From NCBI GenBank assembly GCA_964270895.1, contig OZ185436.1: a stretch of 64,000 nt of DNA; one strand, 5' to 3'. Position numbers and translations under genes: made by a program. Source of the stretch: Podarcis filfolensis (lineage: Eukaryota). Numbering within the stretch: the first letter of the stretch is position 1; each line of letters starts with the position of its first letter. This document shows, piece after piece, positions 1-64,000 of the stretch. Under the pieces are notes generated by a model. The model saw nothing but the letters and a program-made list of their open reading frames with translations. It did no database searches and had not been told where the DNA came from.

Positions 1-92
1 TAGGACTAAATCCAGACATCTGTCAAATAAACTCTTGTAAACTTCTACTCACCTTATGCCAGTCTCTTCTGTTGAAACAGGATGAACAAGTT

Positions 93-372
93 GTGCTAAT
101 TGCCATCAACTTAGCTTTGAAAGGGGATTAGGCAAATTCATGGATGATATAAGGCTATCGAATGCTGCTAATCGGGATAGCTGATCCTGATTAACTCCAG
201 GATCAGAGGCAGTCTACCTCTAAATACCAGAGCTGTGGGAAACAATTGAGAGTTAATTATTGTGCTCATATTCTGTTGTAGGCGTCTCTTAAGCATCTGA
301 CTGGTCACGGTGAAAATCAAGATGCTGGACAGGATGGGCCTTTGGTATGATCCGAAGGACTCTTACATACTT
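93..372 (+). mobile_element. CR1 LINE 3' end remnant
   Basis: Contains ctttgaaaggggattaggcaaattcatgga and gatgctggacaggatgggcctttggtatgatcc...tcttacatactta, resembling squamate CR1 3' UTR/tail (recall); degraded. Confidence 0.6.
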
Positions 373-1450
373 AGCAGTGTGATTCTGTGAGCTTCGGGGA
401 ATACAATATCTTCCACTGAAAATAAGCAAATATTTCTTACAACTGTTCCCTCTAAGGTTTCGAAAAGTAATGAAAAACAGCAACAATACTAGATCAGAAG
501 TGGAGAATCAAGCAAGCACAACAACATAAACTGTTTTTATATGTACTGAATTTTGCTTCTGCTGTAACTACGGCCTTTGTGAAGTTCTGAAGCAACTGCA
601 TTTTTCTTTCACCTTCAAAACACCCTTCATGTTGAGAAAGCCAATTATTCTGCATATATTTGAACCAAGGAAGGAAGTACACCGGACACCAGCCTTCCCA
701 AGCAGAAATAATTGGGTATTGTTACTCATTATCACAGATAAGGTGGTCCCACTGGGAAGCTTGGAAATACTGCTAGGTTTTTCCAGTGGCAACACCAACC
801 TGCAACTGTTGTTGCTCCATGGATTAATTAGAGTGAGAACTTACCTTGACTAAGTCCTTTACTACCAAGGAACCATGAGCAACTCCTCTCCAAAATCTGA
901 AGTTAGGGATAGGCTTCCTGCTCAATAGACTTCCATGCACCATTTTAGAAATGAAACACTAGATTTCCATACCAGCTCTTCTGGAAGCCATGGGGGAGTA
1001 CCAGCCACACCACAGGTAATGGAAGAAGCACCCAACTCTGGTGATGTCTCTTGCTCTTCCCTCCATTTAATCAGTACCACACAGTTCAACCAACTTGGGT
1101 TCCAATACAGATCTGGCTGAATGCATCTCTTTCTAGAAAAGCTGCTTTACTTACTTTTTGGCTTTCATTTCTTTATTACAACTTAGAAAGGGGGATCGGG
1201 GGCGGGGGAACCATCTATGGAAAAGACAACTTTCAGCCAGCCCCAGGTTCAAAAGATAACCTCCAGTAATAAGTAACACAAAATGTTTGAATGATCTTCA
1301 GTGGAAAGTGCTGTTACTTTCCAGAAGAACGCAAACAGAATCCATAGTTTTGCTGACCATGTCTCACCAGAGTCTGCCATGTTTATGCGATCACTGAATG
1401 ACCGTGCATGATAATTCTCGTTTGCATTCTTTGCTTGCTCTGTGATAAGA

Positions 1451-1592
1451 GTGTTGCAAGCAGAAAGTCCAAGGTTCAACCCCTAACCTCTCCAGGTAGG
1501 ACTGACAATGTCCCCTGCCTGGAGAGCTGCTGCCAATACTGAACCAGATAGACCAATGGTTTGACTCAGTAGAAGGCAGCTTCCCATGTTCC
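1451..1592 (+). mobile_element. tRNA-derived SINE, 5'-eroded
   Basis: B-box-like GGTTCAACCC (1473-1482), followed by caggtaggactg...gaccaatggtttgactcagtagaaggcagcttcccatgttcc; related heads at ~39270 and ~63775. Confidence 0.6.
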
Positions 1593-2122
1593 CACGTTGT
1601 TTTTGGCTATTGTAAGGGAACATCCATATGGTGAGCAGCTCTAGAACCAACCACCTCTATGGAGTCTTTAACAAAAGGGCTAATGATTGCACATGCACCC
1701 ATCTCCTTCCAGTGGATATCTTTTTGATCTAGGATTTCTCATCTTTGCAGTATACCACCCATTCCCAACAGTGGATTAGAGGTTCACTATTTACTGTAGC
1801 ATGGCCAAAACAACATGCTCTGGAGACTGAAGTATTGATTATAAAAGGATTTGCACAGCTGCTTCCTGCATTGTCTTGGATGTGGGCACACACGTCCTAA
1901 TGCAGCTTTCTTTAAAAATCTACTGTTCTCATAGAACCATTTCCCAAAATTCATGCAGTCAACAAATATCAGAGCTTAGGTGGGTTGACAGCCAGAGGCA
2001 GTCTTTAAAGTTCTTTAGATTTCAAACTTCCCTGACACACAGGAAAACAAAACAAAGAAAAGAAAAGAAGGGCAGAAAATGAAATAATGATGTGCCCAAA
2101 GAGTAATACAGAAATTAAGTGT

Positions 2123-2128
2123 TTTATT
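2123..2128 (-). terminator. STX8: Candidate STX8 polyadenylation signal (AATAAA)
   Basis: First canonical AATAAA I found on the minus strand after the stop codon (~810 nt downstream), followed by a U/GU-rich tract (ttcttttctttctttgttttgttttcctgtgtg). Confidence 0.4.
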
Positions 2129-2933
2129 CCGTCTTGTTATTGTAGTAAATTGATCAATCAAGTTGGCACATATGTAGCAAAATAATGATTTCTGGAGGTG
2201 AGCAAACATTAAATAGTGACTTTTTGTATTGCTACTCTCAACTATTTTAATTTCTCATCTAAAATATAGATTTTGGAGCTTCAGGTAATCATGTTTCTTC
2301 CCTGCTATTAATGTAGTTAGGAGGAAAACTACACAGCACAGCATAATGTGTTAGTGTTTGCATTTAAGGATAGAAATATCATCTGATTTTCCAAACAATA
2401 CCAATTTGCTCCTGTCTATATAAATGTAACAGCAGTAACTGTTCTGTCTCAAGCCAAAGATTATCCAGGATTTATGTGCATCTGAAAGATTTGTGCAAAT
2501 ATCCATGTGCAACAGAACATGGATCAGAGCAGCAGTTTGCCTGAACACCACCAGATCCACTGCCCTGACATTCAAAACCAAGATGTATTAATTTCAGCTT
2601 CAAAGATAATGTTAGAATGAAAACTCCAATATCTTAGCTTGGCATTCTAGAGATTAACTGTAGATCCCACCTAGCAGAGACAGGTGGAATTGGAATTAAT
2701 TGCATTTATGCTTTGATGTTTGTTAGGAGATTCGCCTCCTACCAGTAACATTCTCAAAAATATCAAGTCCTACTGGATAGAGATTTTTGCAAAATGAATT
2801 TCTCCACCAGCCGTGCTTCTGCCAGTGCACTGAGAACGAGTCAAATACAGCCAAGTCCACAGAAAGTGTCAGTAATGGGATCGAATTTTCCTTGCCTCAG
2901 AATGCAATGGCTCCAAAGTAATAGCTCCGTTGG

Positions 2934-3001
2934 TTATTTTGTGGGCCACACAGCAACGACAACTATCGCAATCAGCAGTAGTACGATCACCACCATCATC
3001 C
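2934..3001 (-). CDS. STX8: Syntaxin-8 terminal coding exon (transmembrane anchor, stop)
   Basis: Acceptor tcctttcag|GG ATG; encodes (G)MMVVIVLLLIAIVVVAVWPTK*; matches the syntaxin-8 C-terminus (GMIMVILLLLVAIVVVAVWPTN in human, recall); phase fits the preceding exon. Confidence 0.97.
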
Positions 3002-3440
3002 CTGAAAGGAATCAAAACAAAACCTCATTATCTCTGTAATTATTATAAATCTCAAATACAAAATTAAAGTTTCTAGAAGAACAACTTCACATCATAAAAC
3101 AGTTCTTCCCATGTAGAAAAAAGCTTCTTCCCATGTAGCTGATGTAATACAAGAAGGGGCATTTGTGGATTCTGCACAAGTGCCGCTCACTCAGCCCTAG
3201 TTTGAAATGGGAACAAAGCTCATCTCCACTAATGAAGGGAATATGACTGTAAATTACATTAGAAGCTTAAAAGAGATTTGCACATGAAAAATGCCATATG
3301 AACATTTTCAGTAATTAGCAAAACGCAAATGAGTTCTGGAACTTAACTTCTGATCTCAAATAACTCGATCATCTGAGCCACTACTATTCTCATCCCACCT
3401 CCCTGATGGCTAATTTTACAAAGAGATGCTGTTTAAGCAA

Positions 3441-3551
3441 GAAGGTAGGCGGTTCGAGCCCATCCAGGGACGGCTGTGGGCAGGGTGTCTGCATTGCAGG
3501 GGGTTGCACTAGATGACCCTCAAGGTCCCTTCCAACTCTATAGTTCTATGA
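3441..3551 (+). mobile_element. SINE fragment with tRNA B-box and CR1-type 3' tail
   Basis: GGTTCGAGCCC (3451-3461), then ctgcattgcagggggttgcactagatgaccctcaaggtcccttccaactctatagttctatga, the same tail as the CR1 end at 10290-10468. Confidence 0.65.
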
Positions 3552-3660
3552 CCCCAACAAGGCTACTTTTATGTTTAGCTGGTGTTCCGGTCCAATTGGG
3601 AAGTCTTAGCTTTAAAAGAAAACTAAAAATATTTGGAGATGTGATGGCCATTTTGTATGC

Positions 3661-3799
3661 CACCCTTCACTATCCTTGTGCCCTCCAGATGTTTTGGACT
3701 ACAACTCCCATCAGCACCAGGCAGCACAGCCAGATGAGACTGGGGCTGATGAAAGTTGTAATCCAAAACATCTGGACTGCATCAGGATGGTGAAGGCTG
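3661..3799. mobile_element. Palindromic MITE (hAT-like ccagatgtt..actacaactcccatc family), aged copy
   Basis: Imperfect TIRs cacccttcactatcc / ggatggtgaaggctg around a self-complementary core; TSD not preserved. Confidence 0.7.
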
Positions 3800-4683
3800 T
3801 CCTGTGCCATATGTAACTTGGTTCTTTATTGCACTACTTATGTTGAAAGATAGGATGTACATTTCTCTGCGACGTAGCTAAAGGCACAGTCTTTGCACAA
3901 GAGGAGGAAAACAATGAATATTTATACTTCAGTTTTCTGCTATGTTTCTCTGTGCTTTTTAAAAATCCGTTACATTTTCATTGCTAGATTCTATGCGTTA
4001 ATTTAAAATCAGTAGTCAAAAGTTACAAGATTCTTAGAGAATGAAAGCAGATCAAGATCATAGATAGAAATTTGTGATACATAATATTTCTAGGGAAACT
4101 CCCTCAAATAGCATGAGAGGTAGAATTGTTAAAATATAAGAGGAAGATGAAAAGGAAGGGGGGGGCTGAGATTGAAATCTGGAGGGAAAGCCAGACTAGT
4201 ATAGCTGGATGGAAAAGAACAAATTTGAGATCTATGCCTCAAAAAAGGGAAGTAGTTACTTTCATGATGACTGAAATTAGGCCTCCAAAGAAAATATGCA
4301 AAATCGTGCATGGCAAATGTAAACAGAAATGTACCCCTGAAATGAGTCACTCGGGTCTGTTTTACTCACTCACATACATTACAGAAGGACTGCACAATGA
4401 TGGGCACTGTCTCCTGCCTTACAGGGCTTCCAAGTGCCAGAGTCTTGCCAAGTTAGTGAGCAGTTCTCTTGGTGCTTTTTCAACACCTTGGGAATGGGTG
4501 ATAAAGATGCCCAGGCAAGTTGCTCTTGCTATGCAAGATGTCACCAGTTTTTGAGAGCGAAGGTTGGCTGCAACCAGAGAGCTGCCGTTCCATGTTATTC
4601 TTTTTCATTTTCCTGTTGAAGCTCCAATTAATTAACAGAGTGTCCAGACATCAGAGAACAAACTGTAAGACACAGAGCCAATA

Positions 4684-4783
4684 TGGCCCTGCAGATATTT
4701 TGGAGCTCCCAGCAGCCCCCAGCCACAACAGCTCATGGTCAGGGATGATGGAGTTGCAGTCTAAAACATCTGGAAAGCACCAG
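4684..4783. mobile_element. Degraded copy of the same palindromic MITE family
   Basis: ggccctgcagatattttgga...gggatgatggagttgcagtctaaaacatctgga. Confidence 0.55.
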
Positions 4784-5335
4784 CTTAGCAACACTGAACT
4801 AGAAGATGAATGCATAAATCTAACCGAAACCAGTCTGCTGTTGCTGTTAAAGAGACACTTCCCCCATGCACTCACCCTTTCCCTTTCTGACATTTTCCTG
4901 TTGGGTAAGTGATCACTTTTGCAGTCACTTAAGTCAATATTCCACACCCTCAAGGTAGCTTATTTGTAAATACCCTCACCTGCCTCTCTAGGGAATTGGT
5001 CTTGTATTACTTTGTGGCAGCCCGACACTTTCACCTGAGTGATGTGTCAGTGTAAACATTTCAAGTGTACATGTGGCCTCCTCCTTTTTAAATGTTACAG
5101 CTTGGGAAACAATGTTAACTCTTTAGTCCGCTTTTGTTATCAAGAGCAGGCTTAGGTGAGTGGTTGCTGAAGACTCAGAAAGTCGCATCCAATGGTGAGG
5201 GTCTGTATATAAGCTTATTGGATTGGCTGACAGCCCAATTCCCAAATCTCAAGGAAGGAACAGGCTTTTCCTTATTCCATTGTCTCCAAAAGACCCCAGG
5301 TTAAAATTCACTGCAGAAACCAGTCATATTCAAAC

Positions 5336-5424
5336 CACAGCTGTCAACATTTCCCTTTTTTAAGGGAAATTCCCTTATTCCAAATAGGATTCCTCGCAAG
5401 AAAAGGGAAAAGTTGACAGCTTTG
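5336..5424. mobile_element. 89-bp hAT-type MITE
   Basis: TIRs cacagctgtcaac / gttgacagctttg; perfect 8-bp TSD attcaaac (5328-5335, 5425-5432). Confidence 0.85.
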
Positions 5425-6361
5425 ATTCAAACCAGTCAACATTCTCTTCCACATTTCCCTTTACAATTCCCACTAGGCTTATGTGACAGAGGTTCCAAGT
5501 AGGTCACTTACACTTTACACACCGGGCACTGAGGCTGAGAAATAGCAACCTACAAAAACTATCCAGGAAGTCTGAGAAAATGTATAATTGCCTAGGCTTC
5601 CTAGAACAAGTGTGGCACCAAACAGAGAGTCAAATCTGTGATAAAAGAAACACATCCCTTTGCACCATTCAATTTCAGAAGTTGGAAGTTGAAAAGATGT
5701 GATTACTGGTATATAAATGGTAAATGTGATGCACAGATGGACAATAGCCCCAGACATGATGATAACATACTGGGGAAAAAATCCATTTTTTAAAAAGGCA
5801 GGTTTAATGGAACTGCTTGATTACTGACCAAATTATGGAAACCTAGTAGCAATATTTCGTTAAAGGATCCATACCACAAGAACTAAATAAAATAGTAAAT
5901 GCTCATTTATAAGCCACATGTTTTTAATGTAAATATCTGGATTGTTCTGGAAAGTAGCACTGCTACAAAATCCCACCTAGCATAAAGGGCTTTGTCAAAA
6001 TTAACACACCATGCAAGGCATAAGTGAAGTTAATGTTTCTCCAGATTTAAAAGTTGGAAGATAAAAACTATTTGTGTAAGCTACCGATACATTTTCTGTG
6101 TCTCCTGTGGATGCCAGCGGGAACTAAAAATGAAATTTGCAACACAGTTGTCAACTAACAAGCGCCGAGTCAGAGACAGGCGCTCTTGCTACAATTCTGC
6201 CTGCCATTAGCTAAACAAATGCAGATGCTGTGCAACACTGTTTTTTAATTAATTTCTCTTTTTGGCAATTTTATGTTTCTGAACCATATAAAATTATAAT
6301 GTGGGGTTTTAATGACTGGGCCTGAGCACCTCCAAAAAAATCTCAAGAACCTATATGACAG

Positions 6362-6720
6362 GTAGGTAAAGGACCCCTGGACAGTTGACTATGGGGTGCG
6401 GCACTCATCTCACTTCAGGCCAAGGGAGCTGGTGTTTGTCCACAAACAGCTTTCTGGGTCATGTGGATAGCATTACTAAACCGCTTCTGGCACAACGGAA
6501 CACCATGATGGAAGCCAGAGCACATGGAAACGCCATTTACCTCCCCGCCACAGCAGTACCTATTTATTTACTTGCACTGGTGTGCTTTCGAACTGCGAGG
6601 TTGGCAGCAGCTGGAACAAAGCAAGGGGAGCTCACCCTGTTGTGTGTATTCGAACCACTGACCTTCTGATCAGCAAGCCCAAGAGGCTCAGTGGTTTAGA
6701 CCACAGCGCCACCCACTCCC
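6362..6720 (-). mobile_element. Sauria SINE (Squam1-like), near full length
   Basis: Reverse complement reads gggagtgggtggcgctgtggtctaaacc...ggttcgaat (A/B boxes)...gcaagtaaataaataggtac...ggggtcctttacct; homologous to 11193-11532. Confidence 0.85.
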
Positions 6721-6853
6721 TAACCTGTATGAATTACCAGTCCTGGTCTAATTTCTAGTGTCACATAAGTGCAATATGTTGCTCAGGTCTGAAGTGCAAT
6801 TTGTCTTCCATTTTTATCCATATTTTTAAATGATTTAAAATGCTTTAAGTGAT

Positions 6854-7140
6854 ACTTCCGGGTTGGTGCCTCCGGCAATGGCGGAGCTCCTCCCGATCGG
6901 AGGAACCGGCTCCGTGAAAAACAGGGTCTGACCGCCACGGCGAAGGCGGAGACCCTTAGAAATCACAGGTGGAGAAGCCTGTGAACCTGGGATTCGGCTG
7001 GCACCTTTTGCACCCCCCCTACTCGCGAAGAGGCCCGATATCGGGAATCCGGAGCGATGTGGTGGTGAGCGGCGCGGTGCTTTGAATCGACCGCTTTTTG
7101 CACGGAGCGAAGCAGCATTGCCGCTGTCGGAGAGCGCTGA
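6854..7140 (+). promoter_or_regulatory. Putative internal Pol II promoter / CpG island of the retroposon
   Basis: About 28 CpG in ~285 bp (manual count) in a CpG-poor window; ETS core ACTTCCGG at the first bases; YY1-like ATGGCG at 6878-6883. Confidence 0.6.
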
Positions 7141-7724
7141 CTTTTTTTGTGGACAATTGGATTTTAAACAACAACCCGTGAGTAGAACGGGAAATTGGAC
7201 TTGTAAAATAATTTAATCTGGCACCGAACAGGGAAGGTTTAAACAGGAAGTCCACCTTCCCTTTCTGTAAATAGACTGAAGCAAAGAAGTTGTTAACTAA
7301 GGTCTTGGAAAGTCTTTTGTAAAGGATTAAAACTCCACTGATTGAAACTACTATTATTACTCCCCTTGGAAGTAGGGGAAGTTTGCAGGAGAAGTTGGAA
7401 AATAAAAAATCGAAGCACCACGTCTCTGAACCTGGGAACGGTCTGCAAAAAGTCCATTGACAGTAAACAGGATAAATTTGACAGCTAGCTGTCAAGACTT
7501 AACATTGTTTCTACTGTCCGCTTCTGCGTTTAAAAAAGAAGGAAAGGTAATTGGAACTGTTACTATTTTACTTTTGGAACTGTGCTGGAAAGGATTGACA
7601 AATGGAGACTGTTTCCCTCTAGAGGGAGTTTTGGGACATTGTTAGAAGAGTGCAGCTGGGATATTGGCTTTAAGATAAAGATAAAGACTGTGAGAAACTA
7701 GCCTTGACCTTGAACATCTCAAGA

Positions 7725-8369
7725 ATGTCGGTTAAGGAAGAAGTAGTGTTTGTACTGAATAGGACATTTTATCTGCTGGGAAAGCTGCATAAACAGATGG
7801 ATGCCATGGCTACCAGTATTGATATTTTGGGAACAGAAGTGGGCATCAGCATAGAAGTCGACAAGAACCCGGCACAGGAATCTTTCTTAATTGAACATAT
7901 TGATGAATTAGAGAAGGAGAAAGTTGTTGTTGTGGAGTATAAAGCAATGCAAGGGGGAGCCTTAACCCTACAGAGGCAAATGGAGGATTACAAGATGAGG
8001 CCTTATATGACTGTAATTAGGAGAAGCCAGCCATTGAAGATGGGAATCTGGCCTGATCTGGAAAATGAAAGGTGGAGAGACTCCCTTATGCGGGGATCAA
8101 ATGACTTTTGGGATATGAATTTGAGCCAAGAGGTGATTGGAGCTTTTGGGGCCATTGGACTTGGAAGAATTGTGAAACAAGATTTGGAATACCTTATGGG
8201 CCCTAGCCTTAACTATGGAAATCTGGCAGACCTGTTAAGAAGGAATATGAGCATCGATGGGTTGGAGCTCCCCCGAGATCTGCTTTTTAGCACCAAAGAT
8301 TATCAAGAAGATCAGCAGATAGGACATGAAGAAGAGTTAAGAGCCTCGGACATAAGATCTCCAGGTTGA
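7725..8369 (+). CDS. Retroposon-encoded orphan protein, 214 aa (possible divergent ORF1p)
   Basis: Longest ORF in the window (track 7704-8369 starts at TTG; first ATG at 7725 with A at -3); uninterrupted; heptad-like N-terminal segment; no motif I recognise. Confidence 0.6.
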   Translation: MSVKEEVVFVLNRTFYLLGKLHKQMDAMATSIDILGTEVGISIEVDKNPAQESFLIEHIDELEKEKVVVVEYKAMQGGALTLQRQMEDYKMRPYMTVIRRSQPLKMGIWPDLENERWRDSLMRGSNDFWDMNLSQEVIGAFGAIGLGRIVKQDLEYLMGPSLNYGNLADLLRRNMSIDGLELPRDLLFSTKDYQEDQQIGHEEELRASDIRSPG

Positions 8370-10289
8370 TGGACTGTTGGAGGTTGATGGAACTGACGGC
8401 AGGGGCCGAGACCGGGGAGGGGGGACGGTGGAAGAAAACTCGGAGTTTAAAATGTATATATGGAGATTTTAAAAAAAAAAATTGATGAGAGTTGGAAAAA
8501 CCGTGGAATGAAATTTTTATGACCCTAGGGGAAATGTCTTAAGAGATTAAGTTTAAATATATCAGTTTTAAGGAGAAGTAAGATTAAATAAAGTAAAAAT
8601 GGATGCCTAATTGGTGAAAGAAGAGGATGTAAAATTACAGTATATTAAGATAAATTATTAGGATAAAGAAGATTGGATTAGGATAAAAACCAAGCTGGAA
8701 AGGATTTGCTGAAATATTTAATTGAACTAGAATACAAAAAAGGAAGGTGTGAGGAGGTCAGGGAAATAAGTAAATGAAAGACAAGACATGGAAAGAGGGA
8801 AATGTTTTTAATTGTTTTTATTTTTCTGTATTTTGTATTCTTTTTTTCCCCCTCTCTTTTTCTTTCTCATTTTTGTAACTTTTTTGAAACTTTAATAAAT
8901 ATTATTAAAAAAAAAAAAATACTTTAAGCGATTTATAATACTTTGATAAAATAGATGCAGTTTCCAACTCAGGCTGTATTGTAAACAACAGTTCTAAATC
9001 AACTCCTGTGCACATTTTAAAACTCTCATTCTTCTAGGCCCTGTAGACATCCCAAGGGCAAGACAGAGTCTGCCCAGAAGGATTACAACCTGCACCTTTG
9101 ATTTAATAACATCTTCCTCCAAGGCCACCATCAACTTTATTGTATGAACCGTTGACCCCAACAGCTCCTCCAAGATCAAACAAGGCAAGCTGCATCCTTT
9201 AATCATGGAAACACCTGAGATTGTTTTATGCATTTATTTATTATCACCATTCCAGTATGAAAGATTAAAAATGATTAAAGCTATAATCACTCTACAGGAA
9301 TGCCAATCAGAAATAAATGTGTGCAGATACAACAGTTTCAAAATCTTCACAGCCCAATCCAACAGTTGGTAAGAAACACTCTTTTCTTTTTCACTGAGAC
9401 TGGCTGACAAAGCAATGAGAAGAAGAGAAAATAAAAAGCAGAAGTCCATGAGAATTCCTGCATGTCAAACTCAGTCAGAAAAAGTGTGTACTGAGTTTTC
9501 AGTCCAAAATGTTTATTGTCTCTATGATGAAATAATCCCTAGAGTTTATGGTCCCAAACCACATGCATAACCCAACTGAATGAGAGGAAATGAGATAAGT
9601 GTTTCCCCTCATCTATCATTGTTAGACCTCCATTTCTGGTTCCATCATATATATATATAATCTGTTGCTACTTTTCTAAAAGAGAAATCAATGCCAGATA
9701 ATATGCATCGCTATTTCCAAGTGGAATTTCAAAGACGGCCTATTTTCTTTCCAGAAAGAAGAGTTGCTTCAAACCCTCCATTTAGAGCAAACCTTTCCAA
9801 TCAGAGGATTGCTTGCTTTGAGCATATTTTGAAACATTTCCATTTCATGTAGCAGTCCAGTCAAAAGATATTAGTTTGTCTCTCTATGGTATTTCCAATC
9901 ATACCTCTACCCTTACAAACACTCAGGTGTGTTCATAACGACTACTTGATAGAGCCCTGTTAGCTTGAAAATAAAATGAAACTAAACAGAGACAACAGAC
10001 ATGATTCAGTGACAAACATATAAATAAAAAGCATAAGCAAAAAAGTTACTCGCAGGATACAAACTGCCTCTGTATAGCGTTGTGGGAAAAGAGTAATTTC
10101 AAATGCCTATAGCCCACAGTCTGCAGCTCCAAAAACATAAGGAGCTCCCACTCTGGCTATGAAATGGGGGAAGCTGTGAGCAAATAAGGATATTAGTTGA
10201 CCAAAAGTGTAATCTCAGAGCCTCTGTCTATAATATTTGAGAACAGTCCTTGTGGACCTGAGATGAGCATATTTGTTTCCATCTTCAAA

Positions 10290-10468
10290 AGATTCCAGCT
10301 AAACATTGGGAAGAGTCTCTTGGAAGGTGGTGAACTCTCCTTCCTTGGAGGTTTTTAAGCAGAGGCTGAATGGCCATCTGTCATGGATGCTTTAGTTGAG
10401 ATTCCTGCATTGCAGGAGGTTGGACTAGAGGATCCTCAGGGATCCCTTCCAACTCTACAATTCTAAGA
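10290..10468 (+). mobile_element. CR1 LINE 3' terminal fragment
   Basis: ctctccttccttggaggtttttaagcagaggctgaatggccatctgtcatggatgctttag...cccttccaactctacaattcta. Confidence 0.8.
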
Positions 10469-11192
10469 CAATCTCATTTCCTCCTTGGCCACCCCTCACA
10501 GAGGAATGAAGAGGAAGAAGTGTGCCTCTTGACAGTGATGGCAGACAAAAGGCTGCAGCAACAGGAAGCACAGGAAGGCCTGATGGCTCGCCTGCTCATT
10601 CGCTCAGCCAGGTTCCCTGCTAGGACCCTGGGCTTTCCTCAGCTTGTTGCTTGTGCATGTGAACGAGCTAAGAAGCAAGCAGGTGGGTGGTGGCAGTGAC
10701 AGGGGAGCAGGGAAAGACCACTTGGGCCACTCAGCTGCCTGCTCGTTTGCTCACTGTGACGATTTTCTCACTCATTCCACCTGCTCTCATTGTGCTGCAG
10801 TTCACATGGCCGCCAAGAGGCAAACTGCTGCAGCATGATTACCTTTTTCTTACAAAAATGTTCTATAGTGAGATAAGACAATAACTAAAGAGATGCACAG
10901 CTTGGTTACCTCCCTACCCTCAGTAATGCAGAAGCATGCTGAAATAGCAGCCAGGAAGATGCAAGGGCTGCTTGTATTAACTAGCACCCTGACACTGGGA
11001 CTGTAACATGATTTTGCCGTCATGGAAGCCCTTTCCTGAGCCACAACAATTGCTCAAATTGGAACAGTGAGTACCTCCAGTTGTGAGTTCAGCAACAGCC
11101 ACTTGAGCATGTTCTCAACCAAGCTACTGCAACCTGGTCTCTATTCCCCCCCACACCAACAAAAAAACCATCCACCCACAAATGTAGCATAA

Positions 11193-11532
11193 GCTGTGGG
11201 TTAAACCACAGAGTCTAGGGCTTGCCGATCAGAAGGTCAGCAGTTCGAATCCCCATGATGGGGTGACCTCCCGTTGTTCGGTCCCAGCTCCTACCAACCT
11301 AGTGGTTCGAAAGCATGCCAAAGTGCAAGTAGATAAATAGGTACCGCTCTGGCGGGAAGGTAAACGGTGCTTCTGTGCGCTGCTCTGGTTTGCCAGAAGC
11401 AGCTTAGTCATGCTGGCCACATGACCCGGAAGCTGTACGCTGGCTCCCTCGGCCAGTAAAGCGAGATGAGCGTCGCAACCTCAGAGTTGTCTGTGACTGG
11501 ATCTAACGGTCAGGGGTCCCTTTACCTTTTAC
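11193..11532 (+). mobile_element. Sauria SINE (Squam1-like), slightly 5'-truncated
   Basis: gctgtgggttaaacc...gttcgaatcccc (B-box)...gcaagtagataaataggtaccgc...ggggtccctttaccttttac. Confidence 0.9.
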
Positions 11533-14500
11533 AGAATAGACATTTTCTCTAGAATTATTGCCGTCTTCGTGCACAACATACGAGCAGGCAAGTAGACATT
11601 CCAGCAAAAGAAAAAGTGAGCCCTGACTCAGGCGACTACATCAGCACAACAAAAAGAAAGGATATTTTGGGAGAAATACACTGGCTGGGTTTTTTCCATG
11701 TTAATGCAAAAAAGGTCTATACCCAAATAGAAGGGTATATTGAAAATATTAGATCCTTATGGGCCTTGTGGTCCCTGGAATACTTCTGCATTCTTGATCA
11801 CAGTATGACAATGAAAGTGATTTCTCTTTAATGCATTCGGTTATTGGAAGACTAAAAATATCCCCTAGGCCTGGTACTGCTCTGTTCTCTTTTACCAAGA
11901 CACATCTTCATCCTAATATGTTGCATTTCAAAGACAGCAATAAACATTTCAGTATGGGTTACCCAGTCCCCAGGCTCATATTCTCTATTTCCATCATAGC
12001 CCTGTTATCACAAATGAAAAACTCTTAGCTCCACTGCCATCATAAATCAGTTTTTAAGAAATTAAGCATGAAAAATTCCAGCTACATAATTTTTCATCTT
12101 GAAGAGAACAAACCTATGAAGCAAACAGATTTTTGTGTGATGGATTAATGCACACATCCCATGGGAAATGCAGATATTAAATAATATATTAAAAATTCCA
12201 CTAACACACACACTTTGAGTTTATGCTCTGCCTGATATTCACTCTTCAAGACAGAAGCTAAGGTATTATATAAAGCAAGAGAACACAAGTGCATCATCTA
12301 ACCTTCAGTATTTACATTCCTAAATCCTCAAGCAACTCGAGCCGTCCTATAGCTAGGAGGATATACATTTCTTTTCCAGTCCTGCGACTATTGGTGAACC
12401 CTTGTCCATCAGTTCCAACACAAGCCTAATGCAAGAGAGGCAAGAGACTCCAGCATCTCTGACTGAATACTTGGCAATGAGAATCAAACAGACTGGGATG
12501 TGAGATTTTGCTGAAGTATCCAAACTGATTTGTTTCATGCAGCATTCCTTCACTTTTCATTTCATCAGGGCTGAAAGAATGCACAGATCATGCCAACTTG
12601 GCTTCAAGAGCCATAGAGCTCAATCTAGCCAATATGAGCTCGCACCTTATCTTTATTAAGTTTTAATTGCATCAGACATTGCTGGCATGTTGTCCTCATA
12701 CCATAAAACAAAAAATGGGGTCCCTCTGTCACCCCTTCCCAGCTCACATCACGAGTATGATCTCACACCTCTCTGACTCATTTTACAGGTAGATGACTTA
12801 AGACCAAATATATCCTACTCTGTGTCGCACCCCTGCAGCCCTACTGGAGAACCACCAATACGTGCCTAACTTTCTAAAGTGAAGCCCCATTAGCACCTTT
12901 TGCTTTGCTTGTCTTCAAGGCTCATTGCTGAAACTTTGGCGGTAGCACCACAAGCCTCCTGTGACCTGTTACTAGATCATCAATCCATGTTAAGGAATCA
13001 CCAATCTATAAACTGGGTAACAATGCAATTTAGAGACATCTGGGACTCCAAGAACACACCACAATTTTATTAGAAAAAAGGGATACAAATGATACACTCA
13101 GCCGCAGTTGCTTGCATCATTCCTTTAAGCTTGCAAATTTGATCACAGTTGCCTAACAGCTTGTAACAGCTGTTACAAGTCTACTGCCAGAATTGCTCCA
13201 TGCTCATGTTGCACACCTGAATGGAGTGTCTCGAAATAATTCACCTTAAATTGGTTTCCAGAATACCTAAGTAACTCAAACCAGTGCTAGTTCTGTATAT
13301 TATGATGTGGCCCAGGGTGCACCATCCTGTAACGTTCCTGGAAACTGGGATGATTTTTAAGCATTTAAGTTCTATGTAAAGTTTTCAGACATCGTGATTA
13401 TGTGCAGTCTAATAAATCTGCTGAAGATATTAACACTTCTTTGGCTGTTTTTCGCATGAAAATGCAGGAATTATTTTACCATTTGACGGCAAATACAACG
13501 CTTCTAACCATGATTCTAAACTTAAATGAACAGCACAAACCTAAAGCACAGAATTGTACAATAGTTATGGAGTAGCATATATTTGGTTTACCTGTAAAAT
13601 GAGTCCTGTGGGTATGTGTATCTCCTACATACACAGGTAGGCATTTTTACATGCAGTGAGTTGGACTTTTGTGAGACATGATCAATTACCACCTAAAGGT
13701 CACTCAGCTTGCTGGTAACTCTCCACAGAGGTTATGCAGATGTTTAAAAAGTTAAACAAGAGTATCTCCCAGTTAATTTCCCCCAAGAGAAAACCCTGAT
13801 GTACTTATTCATACTCTTCCTGCAAATCCATCAGCCTTAGAACATGGCGAACACTTTCCCCCAGATCAGAGAATAGTTATTAACATGTTGTCTCTTGAAA
13901 TTCACTATAAGGCCCATTACTGCACTTAAATGAAGGGTGTTTTTCAAGCTCTCTTTCTCACTTAACCTACCAGTAAACATGGGAAACCATTAGTTCAAGC
14001 TGCCACAATTAACTCTCAGCTTTCCCTTCAAAGGCTTGGAGAGTCTGAAGCTACTTATCATGCAAACAGCCTAGGAGCCTCTTTCTCCTTGTGAGGCAAC
14101 AGGAGGGGAAAACTACTGAGTTAAGTAGATTATTGGGGAAGGAGTCACACTCAGCTGCCCTATGAGATGATTAGACCCTGGGAAATGCAGACTCCAAATC
14201 TCCTGCTCCTGACAGTGAACATTCATCAACTGCATTTGGATAATCTGCTATCAAGAACCTTTACAGAAGCTTCCAATACTCTTCTACCAATGGTATGGCA
14301 GGTGGAAAGGAACACACTTATTTGTGCAAAAGAAAGCTTCACCGCTAGCTGCTGCAAAAACAGCTTTTTCAAAAATGCAGATGCATCTCTGGCTAAGTCA
14401 CTCTGATAGATCATGCCCACTAAAGACACACATACATGCCCTGGCAAGAATGGGTGCTTAGAGAAAACTCTGCGGCTGTCTTGACACCAAGTTACACTGT

Positions 14501-15169
14501 CTGATTTTCCCAGTTCTTTCCTCCTTATAATTCAGTCTTGAACATTATCAGCCACAAACTGGAGCCCAAATATTCTCCTCCCTTTCCTGATTTTGTAATT
14601 TTCAACAGTCCTCAGTAGCTTTGGTTATCAAATTCAGTTAAGAGAGAAAATAAGGGAAGAGTGTTGCCCCTTTCCTCTCAGCCTACTTCCTTCCTTACAC
14701 ACACTTTTCTCTTTGGTGTGTTAAGCGTGCATGAGAATTACCTGTGGCTGAATAACTAATGAGTCTCTTTATAGGTTTACATGCACAGAAGGAAGCTTGA
14801 AGCATAGCATGATGTGAAAATAGCCCACTACTCATGTGCTATTCAGCAGAAACTGTTTTACAGGAAGAGTTCAACAAAATGAAAGGAGATTATCCATGAG
14901 AAAGTAGATAGGAACAGAAAGTGCTCAGATAAAGTTACTGAGAGGAAACCTAAACAACCAACCCTAAGCTACTTCCTCAGTCCTTTGGTGCAAACTGCTA
15001 AGGACAAGCGCTGCAGGAGTCCAAAAAGGGAGCCTTGCCTGATCAACAACAAAAGATAAGCAAAAGGCTTCCACAAGTAGATCATATAGTTGTTATAAAA
15101 CAGCCACAAGAGTGCAAACTGATTATTTAAACTTGCAACTGAACTTTCCATACCTCATTCATTCACGAA

Positions 15170-15280
15170 CATCCACTCGTGGGTTATCCCCTTTTTGCAG
15201 ATATAGAGAAAGAAGGCCAAGAGGTAGTGACTTGCCGAAGGGCTTCCGGTGTCCAACATTTAATCCACTGAACCACCTTG
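15170..15280 (-). mobile_element. Ancient MIR/CORE-like SINE remnant
   Basis: ccccttttgcagatatagagaaagaaggccaagaggtagtgacttgccgaagg resembles the reverse CORE body. Confidence 0.4.
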
Positions 15281-15543
15281 TTCAGTGATGCTGAAAGAGC
15301 TAGTTTATGAGGGGAAGGGATTTAAACACAGTGAGATGTAAGCAACCAAACCCTAAAGTAGGAAGCTGCTATTACTCGTACAATTTAAGCAAAGCCAATC
15401 TCAGTTCTGCATTGAAAAATCCTTAAAGAAGGATTTGCTCTACTCTGCAGTAACTGAGGACAGAAAGATGCTCATATGGATTCAACAAGAATGGATGGAA
15501 GAAAATATGTAGGACATGTATGTATTAAAACTTTGAAAAACAT

Positions 15544-15547
<4 letters not shown>

Positions 15548-15580
<33 letters not shown>
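15548..15580. repeat. (AGT)11 microsatellite
   Basis: Read directly. Confidence 0.95.
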
Positions 15581-15581
<1 letters not shown>

Positions 15582-15626
15582 ATAATGAACCCCAAGGTCC
15601 CAAGTCATACTCCAATACCTATAAAG

Positions 15627-15744
15627 CAGCCTCTCTCAACCCTCAACTACAACTGCCATCATTCCTGATCACTGGTCCTGCTAGCTAGGAATGATGGGAG
15701 TTGTAGTCCAACAACATCTGGGGACCCAAGGTTGAGGGAGGCTG
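15627..15744. mobile_element. Palindromic hAT-type MITE
   Basis: TIRs cagcctctctcaacc / ggttgagggaggctg; perfect 8-bp TSD ctataaag (15619-15626, 15745-15752). Confidence 0.85.
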
Positions 15745-18700
15745 CTATAAAGTATAAGGGATTTTGTTTTGGGCACTCACCCTTAGTTTTAACTAGGGTT
15801 GCCTCAGTTAATCAGAAGTCTGACTTTAAAGAACTTTAACTGCAACTCATTCCAAATGCAACTCCTTGTGGAAACTGCATGGCAGCAAATTAAACCTATG
15901 AATTCACCTCATAAACCAGAATCCAAAATGACTGTACGTTAATTCGAATCTCTGCCTAATCCTGTTGTTTTCTCCCTGCCCTACAAATGGCAATAAGTTC
16001 TAGAAAATGTTAATCCATGTGCAAATATTTTTCTCTTTTCTGTGTGCACAAGTATCAGCAGAGAGAATGAAGGGCTACAGCAACTCAGCTTGAGAGTAAA
16101 CTTAGAAACTCCAACCCCCGATGTTCTATTTTTAATATTGCTATGAAAGAACAAAATTTCTCAATACGAACGCCTCCACTAAATGCCTCCCTCTCTTTGG
16201 AAAAAGAAATATACAGAGTAGGAAACTCTCCTTAAGATCCAAACACGTGGAATACTTTAATATGCCATGTGTTTATTGAGATACCTGTGACTTAGCCATG
16301 CAGGGCTTCATAAATAACCACCATGAATTGTTCTTAAAAAGCAAGCATGTAACCAGTGGAATTTTTAAATATGCATGTAGTGTCTCATACCTCATCATAC
16401 AAGTAAAGTTTTGCATAAGCTAAGCTTCCAGGCATGTTCACACAGAGCATATTATACAAATCAAATTCTTAAGATAATTCAAGTATGAGTGATGACCCCC
16501 CCGCCCCAGCACCAGGAAGGTCTTACCTTCCAATAAGAGTTGCAGCAGCTAATACTGAGTGTAAGTGAAAAAAGCACCCATGGCCACTAGGGACATTTCT
16601 AGGTTAGGTATCTGATCTTCTAAGTGAGTATGAATGGAAGGAAGCACTGCATCTTCAGTCTTGTCTGCCTTCTGCTTAAAGTCTATTCCACCTTATCTAA
16701 CCACAAGAGCTTTTAGATGCTGATTCACAAGTGGATCTCCACTCCCCAAAACAGAAACAAGAATGGTGGGGAAATAGACTGAACAGCTGCTAGTAATACC
16801 CTCTTATACCAGTCAGAAAGGAAGCAGAATCACCTCAACTCCGCAATATGATTGAGAAGGATGCTACTGTCAAATGGCATCAGCAGGTATAGTAGCAACA
16901 GCTGAGACTGTCCACTACAAGCAGAGAAGTCTCTGGGCCCAAATCTGGCCTAAAGCCAGAATGAAACAGATTTAAAACTACCAGTCTCATGCAGGAATGC
17001 ACAGAGTTAGACTCTCTCTATCGTTGTGCCCCATGAATGGCAAGTTAAGAGCATGGTCCAAGTTTCTTCTCAGTTGCTTTTCTAGCAGAGACATCACCCC
17101 TACCTCGAGGGTAGCCAACCTGGTCCCTCTAGATGTTATGGACTGCAACTCATCAACCACAGACAGCACTGCCAATGACGCAGGGTGGTCAGAACATCTG
17201 GAGGGGAACACAGCGGCTGCTCCTGACCTACCTCATCCAATCATGTTCACAGCCTATGGGATAGAGGATAGAGAGTCCTTCAAGTGCCTATCCAGGCCAC
17301 TTCACTATTCACCTGTTCGACTTCTCTCCCCTAAACACAGTTACAACTACCAAGACCTCTGATGAACTGAGAGGCAAATGTCACTTCTATAGGCATTAAT
17401 TCTCATGCAAATGAATAGAAAGACCTGACCTTATGGCTTATCTAAAACCATAACCAGGAGTTTAGGTTTTTGCTGAAAATGGAAGGCCAGCCATTAAGCT
17501 TTGGACAACACTCTCAAAGTGCTAGGATTTCTCCTGTGAAAAGCCAAAATAACAATGATTTTTTTTGTTAATCATTAAAGTATTAATAATAAATCTGACT
17601 CCTCTAGAAGGGAACATCATAGGTTATAAATTGTATACCTGGACTCATTAATATCTGGGTATGAAACCCCAGATATAGTCCCACATACAGAAATGGACCC
17701 AGTGTTGACTCCTTGAGGAAAAGTGTTTGCCCTTTGTGGTTTAGCCTCTGACCTTCCTTAAGGCTAAACAATCATCCACTGGAAAGTGTTACAAAACCTC
17801 TTCTACCTCCCACTGGCTTTTTATTTATACACACACACGCACACATATATAAAGGTTGGTTACTCTCCGGTTCCTAAGAAAGACTCCCTTCAGCTCCTCT
17901 CGCTTTCTCTTGGGGATGTGGGCTCACTTCTCTGAACAAGAGGATGACCTCCAGCAACATGGGGCCTGCACTTGCTACTGTCTTCAGTTTGGCAACCCAA
18001 CACAAAGGCAGTGGGCCTGGTATATACAATTTTGGGGCCAAGCTCCCTATTCACAGAAACAGGCTCCCCAAGAGACAAAGCCTGCAAGATTCTTAATTAA
18101 GTCTAAGTGAAAGACGGCCTAACCACATCCTGCTCACATCTTCTGAGTACCTTCATTCTGGACTTCAAACAGCCACAGAACACTGCCCATCAAGCACGCC
18201 AAGGCATTCACAGCCAGCAACAAACAATTCCCCCCCCCCTTTAAAATATAGAAAGCCTAGTCTTCGGCACTGCCTCTTCAGCCTGCTCTCTTTTGCTGCT
18301 GATTTTAGACATGTCTCTGGTTTGTAAAACAGGAAACAAAGGGACTTCTTGTGTGTCAGAAGCCCTCCAGAGGGTCTGCATTTCATTCCTCCCTCTCCAG
18401 GCAGTGTCTGGAGAGCTCTTTAGCCCATTTCGTCTCATTAACATTTCCATGAAGGATCAAAGAATATATTAAAAAAATATCTAAGTATTAAGTACAATTC
18501 CTGCTAGGGAAGCCGCATAAACAGATACGTTTAAGAAACCTGTGCAAATTCCTTTGCCTGACCCATTTCTTTATTAGATAATTGTCTCTTCGCAAGAACA
18601 ACAACAGCTTTTCTTTCCATTGAGCTGCCCTTTCTACAAATCCTGTGAAAATCTTGATAAATACATTCCATTGAACACCCCCCTCCCCAAAACCAGCAAA

Positions 18701-21700
18701 CAATTTCTGTTTTCCAAGCTTCGCTGTGATAATGTCCCTTGCAAACAGAAACCAATTATTCCCTGGCAGTAAGTCACCCGCAGTATGAATTGCTGTAATT
18801 TTGCCCCTTTTAGCAGCTGCTCAGGGTGGGCTGAGAGGTGGCTGTGGTAATGAAGCACGGATGAATACTAAAGAAGCACTGAGGCATGGCATCCTGTGGA
18901 GCAGCAGTGTTTAATTTTTCCTAAAGTACTTTCTTGCTCCAGGAAGCAAATCAATGAGATTTATGTGTCAGAAAGGGAGCTTTCTACTGTATATTTGCAT
19001 TCACAATCCCAACCAGAATACGAATTTCTATGCACCTGACTAGCTTGTAAAAAACTTTCACCTTATGTTTTAAAAGTGCTAACACACCCCTCCCCCTCCC
19101 TCTCCACAATTCTTTGCTTTCTCATTAGAAATGCCCAGCAACATCCGCCAGACAAAGGCACTGCAAACAAAGTGTATGGAAAGGAGTGAGAGGGGGGGAA
19201 ATTAGGGAAAACAAAAAAAAAAAGAAAAGAAAAGAAAGACGTGCAGAGGAATTCCTTTTTTCACTGATCTGTGGAATACATTAATATCCCAAACTGTTGG
19301 CACAGACTCGAACGCTCAGATGGGTGACAATGCAAGCAATGACTCTGAGTCTGGGATCTTCAAATAAACCTCCGCTGCTGTCATGGCCACCGGGAAAGAG
19401 GCTGAGGGCAATATTCGCTGACCTTCATTTCGTTGTTTCACCAGACCTAACTGCTGGACCTTTGTTTGCCTGTTACTAGGAGTTCCTCTTTCAAAAATGT
19501 CAGCATTTCCTAGACGATACAAGAGCCAGTTTATTAGGTAAATAAACCCACCCTAAAGCAGTCTCTCCTGCTCCACGATGAGAATCCACGGAGAGCAGAG
19601 ACAAGGAGCAAATCTGAACCCTCGAAATGAAGGGAGATGGAGACCGCAGAAATTTGGAGAGCATTTCAAAGGCAAATATGAAAAGGCCATCAAATGTTAT
19701 ATTGAGCCATCAAGGAATACGACTGGGAAGACTGAAAACTGCAACAGAGAAGACCTTTCGAGTAACCAGGGATTTGTGTGGCTTATGACACTTTCCATGA
19801 AATGCATATGCACCAAAGCGGTCTCTGGCCCAGACTCCACAGACCAGGATGAATACAGGGAAATGATAGGTGTCCCTTATTTCCAAACATTACAGTCCCA
19901 TGTACATCTACAGGACAGGCATCACAGATCCACACTGTGACTCACCACTGTTTTGGCAATCAATTACTTTGCAGTTATATTTCTTTGGTGAAAGCGGGGG
20001 GGGGGGCATTTATTCCACCCTTCCTTCTTTTTGAGGACTCCAAAGGGAGGATAGAGTTAACTGAACACCATCTAAGGCAGCAATGAGACAGTGAAATCCA
20101 CCACACAACACCGTGGATTCAGATGCTTTCCTCAAGATTGGCCTCCTCATTTACTTGAAAAAATGGTCAATGCCTTGGCCCCAGATCATAAACCAACAGT
20201 AGGGTTGCAGTTGCACAATGAAGAGCAAACATGAGCTGGTCCCTCTCCTCTACTACACAAACAGGCCCTCAGCATGAACGGCCAACTGCACAAACTATTG
20301 GTTTATGTGACTGTCCCGCCATTTTCCTGAGGTTCAGAAATGCTACAGATCAGTCCTGCATGTGATCAGGCACTCATGAGGAAGGGCCAGTTCACATCGC
20401 ACATGGTTTCACGTGGTGGAGGGAATGATGTCTGCACTGCTCCTCTCAGTTTTGTTTCAGATATGAAAACAAAGAAGGAGACGGGAAAGGAAAAGGAGCA
20501 ACAGCAATAGACTGCCTGGTTGGATATGCGAAATCTTTCAGGTGGAACAAGGTATGTTAACCAAGGTATCTTTAACCCAGAAAAAGCACCCTGGATGTCC
20601 TTGCTTTTAGGAATGAAATACTATGAACCCTTATCATCTCTACTTTGGAGGCTGACGTGCACCTTAAGATTGCCCTTATAAGTGGGGAAAGTCTTTATCC
20701 TGGAGCTTTCCACCATCCTTCCAGTATCTGCACCCTATATTTCTGCTGCCTAGCATCTGCTTTTGAAATGCCCGTCTTTCTGGTGAAGGGAATTAAAGAG
20801 CTTCAGAAAAATGCATGCAGAATCAGGAAAGTGGGCCACATATGATTTTCACCCAGCTCCCACAAAACAAAACAAACTAAGTCATGATCTCAACAGAACC
20901 TCAGCACGATAGCCAATTGTATTTTTTTCTCTGTTTTTAAAGGAAAATTCAACAACCACCTAAAATCACAGGGAAGCCTCCTCCGACTTGCAGGATGTGC
21001 TATAAAATAAACAGCAGGCATCAAATTCTGATTATCACATTTCTGCACTTTTTCCAGAAATATCAAGCAGTGATTTAACTCCTGGACACGTATCCTTGGA
21101 AACCAAACTATAAGCAGCTGCCCCTGGATGTTCACACAATGCCAGGTTTCCCCTCTTTGTATTCAAATATAACTAATTACTTGGCCTTTGAAATGATAGA
21201 TGGTTGAGGGGGCGTCCCGGGGACGCACCCCAGCCCTCCAATGGCAGAGCCAGATTGCCGGGTCTAGCAACAGCTGCTCCAAATCCCCCACGAGGTGAGA
21301 GCAGGCACCAGAGAGGCTCTATTTGAACAGCTGCATATGCAAATGTAATTAACTAGGTGTTGCTGGCCTCTTCCGCTCACCCAGCCTGCATAGGCATGCT
21401 AGACTCCCCTTACCCATTGCTTTAAGGTGAAAGGCTGGGGGGGGACGACGACACACAACAGCATTTTCTCACTAGACATGCCAAATCCTCTTCTGAGTTT
21501 CAAGAAAGAGTAAATAACAAGGATATAATTATGAGTATCAGATCCAAACTGCCTACCAGAGTAGCTCACAATCCTGCGTCTTATCACTCTAAATTTTTAG
21601 ATTTCTGCTCTTGGAAGCCTAACGAGACAAAATATTAACTAAGCTCGGGGTTTATTTTTCTTTGGGGAGACTGTGGGAGTTGGAAGGATTTTACTGTCCA

Positions 21701-24128
21701 GACTATTTCTTTCTGAATGCTTTCACCATGGACTTCTGCCAAGTGACAAAGAGGTTGCTCAGTGATTAAAGCATTGGGATAGAATTCCAGAGATACAGGT
21801 TTAATGATAGCCATGCCATGGGACTGTTTGGGTGACCTTGGCAAGTCAAGCAACTTATCCGTTACTCCACTTCACCAGAGGAGAATGGGAAAAGGAGAGA
21901 GCGCATCTGATGGTGGTAGGAGGCGAGCATATTAGGATCTGTGATGCTCTTGACAAGATATAAAGAAGAAAAAAATATGTATGAAACGATGCTGTCTTGT
22001 GAGCGTCCACTGCTGCTTAGGGTCTTGAACTCTGCAAATCATAGCATGCTGGGCACAATTATCTGAGCTTCTGATTAACATGCCACAGCAGTTGAAGTCC
22101 TCAAAAAGCACAAACATTTTGACAGGCATAAGGGGATGATATATGAGCGCAGAGGTCCCAGTGTCTGAATCTGAAATAAATGACAACTCAGCAGTTACAG
22201 GGCCCCACTGCAGCCAAAGGCCACTGTTGGCCACCATCCAGACAAGTTATCTCTATGTCTCAGGGCCAAATTAGACCGATCTTAACTTCATAAATGAAAT
22301 TAATGCACATTTTTATTATGTAAATAGCAGCTGAAATAAGAACCCACCTCCAATCTTACAAAAAGAAGCTACTATGTTTTTATGCCCCTTCTCCAAACTT
22401 GGTCCATTGCTCTGCTATCGGTATGAGGTGTCACACACACTTCGTGGAATAAGATCTGCCAACATCACAAACCAAATGGTAGCAACATTGTGGAAAGTGA
22501 TTCCAAATACCCAGATAGCTGGGCTTAGGGAACATGAAAAGGAGCAAAGAGAAAAATGGAACAGCTCATAAACCAGGGGAAAAAGTTTTTTCAGGGAAAT
22601 CATCTTTTGGTTCAGACCCAAGGCAATTGTCCGTGCAGTTATTGGAAAGAACGCTGGCACAATCTTCTGGCAAACCGGCCACAGGAAAGGCTGACTTCAT
22701 GTCACACTGAACTAAGCTCCCCGCAATACTAAAAATAAAGCGGATGGAACTTTCACTCGTCAAAATATATATACTTTGCATCAGCTGAACAAACCTGATT
22801 ACTTGCAGCCCTGAATTTATCAAGCCAATTGACTTTCTGAGAAAAATAGCCAAAGAATGTGGGTACTGCTCCAGAATGATGAATAAGGTGAGAGCTGGGG
22901 GCATACTCCTACTTTCTAGGGACATTCTTTTAGGATGTCATCCACATTTTAAAAACCCCGCAGATTTATTTAAAGTTTGCAGCAAAGTCTGAGGAACACC
23001 GTAAAAAAATAATATTCCTGTGAGAAGTTAATACAGCGCAGTGCATACCGATTTAGGTGATAGAAATTAAAGCCATGATTTTTGTTCTCCCCTAAAGACA
23101 CCATAAAAACTAAAAGCAAAGAGACATCTCGCTGCGATGCCACCTTGTGGAACAGAAGAAAATGGGAGGTTTTAATACAACCCATTCCTATATCTTACCA
23201 TTCATATGCATTTCTAGTGAGCTGGAAGAACTGGCGGGGAAAGAGGGGAAAGCGTGGAGGATAGACTAAGTCATCTTTAATTGTCTTTGGAAATATCAGA
23301 TGAAATATACCTTTCTTTTCTGACTCTTAGCATTTCATAGAGCCAGGTTGCTAGGTAAAATCGAATCAATCTGAAAAGCAACTGCCATCTGCTTGATGAT
23401 GGGGAAAAAGTATCACTAGCCTACACTATATGATTTCATGACTAGATACGGGTGCAAATCCTTGCTTTCAGATTCAGAACTCAACTACACAGCAATCTGT
23501 AGGGGTTTAATATCAAATGGCTGAGTGCCAGCAGGCCTAAGATGTTAATGCTAATAATGCTAGCACAAACTGTATGCTTCTGAAGCTCCCCCCGTTCCCG
23601 GTACCATGGTAAAGTTGCTAATAAATAACAACGACAACATTTATAGCAACATCTAAAGCCAGGAGATCAGACATTTTCCATCATCATCCCCTCCTCCCCG
23701 CAGAGCCATCATGAACCACCACTATCTTAACCAAGTATATTATGTTTATTAAATATTAATTTCCATTTACTGTCCGTGGCATTGAAGTCTTTTCTGCCAG
23801 ACAGAAGGAGGGATACAAATACTTCTAACAAACACAGGATTATTCTTTCTAAGTGCAGTTGAAGAGTCTAACTTGATGGCCTTCCTTCTTTTTTGCTTAA
23901 GTCATTTAAGAGACATTCAGTATTAAGACATTCAATAAATTAAGTGCACTGTGAACACAAAACTCAACAATAAAGATCAAGGATTCCCCTGCCCCACACA
24001 ACTGGTTTTACATCTAAGTCTTTTGAAATTTAACACATGCAGTTATCTGAAACATCAAGGAATCGTAGAAGAGTATTCAGTTGTGTTTTATCAGCCCGAC
24101 CAGTGTTTCATACTGTTTTGCACTAAAC

Positions 24129-24249
24129 CAGGGTTTCCAAACTTGGGCCCCAAGCTGTTTTTGCACTACAATTCCCATCATCCCAGTGGTCATGGATGAT
24201 GGGAATTGTAGTGCAAAAACAGCTTGGGGCCCAAGTTTGGGAAACCCTG
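24129..24249. mobile_element. Near-perfect hairpin hAT-type MITE
   Basis: 55/56-nt arms differing by one C indel, 10-nt loop; perfect 8-bp TSD cactaaac (24121-24128, 24250-24257). Confidence 0.92.
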
Positions 24250-24372
24250 CACTAAACCAATGTATTATATGGAAACGAAATGGTGCAAAATATCCTATAC
24301 CTATCATGTGCCAAGAAAATAAAGATTTAAAATTATGTACACACGTGGCTTAACTGGCAACATAGTTTAGTA

Positions 24373-24508
24373 CAGGCATAGGCAAACTCCGGCCCTCCAG
24401 ATGTTTGGGACTATAATTCCCATCATCCCTAGCTAACACAACCAGTGGTCAGGGATGATGGGAATTGTAGTCCCAAACATCTGGCAGGCCGGAGTTTACC
24501 TATGCCTG
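24373..24508. mobile_element. Palindromic hAT-type MITE (caggcataggcaaact TIR)
   Basis: TIRs caggcataggcaaactccggcc / ggccggagtttacctatgcctg; TSD gtttagta / gtttatta (7/8). Confidence 0.9.
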
Positions 24509-24901
24509 GTTTATTATGTTTGACAATATGGAAAGTGCAATAGTAGAAACACAAATTGCAACATTGGTGGCCTTCACATAAGAGAACTCTCTGCTTTGTA
24601 GGGTATCTGTAGGCACAGACATTTTACCAAATGGAATCACTTCTACAAATAACTCCCCTTCTCTATATGAGGATACTAATTTTACTCCTCTTCTATCATG
24701 TCTTCTTTTCTCTCCTCACTCTCTTTCTCAAAAGCAGTAGCTGCTTAAACTGTGCTTAATTAACTGCCATTAACCATTACAAGATGACAGTGAAAAATTA
24801 TTTAGACTGCTTCAGGCCAATAATTAGAAGCTACAAAATGGCAGCTATTTTTTAAAAAAAATTATTTAAAAAGTAGACTTTTAAGTCAAACCATATCTTA
24901 C

Positions 24902-25003
24902 CACAAGAAGATGATTTTCTGTCCACTGTCATTACACGCTTGGTTTGGTTGCGCAGCTTGTTGTCGGTATTTTCTACTAAATTGGTGATATCGTCGATGA
25001 TTT
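24902..25003 (-). CDS. STX8: Syntaxin-8 penultimate exon (SNARE motif, C-terminal half)
   Basis: 102 nt; ttaatag|AA ATC ... TGT G|gtaag; (E)IIDDITNLVENTDNKLRNQTKRVMTVDRKSSSC(G); not in the supplied ORF track. Confidence 0.97.
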
Positions 25004-26889
25004 CTATTAAAAAAGAGATATCGTTATATAGTATTAATATCCAGGTTTTCCACCATCACACCCAAACAAATGCAATGTTATCATTTTATGGCACCCTTCC
25101 AGCAACCAAGAGCTCTGCAGCTTCGATCTAACTTATTGGCATGGCAGCCCTCTGAGGAAGGTTAGACAGATGGCTGTTTTAAATGTGACAGAAGCCAAGC
25201 AGAAGCCACCCAAAAGCATCACGGTAGGTGTAGCCCATGTAGATGCTGCACTTAGCTAGCATAACGGATTAAGAATGTGCAGACACATCTGTTCCTTGGC
25301 CCATGGTTAGTAGTTAGAACAAAATGCTTTATAAATTTAGACCAGAAGAAGGGTGAAAATTTTATCTGGGCTGTTTGGAGTGGCTGCACAGAACCTCCAC
25401 TTTTGCAATGGGCAAGGATCACCCCAAAGCTATCTGCAAATGACCAGAGATTAGAAACTGGCCCCACACATTCAGCCCTCATGCTACTTGCACTGCACTC
25501 TATTGCCCCACAGATTTTGTCCAAACCTGCAAATGGAAAATATTTGCACCTTTGCATATTGGTATAAATACAATTTCTAAGGCTCAGTTATAATTGAGAA
25601 TAAAAACTGAAGCATGATCCTGTTTAAACAGCTTCCTTATAGAATATCTCTCTTACAGTTGTGCTTCTTCTCACCAATATTCCATTTTTCAGCACAAATA
25701 ATGACATCATGACTATAAGCAAGCGCTAACTGCACTCTGGCATTTAAAAAAACATTACTTGCTTATTTGTTTCCAGCTGAGATTCAAGGTGCAGGTATTG
25801 ATATATGTGAATAGCAAACTCCACTCTCCAAATCTGGATTCACATGTATTCCCCCAAAATGGGGGGTGCAGGGGAGTGGGAGAGACTGAGCATGTTCAGT
25901 GGACACAGAATGCTGGCTGACTGCTGAAGGAAGGCAGGGGGCAGAATGGAACATTGTAGGGAAGAGGGATAAAGTGAAATGAGAGGGGAAAGAAGGAACA
26001 GCTGCCTGGGACTCCACACTTAGCACAGGTCCCACTTGCACTGAGAAGCATAAGAACATAAAAATATGTATAGAAAGAGGTTAACATTCCAGTTTCTTCA
26101 GAGATGGCATATCCAGGTGAAGAGATCATAGATAACGGCAGAGCAAAGCATCTCCTAAGGATGCCATACATCCACTGAAAACTCATCAGGTTCACAAGGG
26201 TGACTCTGTATAAAACAGCTCCTTACAGTGGGTGGTTTCCATCACAGACCTCGCAGTGGATTCAGAGTGAAAAAACAAGGAAAATTATTAAGCAGTACAA
26301 AAATTAGCAAGCTGCCAACATCCGAGTGAAGTTTCAACATGTTGTCTTCCAGTTGCAAGCCTCCTGCTCTTGGATATTAGGTCAACGTTTTAGTAAATTC
26401 AATCCCGTCTTCACATATACAGTCAGTGTGGCAGGGGTGAGGCCAACTGACAGGTGGTAGGTTAAGAAGTAATTTATGAGAAAAAGTTTCTACTAGTACC
26501 TTTGCTCAGTTCGACCGATGAAAATTCAAAACTGAGGACTTTCACAAGTTACACAGTCACATTAAAGTAGTTTTTAAAACAAAAAATAGTGTCACTGTCT
26601 TTGAATTATGTTTTTCTGGCTTCTGGAGCACAAAGCAGAAAACTGTTTCCAGAAAGAACAACTGCCAAGTGTATAAATTGACCATGCCCCACTTTGAGTC
26701 CATTTACATTCAATAAAAAAGAGGAATTGTACAGCATTTTCTTGAGCAACCACAGTACTTTCAAGGCCTCATTGCTTAAACCACCCCTGTAGTTTGTACA
26801 TTATAAACACTTCACTTTATAAACAGTTACATCTATGGGGATGGTTTACATTTGGAATACCAACCTTACAAATGATATTGTACTTTATT

Positions 26890-27110
26890 GTATTTCAGTA
26901 GCCAAGAGTGTGAGCTGTGAGTTGCCTGCTAACCTCATCCACAAATTCACTAGATAATCTTGGGCAAGCTAACATTCTTCTCGGTGTTAAGCCCTACCAT
27001 CAGTAATAGAGAGGGGAAATACTGCTGTACCTTACAGGGGTGTAGCAAGGACTGCTGAGATTATGTGAAGTGTACTGAATTCCTGAAGTGTTCCATGTAT
27101 ACTATACATT
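26890..27110 (+). mobile_element. Ancient MIR/CORE-like SINE
   Basis: cttgggcaagctaacattcttctcgg...taccttacaggggtgtagcaaggactgctgagattatgtgaag resembles CORE plus L2-like tail. Confidence 0.5.
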
Positions 27111-27972
27111 GTATAGGAAAGCTGTCATTCATGGCAAGGCGCCACTGTGGTTTCCAGGTAGACCAAGCCTGGAAGTCCCTAATCTTTATGAGCCCAAAAT
27201 ATGCAGTCTGTGTGAGGCACCGATCAGGAACCCAGGACATTACAAAATGTTAAGAAAAAGGAAAATAAACAGCCTTCCCTGCCATCACTCTTCTTTAACA
27301 TGAATTCACCAGGAAAGAATTTGGAGGGGGAAATGGGTAGAGAAGGAAAGAGAACTCTGTGAAATTCAGGGCAGATGGGCAATGAAGAAGGAAAACTGGA
27401 AACTGCTCAGCTTAAGTAAATAACATTTTTGTTCTGTAGCAAGTAAAATGCTCCTTCTCTCCACCCCCACGGGAGAAGGAAGATTTACTTGGTTACATCC
27501 CATCCTGAATCAGAGTTTCTGTCTGTATGCTACTCAGGTGTGCCCTCTCCCAAGAGGCTTGAGAGTTTTTATACTTCTGAACCACACACAGAGTCCCAAG
27601 CATGGCGGGATTCCTATAGCACTCAGAAGAAAAGCAGGCTGCTTGCCATATAACCTCCTCGTATTTGTACTAATTGATTTTCTGATTTATTTAAAATATG
27701 TAAAAGCCTTACTTGGATTTGGCAGCTGCCTTAAAGAACAGGCTTCACAGTTCCTGCCCACTGAGTAAGCCAAATACAAACTGCACTTGCAAAATTAAGA
27801 GGGGAATGGATTTAGCAGCAGTGCTAGGTACAATCGCATCTTAGCTACAGATTAATAAGACTACAGGAGAGCAGGATTTCCTTTATTTCAGTTCCACCCA
27901 GCCTTTCTTCCATGTGTGAGGTTCCAAGCCAGGCTTTTATTCGAACTTGATGATGTTACAGCGTGACGCCAG

Positions 27973-28171
27973 GCTGCCACTGCACACCAGGTGCCACGGC
28001 CACTGCCTTACCTCTTGCACTCTAGCGTCATGGTGGTGACTGGACCGGGGCCTGTACCGTGGTGGGGACTGGATCAGGGCCTTGTGGCAGAGGCAGAAGC
28101 CCAGGTCCAGTGGCTGTGCAAGAGTGCAAGAGGTAAGGCAGTAGCGGTGGCACCCAGTGTGCAGTGGCAGC
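27973..28171. repeat. GC-rich fold-back (51-bp inverted arms)
   Basis: 27973-28023 and 28121-28171 are reverse complements with ~5 mismatches. Confidence 0.75.
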
Positions 28172-28386
28172 TGCGGAGGAGGCAGAGGTGAAGGCTGGGC
28201 ACCCACGGGCACACATAACTAACATTTTGTGGGAGCCCAGGCACCCAGAGAGATGGCGCCTATGATTTAAGTGCAGGCAAACACACATTGTTCCAAAGGG
28301 AAGGAATGATGGTGGACAAAGGCAGGGCAAGGCAGCGCCCTCAGCACTAGACATAACAGGTAACCGAAGCAAAGAATGCCACTGTT

Positions 28387-28743
28387 CCCATCTTCTTCTT
28401 CTTCTACTGCTGCTGCCACCTCCTGCAGGTAAAAGTTATTGCCCTAGAACCTCAGAAACCACCCTTTGACATAACATTGGGGGGGGGAGTGAAATTAGTC
28501 ACTCTTCTGGAGTTCTGTATGGAGGAGGAGGAGGACCATGTTCAACATGTCCTTCTACCATCTGGCTGGCATGCTGTATCAGGGTTGGGTGAGCCTCTCA
28601 TTGCTTCTGCAGAACCCTTTAAGTTTTCTCCATCTGGAGATGGCAGCAGCTGTGGAGGAACAGCTGCATCTAGGTCCCGCATATGATTTGCTGCTATGCA
28701 TACTGAGCTGCGGGAGGTGGCAGCAGAAGTAGAAGAAGATGGG
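28387..28743. repeat. Imperfect inverted repeat pair (probable decayed MITE)
   Basis: cccatcttcttc...gctgccacctcctgcag (28387-28428) vs ctgcgggaggtggcagc...gaagaagatggg (28708-28743). Confidence 0.55.
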
Positions 28744-30699
28744 CACTGGTGACAAGCAGGTACATAGTAGCAGGTCTGGTGAGGAACTAGGATATTCTTG
28801 TTTGAGAAAACTGTCACAGATTTCCTTCCTCTCACCTGTAATGTTAGCCAATTCTAATGGACTGATTTGATTTTTGTTGTGTGGCTAAAGTGCATTATTC
28901 TCATTATTAGAAACTGCCTCTGTTTCATGAAGAAGGGACTATAAATTATAAAAAGAAATGAATAAATGTCCTGGAAGAGCAAGAAGATGCCATCTGTGAT
29001 GGAAAACAATGGGGAAAAATATTTTTAAAAGTCAGGCAGTTAGAGATGTGAATCTGCACAGAGGGAGGCAAGACTGAGGGAGAGATACCTGAGAGACAAA
29101 AAGATCACATGAGACAAGCAGAGAGTATGTATAGAGGCAGGTGTGGGAAACCTTTGACCATCCACATATTGTTTGACCAAATCTCCCTTCAATCTTGACC
29201 ATCCTGGCTGGAGGGCTGTTGGGCACTGTAGTTCAGCAGGTTCCCCATCCTAATATAGACAAATTGCAGGTCTGGGTGATGTGGACTGAGAAACAGATGA
29301 GCATGTGAAAGAGATTAAGACTACATTAGTACCAGGGGTTCATTGTACTAGTATAGTGGCAAGAGAAGAACACCCCACACCTACCATTTTGGTTATGATG
29401 GAGTACACAATTGGCTGGCAAACCAATGAGTGACAATGCAGCCAGCCTCTGCATGGATGGCATTGGCTAGCTGGAATCAGGGTGCCTGGAAGCCTCCCAG
29501 TAGCTTCCTCGCTCAAATCCCTTATATTTATTCTGGAGGTACACCGTGTAAAACCCAGCTTCTCCAAATAGATCTATATCAACAGAGTAATGTATATCTG
29601 TAAAATATACACCACAAAATTAGTCATGGGACATGGCAAATGTATGTATACTGGAACCGGGTTGAAGAAAAACATCTCAAAACCTGAAGCCCAGAACATT
29701 TCATATCATACCAAGAACATTACAGTATGATGAAGCTCAATCTGGAGGCAACCCAGTCTCCATAGCCACTGCCACCATCCAAGGGAGCACCTTAGAGTGA
29801 AATGCCAAGGAAATGAATCACGCAAAACACCAGGCTACACACTTCAAAACAACGCAACACTATGCTCAACAGAAGAAAGCAAACATTGTGTATCATGCCA
29901 GTGATGAAAAAGATTGTGGCCAATGTGCACATGCGAAGCAGAGTGCTTTAATACTGAGCACCAAATGGAAGCTAAAGCCCAAAGAAAAATTTAAAACCCA
30001 AAGCAAATGAAAGCCATAAATTCTCATCTATGCCCAAATAATGGGAAAGTTTCATAAATGTCTAAGAGGAAGCAATCTATAAGCAGCCCTTTACACAAGA
30101 GCTAGTCTCAAATAATAACAAACGGAAGCAAGTTGTGCTGATATAAACTTTGCTTTCCTCAGCAAATGCTTAGAGGCAATGGCCTTGACATCATGAGAAC
30201 GACCTTGCTAGATTAGGCCAAAGGCCCACCTGGCTCAGCATCCAACATGAGTGCAACAGCTCTCTCCCCCATTGTGATTCCCAGCAACTGGTATTCAGAG
30301 GCATACTGTCTCTGACAGTGGAGGGGTAGAACATCTTGGTAATGGCTAAGTTTCCTCTTTTCAAGTCAAAAGTGTGTGTTAGGTTTTCTTGGCAACTGTC
30401 CATTTACATATATATTGAATTTGATAGCACTATGGTCCCTATTCCCAGTCTGCTCAACAACATTTAATCATGCACCAGATCCCAAGAACTGCTTAAGATT
30501 AAGCTCAGGGTTATTGCCCTTCTGGTAGCCTCCGTGACCAACTATTCTAGGGCACAGTCATTTAGGGTATCTTGAAATTTTATCTTTTCTTCATGACTGG
30601 AGCACATATGCACTCAGTCTGTGTGAGGGTAACTGAAGTCACCTGTTACTACAACATTTCCTCTTTTGAATGTCTCCTTGATTTTATTCTCCATCTGAC

Positions 30700-30876
30700 T
30701 ATTTACTAAATTTAGCAAATAATAAAATGTTTGTGGAAAGGGGGTTGTTCATTTGTTTTTGTTTTTGTTCTTGTTTCCATTATGTACTTTGTGTTCTCCT
30801 TTTGTATTTTTATGTTGTGAACCACCCTAGGATTTTTGGTATACAAATCTACAAATGAATGAATGAATGAACGAAT
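30700..30876 (+). mobile_element. L2-like LINE 3' end with (TGAA)n tail
   Basis: T-rich tract, then tgtgaaccaccctagg...aatgaatgaatgaatgaacgaat. Confidence 0.5.
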
Positions 30877-30920
30877 ATTGCCCTGAACATTTTGTTCAAC
30901 TACATCTCAGCTAAAGCATC

Positions 30921-31053
30921 CATGACAGATGGCCATCCAACCTCTGCTTAAAAACCTCCACCTCCCATCAACCCTGGCTAGTATAGTCAATGGTCAGGAG
31001 TGATGGGAACTGAAGTACAGTAACATATCGAAGGCCACAGGTTCTCTACCCTG
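30921..31053. mobile_element. Short CR1 3' piece (minus) abutting a MITE remnant
   Basis: catgacagatggccatccaacctctgcttaaaaacctcca is the reverse complement of the CR1 end at ~10350-10390; followed by cctcccatcaaccctggc...gatgggaactg. Confidence 0.6.
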
Positions 31054-34000
31054 AAACTAAAGAAATTATTTATATTTGCAAAATTATTCCAGAGAATGAA
31101 GAAAGAATAACTACGCACCATCAGTTACAGCAATAATCATCACTTAGAATGAGTACTTGGTGGAAAGAGTAGTGGGGCAAGAACTGAGCTCAGAATCCAT
31201 GAATATTAACTGGAGCCCTTGCTCTCCAACATGCACCAGGGATTTTCTTTTCCAGCTGCTTATTTTGTTTTATTCAAACAAAACACACAAGCATTAATTT
31301 TAGTTGTATTTAATTGAATAATTTCCCAGGAGAATAGTTCAGGAGAGTTTTAGAGCAGCTTGTTTCCAAAACCCATTACTGACTGGCATATACCACAGCA
31401 TCTGCGTGCCAACCAAAATAGGATGCTTTAATGTTACTGGAACTACTTTCGTTCCAGATGTGTTGAGAACTCCTGGTGATATAATGCAGGCAATAGCTGT
31501 ATTTACACAAGGTAGTATTTTGAGTATCCTTTTCCAGTTATCTTGGGTAAGATAACAGACCCCTTAATTGGAAGCATTTGAATATAAAGCAAGGTCACTT
31601 GTTTCTCCCCCTCATTCTTAAAGTTTTCCTTGCTTTGCTGTTCATTAAAATTGAATGTGAGGCAGACCAACAGTTAGCAAAGCAACAGATCATAAAAACA
31701 TGAACATCTGCAATCTGAAAGACCTTAACAAGAAACGTTGCATGGGCCACTCCAACTCATGGGGGCAAAATGTTGTGGTTGTGTCACCTTATGTAACTCC
31801 TCAAAGCAAATGAGCCAAATTAGACATCTCTGCACATTATTTTTTTTAAAATGCAAATAGGAAAGGCTAGTTGATAATGATCACAATTTGTATTGGGAGG
31901 GAACTCCCCCCCCCCCGGCTGTCACCCTGGATCCAATGGAGAATTGCTTTCCAATGCAAATAGCAGCTTCAGCAAAATGGTTATCATTGAATGCAGTGGA
32001 GGAATAGGTTAAATTTCACATCCTTGCCTTCCATGATCCCGAAAATATACAGAAAGCCCCCCTCAGGTGATATTTTAATTTCTAAAATGTACATATTAAA
32101 TGAAAAGATGCATGCAATGTTACATCTAGTTTGGCCCTCAGATGTTCAACAGAAGCAGAATTAGGACTGCAGTGGTGCAGTTTTGGTACTTGATTAGGGT
32201 TTAGGGTAAAACAGAACACGACTTGACCAAAGTGGCTTTCCAACATGCTAGGTCAGATCACATTCCCTTCTAGGCAACCTTCAGGGGGGCATATGCCAAT
32301 GCTGGGCAGGACCAGAAACCAAAGTGAACAGAACAATAAATGTCAAGCTTGCCTTTGTACAATAGACTATCTTTTATGCACATTCCTCTCTATTCCCATC
32401 CAGGCAAGCAAGCTGCATTATCAGGGATATGTTCTAATCTAGTCAGACATACATACTTGAGGAGGATGCAAAGCAGGGCCAGTGAAGGGTGTGGCAGGGG
32501 TAATATACCTAAGAGGAGTGGTGAATATAAGCACTGCCTATGTTGTTACACAGAAGGTTTTACATTAAGGAAGAGGCTTGGAAAGAGATGGGGAAGCCGG
32601 ATAGGAGTTGCATGAAATTCAAAGGCTGCCTCCTTAAAGGACCTTAGTGGTTTTTAGCACACAAATACATTCTGTGACTGGCAGAGTTGAAAGCAATTAC
32701 CCTCTCAAGAGCTAATTAGATGGGGCTTTAAGCACATGATGTAAGAAGGTGCTTGGACTGGTCACATCTTGTCTACAAAAAAGCAAAAAGTAGTGGAAGA
32801 TGTTGCACGGGATGAGGGCTAACAATTTGGGGCATTCTCCTGCTGATAACTTCCTTCTCCCCAACTGTTATTTCCCCACATTTTTAGAAGTTATAGGTAA
32901 GAGCATTTTCAGAGGGTATTGTTTTTGGCAGGAAAACAGCATGGGAGAGGAAGTAAGCCATCTTCTCACCACTTCATGGCCCTGATAAGGACCTTTTTGC
33001 AAACAGAGAGGCATGGCTAGTCTGAGCACAGTTTAAAACCATGTGTTTAAAGTCATGGCCAGTTTGAGCCTCAATAATTTGTTTATGGGCAGCAGCCATC
33101 ATCCTGGTGCCATTCTCCTTCCAGCTGAAAAGTTAAACCGAACCACTGGCCTGAGTACTGTCAGTCTCTGGTTCCTGCCATCTATTTCAAGCAATTGTAC
33201 ACATTTATAACGAAGCTGCAGCCTGTTTTCTTTCCAGCTCTGTGTGCATCGTTTCTCCGTTCCATTCTGTTCCCACTGTGGGCACACAAATCAAAACACA
33301 GACAAATACAAACAGCAGCTGCAACAAAAGTAATTTAATCTAGTTTAAGCTAAAGAATCAAAGGGAATTAGCTGCTCCAATCCTTTTTCCATCCCAAATG
33401 GGATGCGGATACCTTAACTTTGACTGCATTCTATTCTAAGCATCGCTTACCCCAAACTGGTACATGAAGTCATTTTGATGAAAAACAAAATCAAAATATG
33501 ATTAATTCTAATGCTAGTTTGAAGCCAGCTTGAAAACATGAATAACATCTGCCAACAGGTAAGAAATGACAACGGATCTTCTGATACTTCCTAGTTTTGC
33601 ATAACTGTCCTGTCTATGTCCTCAAGACCTATAATTTCCCTCCTGCTGTAGCGTGTGTATGAATCTAAACCACAGGTGTGTTTGCACTGTGCAAAACTCT
33701 GGGCTTTGGACCTGGAATAAAATTAGCACCTCATATCAATACATTCTGTCCATATTTCCTACACTGGACAGAATATATGCATATTACATCCCAATGAAGA
33801 ACTACTGGACCCTGGTAAGTAGGGAACAGAGATGTACATGTAATCCTTTAGTCACTGGGCCATTAAATCTATGTTGAAATGATACTGTCTCCTGCTGGAT
33901 AGCCCTTCATGAACTATGAAACAAGGTGGCCCCAAAGCCAATACACACATAAACTTCAATGGGCAACAAGAGATTCAGCCCAATAAATCCCCACTGCCGT

Positions 34001-37000
34001 TCTGAGCTGCTGGCCTGTTTGGCAATATATCACCAGTGAAAGGACCATTAGAAAACACTCACTGGTCAGCAAGACACAGATGTGAACTCCTCTGTTTGAC
34101 CTGCTTGGCACTGAGTGATGAAAGCTATGCACTGATTGATAACTCACAAAAGGCAGGAATCCTGCTGCAATACAAAGACCTTGCCACATGGGAGTACAGC
34201 GATAGCATCTCAAACACCTTGCAAGCAGTTTACTTTAACTAGATCAAAGTAAACACCATTAGTTGCAGAACCAAGAGCTTTAAGTCACTGATCAGAGCGC
34301 TCATACTATTCTTCCATGCAAGAAAAGTCACTGTGACAATTATATGTGCTTGAAGAGAAACCAAACTTAAATACCTCCACTTTCAGAAGAGTCTCAGATT
34401 CTGGAAATGCCTGAATTACATAGGTGAAGACAAGTAAGAATAAACCTGGAATTCCTGAAAAATTAGAGGGAACTAATTTCCTTTTTAAAAAAAAAATCCA
34501 GACTTAAACAAGCACTGGGGTATCTATATATAAAAATGGATTGGACCTCATTTGATACCTCAACTGAAGGATGTACCCAAAATGCCACTGAACACACAGA
34601 AAGCTGAAATTTAATGCTCACATATTCCAAAACACCCTGACTGCTAGTAAAGTCAGAAAGGAAGTCCATACATACATCTCCCCCTCAAAACTTGGGGATA
34701 TGAAGTCTGTCTCAACCGTGGGCAGCATGCCAGCCCAGCTCCTAAAGCAATGACTGACACTGGAATCAACCTCTTTCTGGGGGAGGGGAATTTTTTTTAG
34801 TGAGAGCAGGAAAGCAAATCTGAAAATGGGGCAAGCAGTATGCACCTTTGGGGAAACTTTCCCTTTCACGTGCTTTAACAATCCTCAGACTGATAGGGGA
34901 CTATCCAGTGGCAGCAAGGGATGTCTCAGCTTTAGAAGGCAGGCTACAGATACTAGTATATATCTAAAGGGATTAAGTGCTTAATATTCAGGTAACCAGA
35001 AGCTAGATCACACCCCTATCGAGTGTGTTTATTCTTACTTATAATATCTGTTTTCCTCTCCTATTTGCTCAAAATGGAAACACAGACAGTTTAAAATGTT
35101 TAAAAGCTTTAGGGGGTGGTTGGCCCCCCAAATTCATTCTGTGACACCAATCACGACATGACTATTGAAGGCTTTATTTGGGAAGCCATCTAATTATCTG
35201 TGCTCCTGGAGGCCCCCTCTGGCACTATGCAGTCCAATTTTGCTCCCTGGTATACTGAGGAGCTGCTGCTGCTGAAACAGATGGGCAAGGCCTGAACAGT
35301 ATGTGGCACAAATCTCAGTACTTCATCTTCAGGAGTGTCACTAATAGTTTCCCAAGTTGGTGAGGCTCATTGGATAACAACAAGAAAGAGAGAACATTGT
35401 GGGGTACTCTACCAACAGAGATTCAGCAGGCACCTTCTGTTTCAACTTTTAAATGCCTGCTGAAAACTTTTCTATTCTGCCAAGCCTATGCAGGCAATGA
35501 AGAAGACATCTTCCCACAATAGTTAATTGAAGTCTGATTTTAACTTCCATACGGTTTTAATTGTACGGTTTTATGTGTTATTGTTGTTAACTGCTTTGTT
35601 TTTTAAAAAATGAAATAGTGATATATAAATATTATTATAAATAAACAAACTACATATGATGATACTATAACATTCTCATTTAAGTCTACACATTAGCCAT
35701 AGGACTCTAGTTAACTTTATTTTTTATAGTTCAGCACTTGGTGCTCAGCAATGTTTTCCCTTTTAAAAGTGAACCATCACATCTGAAAGGAAACAGGAAA
35801 TAAGTTTAGGACTTCAAGTGACATTTTGAGCCTTCAAAGAAAAGGGGGGGAAATCACACATACCTAATTTAATCCTTCATTTTCTTTTTTTAAGGAAAGG
35901 TCTGACATCTGGACTGACAATCTGCATTCCAAAGTTTCGGCCCATCACAAATTGAAACAGCTGAGTTATAAATCTTTAGGTAGAGGGTGATTGGTCATGG
36001 AAAACAGCAAACGTGCACTTAAAAACAAGTGTAGTTTGGAAAGAAGATAAAACTCACAGTACAGCTAGCTTTCCCTGGGACAACTTCTCCAAAGGACTTG
36101 CGCAGATAAATCTTGCTCTTGAAAATAAATCCTGCACCTGACAGCAGTAACGCTACATCTGATCTCACGGTAGCTTGTTTCTTTCTTGTTTTTAATTCGC
36201 AACAGGTTTATAATAAGAAAAAATGAAGCTCGGGACCTCTACATCTGGTTGCTGAATGAATGCCACATATATTCCTCCTCATTCCCACTCTCATATAATA
36301 TATACATTGCTGATTTCTCAAGAGCCCTTTCACATATTATTTTTACAGCAAGGAAAAACTGATATTTGGCATGCAGTCTTGATAAAGCTGAGTACTCATC
36401 TCCCACGAGCAACCCAGGGCTCCAGACTGCTTGTGCCACAAACTTGAGAGCAGCTCTTATCCCTGACACTGTTTCGCAAGCCCAGCACCCCTTGGTTTCA
36501 CTGACAAATTGGGTTAGATGGGGTGAGCTTGTTGCTTCAACATTACCATTACAGAAACTAAAATCTAAATTGTAAGTAAATGTGATTTAATGAGAGGTTC
36601 TAAGTCTTGGCATATATCAAGCAAATATCCTCTTCATTAGAGAATAATAGATGTGAGTTGTAGAATCTAATTTTTTAGGTAGGATTATCTAATTTAACAC
36701 TTGGATCATAATAACCTAGTACTGGCAACTCCTCATTAAAAGCAATGTTGGTACCTCTTATTCAACCACTTTGGAACCACATGCTATGACTTTTGTCTTT
36801 ACTTGCATAAAGTGGGACCACCCTCCCTCGTCTCATTCTGCAGACACACCATTACCAAACTATTGCCCATTTTATGTACAGATAACGAGTGCAACATAAA
36901 ACATCCCTTATGTGCTACAAACCAATCACAAATGCCATTTAATATAATTACAGCTTAAATGAAAAGTATAATGATCCTTACAACTTCTGCCTATCAGCAG

Positions 37001-37836
37001 AGGAAATGGTCCTAAACTAGGGGAACTTGCATTCACAGGCCACAATATACTGTTTAGAATGCAATCCTTTGAAGATCAATAGGGGGAAATAAAAAAAGGA
37101 TGATTTTGTGTGGTGGTTTTGTGAAGTTTGTTTTTAGGAACAAAAGGTGATGCACACCAGCTTGATATGCAAAGAAGTGACCTCATCGGGCTGTTAACCC
37201 AACTAAAAAGCAAGATCATCCCATGCAAGAAGATGTGCTGCTTAAATGCAGTTGTTTTGGACTTTGAGTGGCATCAGCATTAACAGAATATCAATGCAAA
37301 CTTCATTACACAGGCAGAACATGGCACATAGATTTCAGTCTTCTTCAAACAGTACAGCCACATTGAAAAGTGGAATTTCAGACTAGTGTCTCACGTTTCC
37401 CCCCATTTATGCTCAGACTATGGTAAGGCTTGCTGATGTATTGCTAGAAACAGTGTCTGTATTATGAATTCATACAACAACAAAAGATTCCTTGTAAAAA
37501 GGTAGCTGGCAGTGGAAGAGAAGAAAGGGTAGCACTTTCAGACTCAGCAAGAATTGAAGAAACAAGGCCACACATTTTTGCCTCCACACTTTCAAGTTGG
37601 GTCACATATTTCTATTCTTTCGGGGTTGAGGGCTGTGAAATGAGCAACATGCTTTAAAAGATACTGAAGTGTCAATCTTAATTTTTAAGATTCTAATTAT
37701 TATTTAAGAAGCTTAACTGTTGTAGGATATGGAAATAGAATTTCTTTTTTCTATAGTTCTAGAATAACTAAGGTGTAGAACAAAAAAATTTTTTTCCTTC
37801 CAGTAGCACCTTAAAGACCAACTAAGTTAGTTCTTG

Positions 37837-37873
37837 GTATGAGCTTTCGTGTGCATGCACACTTCTTCAGATA
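37837..37873 (-). ncRNA. Mirror-image hammerhead motif on the STX8 sense strand
   Basis: Same core as the plus copy, but helix I is only 3 bp (UAU/AUA). Confidence 0.55.
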
Positions 37874-37886
37874 TCTGTGTATCTGT

Positions 37887-37924
37887 GTATCTGAAGAAGT
37901 GTGCATGCACACGAAAGCTCATAC
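37887..37924 (+). ncRNA. Minimal type I hammerhead ribozyme motif (PLE-associated)
   Basis: GUAU-CUGAAGA-A-GUGUG/CAUG/CACAC-GAAA-GC-UC|AUAC: conserved core, 5-bp helix II, palindromic AGCU helix III, 4-bp helix I; predicted cleavage 3' of C37920. Confidence 0.7.
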
Positions 37925-38605
37925 CAAGAACTAACTTAGTTGGTCTTTAAGGTGCTACTGGAAGGAAAATTTTTTTTTTGTTTTGACTATGGCAGGCCAA
38001 CACGGCTACCTATCTGTAAGGTGTAGAAGTCCCCTCATAGATAGACTGCAATGTGTGGTCCAGCTGGTCAATTGTCTATGGAGCGCCACTGACCCCCCGA
38101 TGTGCAACAATATTCTAGAAACCATTTATGGCATGCCTCCTCAGGTATAGAGTGTAAGCGCCTAAGCCACCCTTATATGCTATTAATACTAATTTTTTGT
38201 CTGATAAAACTGAGAAGATTGCACTTCTGGCTACTAAGCTGAAAAGAGGTTAGTATCTTCTAATTCTATAGCTCCACACAGGCAACCAACTTACTAAGTG
38301 GTAAGGAATTTTCTACCATGCTTTGTCTTAGCTGTCTGAATACATGAAGACATGGGTTTGGAGGTAGTCAATAATGGCTGACACAGATGGAACCAAAAAG
38401 ATATTCCTTCTTCAATAATCAAATAATTGAGGGAGGAAGGCAGAGAAACATTTTTATTGTAAAGTGTCATTTTTATTATGTTTTGGAATTAGAAGGGAAA
38501 AGACAATGCACAACCAAACAAACTGAGTGTTGAAGAGAAAAGGAGGACTATTAAAGTCCTATCTTATACAGGAAGCTTCAGAAATATAATCTCCAATTTA
38601 ATATA

Positions 38606-38831
38606 CAGTGGTAGCTCGGGTTAAGTACTTAATTCATTCTGAAGGTCTGTTCTTAACCTGAAACTGTTCTTAACTTGAAGCACCACTTTAGCTAATGGGG
38701 CCTCCTGCTGCCGCTGCGCTGCCGCTGCACGATTTCTGTTCTCATCCTGAAGCAAAGTTCTTAACCCGAGGTACTATTTCTGGGTTAGTGGAGTCTGTAA
38801 CCTGAAGTGTATGTAACCCGAGGTACCACTT
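38606..38831 (+). mobile_element. Tc1/mariner-superfamily (Tigger/pogo-like) MITE, 226 bp
   Basis: TIR cagtggtagctcgggtta / taacccgaggtaccactt; TA on both flanks. Confidence 0.85.
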
Positions 38832-39269
38832 TAGAGCTGATAGGGTAACTCGTCTAAGCCGTTTGACAATTTTATTTAGTGTGCATTTTGAATTTAAAGA
38901 TGTTTAACTGGCTACTTTTACTTTATCTGCTCTTTGTGTGATATTGCTTATTTGTAATTTTTCACTGTGAATTTTAAATGTTTATGCTGATGTAGTTGTT
39001 TTAAGCATGTGATACACTTTTTAATGGCATTAATGTGAGATCCCTGTCCTACAGAATTTCTAAAATGTGGTGCAGTTTTTTCTGTCAAACATCTGACTGT
39101 GGGGTAAAAGATGAGAGCCCTTTCTCAATGAGACTTCCCAAATTTACCATTTGGTAAATTGGTGAGCCGAATCCATGGCACGTGACACTGAGAGGGGGAA
39201 GATATTCCTCCGAGCTAATTTCATGACTACTGTATTTTCCCCCTTAGGGAACAGAACCTAACTATTACT

Positions 39270-39360
39270 GCAGGCCAGGGGTACAGCATTTACATGCAGA
39301 AGGTCCCAATTTATTTCCTGACAGGCCTGGGAAAGACCCCTGTGAAATCCTGATGGTTTT
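39270..39360 (+). mobile_element. tRNA-derived SINE head remnant
   Basis: catttacatgcagaaggtccca...ggcctgggaaagacccctgtgaaatcctg, related to 1451-1592. Confidence 0.45.
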
Positions 39361-40344
39361 GTGAGGTCAGTTTTGAGAGTCTCTGTGGGATGTGCATACA
39401 AAATATTGCTTTTATGATGCGAAAGTACACAGAGCATATGCCTTCACATCTATTACTTAAAGCACAATCTACTTTTTTAAATGTCCCAAATTCCCCACCC
39501 CAGAAAAAATCCTCTAAGAGAGAATGCTTTATTGGTGAGGATATATTAAGTATCTACTTCCCGAAGCAAAGAGCTGGGAATTAGAGACAAGACACTGCAG
39601 CGATGCATGGTGGAGTTCGTCTTCACTCCATGGCAACAGAACAACTGACTAACTAATTAAGGGTGGAGCAAGAGCAACCACAGAATCCTACTAAGCCAGC
39701 CATGGTCATCTTTACTGCTGCACTTCAACCCACTTTTAAAGAAACAAACAAGCTTCCCCACATTTATTACTTGGCAGGTTGATCATCTGCTTTCACCCCA
39801 TGTCTCTATCTCCCATTAAATTAACATGCATCAAGTCATTCCAAAAGAGCCCTGAGATGCACTTTGGGATCCAAGTCTATGAAAAAGTAGTAAACCAGGG
39901 GTATCCTTCCGGAAGCCAATTCTCCCTAAATATATTACAGGATATGAAGCTGAGATGCCGGCTGCTTTGTAAGCCTGGAGCACAGCTCTAGATTTTCTCA
40001 AATGCTGCTGCTAGGAATGGGCTCCTTCCTAGGCCAAGGAGATTCTTTTCATAGGGGTGCATCCCAGAAACATTCCGTGGATTTTCCATCTCAGCTTTGT
40101 ACGAGGTGCATATGGCGAGGCTTGACATCCTTTGGTGGCAGTTCTCCAGGAATTAGGGAGCTGGACTGGACTTACTTGCACCTAGATCATTTCCAACTAC
40201 ATTTGGTCCATGTTTTCAGAGCAGAAACAGTGCAAGGGTCAGTGTGGTGCAGCGGTTAGAGTTTTGTATTAGGACCTGGGAGACCGGGGTTGAAATCTCC
40301 ACTCACCTATGAAGCTCACTGCGTTACCTTAGGCAGTGGCTGTC

Positions 40345-40478
40345 TTTTTTTTTCTAGAAAAATAGGTGCCAGTACTCACCACGAAGTTGTTACAGTAAGT
40401 GTCACAACTTTTTAACCAAAAAAAGAGGTGCTGGTACTGAGTGCCCTTCCCTTGAGTACCCCCTGAAAAAAAGCACTG
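40345..40478. mobile_element. MITE-like insert ending gaaaaaaagcactg
   Basis: ttttttttctagaaaaataggtgccagtactc...gaggtgctggtactgag...cctgaaaaaaagcactg; left end eroded, no clear TSD. Confidence 0.5.
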
Positions 40479-40539
40479 CTTACAGGGTTCTTGAGGACAA
40501 AATGGGGAGAGAAAAACCAATGTATTTGAGCAATACACT

Positions 40540-40798
40540 GGAGAGCCAGTGTGGTGTAGTGGTTAAGAGCGGTAGTCTTGCAATCTGGGGAACCGGGTTC
40601 GCGTCTCCGCTCCTCCACATGCAGCTGCTGGGTGACCTTGGGCTAGTCACACTTCTCTGAAGTCTCTCAGTCCCACTCACCTCACAGAGTGTTTGTTGTG
40701 GGGGAGGAAGGGAAAGGAGATTGTTAGCCGCTTTGAGACTCCTGAAGGGGAGTGAAAGGCGGGATATCAAATCCAAACTCTTCTTCTTCTTCTTCTTC
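40540..40798 (+). mobile_element. Young tRNA/CORE SINE (Squam3-like) with (CTT)n tail
   Basis: A-box tggtgtagtgg, B-box gggttcgcgtc, CORE-like gggtgaccttgggctagtcac, L2-like 3' end ggcgggatatcaaatccaaact, (CTT)n tail; CpGs retained. Confidence 0.85.
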
Positions 40799-40851
40799 AA
40801 TGTGGAGGAAAGGTGGGGTATACATCAAAAATTTTAAAGAAACTGCTCATA

Positions 40852-41077
40852 CAGTGGAACCTCGGGTTACAAACACTTCGGGTTACAGACTCCGCTAACC
40901 TGGAAGTAGTACTTCGGGTTAAGAACTTTACCTCAGGATGAGAACAGAAATTGCGCACCAGCAGCATGGCAGCTGTAGGAGGCCCCATTAACTAAAGTGG
41001 TACCTCAGGTTAAGAACAGTTTCAGGTTAAGAACGGACTTCCGGAACAAATTAAGTTTGTAACCAGAGGTACCACTG
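40852..41077 (-). mobile_element. Second 226-bp Tigger/pogo-like MITE, inverted relative to 38606-38831
   Basis: TIR cagtggaacctc / gaggtaccactg; TA TSD both sides; internal sequence is the reverse complement of the first copy. Confidence 0.88.
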
Positions 41078-42469
41078 TACAAGATAAAATGAAAAGAACA
41101 CAATCATGGTTGCTCAAGCCTTGATTTCAACCACTGGATGGTGAAAGTTATCCATAAATGGCAAAACCTATAAAAGAGGCAGAGTATGCCCAATTGTCCA
41201 TTCCTGCATCCTACATTTTGGCATACAAAGAGTTCTAGACTAGATCAGAAGGAAACAAATAAGAAATTGTAGAGCATAATCAATGTCCATAGATATCAGG
41301 AACTCAAAGAAACTCTTCCCTTGTCACTGACCGTGTTGACTATACTGGCTTCATACTTCTGCACCTCATGTCTCCCAGAAGGAGGAAAAGATAACATTCA
41401 CCTGTCTAGCAAAAAACCATTTGCAAACATTCAGGAAAAGCATTAATCCAACAGGTGGGCCAAGTGATATATCATGAGCCTCCTGTCAGTAAACAGATAT
41501 GATTAACGACCACACTGCCTCATTTTACTGAGGTCTGACTGCTAACTTCTCTGGCGCATTGCTGCGGTTCTCACAGAACAGTTCCCAGCACTCGGCAGAC
41601 TCCTCATAGCAGCTGCTAAATGAAAACTTAAAAAGTGTATTTTGAATAAAACAAGAGGGATTTTACCTTCTGTGTCAGAAATGATAAATAGTTTCCAATG
41701 AGTTCCTGCTGGGAACCAGGGCGCTAATGTCGCATTTGGCCCACGTGGGGAGGACCACAGCGCCCCAGCCAAAAGCTCCAGTGCTCCCAGCAGAGTCACT
41801 CAGCAGCCTCACTCTCTTCACCCTTCCCCATCCAGTCAGATTATATGGAGAGCACCAGGGGAGGTAATGCTAAGTATGTCAGGCTGTGTCTGCTCCAGAC
41901 ACAATAATGGAAACAGGAAAGCTATGCATACATACAGATACAGAGGCTGCATTAAGTAATAAGAACCAGAAGAAACAACCCACTTTGCAGCCAGGACAGC
42001 AGCACTGTTTGGAAGGATGGTAATTCTGGGCCAGGATGGAATCAGGTTTTGAAGTGTGCAATATGGCTAGAACTTGAAAAGAGGATACTAATGCATAGAA
42101 GACTGGTGACTCTGACTAAGAAAGAGTACTGATCTGATGTTGTCCATCTTGTGTCATCTACAAAAAATGTTGCTGATTAAACTGCCTTACTCTGCCCTTA
42201 GTTCTACAAAGGGATTCCACTATCTGTTTCCTAGAATATGAGAAAGCTCTTCCTAAAATAACTGTGGGAACAAAAAACAGCAAATAAATGGCCGATTAGC
42301 AAAAACTGGAGTCAAACCCCGACACCAGCTCTTGTCAGGACACACAAGGAACACAACTAAAGATGGAATTATAGACTTGTGATGAAGTCATACATTTAAA
42401 ATCCTCTCTCTGGAGAGAGCTGCAAGAATGAATAGGTCTGGTTTGCACAGTGGGGATCTAGAGCAGGAA

Positions 42470-42565
42470 CAGGTAACCTGTGGCCCTCCAGATGTTGGAG
42501 GGCTACAACTCCCATCATCCCTGATCATGTTGGCTGGGGCTAATAACAACTAGAGTCCAACAGCT
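42470..42565. mobile_element. Palindromic MITE remnant
   Basis: ctgtggccctccagatgttggagggctacaactcccatcatccctg. Confidence 0.6.
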
Positions 42566-45500
42566 TCTTCATCATCCTTGAGCTGGTGTTAAGAAACAAT
42601 TGTCTAAATTGCATTGGCTGTTGATGCTTGCCTGAGTGTGGGGCATAACAAGAAGAATTCTAAGCTATAAATACTTCATTTACCTTTGCATATGGTATAG
42701 TGTGGAGCAAAACTGGAATACAGGACTCGGATATGCATTCCAGTCACTGGGCTGAGCTTCTGGGTCCACGTCTCTCAAAGTGTCTTCCTATCTTTGTTGC
42801 CCTGTCTGTCGCCCAACACATGCCCTTCCTTGCCTTTCACGAGCCATTGCCAAAACATTGTTACAGAAATAGAAAATCTAATTTGGATTATCTATGATGC
42901 AGCCTTTGAGTCGTGATTTTACTAATTTAGCCCAAGGAGAGCTTAGACACATTTAGGACACCCTGAGAAGGAGAGCCGGACACATTTAGGAGCACCAAGG
43001 ACACTGAAAATGTTGAAACAGATGCACCATCTTCTTCCCACTGAGCTGGCGGCAAGATTAAAGAGCTCACATCCCTGATTTTGGCAAGCGCAAAAGCAAT
43101 TCCCTTAAATGCAGGATGCTCTTATAAGCACTTTTGTATATTGTATCTAATCAACATGCTCTCTGAACAACCTGGAGATATGATTAGACTCTGCACAATT
43201 CAAGCAGCTGATGTGATGACAAGAAAGCTGCCAATTCTCATTTCCCAAACAGGACGTGGTATGATTGCTTTTCCCTCCAGTTTACATAGACCTAATTTAA
43301 TAGTTAGCCTGAAAGATCCTTTTAATTGATTTTTTAAAATCATCCATCTTTATCATCCACAGCACAAATCATCACAAGAAGGCTATCAAAAAGGCCCAGT
43401 AGTCAGCTCAGGATAATTTGAGATGAATACTGCTTCATGCAATCCATGGCAAGTCTCGCTAAATCCTTCTGCAGAATCAAGTACAAAGAATACATTTAGC
43501 AATTTTACAGTGCGAGAGACGCAGGTCAAGCACTCTGTTTGAGTGCCCAAAGCGTAATTCTTGCTCAATAAAGAACGTAAAATACTGTATTCTTAAGAAT
43601 CTGCCACATTCATATTGGGGGTGAAAAGAGGCCAGTGGTATTAATTCATTAAGACAGATTAATGCGGCCTCAGCTCACCCGCCCCCAATTGCATAAATGC
43701 AATTATGACTTTCCTTGATTAGCTGCCAATGTGATATAAGTCTAAGAGAAATGAACCTTTTCTACTGAGACAGAACAATAAATGGGTTTCCTTGAATACA
43801 GTGGTTGAGGAATCCAAGTTCCTGACCTCAAATGTTTTACTAGTAGTGCTCTATGCAGTAGGGAACGATCAGAATGACATTTGCTGAAACGCGGGTGATT
43901 TACGATATAATTGGTTCTGCACATGTGCCAAGAGTAAAACTCCTAAACCCAACAAAAATCAAGATTAATTACTGATTAACATATGAAAAGGGAATAGTGC
44001 GATACAGGTGGCGCAACAAGCTTACTCCCCCTCTACAAACTTGTGATTAAGGAAGTTATTTCTGAGGTCATATTAAGCCCAATGCATCTTCCCCTGCACT
44101 CTCTCTGGGAAAAGGAAGAAGGACTGTTACTCAGCTTTTTCACTACATGCTCTGGACTTCCATAAACAAATGCTAGGCGGTTTTTCAGAGGCAGAGGCAG
44201 CAATGGGTGAATGAGCAGTCAGAATGGGGAAGGTGCTATTAGTGCCTAGTCTTTATAGTACAGACTGCCTATGTTGCGTGGGCAAATTACTTACAGATTA
44301 TTCATCCCAGAAGCATAAACTGTGAAAAACGGAAGAAAAGCAGCTTCTACTTACTTACTGCTCCAGAACAACCAGTTTTCACTTTTCCTGCCATAAAAGG
44401 GGGTTAGTTAGCTGCAACTGCATCATGTAGCCTGCAATATAAATGTCTAAAACAGAATTTAATTGCCAAAGAGCACCAAACTGATCCTGAGTATGCGATG
44501 GAACCAGGTAATGCTAAAATGCCATTTACTAACCTACCTTGGGGTTTAAAAGTGAGTTTGAGAAACATCAGAAGCCTAAAATGCCAGAGTTCTTGAACAA
44601 TATGAAAAACGCTAACATCTTGCACAAATATTTTAAAGTCCTTCTATATCCCTTTTGTCATATTTTATTTGTAATGAAACACCTAGCACTGCAAATGGAG
44701 TGCTCTACGAGTAAAAAAAACAGTATTATAAGAGTCAATGACATTGTAAAAAGCCATCAGATTCTTATCACCCCCACTGGTTCCAAATTTGTCAACTGAG
44801 AAATTATGTAACCATGGAAATTTTTAGAAAATGAACCTTGTACTCAGGATTTGAATACTAAGTTCTAACAACAGACAATACTAAGGGGTTACCATCAAAA
44901 ATATATCGTCTTCTAATGAAATAAGTGTTACAGAAAAAGGATTTTTTTTTAGAAAGAGATGGGTAAAATGACTGACACTTCTATGCAGATGGACATCTGT
45001 TTTTACTGGCACAGCAAGCAATGCCATCTGTGTCAGTTTTAGCTTTTTTATCAACTGTAATATAGCTGGTATTTAACCCTAAATAAATTAAATAAAACTG
45101 ATAAGAACAAAACATACGGATGTTGAAAATGTGGACAAATAGCAGCTGATGATCTCCATATGTGATGGCACTGTCCCAAAATTCAAGAATGCAAGGACTC
45201 AAACAGAGAAGATATCCAAAGGACAGGTGGTTATGATTTAAAGCTGAGACCAAAGATACGACTTATTGTATACTGCTTAGAGAGCTCTTCAATTGAGCGG
45301 TTTATAAATCTTCTAAATAAAATAAAATCATATATGTGAACCGGGTCCTAACAGATGGTGACTGACCATGAGTCAACAGCTCAATGAAGATCTTGTTGTG
45401 AAAAAGGCAAAATAGGGTGGTTTTTCCATAACAGTTAGACAGGGAATGTTTCGTTTTGCCCTTAAGTGGTCAGCCCTTCCATCTAGGACATTTCTACTTC

Positions 45501-48488
45501 CCACTACACAAGAATATGAAAAAATGTCCTTGCAATCTCCTAAGATTCCCTGCTATTATTCTAGCTCAATCATCTCTTCCTCTCTAAAGATCACATCAAT
45601 ATATCACTAGCAGTCAAGCAAAATAGTAAAAAGCCTAAGTTATTGCAAGCGTGCAGTGGAATGGATTTGGTAATCATCAAGAGAGTGATTTGTATTAAAA
45701 CAGCAATATAGACCTCTAGAGGAAGTAGCAACTGCCTTAAAAAATTTTTTAAATGACACAATGTTGATTTTGTGCTGGGGTAAAAACAAAGAGGGTAATG
45801 TTGCCATTTCCAAAACTGTTCTTTAGCTGCTTTCTGGTAAAAAGAAATCATTTCCACTGGATGCATAGCTTCCTCCACCCTGAAGGGCTGGAGCAAGAGA
45901 CAAAGTATTAGTATACAAGAAGAAACACAAAGAAAGATATTAAGATTTCAGAGCTTTGTCAGCGGATCCACAGCCATCACAAAATAGCCAGAATGCAAGT
46001 ATTTTATACTACTCCCAGAGCACACACTACAAACCTGTTCCTCTAGAGAAGGGAGTGCACCCCCTTCCTGAACAGGTTGTCCTCCTAATTTCCAGACACA
46101 GGACTTGCCTGTCCATCCCAGCTCCATCTTATCAGGACTCGGCCTTAGTTTACTGATCCTCATTCAGCCCATCACTTCCTCCAGACACTGGTCCAGCACT
46201 GCACAGCTGCTACTACTGATTCAAACAGAACGGAGAGATGGAATGGGTGTCATCCGCGTAAGGGTAGCGCAGAGACCCAAATCTTTGGATGACAGCAGGC
46301 CAGGAGAGCAGCACAAACATGCAGAGGGGGACCCAAACAGTATAGTTACAGAGTGTCAATTTCTCCCAAATAGTATCTGAACTATTTCATAAATGATAGA
46401 CATTAATTGGAAGCAGCTGCAAGATGATTCATTCTTCCATAGATAATTACATATACTTATGTGAATCATTCATTTGGGTAATTTCAAAGATTTTTTTTAA
46501 AAAAACCCTTTGGGATGAAGCAAGTTAAGCCAGGCAACAGGTCTTTTACAAGGAAGCTGTGTGAAATGGCAATTGCACTAGCTGTCAACATATATCCACT
46601 TTAAGACAGAGAAACACTGACAATGGCAAGAGGACTAATGTGGCATGCCTGTCAGGCGTTTTTTAGTTCCATTCAAACTGGTCTGTACCCCACAGTTAAG
46701 CCTATCTTTCAAATCTTACCTCCAAAAGCAAATAAATAAACAAGGGAGCATTTAAAATGTAATATCCAACCACTATTTTGATTTTAAATATTTTTTACCT
46801 GTTCTAATTTTATTAAGAGCAATTTAAAAGGGGAAAAAAAATTCCCCTCTGATTATTGCCTATCAGGTAAATTTGGAAATGCACAAAAGTTAAGCATCAA
46901 ACCAAGATGTGAAAGGCTTGAAGCTAGTTCAAGGACCACATTCCAGAGAGATGCACCAACCACTTCTGGAACTGGGCTAGTAATCTCAGCAGCAGTCCTC
47001 CGATACACATGGCAAGCCCCTTTTGAAGGCTGGCAGACTTTTAAAAGCAAAATGGGATTGGCAGCTTAAGTGTAAAAAAACAAAAAACAAAAACCCAACC
47101 CTAAGGATCCTGACCAATTGGTACAGAGGATCAATTTGTAGAAATAACAGTGTGTTGGGTTAAGATGACAAACCTTGGAGTCTTCAAATACTGGTTTTAG
47201 AATATGGGGGAAAAAAACACCATTCATTTTTTCAAAGCTACAATAGAAATGGTTACACTGATGTAAATGGCTGGTTCACTGTCAGTATTATTTTATTAAC
47301 ATTTGGTGGCAGTTACTATATTTTGGAAATTCAATTGAATATATTTAACTTTGCAATTCCTTATTTCAAACATTAGTTTGTTGTATTTTAAGGGCATCTC
47401 TATTCTTAAAGTACCTCTGACCCCAATGGCTATTATCAAATGCAGTATGAACTCTCAAGCACATACCGCTAATATTTCAGAGTTTCACAAAATGTTCATC
47501 ATTACCCCCATCCTACCCACAAAGGGGGGGGAGGTTTATCAATGCTGCTAGCAGTTCCATAAATTTTACATCTCTACTCTAGTAAACAGGACTCAAATAC
47601 ATAAAATGTGGGAAGGGCAGTGGACAAGGTCATTGACTCATTTTTCATCCTCTAATAAATGAGGCCTATCCACATGGGGATGGGTGGAAAAACAGGACAG
47701 GCATTTGTTTGAAGACCTGGAATATTCTCTCTACTTTCCAACACACACAAGACACTTTCAGAGGTTCTGTAGAACTCAATTCCAGCAGAACATAGGAATC
47801 TAACTCTGCACTCTGCACACAGGTGCTGGAAAATTTAAGTTTTTGACGTTACATGTAAAACAGTTTTCTTCATCCTACCTTCTCTCCTAACTCCACCCAA
47901 ATTATTTCCCTTTTTCATCCTAGTACCACCAATTGTTTATGTAACTGGAGAAGAGACAGACCTTCTTCTTCCCAAGTGATTTAAAGTACTCCAGTGTTAA
48001 AAGTAAAACAGAGAACACAAAGATGTTAAAATATTAATCATCTTGTGCAGCATCCACTGGGAGTAAGTGAAAAATGCAGAGCTTTGCAATTTGTTGGCCT
48101 CACTTCCTCACTAGGCACAAAGAGACTCCCTTTCCTGCACATATGGAGAATACTAGGGAAGGAATTTACCTTGGGGGCCATTTTTATCCATAGTTCAGTC
48201 TTCCATGTGAAAAGATCATAGTGCCCATCCCTGAGAGCTGGTACCTATTTCAGAATGCCTTAACCATGATTCAGAACATACACCTTTTAGGAGGTACTAG
48301 TACAGTACAAAAAAAATGTATATTGAAAAGCTGAGAGGGAATCAAATACCAGTGGTATTTGACCCCGGTTAAGTTAGCAAAAATGTACAGAACAAGTCCA
48401 AATACTTGTTGGAAATGTAAAGAAAAAGAAGGTACCTTTTATAATATGTGGTGGATGTGTAAAGTAACTAAAAGTTTCTGGGAGATGA

Positions 48489-49049
48489 ACGCAACAACAG
48501 CAGCAAGAATACTGATTGCAAAGTATTGGAAGACACAAGATTTACCCACCCTGGAAGAGTGGCAGATGAAGGTGATGGACTATATGGAATTGGCGGAAAT
48601 GACTGGCAGAATCCGAGACCTGGGAGAAGAGTTGGTGGAAGAAGACTGGAAGAAATTTAAAGACTATCTGCAGAAACACTGTAAAATTAATGAATGTTAA
48701 AATGATGTTGGATTGAAAATAAGTGGCATTAACAACAAAGTTAACAAGAGTATGCAAAATTGAACTGATAATGGATGAAAATATAGAGTTATAATATGTT
48801 AAGATACAGAGTTAAGATAAACGAAAGAGGGTAAGGATTTGCTGATTTGATTGTTTAAATGGGGATACAAAAAGGGGAGGTGTGAGGAGGCCAAGGAAAT
48901 AAGATAATGAGTTAGCGTTACAAAAATGGATTTGTTTTTACTCTTCTTTTTCTTATTTTATGTATTTTTCTGTTTTTTTGTATTTCTTTCTTTTTATATG
49001 ATTTTTTAAATTTATGTTTTCGTAAAACTTAAATAAATACCTTTTTAAA
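48489..49049 (+). mobile_element. Younger 5'-truncated L1 nested in the host L1
   Basis: ATTAARILIAKYWKTQDLPTLEEWQMKVMDY..CKINEC* plus its own 3' UTR and AATAAA; 19-bp TSD aaaagtttctgggagatga (48470-48488, 49050-49068). Confidence 0.9.
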
Positions 49050-49580
49050 AAAAGTTTCTGGGAGATGATATATAATGAAATGAAAAAAATGTTTAAAATA
49101 TCTTTTGTTAAAAAACCAGAAGCCTTTTTTATTAGGAATTATAGGTACCGAGATACCAAAGGACCAGAAAAGACTATTTATGTATGCGACAACAGCCGCA
49201 CGGATGCTATTAGCCCAGGGATGGAAGGAAGAGACAATCCCTACCAGAGAAGAAGGGCAAACCAAGTTGATGGACTACGCCGAAGTGGAGAAATTAACCG
49301 GGAAGCTTAGAAACCAAGAACATAAGAACTTTAAAAAAAGAATGGGAAAAAGTTTATAATTTATTTACAAGACGATTGTAAACAGGTTAAAACATTGGCA
49401 GGATTTTAGCCACACTTGTGAAGTAATGGAAAGTATGGACCATTTGGAAGGATAAAAATTTGGACAAGTACTGATATGCAGTTGTAAATATTATTAGGAC
49501 CCATGGAAGGGATGAGGGGAAGTCAGGAGATTCAGAGTAATCTTGATATTTGGATCTTGAATTGTTTTTTGTTGTATGTT

Positions 49581-49582
<2 letters not shown>

Positions 49583-49619
<37 letters not shown>
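49583..49619. repeat. (TG)18 microsatellite at the 3' end of the host L1
   Basis: Read directly. Confidence 0.95.
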
Positions 49620-49623
<4 letters not shown>

Positions 49624-50849
49624 AAAGCTGAGAGGGTGGTAGATTGCTTGTGCATTCCTGATCTGGGAACACAAAGCGCAAGAGAGCTACAGGCTCACAC
49701 GCGCTCTGGTTGTCTACACATGGAGGCAACTGCTTCATAGTGAATGTGTACAAGTTCCATGAAGATTAGATTACAATTGTCCAAAGTGACGTTCCCAAGA
49801 ACAAGATGCAACTCTCAGTCAACCCCTACCTCTTAAATTCTACGCAATCCCCAGCATAAAATTTAAAACCCAGTGCAATGTCCTATATGCTACAATTAGA
49901 CATATATAAAAGAGAAGTTAGAAAATAATAGATCCGAAACAAATGAGTAATGCAGACACCCAACCAGACACACTGGCATAAAGAACTATCTGAAGGACAC
50001 ATGAGGGGAAACCAATCTTAAAAGGTCACAAAACCATATTCTGCTTTGCAAATTGAACTCACCTCTTGAATTGCACCAAGAAGCAGATCAACAATGAACG
50101 CAGACCACAAAGATCTGCTGCGATGGGATCCCTGCAGCCAAATTGATCAAAGTGCAAATATATAATATATACATTCCACCACCATCTGCAGCTAGACAAG
50201 AACAATCGACTATTTTCTTCAGAAATACCAGTGATCAGAACTGATCTACTAAGAAGAAAGTAAGTTGGTAACAATGTACCATGAATAATAGGATTTCACT
50301 GCAAGGTTGAGTTTTCAAATATTCAAGTTAAAGGACACATTCTCCTCCTCACTCATCCCTAATGAATTGTATAGTTGAATGCAGGATTTTTTTGAGGAAA
50401 TGGAAGGACTGGAAGGGAGGATTTTGCATGCTGAAAATGACAGAATAATAGATTGGACAAACCAACAGCTCTGGCCAGTATGGCATCCTCTATTCCAAAA
50501 AGTGCTTATAAAACAGAAGATAAGTATTGTATGTGGTGTTTAAAAGCAAGAAAAATAAGAAAGGCTCTGGAAAGAAAATATTTGCCACTCTCCTCCTCAA
50601 AGCATTTTATTTCAAATAACCTCTGCTAATTGAGGGAAAAGATGAAGGATTGTGTGGGGAGGAAGGGTGGTGACTGACAAATTAAGATTGCATGAAACGG
50701 CTGTTCACTCTCAAAACAACCATTTCTGCTTCCAATGAGAATATTTAAATACCTCTTGAATTTATAAAGCATTGCAGATTCCTGAAGAACTGGAGGGAGA
50801 CCTTCTTTTGCCTTCAAGTTTTAATTTAGGATAAGGCAAAGATGAAGAC

Positions 50850-50966
50850 TCTTTCAGACATCGTCGGGATGACAAGTCCCATCAGGCCCAGCTGGCATGG
50901 CTGTCAGGGGTGATGGGAGCTGTAGTCCAAAAATCTCTTGATGGCCACAGGCTTCCTACCCCTGTA
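50850..50966. mobile_element. Palindromic MITE remnant
   Basis: acaagtcccatcaggcccagc...ggtgatgggagctgtagtccaaaaatc...cacaggcttcctacccctg. Confidence 0.5.
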
Positions 50967-52429
50967 GGAATGGTTTAAATTATATTTAAGGGGTCCCTAT
51001 CTTTAATGAGATCCAGCATTTAGAAAGGCAAATCATCATAAGGTATAGTCCCTTTCCATAACTCGTTAAATCCTTGGATAAATAGGAAAAACTTTTCTAT
51101 TCCAGCTCAGTGTCAGGGCTCTTTCTCACTGAGCATAACTCTGCAAAGCAAATAGCTCAAAGTTCACTGCTTGGGTTTTCCAGTTTTCCTGTGAGCTTAT
51201 CCACACTGTTACAAGGCAGAGAGAGCATCTCTTCTGGAATGAATGTGTGTCTTCTGTTGGGTATAAGTAGCTTATACCCTTCAACCCCCGGCACCACTGT
51301 GAATAGAAAAAAACACACGCCGCAAGATAAACAGCTACTCAAGCTTTATCAGTATGGACTCTCAGAGGGCTAGAAATAGAGCACGATCTCAGTGATTATG
51401 GGAATTGCTACCTCATTATTGAGGTGTGAACAGCTAGAATTTAAGAGTGTTTATTACCATTCACTCTTCACGTAAAACCAAGCATGTTTGTACTGGCACA
51501 GATCTGCTAATTAGATGCACACTGAATGCCCCCAACACAGATTCTGCCCATGCAAAGTACATTAAACCCAGCATTTGACCTTAAGGTGGGTTCAGTCCCC
51601 TTGGCAGCATGCTAAGTGGCTAAGCTGCAGAATAAATATCTGTGCGAGGCTAATCCTCTTCCACAAAGAAATATCAGTGGGTCATTTTGGACAATATTTC
51701 TTCCCAGGATCATAGTGGGAATTCAAAACCAGGATTTCCTTGGTTTACTTACTCCCCAAAGGAAGTGAAGCAGAGAGGGTGATGGAAGAGGGAGCACTGA
51801 AGACTAGGGCCCGCCCTCATCTCACACGCACACAGCCCCAGGCTGTTTCCACTTAAAGAGGAGGAAACCAATGATATGGGGTCTGAATAAAATTAAGGTA
51901 ATACATTGGCAGGGAGCAGTGTAGGTTTCTAACAACTGAGCACAAAAGCTCATTAAGGAATAAGCCATCATGAGCTGTGAAAGCAAAAGGGCGAAATGCC
52001 TATCCTCTCAACTGCCCATCCCTTTCTTCTCCCCATTTGGGAGATGCCAAAGTCTGGCTGTACGAGCGGTTAAAATCACTGTAACCTTTAAGACTTAAGT
52101 GGTGAAGAATGAGCAAGATAAGCAACTGGAACCAGATGGAAGCTATATGTAAATGACACCATCACTAGTGGCATACAGCTCTAATGCACTATTTATAAAC
52201 TCTCCGCATGCAAGTTGAAGGGAAAGTAGGACAGGTGACAATCAGTCCTTCTGAGAATATAATACATAACACTTTGCACTTATGAAATCCACTTCCCTTC
52301 CTACCACTTCAGATGCACAACAGGAACACAATAGGAAGCTGTGCTAGTTCAGCTTTGTCTACAATGACTGAAAGCAGCTCTCCAGTATTTCACACAGGGT
52401 TTTACCAGCAGCCTTCTGCACCTCCAATC

Positions 52430-52600
52430 TCCACAAACCTTAAACCAATCCTGTAAGGAACGTAATTTTCATTCTCCTCATATTACAAATTAGGGAGTTG
52501 AGGGTGAGAGACAGTGGCTCATCCAAGGCCACCTAGCAAAGTTGTGGTTGAGGTGACATTTGACCTGAGGCCTTACCAGCTCACTCTATTCACTATGGTA
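52430..52600 (-). mobile_element. Ancient MIR/CORE-like SINE
   Basis: caatcctgtaagg...ctcatattacaaattagggagttgagggtgagagacagtggctcatccaaggccacctagc. Confidence 0.5.
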
Positions 52601-52662
52601 CATTAGCTGTCATATAAAACCTTGATTTTGACACATAAATGAACTTACTAGAAATGCATATA

Positions 52663-53179
52663 TGGAAGCACCTTGGTTGTCAAACTTAACCCATTCCGGA
52701 AGTCTGTTCCAAAACCAAAGCGTTCCAAAACCAAGGTGCGCTTTCCCATAGAAAGTAATGCAAAATGGATTAATCCGTTCCAGACTTTTAAAAACAACCC
52801 CTAAAACAGCAATTTAACATGAATTTTACTATCTAACGAGACCACTGATCCATGAAATGAAAGCAATAAACAATGTACTGCAATCACACAATCAATCAAT
52901 CAATCAATCAGTAGCTGAACTGGGTTCCACGCAGACACACACACACAAAAAAAAAACCGCTGCAAAAACAAAAACGCAAAATAAATAGCAAAACCAGACA
53001 GACCTCAGCGTAACACTCAAATTGGAAGTGTGGCTCTCAAATCAGAAGCGTAACACTCAAAATGGAGCATGTTCGGCTTCCGAAAAAAGTTTGCAAACTG
53101 GAACACTTACTTCCGGTTTGAAGCGTTCTGGTTCCAAGTTGTTTGAGTACCAAGGAGTTTGAGAACCAAGGTACCACTG
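52663..53179. mobile_element. Non-autonomous Tigger/pogo-like DNA transposon (~520 bp)
   Basis: Right TIR ccaaggtaccactg|ta, same TIR class as the 226-bp MITEs; left TIR decayed (agcaccttggtt); internal duplicated agcgtaacactcaaa. Confidence 0.75.
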
Positions 53180-53849
53180 TAATTGATTAGCTCAATGGAG
53201 AAAATTGCTGCAGTATCACAGGAAAGGTTAAAATATTTTTTTAAAAATTAACTTTAAAACAAAATATCCCATTTTACACAAATAATACATTCCCTGAAGG
53301 ACTAGTTTTTAACATCATTGCCTGAATAAGATAAAAGATTATTCACAACATATTCAGCTCCTAATTTTTTTTACACTGGATTCAAAAGCAATCTGAACTC
53401 TCCATTTGTAACTCTACAATTAAATGGTTGGTAGTGTCAACTGAATCTTTTGGTACAAGCAAAAGACTTTCTACAAACCATCAGAGAAGAACATGAGGAT
53501 TAAGACTCTGTTGCAAGGAACCTTTTTTTTAAAGTAACTAACTTTCCTTTCCCCCCTGTAATTATTATTAACAGGAACCATTCAAAAGCTTTTCTATTTC
53601 CAAAAACAAATCTCTTGCTAATGTCAATAATTGTAGTTGCTATATAAAGTGTTTTACAAGATACAGCTGACGAATAATTATTTTTCCCTTATTGAATATG
53701 TTTTTAGTAGGAAGAAGCCATACAGTAATGATGAATAAAACCAGCTTGTTTTTAAACTTCAGCTTTAAAATTTACTTGGGCCCAATTAAAACATTATTAG
53801 AGTTCTTTAAAAAGTACCATAGGATATTTTTACATCTCCCAAACTCTAG

Positions 53850-54567
53850 AATAAAAGATGTTGTCCTGCAACTTTTCTTCATAGGGAAGTTGCTCCACCC
53901 CCTTGATCATTTTAGTTGGCCTTTTCTGAACCCTTTCCAACTCTAGAACATCCTTCTTGAGATGCGACAACCAGAACTGTACTCCAAATGTATTCCAAAT
54001 GTGGTCGTGACACAGATTTGTATAACAGCATTATGATATCAGCAGTTTTATGTTCAAGTCACTTCCTAATGATCCCTAGCATGGAATCTGCCTTTTTCAC
54101 AACCACTGTACACTGGGTCGACATCTTCACTGAGCTGTCCAATGAAGCTACCCAAGGTCTCTTTCCTGCTAGTTCAGACCCCATGAAGATACATGTGAAA
54201 ATAAAATGCTTTGCCTCAATATGCATCACTTTGCACTTGTTTACACTGAACTGCATTTGCCATTTTACAAACTCAAACAATTTAATATCAGCAGCAAGCT
54301 TGGCTACCTCACTGCCCACTCCTAGCTCTAGATCGTTTATCAACAAGTTAAAAAGCACAGGTCCTAATACCGATCCTTGGAGGACTCAATTTTCTAAGCT
54401 TCTCCACTTGGAGAACTGTCCATTTATTCTTACTCTTTGCTTTCTGCAACTTAACCAATTCCTGAGCTGCAAGAGGACCTCTCCTTTTATTCCTTGATGA
54501 CTAAAGCTTATTGAGAAGTCTTTGATGAGCTGCTTCGAGGACAGCTTTTTGAAAGTCCAAGTATACT
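53850..54567 (-). mobile_element. CR1 ORF2 reverse-transcriptase fragment (pseudogenised)
   Basis: Minus-strand YLDFQKA..HQRLL, LFNLLINDLE..LAADIKLF (decayed FADD), WQMQFSVNKCKVMH; frameshifts and stops. Confidence 0.9.
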
Positions 54568-56239
54568 AGGAAGGCAGTAGTTCATGGAGAATTAAAAATC
54601 CAAAGAGCTAGATTAATGTTAAAATAGGCAAGAAAAGATTCACAAAATAAATAACCACATCTATATACCAAACCCATATAAAATTAGTCATTTCCTAGAC
54701 ATGTAAGGAAACGAAATGTTTGAGGTACTCAGAATTATCAGCTTTATAAACTCCTTGAGATGCAAGATTGATGCCAGCAACCAATGACTCTTCTCCACCA
54801 CTAGAATATGTATTGTCCAAGGTATTTCCTATTACAAAATAGAACAGTACTCTTTTAGGGTGTCCCATTTGAGGTTATGCTCCTTAGATATTACACACAA
54901 ATATCTTTATCACCCTGAGTTACTGTAAATGACAGGATGTGACTAAGTGACTCATTACTTTGTGGTTGCTGGATTCTGAGTGCCCAGATTGTTCCTGTAA
55001 CACCTCATGGCAAAAGTCAGCCCAAGGATGTAGGCTCCATTGCCTGTCTCTGGTACGATTGTTCATGCTTGGGTTGGGTTACACATCCTCTTGGAAAAGC
55101 ATTAAGTAAACTAGGAACAGGCAAAAGCCTCTTCAATGAGATCACTAGGATGCAATCGACTCTCAGTATGTCAAACTCTTAGCCTTTGGCATGCAAAGTC
55201 CAGTACTGGGACAAAAAATAGGTTACCCATCATTACAAAATACTGGGGGGGGGGGAGCTTTTGAAGGGTCAATTCTGGTGATACGATGCTGATGGATTTG
55301 CTTTCTTCAACTGGAACAACAGGAATTCAGAATTTAAAATTTTTGTGGATTTAAATTTATGAGGTGCTCTGGAAAAAGGTAGAGGTAAAAAATTCAGCCG
55401 GCAACATATCTTCCTCTTCAAAATTAATCATTTGCTTCCCATTCATTTTGTTTTTTCTCTGCACATAATAAAGGGATGCAATGGTAGCAGTGATATAATG
55501 CAGGAGAAATGGATGTGGGACATTTTTATTCAGTGGATTTATGTTTGGAATCAATTTAAAGTTAGCACACCTATTCCAGCTTCAACAGACTGACAGATAA
55601 GCTACGTTAAAAATAAAAACCGGAAGACACTTGCATATATTTCATATTTCCCACTTAAATTATTTTACACTTAAATATCAGCCTTTCATGAGACTAGAGC
55701 TTAGATATCACAGACCTGCTATTAAAGTAAAATCAAATAAGAAATAAGTTTTAATGCTCATTTTTCTCTTTGTGTGTACAGTATTTAAAACTTCTTTTTT
55801 CTTTTGCTTGGCTGCATATCTCCAAGATGGACGAAGGCAGGCTTGATATTCCTCTCTTCCCACCAAGGATGATGCAGCTTACTTCAGAATTGTGTCATCA
55901 TGGCAATGAAATTTCCTATAACTAAGGGCATAGCAAGATGTCACAGGGGCACAATTGATGGCTTAGAATACAGGTCATGTCACAAAGCTGTAAAAAAGGA
56001 TGCGTGGGCAACAGAACCATACTTCAGCCATTCTCAAAGGAGAAAAACATTAAATATACCACAGGAACGAGAACATTCACAGAATCAAGAATGTACTTAA
56101 AGCTCACTCTTTAGAAAGATATTGTTTGCAACACTCTGCAAATCACTTTTGGTGACAATCTTGTTCTTCAAAGAAACAAAAATCAAAAAGCACCTGCTTC
56201 CTATGCTGTCATTGCCCACATTAATTTACTATTAATTAA

Positions 56240-56400
56240 TTTTAATTTCATTTTTATTTCACCCTTCTTGGAGCAGTGAACACTATCGTTTGTTCCATCA
56301 CAGCAACCCTGATCAGTAGTTTAGGGGGACAGTGTGTGACCAGCACAAGGCACATAGTGAGCTTTGCGGGGGTTTGAACCCGGCTCTCCTAACTCCGGTG
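56240..56400 (-). mobile_element. tRNA/CORE SINE remnant
   Basis: Reverse B-box (ggggtttgaacccgg) and CORE-like body. Confidence 0.45.
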
Positions 56401-57555
56401 GCGATATGGAAATATGATGGGTAGTTCGATTCACTGCAGTTTGCATTACAGTCATTTACCATGCTCTTGGGGAGCAACAAGATCTACGGGAGCTCGTTTC
56501 ATAGGCTCGGCAATGCTGCTTTCCTGCAGACCATTACGAATTCATCTGGCTCCAAACACTCACAGTTGCTTGTACACTTGTCAGAGATTACATATTATGA
56601 AAATGGCCTCAATACAGACCAAAAATACACAGATGAGGGAACTGTGTCTTCTGTCCAAGACAGATCACTGAACGATAATTTGTGCAGATACTGAGTTGAT
56701 ATTAATCAAGGGCGGAACACTTCTGGAAAAATATGTGCTCCACATCACACACAAGGCTAATCAGAGACCCCATGTGCAAAGTTCTGATTATATTGCCTAG
56801 GAATGGGAGTTCTCAGCACTAGTCATGGAACAGACCCAAACTGAAGTTCAGCAACTCCAACTCTGACTAAACAAACATACACATGAGCAGCAGAAGGTAT
56901 TCACGTGCTACGTACTGTGAAGTTTTGGTGAGAATTGGTATCAGTGTGGGCAGATCATAATCATTTTACCTTGATTTATTTGTTTGTTCTTTTGTGAGTT
57001 TAAATCTGTGATGGGAAACCAGCAATGGAACACTCTCCCCAGCTCTTTTTGCAAATGCTGTTCTATGGTGCTCTTTTAAAGTTATGTCAAGACAGATTTT
57101 TTTTTTTTTAAAGTCTCCACATCTCTTCCCTCCTAAGGCCTTCAGTTTAGTAATCTCAGAACAGCTGGGGTTTTAATCTGTTTTCTCTGAGGACTGAGAT
57201 TAGAGAAATGCTTTTCTTTTTTAAAAAAGTTTCCCATTTCAAATCTGGCAGGCAAGTAAAGTTGTTGTAGGCTAGGACAACTTTTGTGAATTTTAATTTT
57301 CAAGGCTGATCTCACTCCATCATTCCCGCAGTACATAACAAATGAATAAACTCAGGGACATGTGAGCAGGCAAGTCTGTTAACTTTTGTGCAATGCTTGC
57401 CAGGGCTGAATATGCACCTTCAAAACCCTGGAAAAAAACAGGATCAGATTGGGAGCAGAAAGGGTGAAAAACAGGGCATGAGGACACAAAATGTGCACTT
57501 GACCCTTAGACTACTAGTATTAATGTTTGATGTTTTCTCATGTTTTTAATATTCT

Positions 57556-57616
57556 GTTGGGAGCCACCCAGAGTGGCTAGGGAAACCCAGCCAGATGAGT
57601 GAGGTATAAATTTATT

Positions 57617-57655
<39 letters not shown>

Positions 57656-57671
57656 ATTGTTGTTGTTGTTG
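57556..57671 (+). mobile_element. L2-type LINE/SINE 3' end with (TTG)n tail
   Basis: tgggagccacccagagtggctagggaaacccagccagatgagtgaggtataaat followed by (TTG)n at 57618-57671. Confidence 0.7.
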
Positions 57672-59102
57672 GCAGTGACACCTTCTCAATGAAGAAAGTG
57701 CTCAGCAAATGGGGAAGTATCAGAGCTGCGGCCTTCCAGTCACTTAATGTTCATGCAACCCTCTCTAGAAGCAGACCAGATGGATCAAATCTTTGCAGAG
57801 ATCACACAGCTGGAAGCATTTCAAAGTTCTACCATACTGTAAGAAAAAAGAAAAGCTCAAAAATCTATAGATTTGCTCCCATGGGGTCATCTCAACAACT
57901 GAGTGAGTGCTACAGTATGGTTTAACTTCAAATCTGTCTCTCATACTAGTCCAGGAAAAAGAAAAGGGTGTGCATCACCAGACTTCTACAAGCTACATTA
58001 ATGCAGGATCCATTTGATCCCACTGAAACTTCAGGATGTAAAATACAGCCGGGTGTTTGTATTTAACTACTTGCCTGGGACACCACAAGGAAAAACAAGG
58101 CATTGCGATCAGGTGAGTGAGCAGACTGGTGGCGGAGGAAGTGAAGTGTCTACCTCTGTAGCAAGAATGAAAATACAGCAGTTCGGTGGAGGAAAGACTG
58201 ATCACTCTTATCCCTCACTCACGAACCTGATGCCCTCCTTCCTAGGCACTGAGGAAGGAGCTTCCTGCATATCCCCTGCTGGAGGAAAGCAAATCGCTTC
58301 CTCTGCAGCTGGCAGAGAAACCAAGTGAGCTTCCATGCTGGTAGAGGATAAAGCTGAGCCTCTTCCCCCACGGCCAGCATGGAAACCATGTAGGCTGGCA
58401 GACAAGGGGCAGAGACAACTGCCCCTGCTTCATTTGTTAAGAGACTTTATAATCATAATAAAACCTAGCCCGCAAATGTTGTGATCCATGCAAAGCAAGC
58501 AGCGCTAAGATGAAAGAGGCCAAAACTTTTAAAATGCCAACACCCTGTCCTGAAGGAGAGTGCTTGCGCTCCTTTCTGTGGCCTCCTGACAGACCTGCCT
58601 CCTGGACCATGTGAAACAGGAGGCCTTAGACTGATCTGGCAAATCACGCTGGGGGCAAGGTGCCCGTGAAGGTCCTGGCTCAGGGTCCACACATTCCTGA
58701 CTGCTGGCCGTAAGTTCAGTATTGTTCAGTTCCTCAGCCCGTGGGTGGTGCAAAAGCCAAAGAGTCGATCAGTTCATCCTCCCAACTCTGAGCTTGAGGC
58801 TGAGGCCATGGCAGCAAAGAGGCTACTTTTCTTTCATTTTTTTTAGTTTTTTTAAAAAGTCAGGCTAGCAACTTTTCAGGGCTTATAATGGCAAAGCTGC
58901 TCTAATCGTCAGCCCTAGATGTGATCATTTAAACTAAAAGAGAATATATAAGCATACTCCCAGACCAAAGGGCAAACTATAGGTAAAAATAATGCTAAAC
59001 TGGAAAAGGTGTGTTGCACAGCTCCAGGAAAAACCGAAAAACCACCAATCATGCCTCCTCAAGGTCAAGAACCGATCATGTACTAGGCATTTTTCTGTCC
59101 TG

Positions 59103-59116
59103 TGCTGCCACCTACT
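59103..59116 (-). promoter_or_regulatory. Consensus CTCF core motif
   Basis: CCAGTAGGTGGCAG on the minus strand, 14/14 to CCASYAGRKGGCRS; motif match only. Confidence 0.45.
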
Positions 59117-60152
59117 GGCTCAGACAGGAATAATCAAACAGCTAACCGCACCTAACCTGCTTAGGTCTCTCTCTCCTCTCATGGAAGGCTCCCTTGAGAA
59201 GCGCAAGTACGAACTGACACAGAAAAAACCCTGCACCAGAGCTACATGTTGGTGGCATGCTTTTTAGACATGCATCATTTTGCGGCACAGTAATTCAGTT
59301 CTGCATAATTTTGCAACACAATAATTCAGTTTTACTAGCAAATCGGATGTTAAACTAAGCTCTTTCTAGCCCTGGGGGAAGCATGAGGCGTGTTCGTGCG
59401 ACACACCTACACACTGCAGCCGACACACTGATGTATCCCGACATACAGTTTGAAAGGCCCTGCCCTACACCTACCTACAAACAGAAACTGTAGCCTCTTG
59501 AGCGAAGGCACTATTGTTCCTGGGACACTGCTGTATAATCTGTCCTCCTTTTACAGCTCATTTTCTAGATCTAAGAGGCAGATCCCCAACAAAGGCACAG
59601 GGCCCAAAATAAAAGTACCCTGAGGCCCAATTCTATGTCCAAGGGGCATCCACACCAATGTACTCTGGTTAATTTTGCAACTGATGGAAGAGAAGGGAAG
59701 GCATAGTAAATATTTTATGACACAGTGGCATCTAGGCCAAACCATACATGAGATAATGATCCAGGCGGACATGGGCAGATTCAGTAACAGTTTTGAAACA
59801 ATTCTTCACTTTTTAAAACTTCTCTGAAATCTTACTTTGATGACCTAAAAATTCAGCACTCTCTCTTTCCCATTGCTCGGCCTGAACCCAATGCTAGGAG
59901 TGGGAAGCAAACTCTGTTGTCAATTCACTTTTATACCATCACACTTAGAAATGGAGATGATTAATTGTGGCTCTTCTATTACTGTTCGGGGAGGGGGGGG
60001 AACTATCATTGGGAGTGGTTAATAATGATGCAACAGAGACGACGCGCCGAAGGTTTTCAGTAGAACAGAACTATGAGAAGGTACAACACCGAAAATAATG
60101 ACTCTGTGCTCTCTTGAACCCATCAAACTCTGAAAGCAAGGACGGTCCTTAC

Positions 60153-60245
60153 CATTCTGTTCCTCTAACTCATTCCCAATTTCCTGCCCCATCTGTTTTT
60201 GACGGGCTAAGACAGAAGAGAGAGCATCAAGACCAGCATCTTGCT
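60153..60245 (-). CDS. STX8: Syntaxin-8 exon (SNARE motif, N-terminal half)
   Basis: 93 nt; tgcag|AG CAA ... AAT G|gtaag; (E)QDAGLDALSSVLARQKQMGQEIGNELEEQN(E). Confidence 0.98.
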
Positions 60246-62689
60246 CTGCACAGGGGAGAAACAAAAAACAAAACAAAAAATGAATCTAATTAAATTCCAG
60301 TGTTCTGATGCTAAACCCCAGATTTATGACCCACGACAGCTGAGCAACATTATGAAAAAGTCTGCAACTGAAGTGTTAAAAACTTAATGACCCAAAGGCC
60401 TCACCAATGGCATGACAATGAATTCCAGAACAGACAGATCTTAAGAAACTAGGGTAAAAGTGACAGAGCTGGGTAGTGTCTTAGAAAAGAAAGTTTAGCC
60501 AAGAGTCCCAAACCCTTCAGAAACTGGATTTGCAGCTGCTCCTCCATCGTAAGAGCACTGGATGTTTTTTTATTTTATTTTGGCACACTCATATAGTTTC
60601 CTGATTAAGCCTTTTTGATTTTCCAGGGAAGGTTTAACACGACTGAGAAACAAATAGGTGATGCAAGCACCAAGGAATCCAAAGGGTTTCTCAAGCTGCG
60701 TGTAAATGTGGCGTTTATGGGGGGAGATAATCCAACTCTTGGCAAGGGGAGCTGCAGCCAGCACAGCCGCAATAGAAGTCTCCCTCTAGTCTTACAAAAT
60801 GCCCCCTATTGTAATCCAGAGCACATGGCATTACCACACCCTTGGTCCCAATGGCACTGAATTACACTCCAGTCGTACACAGCTCTCTTTTGTACTGGAG
60901 CCCTCTTGGAGAGTTGCTTTTGGGGAGGTCCTCCAAAGACAGCACAATCAACTACTGTGGGTAGTGTTTTGCAAAAGGGGAGGGGGTTCTTTTACAGGTG
61001 CCGGAGCGGGAGAGTTGTGTGCCAATGGCTGTTTAAGCAAAGAGGGCAAAAGATTAATGGCTAACTGATGGCTCAATAGATCTTTCTGCAGAAGCCGTTA
61101 TTTTTATTTTTTTTAAAACTCCCTACTTGACAGCATATACAATTGCTTTGAAATGCCCCCAAAGTGTCCACGAGGTTTTAAGACAAGCACTACAGGAGCA
61201 GAAAGTTGTTGTGGAAAAGCTGGCTTACTGGCATCAAGACGTTGTTTCCCATACAGATGGCATAGCCAAGCACCACACCGTTATGACTGCTGGTGCATGG
61301 GAGAGCGTTTCCAAGGCCAAAAATACTCCTCCTACCGTCAGGGAGAAGGACGTAGAACTTAATCAGCAAAAGAGGCCTCACAACTACTTCACATAAAATC
61401 ACTGTTCAAGAAAAAGCATAGAGCTAAGGGGACAGAAATGATGACAATGGAGAGGAGCAGGAAAGGGCTATATTCTGTGTGGGTAACTGGATCTGGCTGG
61501 CAATGACACCAGGTGGCCTTTTTTGCTAACAGGGGTCTTCGCATAGCAATTTGAAACAGGCCCCTGAAGACAATCAGTCTTCAGAAGCCCCTTTCAAAGC
61601 ACTATCTTCCAAGCCTTTTGTAGGCACTGCTAAAAAGCTGATAGGCAGTGCCTGCTGACCCACTTTTGGCTGAGCCAGGATTTTACCTGCCCCACACCTG
61701 ACATCGGGTGTTGGGAAGGCGGATGTCCCTTGGCCAAAATGGCCTTGAGGGCCAAACAGGGAAGCCCAGAGGACCTAACTGGGTCTGTGGGTCAGAAGTT
61801 CCCCATCCCCAGGCTATATGGAGATGGAAACCTGGGCACGGGGAAGGACTCGATCTACTTAAACAAGAGACCAGGATAGATCTGCACAACCTGTGGCTCA
61901 CTATGCCAATACAGCCTGCTGGGCTTATGCTGCTGCCTGCCAGTTGCTTGACAACTCTGTTTTAAGGTTCAACACCTACAGCAAAGGCTTACCGAGCCCC
62001 AAGTAAGCCACATTTTCTTGGTGGGACACAAGCCACACCAGCCAGTTCTAAGCTCATAATGATGAGGCAGCCCAGATCAAGGTGCCAGACTCTGGTTGTT
62101 TCAGGCTAAGAGTGGTCTGCAAGATAAAGTGGGCCAGTAAGAATTTTCATCCCTCACAAACAAGCCTGGATAAGAATGAGGTTTCCCTGTCTACACACTG
62201 ACATACGTTAGCCTGATTAGTGTGAAGTACGTCCAAGACCTTCCACCAGCAACCAAGGGATGCAGAAGACTGATATCTTCCAAGGAGCCTAGAAAATTCT
62301 GGAACTGAAACTCCGCTGGCACTTAAGGCTTGGTGCCTAATTATCTGAGGCATCTTATGGAATTCCGGTTTAACAAGCCAGCTCCTAGCTACCCACAGAA
62401 TTGTTTTTCAAATGACGAGTGTGTGAACTTAAGCAGAGAAATGCCCCCTGGACTCAAAACAAACATTTAACAAAGTGCTCGAATGTTTTGGATGGTCAGG
62501 GACAAAACAAGCTGGACATCAGAAATCAATACCTCCATCCTATACAAAAGAAGGTGAAGGTGGAAGATTTTCTGACCTAGGTCACTGGAGTAAAAGGATG
62601 CAATCAACACCAGTGGCTATCAACCATGAGGCCTATGTAGAGGCTCTAGGATAGGATTAAGGCTTTAAAAACCAAGAAGGATGACTTAC

Positions 62690-62814
62690 CTTCTATAATT
62701 CTCTGTTGCTGCTGCTGGATTTCATGAAAGCCAAGCCCTCTTGTTTCCTCAGGCTCCTCCACAAGCCATGGGTTTACGACACCTTGTCTGACCCCTCCAG
62801 CCATTAGGCTAGAC
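62690..62814 (-). CDS. STX8: Syntaxin-8 exon (linker before SNARE motif)
   Basis: 125 nt; ttccag|G TCT ... GAA G|gtaagt; SSLMAGGVRQGVVNPWLVEEPEETRGLGFHEIQQQQQRIIE, with the characteristic NPW..EEPEETRGLGF. Confidence 0.97.
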
Positions 62815-63524
62815 CTGGAAATATATATATTTTTTAAAAAATACAAGCTTCAACATTTTTAAATAATTTATTCAAAGGAGGAAAAAAAAAACCCAGCAAG
62901 CCTGTCATAGTTATCTGAAGCTTTAATATAAAAAGTGCAACTGCATCTCCAAAATTGCACACGTACAAAATGAATGACTTTTTTTGCATATTTGCAAAGA
63001 TCACAACATGTGTATATTGTGAAACATACCCCTACTTTTATTCTTGCAATATCTTTTTATACAGAGGAAGGAGCTGCAACTGCAGGCTTTGAATGACACC
63101 AAAGCCCTTTTTTTCCTGCAGCTACAGCTCTGCTGCTCCCTACCTAACAGATGGTGCTGGGAGAGGAGAGGACCCAGAAGGCAGGGTGGCTGCTGTGGTA
63201 TCTGGCCAGCAGACCAGACTTGGGAAAACTCCCGCTGAATTCAGAGGGACTTGCATGCAAAATAGTGCACAGGCATGCACTTAACCTGGAGGTAGGATTT
63301 TATGCAGCACTGCAATATTAATATAAATGAAAGACAGAGACAGGCCCTCATATTCTGTTGAAGTGCATCTATGCAACAGAAGAAGAATGAGGTATAATGG
63401 ATGAAAACCAGGATCTCTACCGAATTCATTTCTGCAGCATACAGAAAATGTGTGGATTTTCAGTATGAGAGAGACACCTGCTGGCTAAAAATGCAAGTTG
63501 CACAAGCCCTTCAGATACATCAAG

Positions 63525-63640
63525 ACTGGGGAAGTTGTGACTCTCCAGGTGCTGTTGGAGTCCCATCAACTCCAGGCAGCATGGCCGATGGTCAAGGATG
63601 ATGAGAGTTGGGTGGGCGACAGGTTCTCCATGCCGTAGAT
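63525..63640. mobile_element. Palindromic MITE remnant
   Basis: ctctccaggtgctgttggagtcccatc...caaggatgatgagagttggg...acaggttctccatgcc. Confidence 0.45.
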
Positions 63641-63774
63641 ACATTTAACCGCTGACTATAAGCATATGCCATGCTAAAAAAAAGGGGGGGATCACTTTAC
63701 CTAGAAAGAGTGCCCTGTCCACCAAATCAAATACCTGTCTACCAAATGAATTACATGTTAGTGCTTAGAGTTTA

Positions 63775-63870
63775 TGGAAGGACTGGTGGGTCACTGGCAC
63801 ATCTGCTTTGCATGGAAAAAAATGCCAGGCTCAGTCCCCAGCACTTCCTGATAGGGCTGGGAGAGACCGA
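63775..63870 (+). mobile_element. tRNA-derived SINE head remnant
   Basis: gcacatctgctttgcatgg...caggctcagtccccagcacttcctgatagggctgggagagacc, related to 1451-1592. Confidence 0.5.
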
Positions 63871-64000
63871 TATCAGCATTGGCCCTCCAAGGTCTACTGA
63901 AGTGACAAACCTGTGGCTCGGCCCAGTCCACGAAGTTATTTTTAGTAGCCCACAGCTATTTTCCAAAACTGAATACTTCCAAAACTGTTTGCTGTGTTTT

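Follow-up and report, generated by a model that had tools for sequence, protein, structure and literature searches.

A probable L1-derived, ORF2-less retrotransposon family with its own small protein in lacertid lizards

We identified a poly(A)-tailed insertion of 2.07 kb (2,066 nt; positions 6854–8919, plus strand) by inspection of the 64-kb window, i.e. the whole stretch of DNA that was analysed. We read it, with a probability of about 0.85, as a recently inserted full-length member of a non-autonomous retrotransposon family of lacertid lizards that is multi-copy, derived from L1, and devoid of ORF2. The element is composed of an L1 5'UTR of the lizard clade 1 type with a CpG island, a 214-aa ORF, a closed ORF2 tail of ~130 nt, and an L1 3'UTR; in the proposed life cycle, its protein would have an ORF1p-like role and its RNA would be mobilised in trans by L1 ORF2p. 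That 6854–8919 is a complete copy and was inserted recently is indicated by its target site duplication (TSD) and poly(A) together with an empty site in run X17. The 5' TSD copy AAAATGCTTTAAGTGAT (6837–6853, plus strand) and the 3' TSD copy AAAATACTTTAAGCGAT (8916–8932, plus strand) are 17 bp long and identical at 15 of 17 positions; both mismatches are transitions, and one affects a CpG. TTT lies directly upstream of the 5' copy, and the target site is thus TT|AAAA. The poly(A) consists of 13 A (8907–8919, plus strand), the last four of which are indistinguishable from the start of the 3' TSD copy, and an AATAAA is located at 8894–8899. The empty orthologous site is represented by a contig of single-copy depth from a related species (run X17), which joins position 6826 to 8916 with nine letters between, aligns to the window from 8916 on, and contains the duplicated 17-mer once. 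In organism A the site is filled, as a contig (X1 record 8) spans from 8896 into the flank, while in organism B it is probably empty according to length-and-depth arithmetic (X4 record 31). The near-perfect 17-bp TSD at a TT|AAAA site and the AATAAA with poly(A), both reported in a preliminary description of this DNA, were thereby confirmed.

The L1-type 5'UTR (6854–7724, plus strand, 871 nt) was delineated by the lizard L1 5' consensus, CpG counts, and depth, and is presumed to act as an internal Pol II promoter. Its terminus at 6854–6886, ACTTCCGG...AATGGCGG, has ACTTCCGG from the first base on and ATGGCGG 17 nt later. Lizard clade 1 L1 elements have the 5' consensus GACTTCCGGTGN8ATGGCG and 5'UTRs of 792–1465 nt with CpG islands (PMC5381506), a range that includes the 871 nt found here. 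The CpG island extends over ~6854–7190, with 28 CpG within 6855–7154, and the observed/expected ratio is 0.7–1.4 in the 5' end (about 1) compared to 0.22 in the flanks. Contigs of run X18 (records 18, 19) start to match exactly at 6854. By its match to the published lizard L1 consensus, the 5' end of the element is demonstrably L1-derived, and the CpG-island character and intactness that had been ascribed to it are confirmed. Run X18 is a candidate RNA run; this label is a guess, and the run is the sole basis for transcription.

The last ~550 nt of the element, comprising an ORF2 tail and a 3'UTR, are likewise demonstrably L1-derived as judged by alignment. The ORF2 remnant (8364–8495, plus strand) corresponds to the last ~130 nt of L1 ORF2, is no longer open, and was recognised by blastn and MAFFT against window positions 48571–48700, which encode an ORF2p C-terminus (match to human ORF2p residues 1114–1155, E 1.5e-4). 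This comparator lies outside the element in a 5'-truncated L1 (48335–49055, plus strand) that consists of an ORF2 C-terminus, a 3'UTR, and an A-run, and the tail of which is homologous to the 3' ~550 nt of the element. The remnant overlaps the last codon and the stop of the 214-aa ORF and includes a short tandem duplication, GGTTGATGGA(A)CTG, at 8364–8395. It is followed by the L1-type 3'UTR (8496–8906, plus strand), which comprises a purine-rich segment, the AATAAA, and, at ~8806–8889, a polypyrimidine (T/C) tract, and shares 69% identity across 229 nt with the 3'UTR (48830–49053) of the truncated L1. In lizards, L1 3'UTRs typically have poly-C/poly-T tracts and AATAAA (PMC5381506), and the T-rich 3'UTR of the preliminary description corresponds to the polypyrimidine tract. 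Its label 'L1-type' was right about the kinship to L1 but too weak, with both the 5'UTR and the last ~550 nt being L1-derived. No autonomous L1 partner was found in the 64-kb window, which contains only truncated L1s with tails 69–77% identical to that of the element.

The position of L1 ORF1 is occupied by an intact, family-specific ORF with an ATG start (7725–8369 including the stop, plus strand; 645 nt, 214 aa), which is the longest ORF of the window. Its composition is 3-periodic (chi2 27.9, p 1e-4), the probability of it being open by chance is 2e-7, and on the basis of 3-periodicity and relatives it is a real coding sequence. It had been described as the one intact ORF of an element devoid of reverse transcriptase and endonuclease coding in 2.06 kb. 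This description stands: the only other plus-strand ORF of at least 50 aa in the element has 62 aa, and there is neither a trace of an endonuclease or reverse transcriptase nor room for one (871-nt UTR, 645-nt ORF, and ~550-nt tail). The APE-type endonuclease and reverse transcriptase that an autonomous L1 encodes are thus both missing from the element. Searches of Pfam, PDB, and Atlas gave no match to the 214-aa ORF, nor did Rfam and tRNA scans of 6000–9500 yield any.

Summed contig depth amounted to 5–65x that of single-copy flanks over the ORF in three genomes, ~1000x flank over both 6835–7262 and the ORF2 remnant, and up to ~10,000x flank over the 3'UTR, whereby depth sums are not equivalent to copy numbers. 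Several distinct contig variants cover the ORF in the three genomes, and near-identical contigs (five differences in 277 nt; three in 201 nt) occur at ~6x single-copy depth. The junction between the ORF and the ORF2 tail is crossed without ORF2 by contigs that are 12–15% diverged and derive from three species (X1 record 6, X17 record 13, X18 record 21). The element is hence a multi-copy family whose copies agree in their 5' end and in the junction between ORF and ORF2 tail.

Protein searches covered 1.84 billion representative proteins and 5.8 billion clusters. At least 24 relatives with 25–65% identity were found in at least five deep, strongly supported lineages (alignments, tree), the databases showing only ORFs that stayed open, which is an ascertainment bias among these relatives. 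No gene-like relative was present among the 1.84 billion representatives, only ORFs of the same family with ~120–215 aa. One of the relatives is an unnamed 'hypothetical predicted protein' of Podarcis lilfordi. The relatives are conserved at both the N- and C-termini, while the middle varies strongly and differs by large indels from lineage to lineage. The conserved C-terminal block (codons 181–214; 8265–8366, plus strand) has the alignment consensus ELLRD..N.KDYQQNRRRGTERDLRASDVRNPG, and the same ..RASDxRxPG end stands at the stop in 20 of 21 full-length relatives. The terminal branch that leads to the copy in the window is long (0.39 compared to 0.15 for its nearest relative). AlphaFold2 predicted an N-terminal helix (codons 3–45; 7731–7859, plus strand) that forms a parallel coiled coil in a homotrimer model, with heptad positions 4, 7, 11, 14, 18, 21, 25, 28, 32, 35, and 39. 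Only codons 3–45 reached a pLDDT of 73–86, with most of the protein below 50; two runs (11 and 18 sequences) had pLDDT values of 44–45 and predicted no strands. The homotrimer model had in-register contacts and an ipSAE of 0.36 (best control 0.00) at a partner pLDDT of 42–46, the mark for this score having been calibrated on two copies, not three (21 of 30 solved homo-pairs attained it, as against none of 23 single chains). The family protein is accordingly predicted by modelling to have an in-register N-terminal coiled coil.

Three other explanations were weighed against a protein-coding family. The same element might move by the same L1-dependent route with its ORF being a decaying relic and its RNA a non-coding passenger that needs only the L1 5' promoter and a 3' end with poly(A). 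The lack of a confident fold over most of the protein, its variable and indel-rich middle, and the long terminal branch of the window copy (0.39 vs 0.15) are in line with such decay; moreover, the best-conserved C-terminal block adjoins the L1 tail, where conservation could act at the RNA level, and databases list only ORFs that are still open. Still, we consider a relic ORF unlikely, as lineages of just 25–40% identity retain an uninterrupted frame between Met and a shared stop, conservation extends to the first 25 residues, which are distant from all L1-derived parts, the 3-periodic composition persists, and the N-terminal heptads are preserved with an in-register multimer model.

A processed retrocopy or chimeric retrogene, in which template switching joined a host coding sequence to the 3' end of an L1, would also have a complete 5' end, poly(A), and a TSD, as do processed pseudogenes, and would agree with an ORF that matches no TE family and with the Podarcis lilfordi relative being annotated as a predicted protein. 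This origin is very improbable, since the 5' end is that of an L1 5'UTR and not of a host gene, no longer or named host homologue exists in the 1.84 billion representatives or 5.8 billion clusters, the element is multi-copy with several old lineages within one genus, and the fusion point is common to all members. Even less credible is a dead-on-arrival product, similar to SpIREs, from the single insertion of an L1 RNA whose central part had been deleted or spliced out. Both ends are indeed L1, and mammals are known to have L1 insertions with deleted or spliced-out parts (PMC5860796); however, the same junction recurs in diverged contigs of three species, the proteins of at least five lineages have the same C-terminal stop, near-identical extra copies are present, and for the family as a whole a one-off product is refuted by the recurring architecture. 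Three of the outcomes named in the preliminary description as speaking against its reading were not what we found: the element is not single-copy (5–65x flank depth, several variants, three genomes), not a cellular mRNA (no gene-like relative in 1.84 billion, both ends L1), and not a one-off deletion (diverged junction contigs in three species, the same stop in 20/21).

L1 ORF1p consists of a coiled coil, an RRM, and a CTD (Pfam Transposase_22). None of 11 family members matched Transposase_22 at E<=10, the family profile retrieved no ORF1p chain from PDB at E<=10, ORF1p was absent among the matches in the representative-protein and cluster searches, and a motif scan found no L1 ORF1 fragment in the window. 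Likeness to ORF1p is confined to the position of the ORF and the N-terminal coiled coil, and descent of the protein from ORF1 is not shown by sequence comparison, which detected no similarity to ORF1p or ORF2p. The preliminary view of a 'half-L1'-like element was accordingly borne out for the L1 ends, the absence of ORF2, and the multi-copy state, but not for the 'ORF1-only' trait that defines HAL1. That the C-terminal half is a diverged ORF2p C-terminus was not accepted (hhalign E 0.056, a hint only): Smith–Waterman scores against shuffles gave z of 0–1 for most members and 4.4 for one, and with the family HMM the L1 tail fragment ranked second of 2,257 six-frame fragments at E 4.5. Overprinting, with the conserved C-terminal block being the ORF2 tail in another frame, was unsupported (median z 0.45). 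A collinear FWxMN...KDYQ resemblance of the protein to ORF2p is at about the 5% level. It is a speculative and rather doubtful idea that the protein is a new type of LINE parasite, i.e. a coiled-coil adaptor rather than a shrunken ORF1p, possibly composed of the ORF1 coiled-coil part fused with an ORF2p C-terminal segment; the RNA would then enter L1 particles by co-assembly with ORF1p or by ORF2p binding via the invariant ...RDLRASDxRxPG end. If true, such an adaptor would represent protein-based LINE hijacking distinct from SINEs and HAL1.

Because the element encodes its own protein only and no copying enzyme, the family most likely spreads by borrowing the L1 machinery. In the proposed life cycle, Pol II would transcribe the element from its first base, driven by the L1-type 5'UTR and its putative promoter activity, and the RNA would then be polyadenylated. 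The small protein would be translated and might multimerise at or close to the RNA that encodes it, by means of the parallel coiled coil at its N-terminus, in a role that would be ORF1p-like whatever its descent. The L1-type 3' end together with the poly(A) could recruit ORF2p from an autonomous L1 in trans, and this ORF2p would nick TT|AAAA and copy the RNA by target-primed reverse transcription, yielding a copy that is complete at its 5' end and flanked by a 17-bp duplication. We infer this trans-mobilisation from the insertion hallmarks only (TT|AAAA, 17-bp TSD, poly(A), empty site).

The closest known counterpart is HAL1 (half-L1) of mammals, a non-autonomous L1 derivative of several origins that encodes only ORF1p and presumably moves with the help of L1 (PMC5753468; Kojima 2018, citing Smit 1999 and Bao & Jurka 2010). 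Both have L1 at either end, a deleted ORF2, one ORF at the ORF1 position, multiple copies, and L1-type insertion hallmarks. In contrast to HAL1, the present family has a lacertid host, has kept ~130 nt of the ORF2 3' end, and encodes a protein with no detectable RRM/CTD (Transposase_22) and with only an N-terminal coiled coil recognisable. Common descent with mammalian HAL1, HAL1B, and HAL1M8 is implausible because the L1 parts of the element are of lizard type; the lizard family would be of an origin independent of HAL1, in accordance with the repeated origins of the latter. With autonomous lizard clade 1 L1 of Anolis (PMC5381506), it shares the 5' motif, the long CpG-rich 5'UTR, the pyrimidine-tract 3'UTR, AATAAA, poly(A), an A/G-rich sense strand, and the coexistence of many diverged lineages in one genome, but it differs by having no endonuclease/reverse transcriptase, no recognisable ORF1p domains, a length of 2.07 kb (vs ~6.4 kb), and an ORF of 214 aa (vs 254–375 aa for lizard L1 ORF1; PMC5381506). 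As in SpIREs and internally deleted L1 insertions, a 5' and a 3' portion of L1 are linked in the absence of the region between them and were retrotransposed as a unit; those insertions are sporadic dead ends (PMC5860796), whereas the lizard family propagates and diversifies and has a conserved ORF. SINEs whose 3' tails derive from LINEs are similarly non-autonomous and have the 3' end in common with their presumed mobilising LINE, but have a Pol III head instead of the putative Pol II L1-type promoter, and the lizard element is protein-coding and 2 kb long.

In the literature searched, we found no published description of HAL1-like elements in lizards, and the L1 parasites reported there that lack ORF2 but encode a protein are all mammalian. 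An independent lizard counterpart would show such parasites to be a general outcome of L1 biology. Several old lineages together with a small coiled-coil protein without recognisable RNA-binding domains offer a natural experiment on which part of ORF1p-like function a hitch-hiker needs and on whether lizard L1 ORF2p chooses its template by the L1 3' end. ORFs of this family are annotated as hypothetical host proteins, as in the Podarcis lilfordi entry, and masking is advisable.

The insertion at 6854-8919 is bounded by a 17-bp target-site duplication (TSD), AAAATGCTTTAAGTGAT at 6837-6853 and AAAATACTTTAAGCGAT at 8916-8932, whose copies match at 15 of 17 positions and differ by two transitions, one of these at a CpG. 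TTT precedes the duplicated site, so the nick site is of the L1 endonuclease type TT|AAAA, as the preliminary description had proposed. Between the TSD copies lie a CpG-rich start, one ATG-initiated ORF (7725-8369, + strand, 214 aa, the longest in the 64-kb window), a 3' region that passes from purine-rich to pyrimidine-rich, and AATAAA (8894-8899) followed by 13 A. The first 300 nt contain 28 CpG, with observed/expected ratios of 0.7-1.4 versus 0.22 in both flanks. All other + strand ORFs of the element have at most 62 aa, so endonuclease and reverse transcriptase cannot be encoded. The CpG-island 5' end, single intact ORF, T-rich 3' UTR with AATAAA and poly(A), and missing RT/EN coding capacity named in the preliminary description are all borne out. 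A 158-aa antisense ORF with a TTG start (7019-7495, - strand) within the L1-type 5'UTR is probably a chance ORF, although the 5'UTR of human L1 also contains an antisense reading frame, ORF0.

Logan contigs from four sequencing runs were aligned to 6300-9500, and the best-supported rows are reported here. In run X17 (organism F), record 16, with a single-copy depth of 34, passes from 6826 to 8916 over no more than 9 intervening letters and represents the unoccupied target, in which the 17-mer stands once. The site is filled in organism A (run X1), where a single-copy contig begins in the element tail at 8896 and extends into the flank. An empty site in organism B (run X4) fits the length and depth of record 31, whose 157 unaligned letters upstream of 8930 correspond to 6693-6849 and whose depth of 21.3 equals that of the contig covering 6742, the joint itself not being among the rows listed. 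Given these empty and filled states, the insertion is young, in agreement with its undecayed CpGs and with near-identical extra copies in X1 (record 5, 5 differences in 277 nt; record 7, 3 in 201; depth about 6 times single-copy). The insertion site is immediately preceded by a tRNA-derived squamate SINE with the head GGGAGTGGGTGGCGCTGTGGTCTAAACCACTGAGCC...GGTTCGAAT (6385-6716, - strand). In each of the three genomes its summed contig depth reaches up to ~100,000-fold the value of the single-copy flank, and ARAGORN called no tRNA on it.

Judged by sequence comparison, both ends of the element are L1. Blastn against the window identified a second, diverged copy of the 3' part at 48573-48661 and 48830-49053. 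This locus is a 5'-truncated L1, and an ORF at 48359-48697 matches residues 1114-1155 of human L1 ORF2p, in the Cys-rich C-terminal region (E 1.5e-4). Aligned to the truncated L1, the element is homologous from 8364 to the poly(A), a span comprising the last ~130 nt of ORF2 and then the 3'UTR. The ORF2-tail remnant has a closed frame, and at its start GGTTGATGGA(A)CTG is duplicated in tandem over a short stretch (8364-8395); the stop codon of the ORF falls in the first of the two copies. The 5' terminus is ACTTCCGGGTTGGTGCCTCCGGCAATGGCGG; Anolis clade 1 L1s all begin GACTTCCGGTGN8ATGGCG, have CpG-island 5'UTRs of 792-1465 nt that are conserved across families, and carry poly-C/poly-T tracts, AATAAA and a final poly(A) in their 3'UTRs (Boissinot and Sookdeo, PMC5381506). 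The element's 5' terminus, 871-nt 5'UTR and 3'UTR all fit; at the terminus the two motifs stand 6 nt further apart than in the Anolis consensus. The preliminary description had taken the intact 5' end as an argument against a simple 5'-truncated L1. An L1 origin of the ends also agrees with summed depths of ~1000 times flank over the initial 400 nt as well as the ORF2 tail and ~10,000 times over the 3'UTR core, sums that are not copy numbers and separate only sequence shared with many from sequence shared with few; these parts are common to abundant L1s. Two L1 3' ends from different families, both 5'-truncated, stand in head-to-tail order in the region 48335-49400. Compared with human ORF2p, the first (48335-49055) is missing ~45 codons between FWEMN and ATTAAR; the second opens at ~49056, where the FWEM motif recurs, and runs beyond 49360.

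The element is a family member, not an accident. Single-copy status had been raised as an alternative; in organisms A, B and F the ORF has a summed depth 5-65 times as high as the flanks, and several distinct contigs lie over one and the same stretch (in X1, for example, one contig covers 7704-7979 with 5 differences and another covers 7704-8202 with 72). The ORF/ORF2-tail junction is crossed without ORF2 by contigs that are 12-15% diverged (X1 record 6, 8005-8588; X17 record 13, 7904-8519; X18 record 21, 7064-8546), and in run X18 the matches of two contigs start exactly at 6854, which indicates the same 5' end in other copies. Copies that share the 5' end and copies that cross the junction without ORF2, both of which the preliminary description proposed to look for, are thus present. 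With the ORF2-less junction shared by diverged copies in three runs, a one-off deletion product is effectively excluded. A host-gene retrocopy is effectively excluded as well. X18, which comprises 96 Mb of contigs, none covering the flanks, is probably a transcriptome; under this guessed RNA label, transcription of the family is suggested. In X1, the match of four contigs to the element sets in at 8332, and what precedes it in these contigs is unrelated (CATTTCCACC...TTGGAA). In the ORF2 frame they would have no stop over 8332-8374, which hints that some L1-like lineage has the 33-nt stretch encoding ...LRASDIRSPG in the element.

The composition of the ORF is 3-periodic in the manner of coding sequence (chi2 27.9, p 1e-4), beyond the 99th percentile for 2,000 segments drawn at random from the window, whereas the UTR parts are without periodicity; the chance probability of an open frame this long is ~2e-7. 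A word-based search recovered one relative, with 65% identity along the whole length. When 1.84 billion representatives were searched exhaustively with HMMER, ten relatives of 123-215 aa came up and none longer, and profile searches found more. All derive from Logan assemblies but for one entry, 'Hypothetical predicted protein [Podarcis lilfordi]', by which the family is assigned to lacertids. The N-terminus (MAxxGKxQAELxRxFxLVGxLQEQ) and a C-terminal block (ELLRD..N.KDYQQNRRRGTERDLRASDVRNPG) are conserved in alignments, the middle is variable and indel-rich, and the stop follows ..RASDxRxPG in 20 of the 21 full-length members. A maximum-likelihood tree, from which three partial rows (P0003, P0007, P0008) were omitted, contains at least five strongly supported lineages with mutual identity of only 25-40%, the same pattern of coexisting old lineages as in lizard L1 (PMC5381506). 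The window's ORF has a long terminal branch (0.39 versus 0.15 for its nearest relative, P0001) and deviates at residues conserved in the family, having among others HEEEL where the relatives have TERDL and MSVKEE in place of MAVGKE; drift of this copy, or of its subfamily, may be under way.

Family members had no Pfam match at E<=10, including to Transposase_22, the family of L1 ORF1p, and a profile search of PDB returned no ORF1p or ORF2p chain. AlphaFold2 was confident only for a helix at 3-45 and predicted zero strands. For residues 1-95, a homotrimer model cleared the threshold of the tool (ipSAE 0.36 versus 0.00 for the best control). In its calibration, on two copies and not three, 21 of the 30 solved homo-pairs and none of the 23 single chains had cleared this threshold. 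At least 40% of contacts were common to three runs, with a partner pLDDT of only 42-46, and in-register contacts at 4, 7, 11, 14, 18, 21, 25, 28, 32, 35 and 39 form a clean heptad a/d series. Like L1 ORF1p, the protein is encoded in the ORF1 position and is predicted to start with a parallel coiled coil; homology tests neither confirm nor exclude its descent from ORF1. A collinear FWxMN ... KDYQ resemblance, only at about the 5% level, hints that the C-terminal half may be related to the ORF2p terminus. The possibility that the C-terminal block represents ORF2 read in a different frame was tested and found unsupported.

The sequence data directly show the anatomy of the element, the L1 homology, the insertion event and the existence of a family; promoter activity, translation, multimerisation and trans-mobilisation are what we infer, most likely by the following route. 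The L1-type 5'UTR would drive Pol II transcription from the first base, the RNA would be polyadenylated downstream of AATAAA, and the small protein would multimerise via its coiled coil. With its L1-type 3' end and poly(A), the RNA would capture in trans the ORF2p of an autonomous L1, and this ORF2p would insert the RNA at TT|AAAA by target-primed reverse transcription. The main rival, a relic ORF on an RNA that moves as a non-coding passenger, we consider unlikely. A literature search found no paper on HAL1-like elements in squamates, Repbase and Dfam lying outside that search. HAL1 of mammals is a non-autonomous L1 derivative of several origins with ORF1p as its only product (PMC5753468). 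The half-L1-like reading of the preliminary description stands in that the lizard element would work alike, by trans-mobilisation, but not in its protein, which fails the defining ORF1p comparison as far as the Pfam and PDB searches reach. The element further differs from HAL1 in its lizard host and in retaining a piece of the ORF2 3' end.
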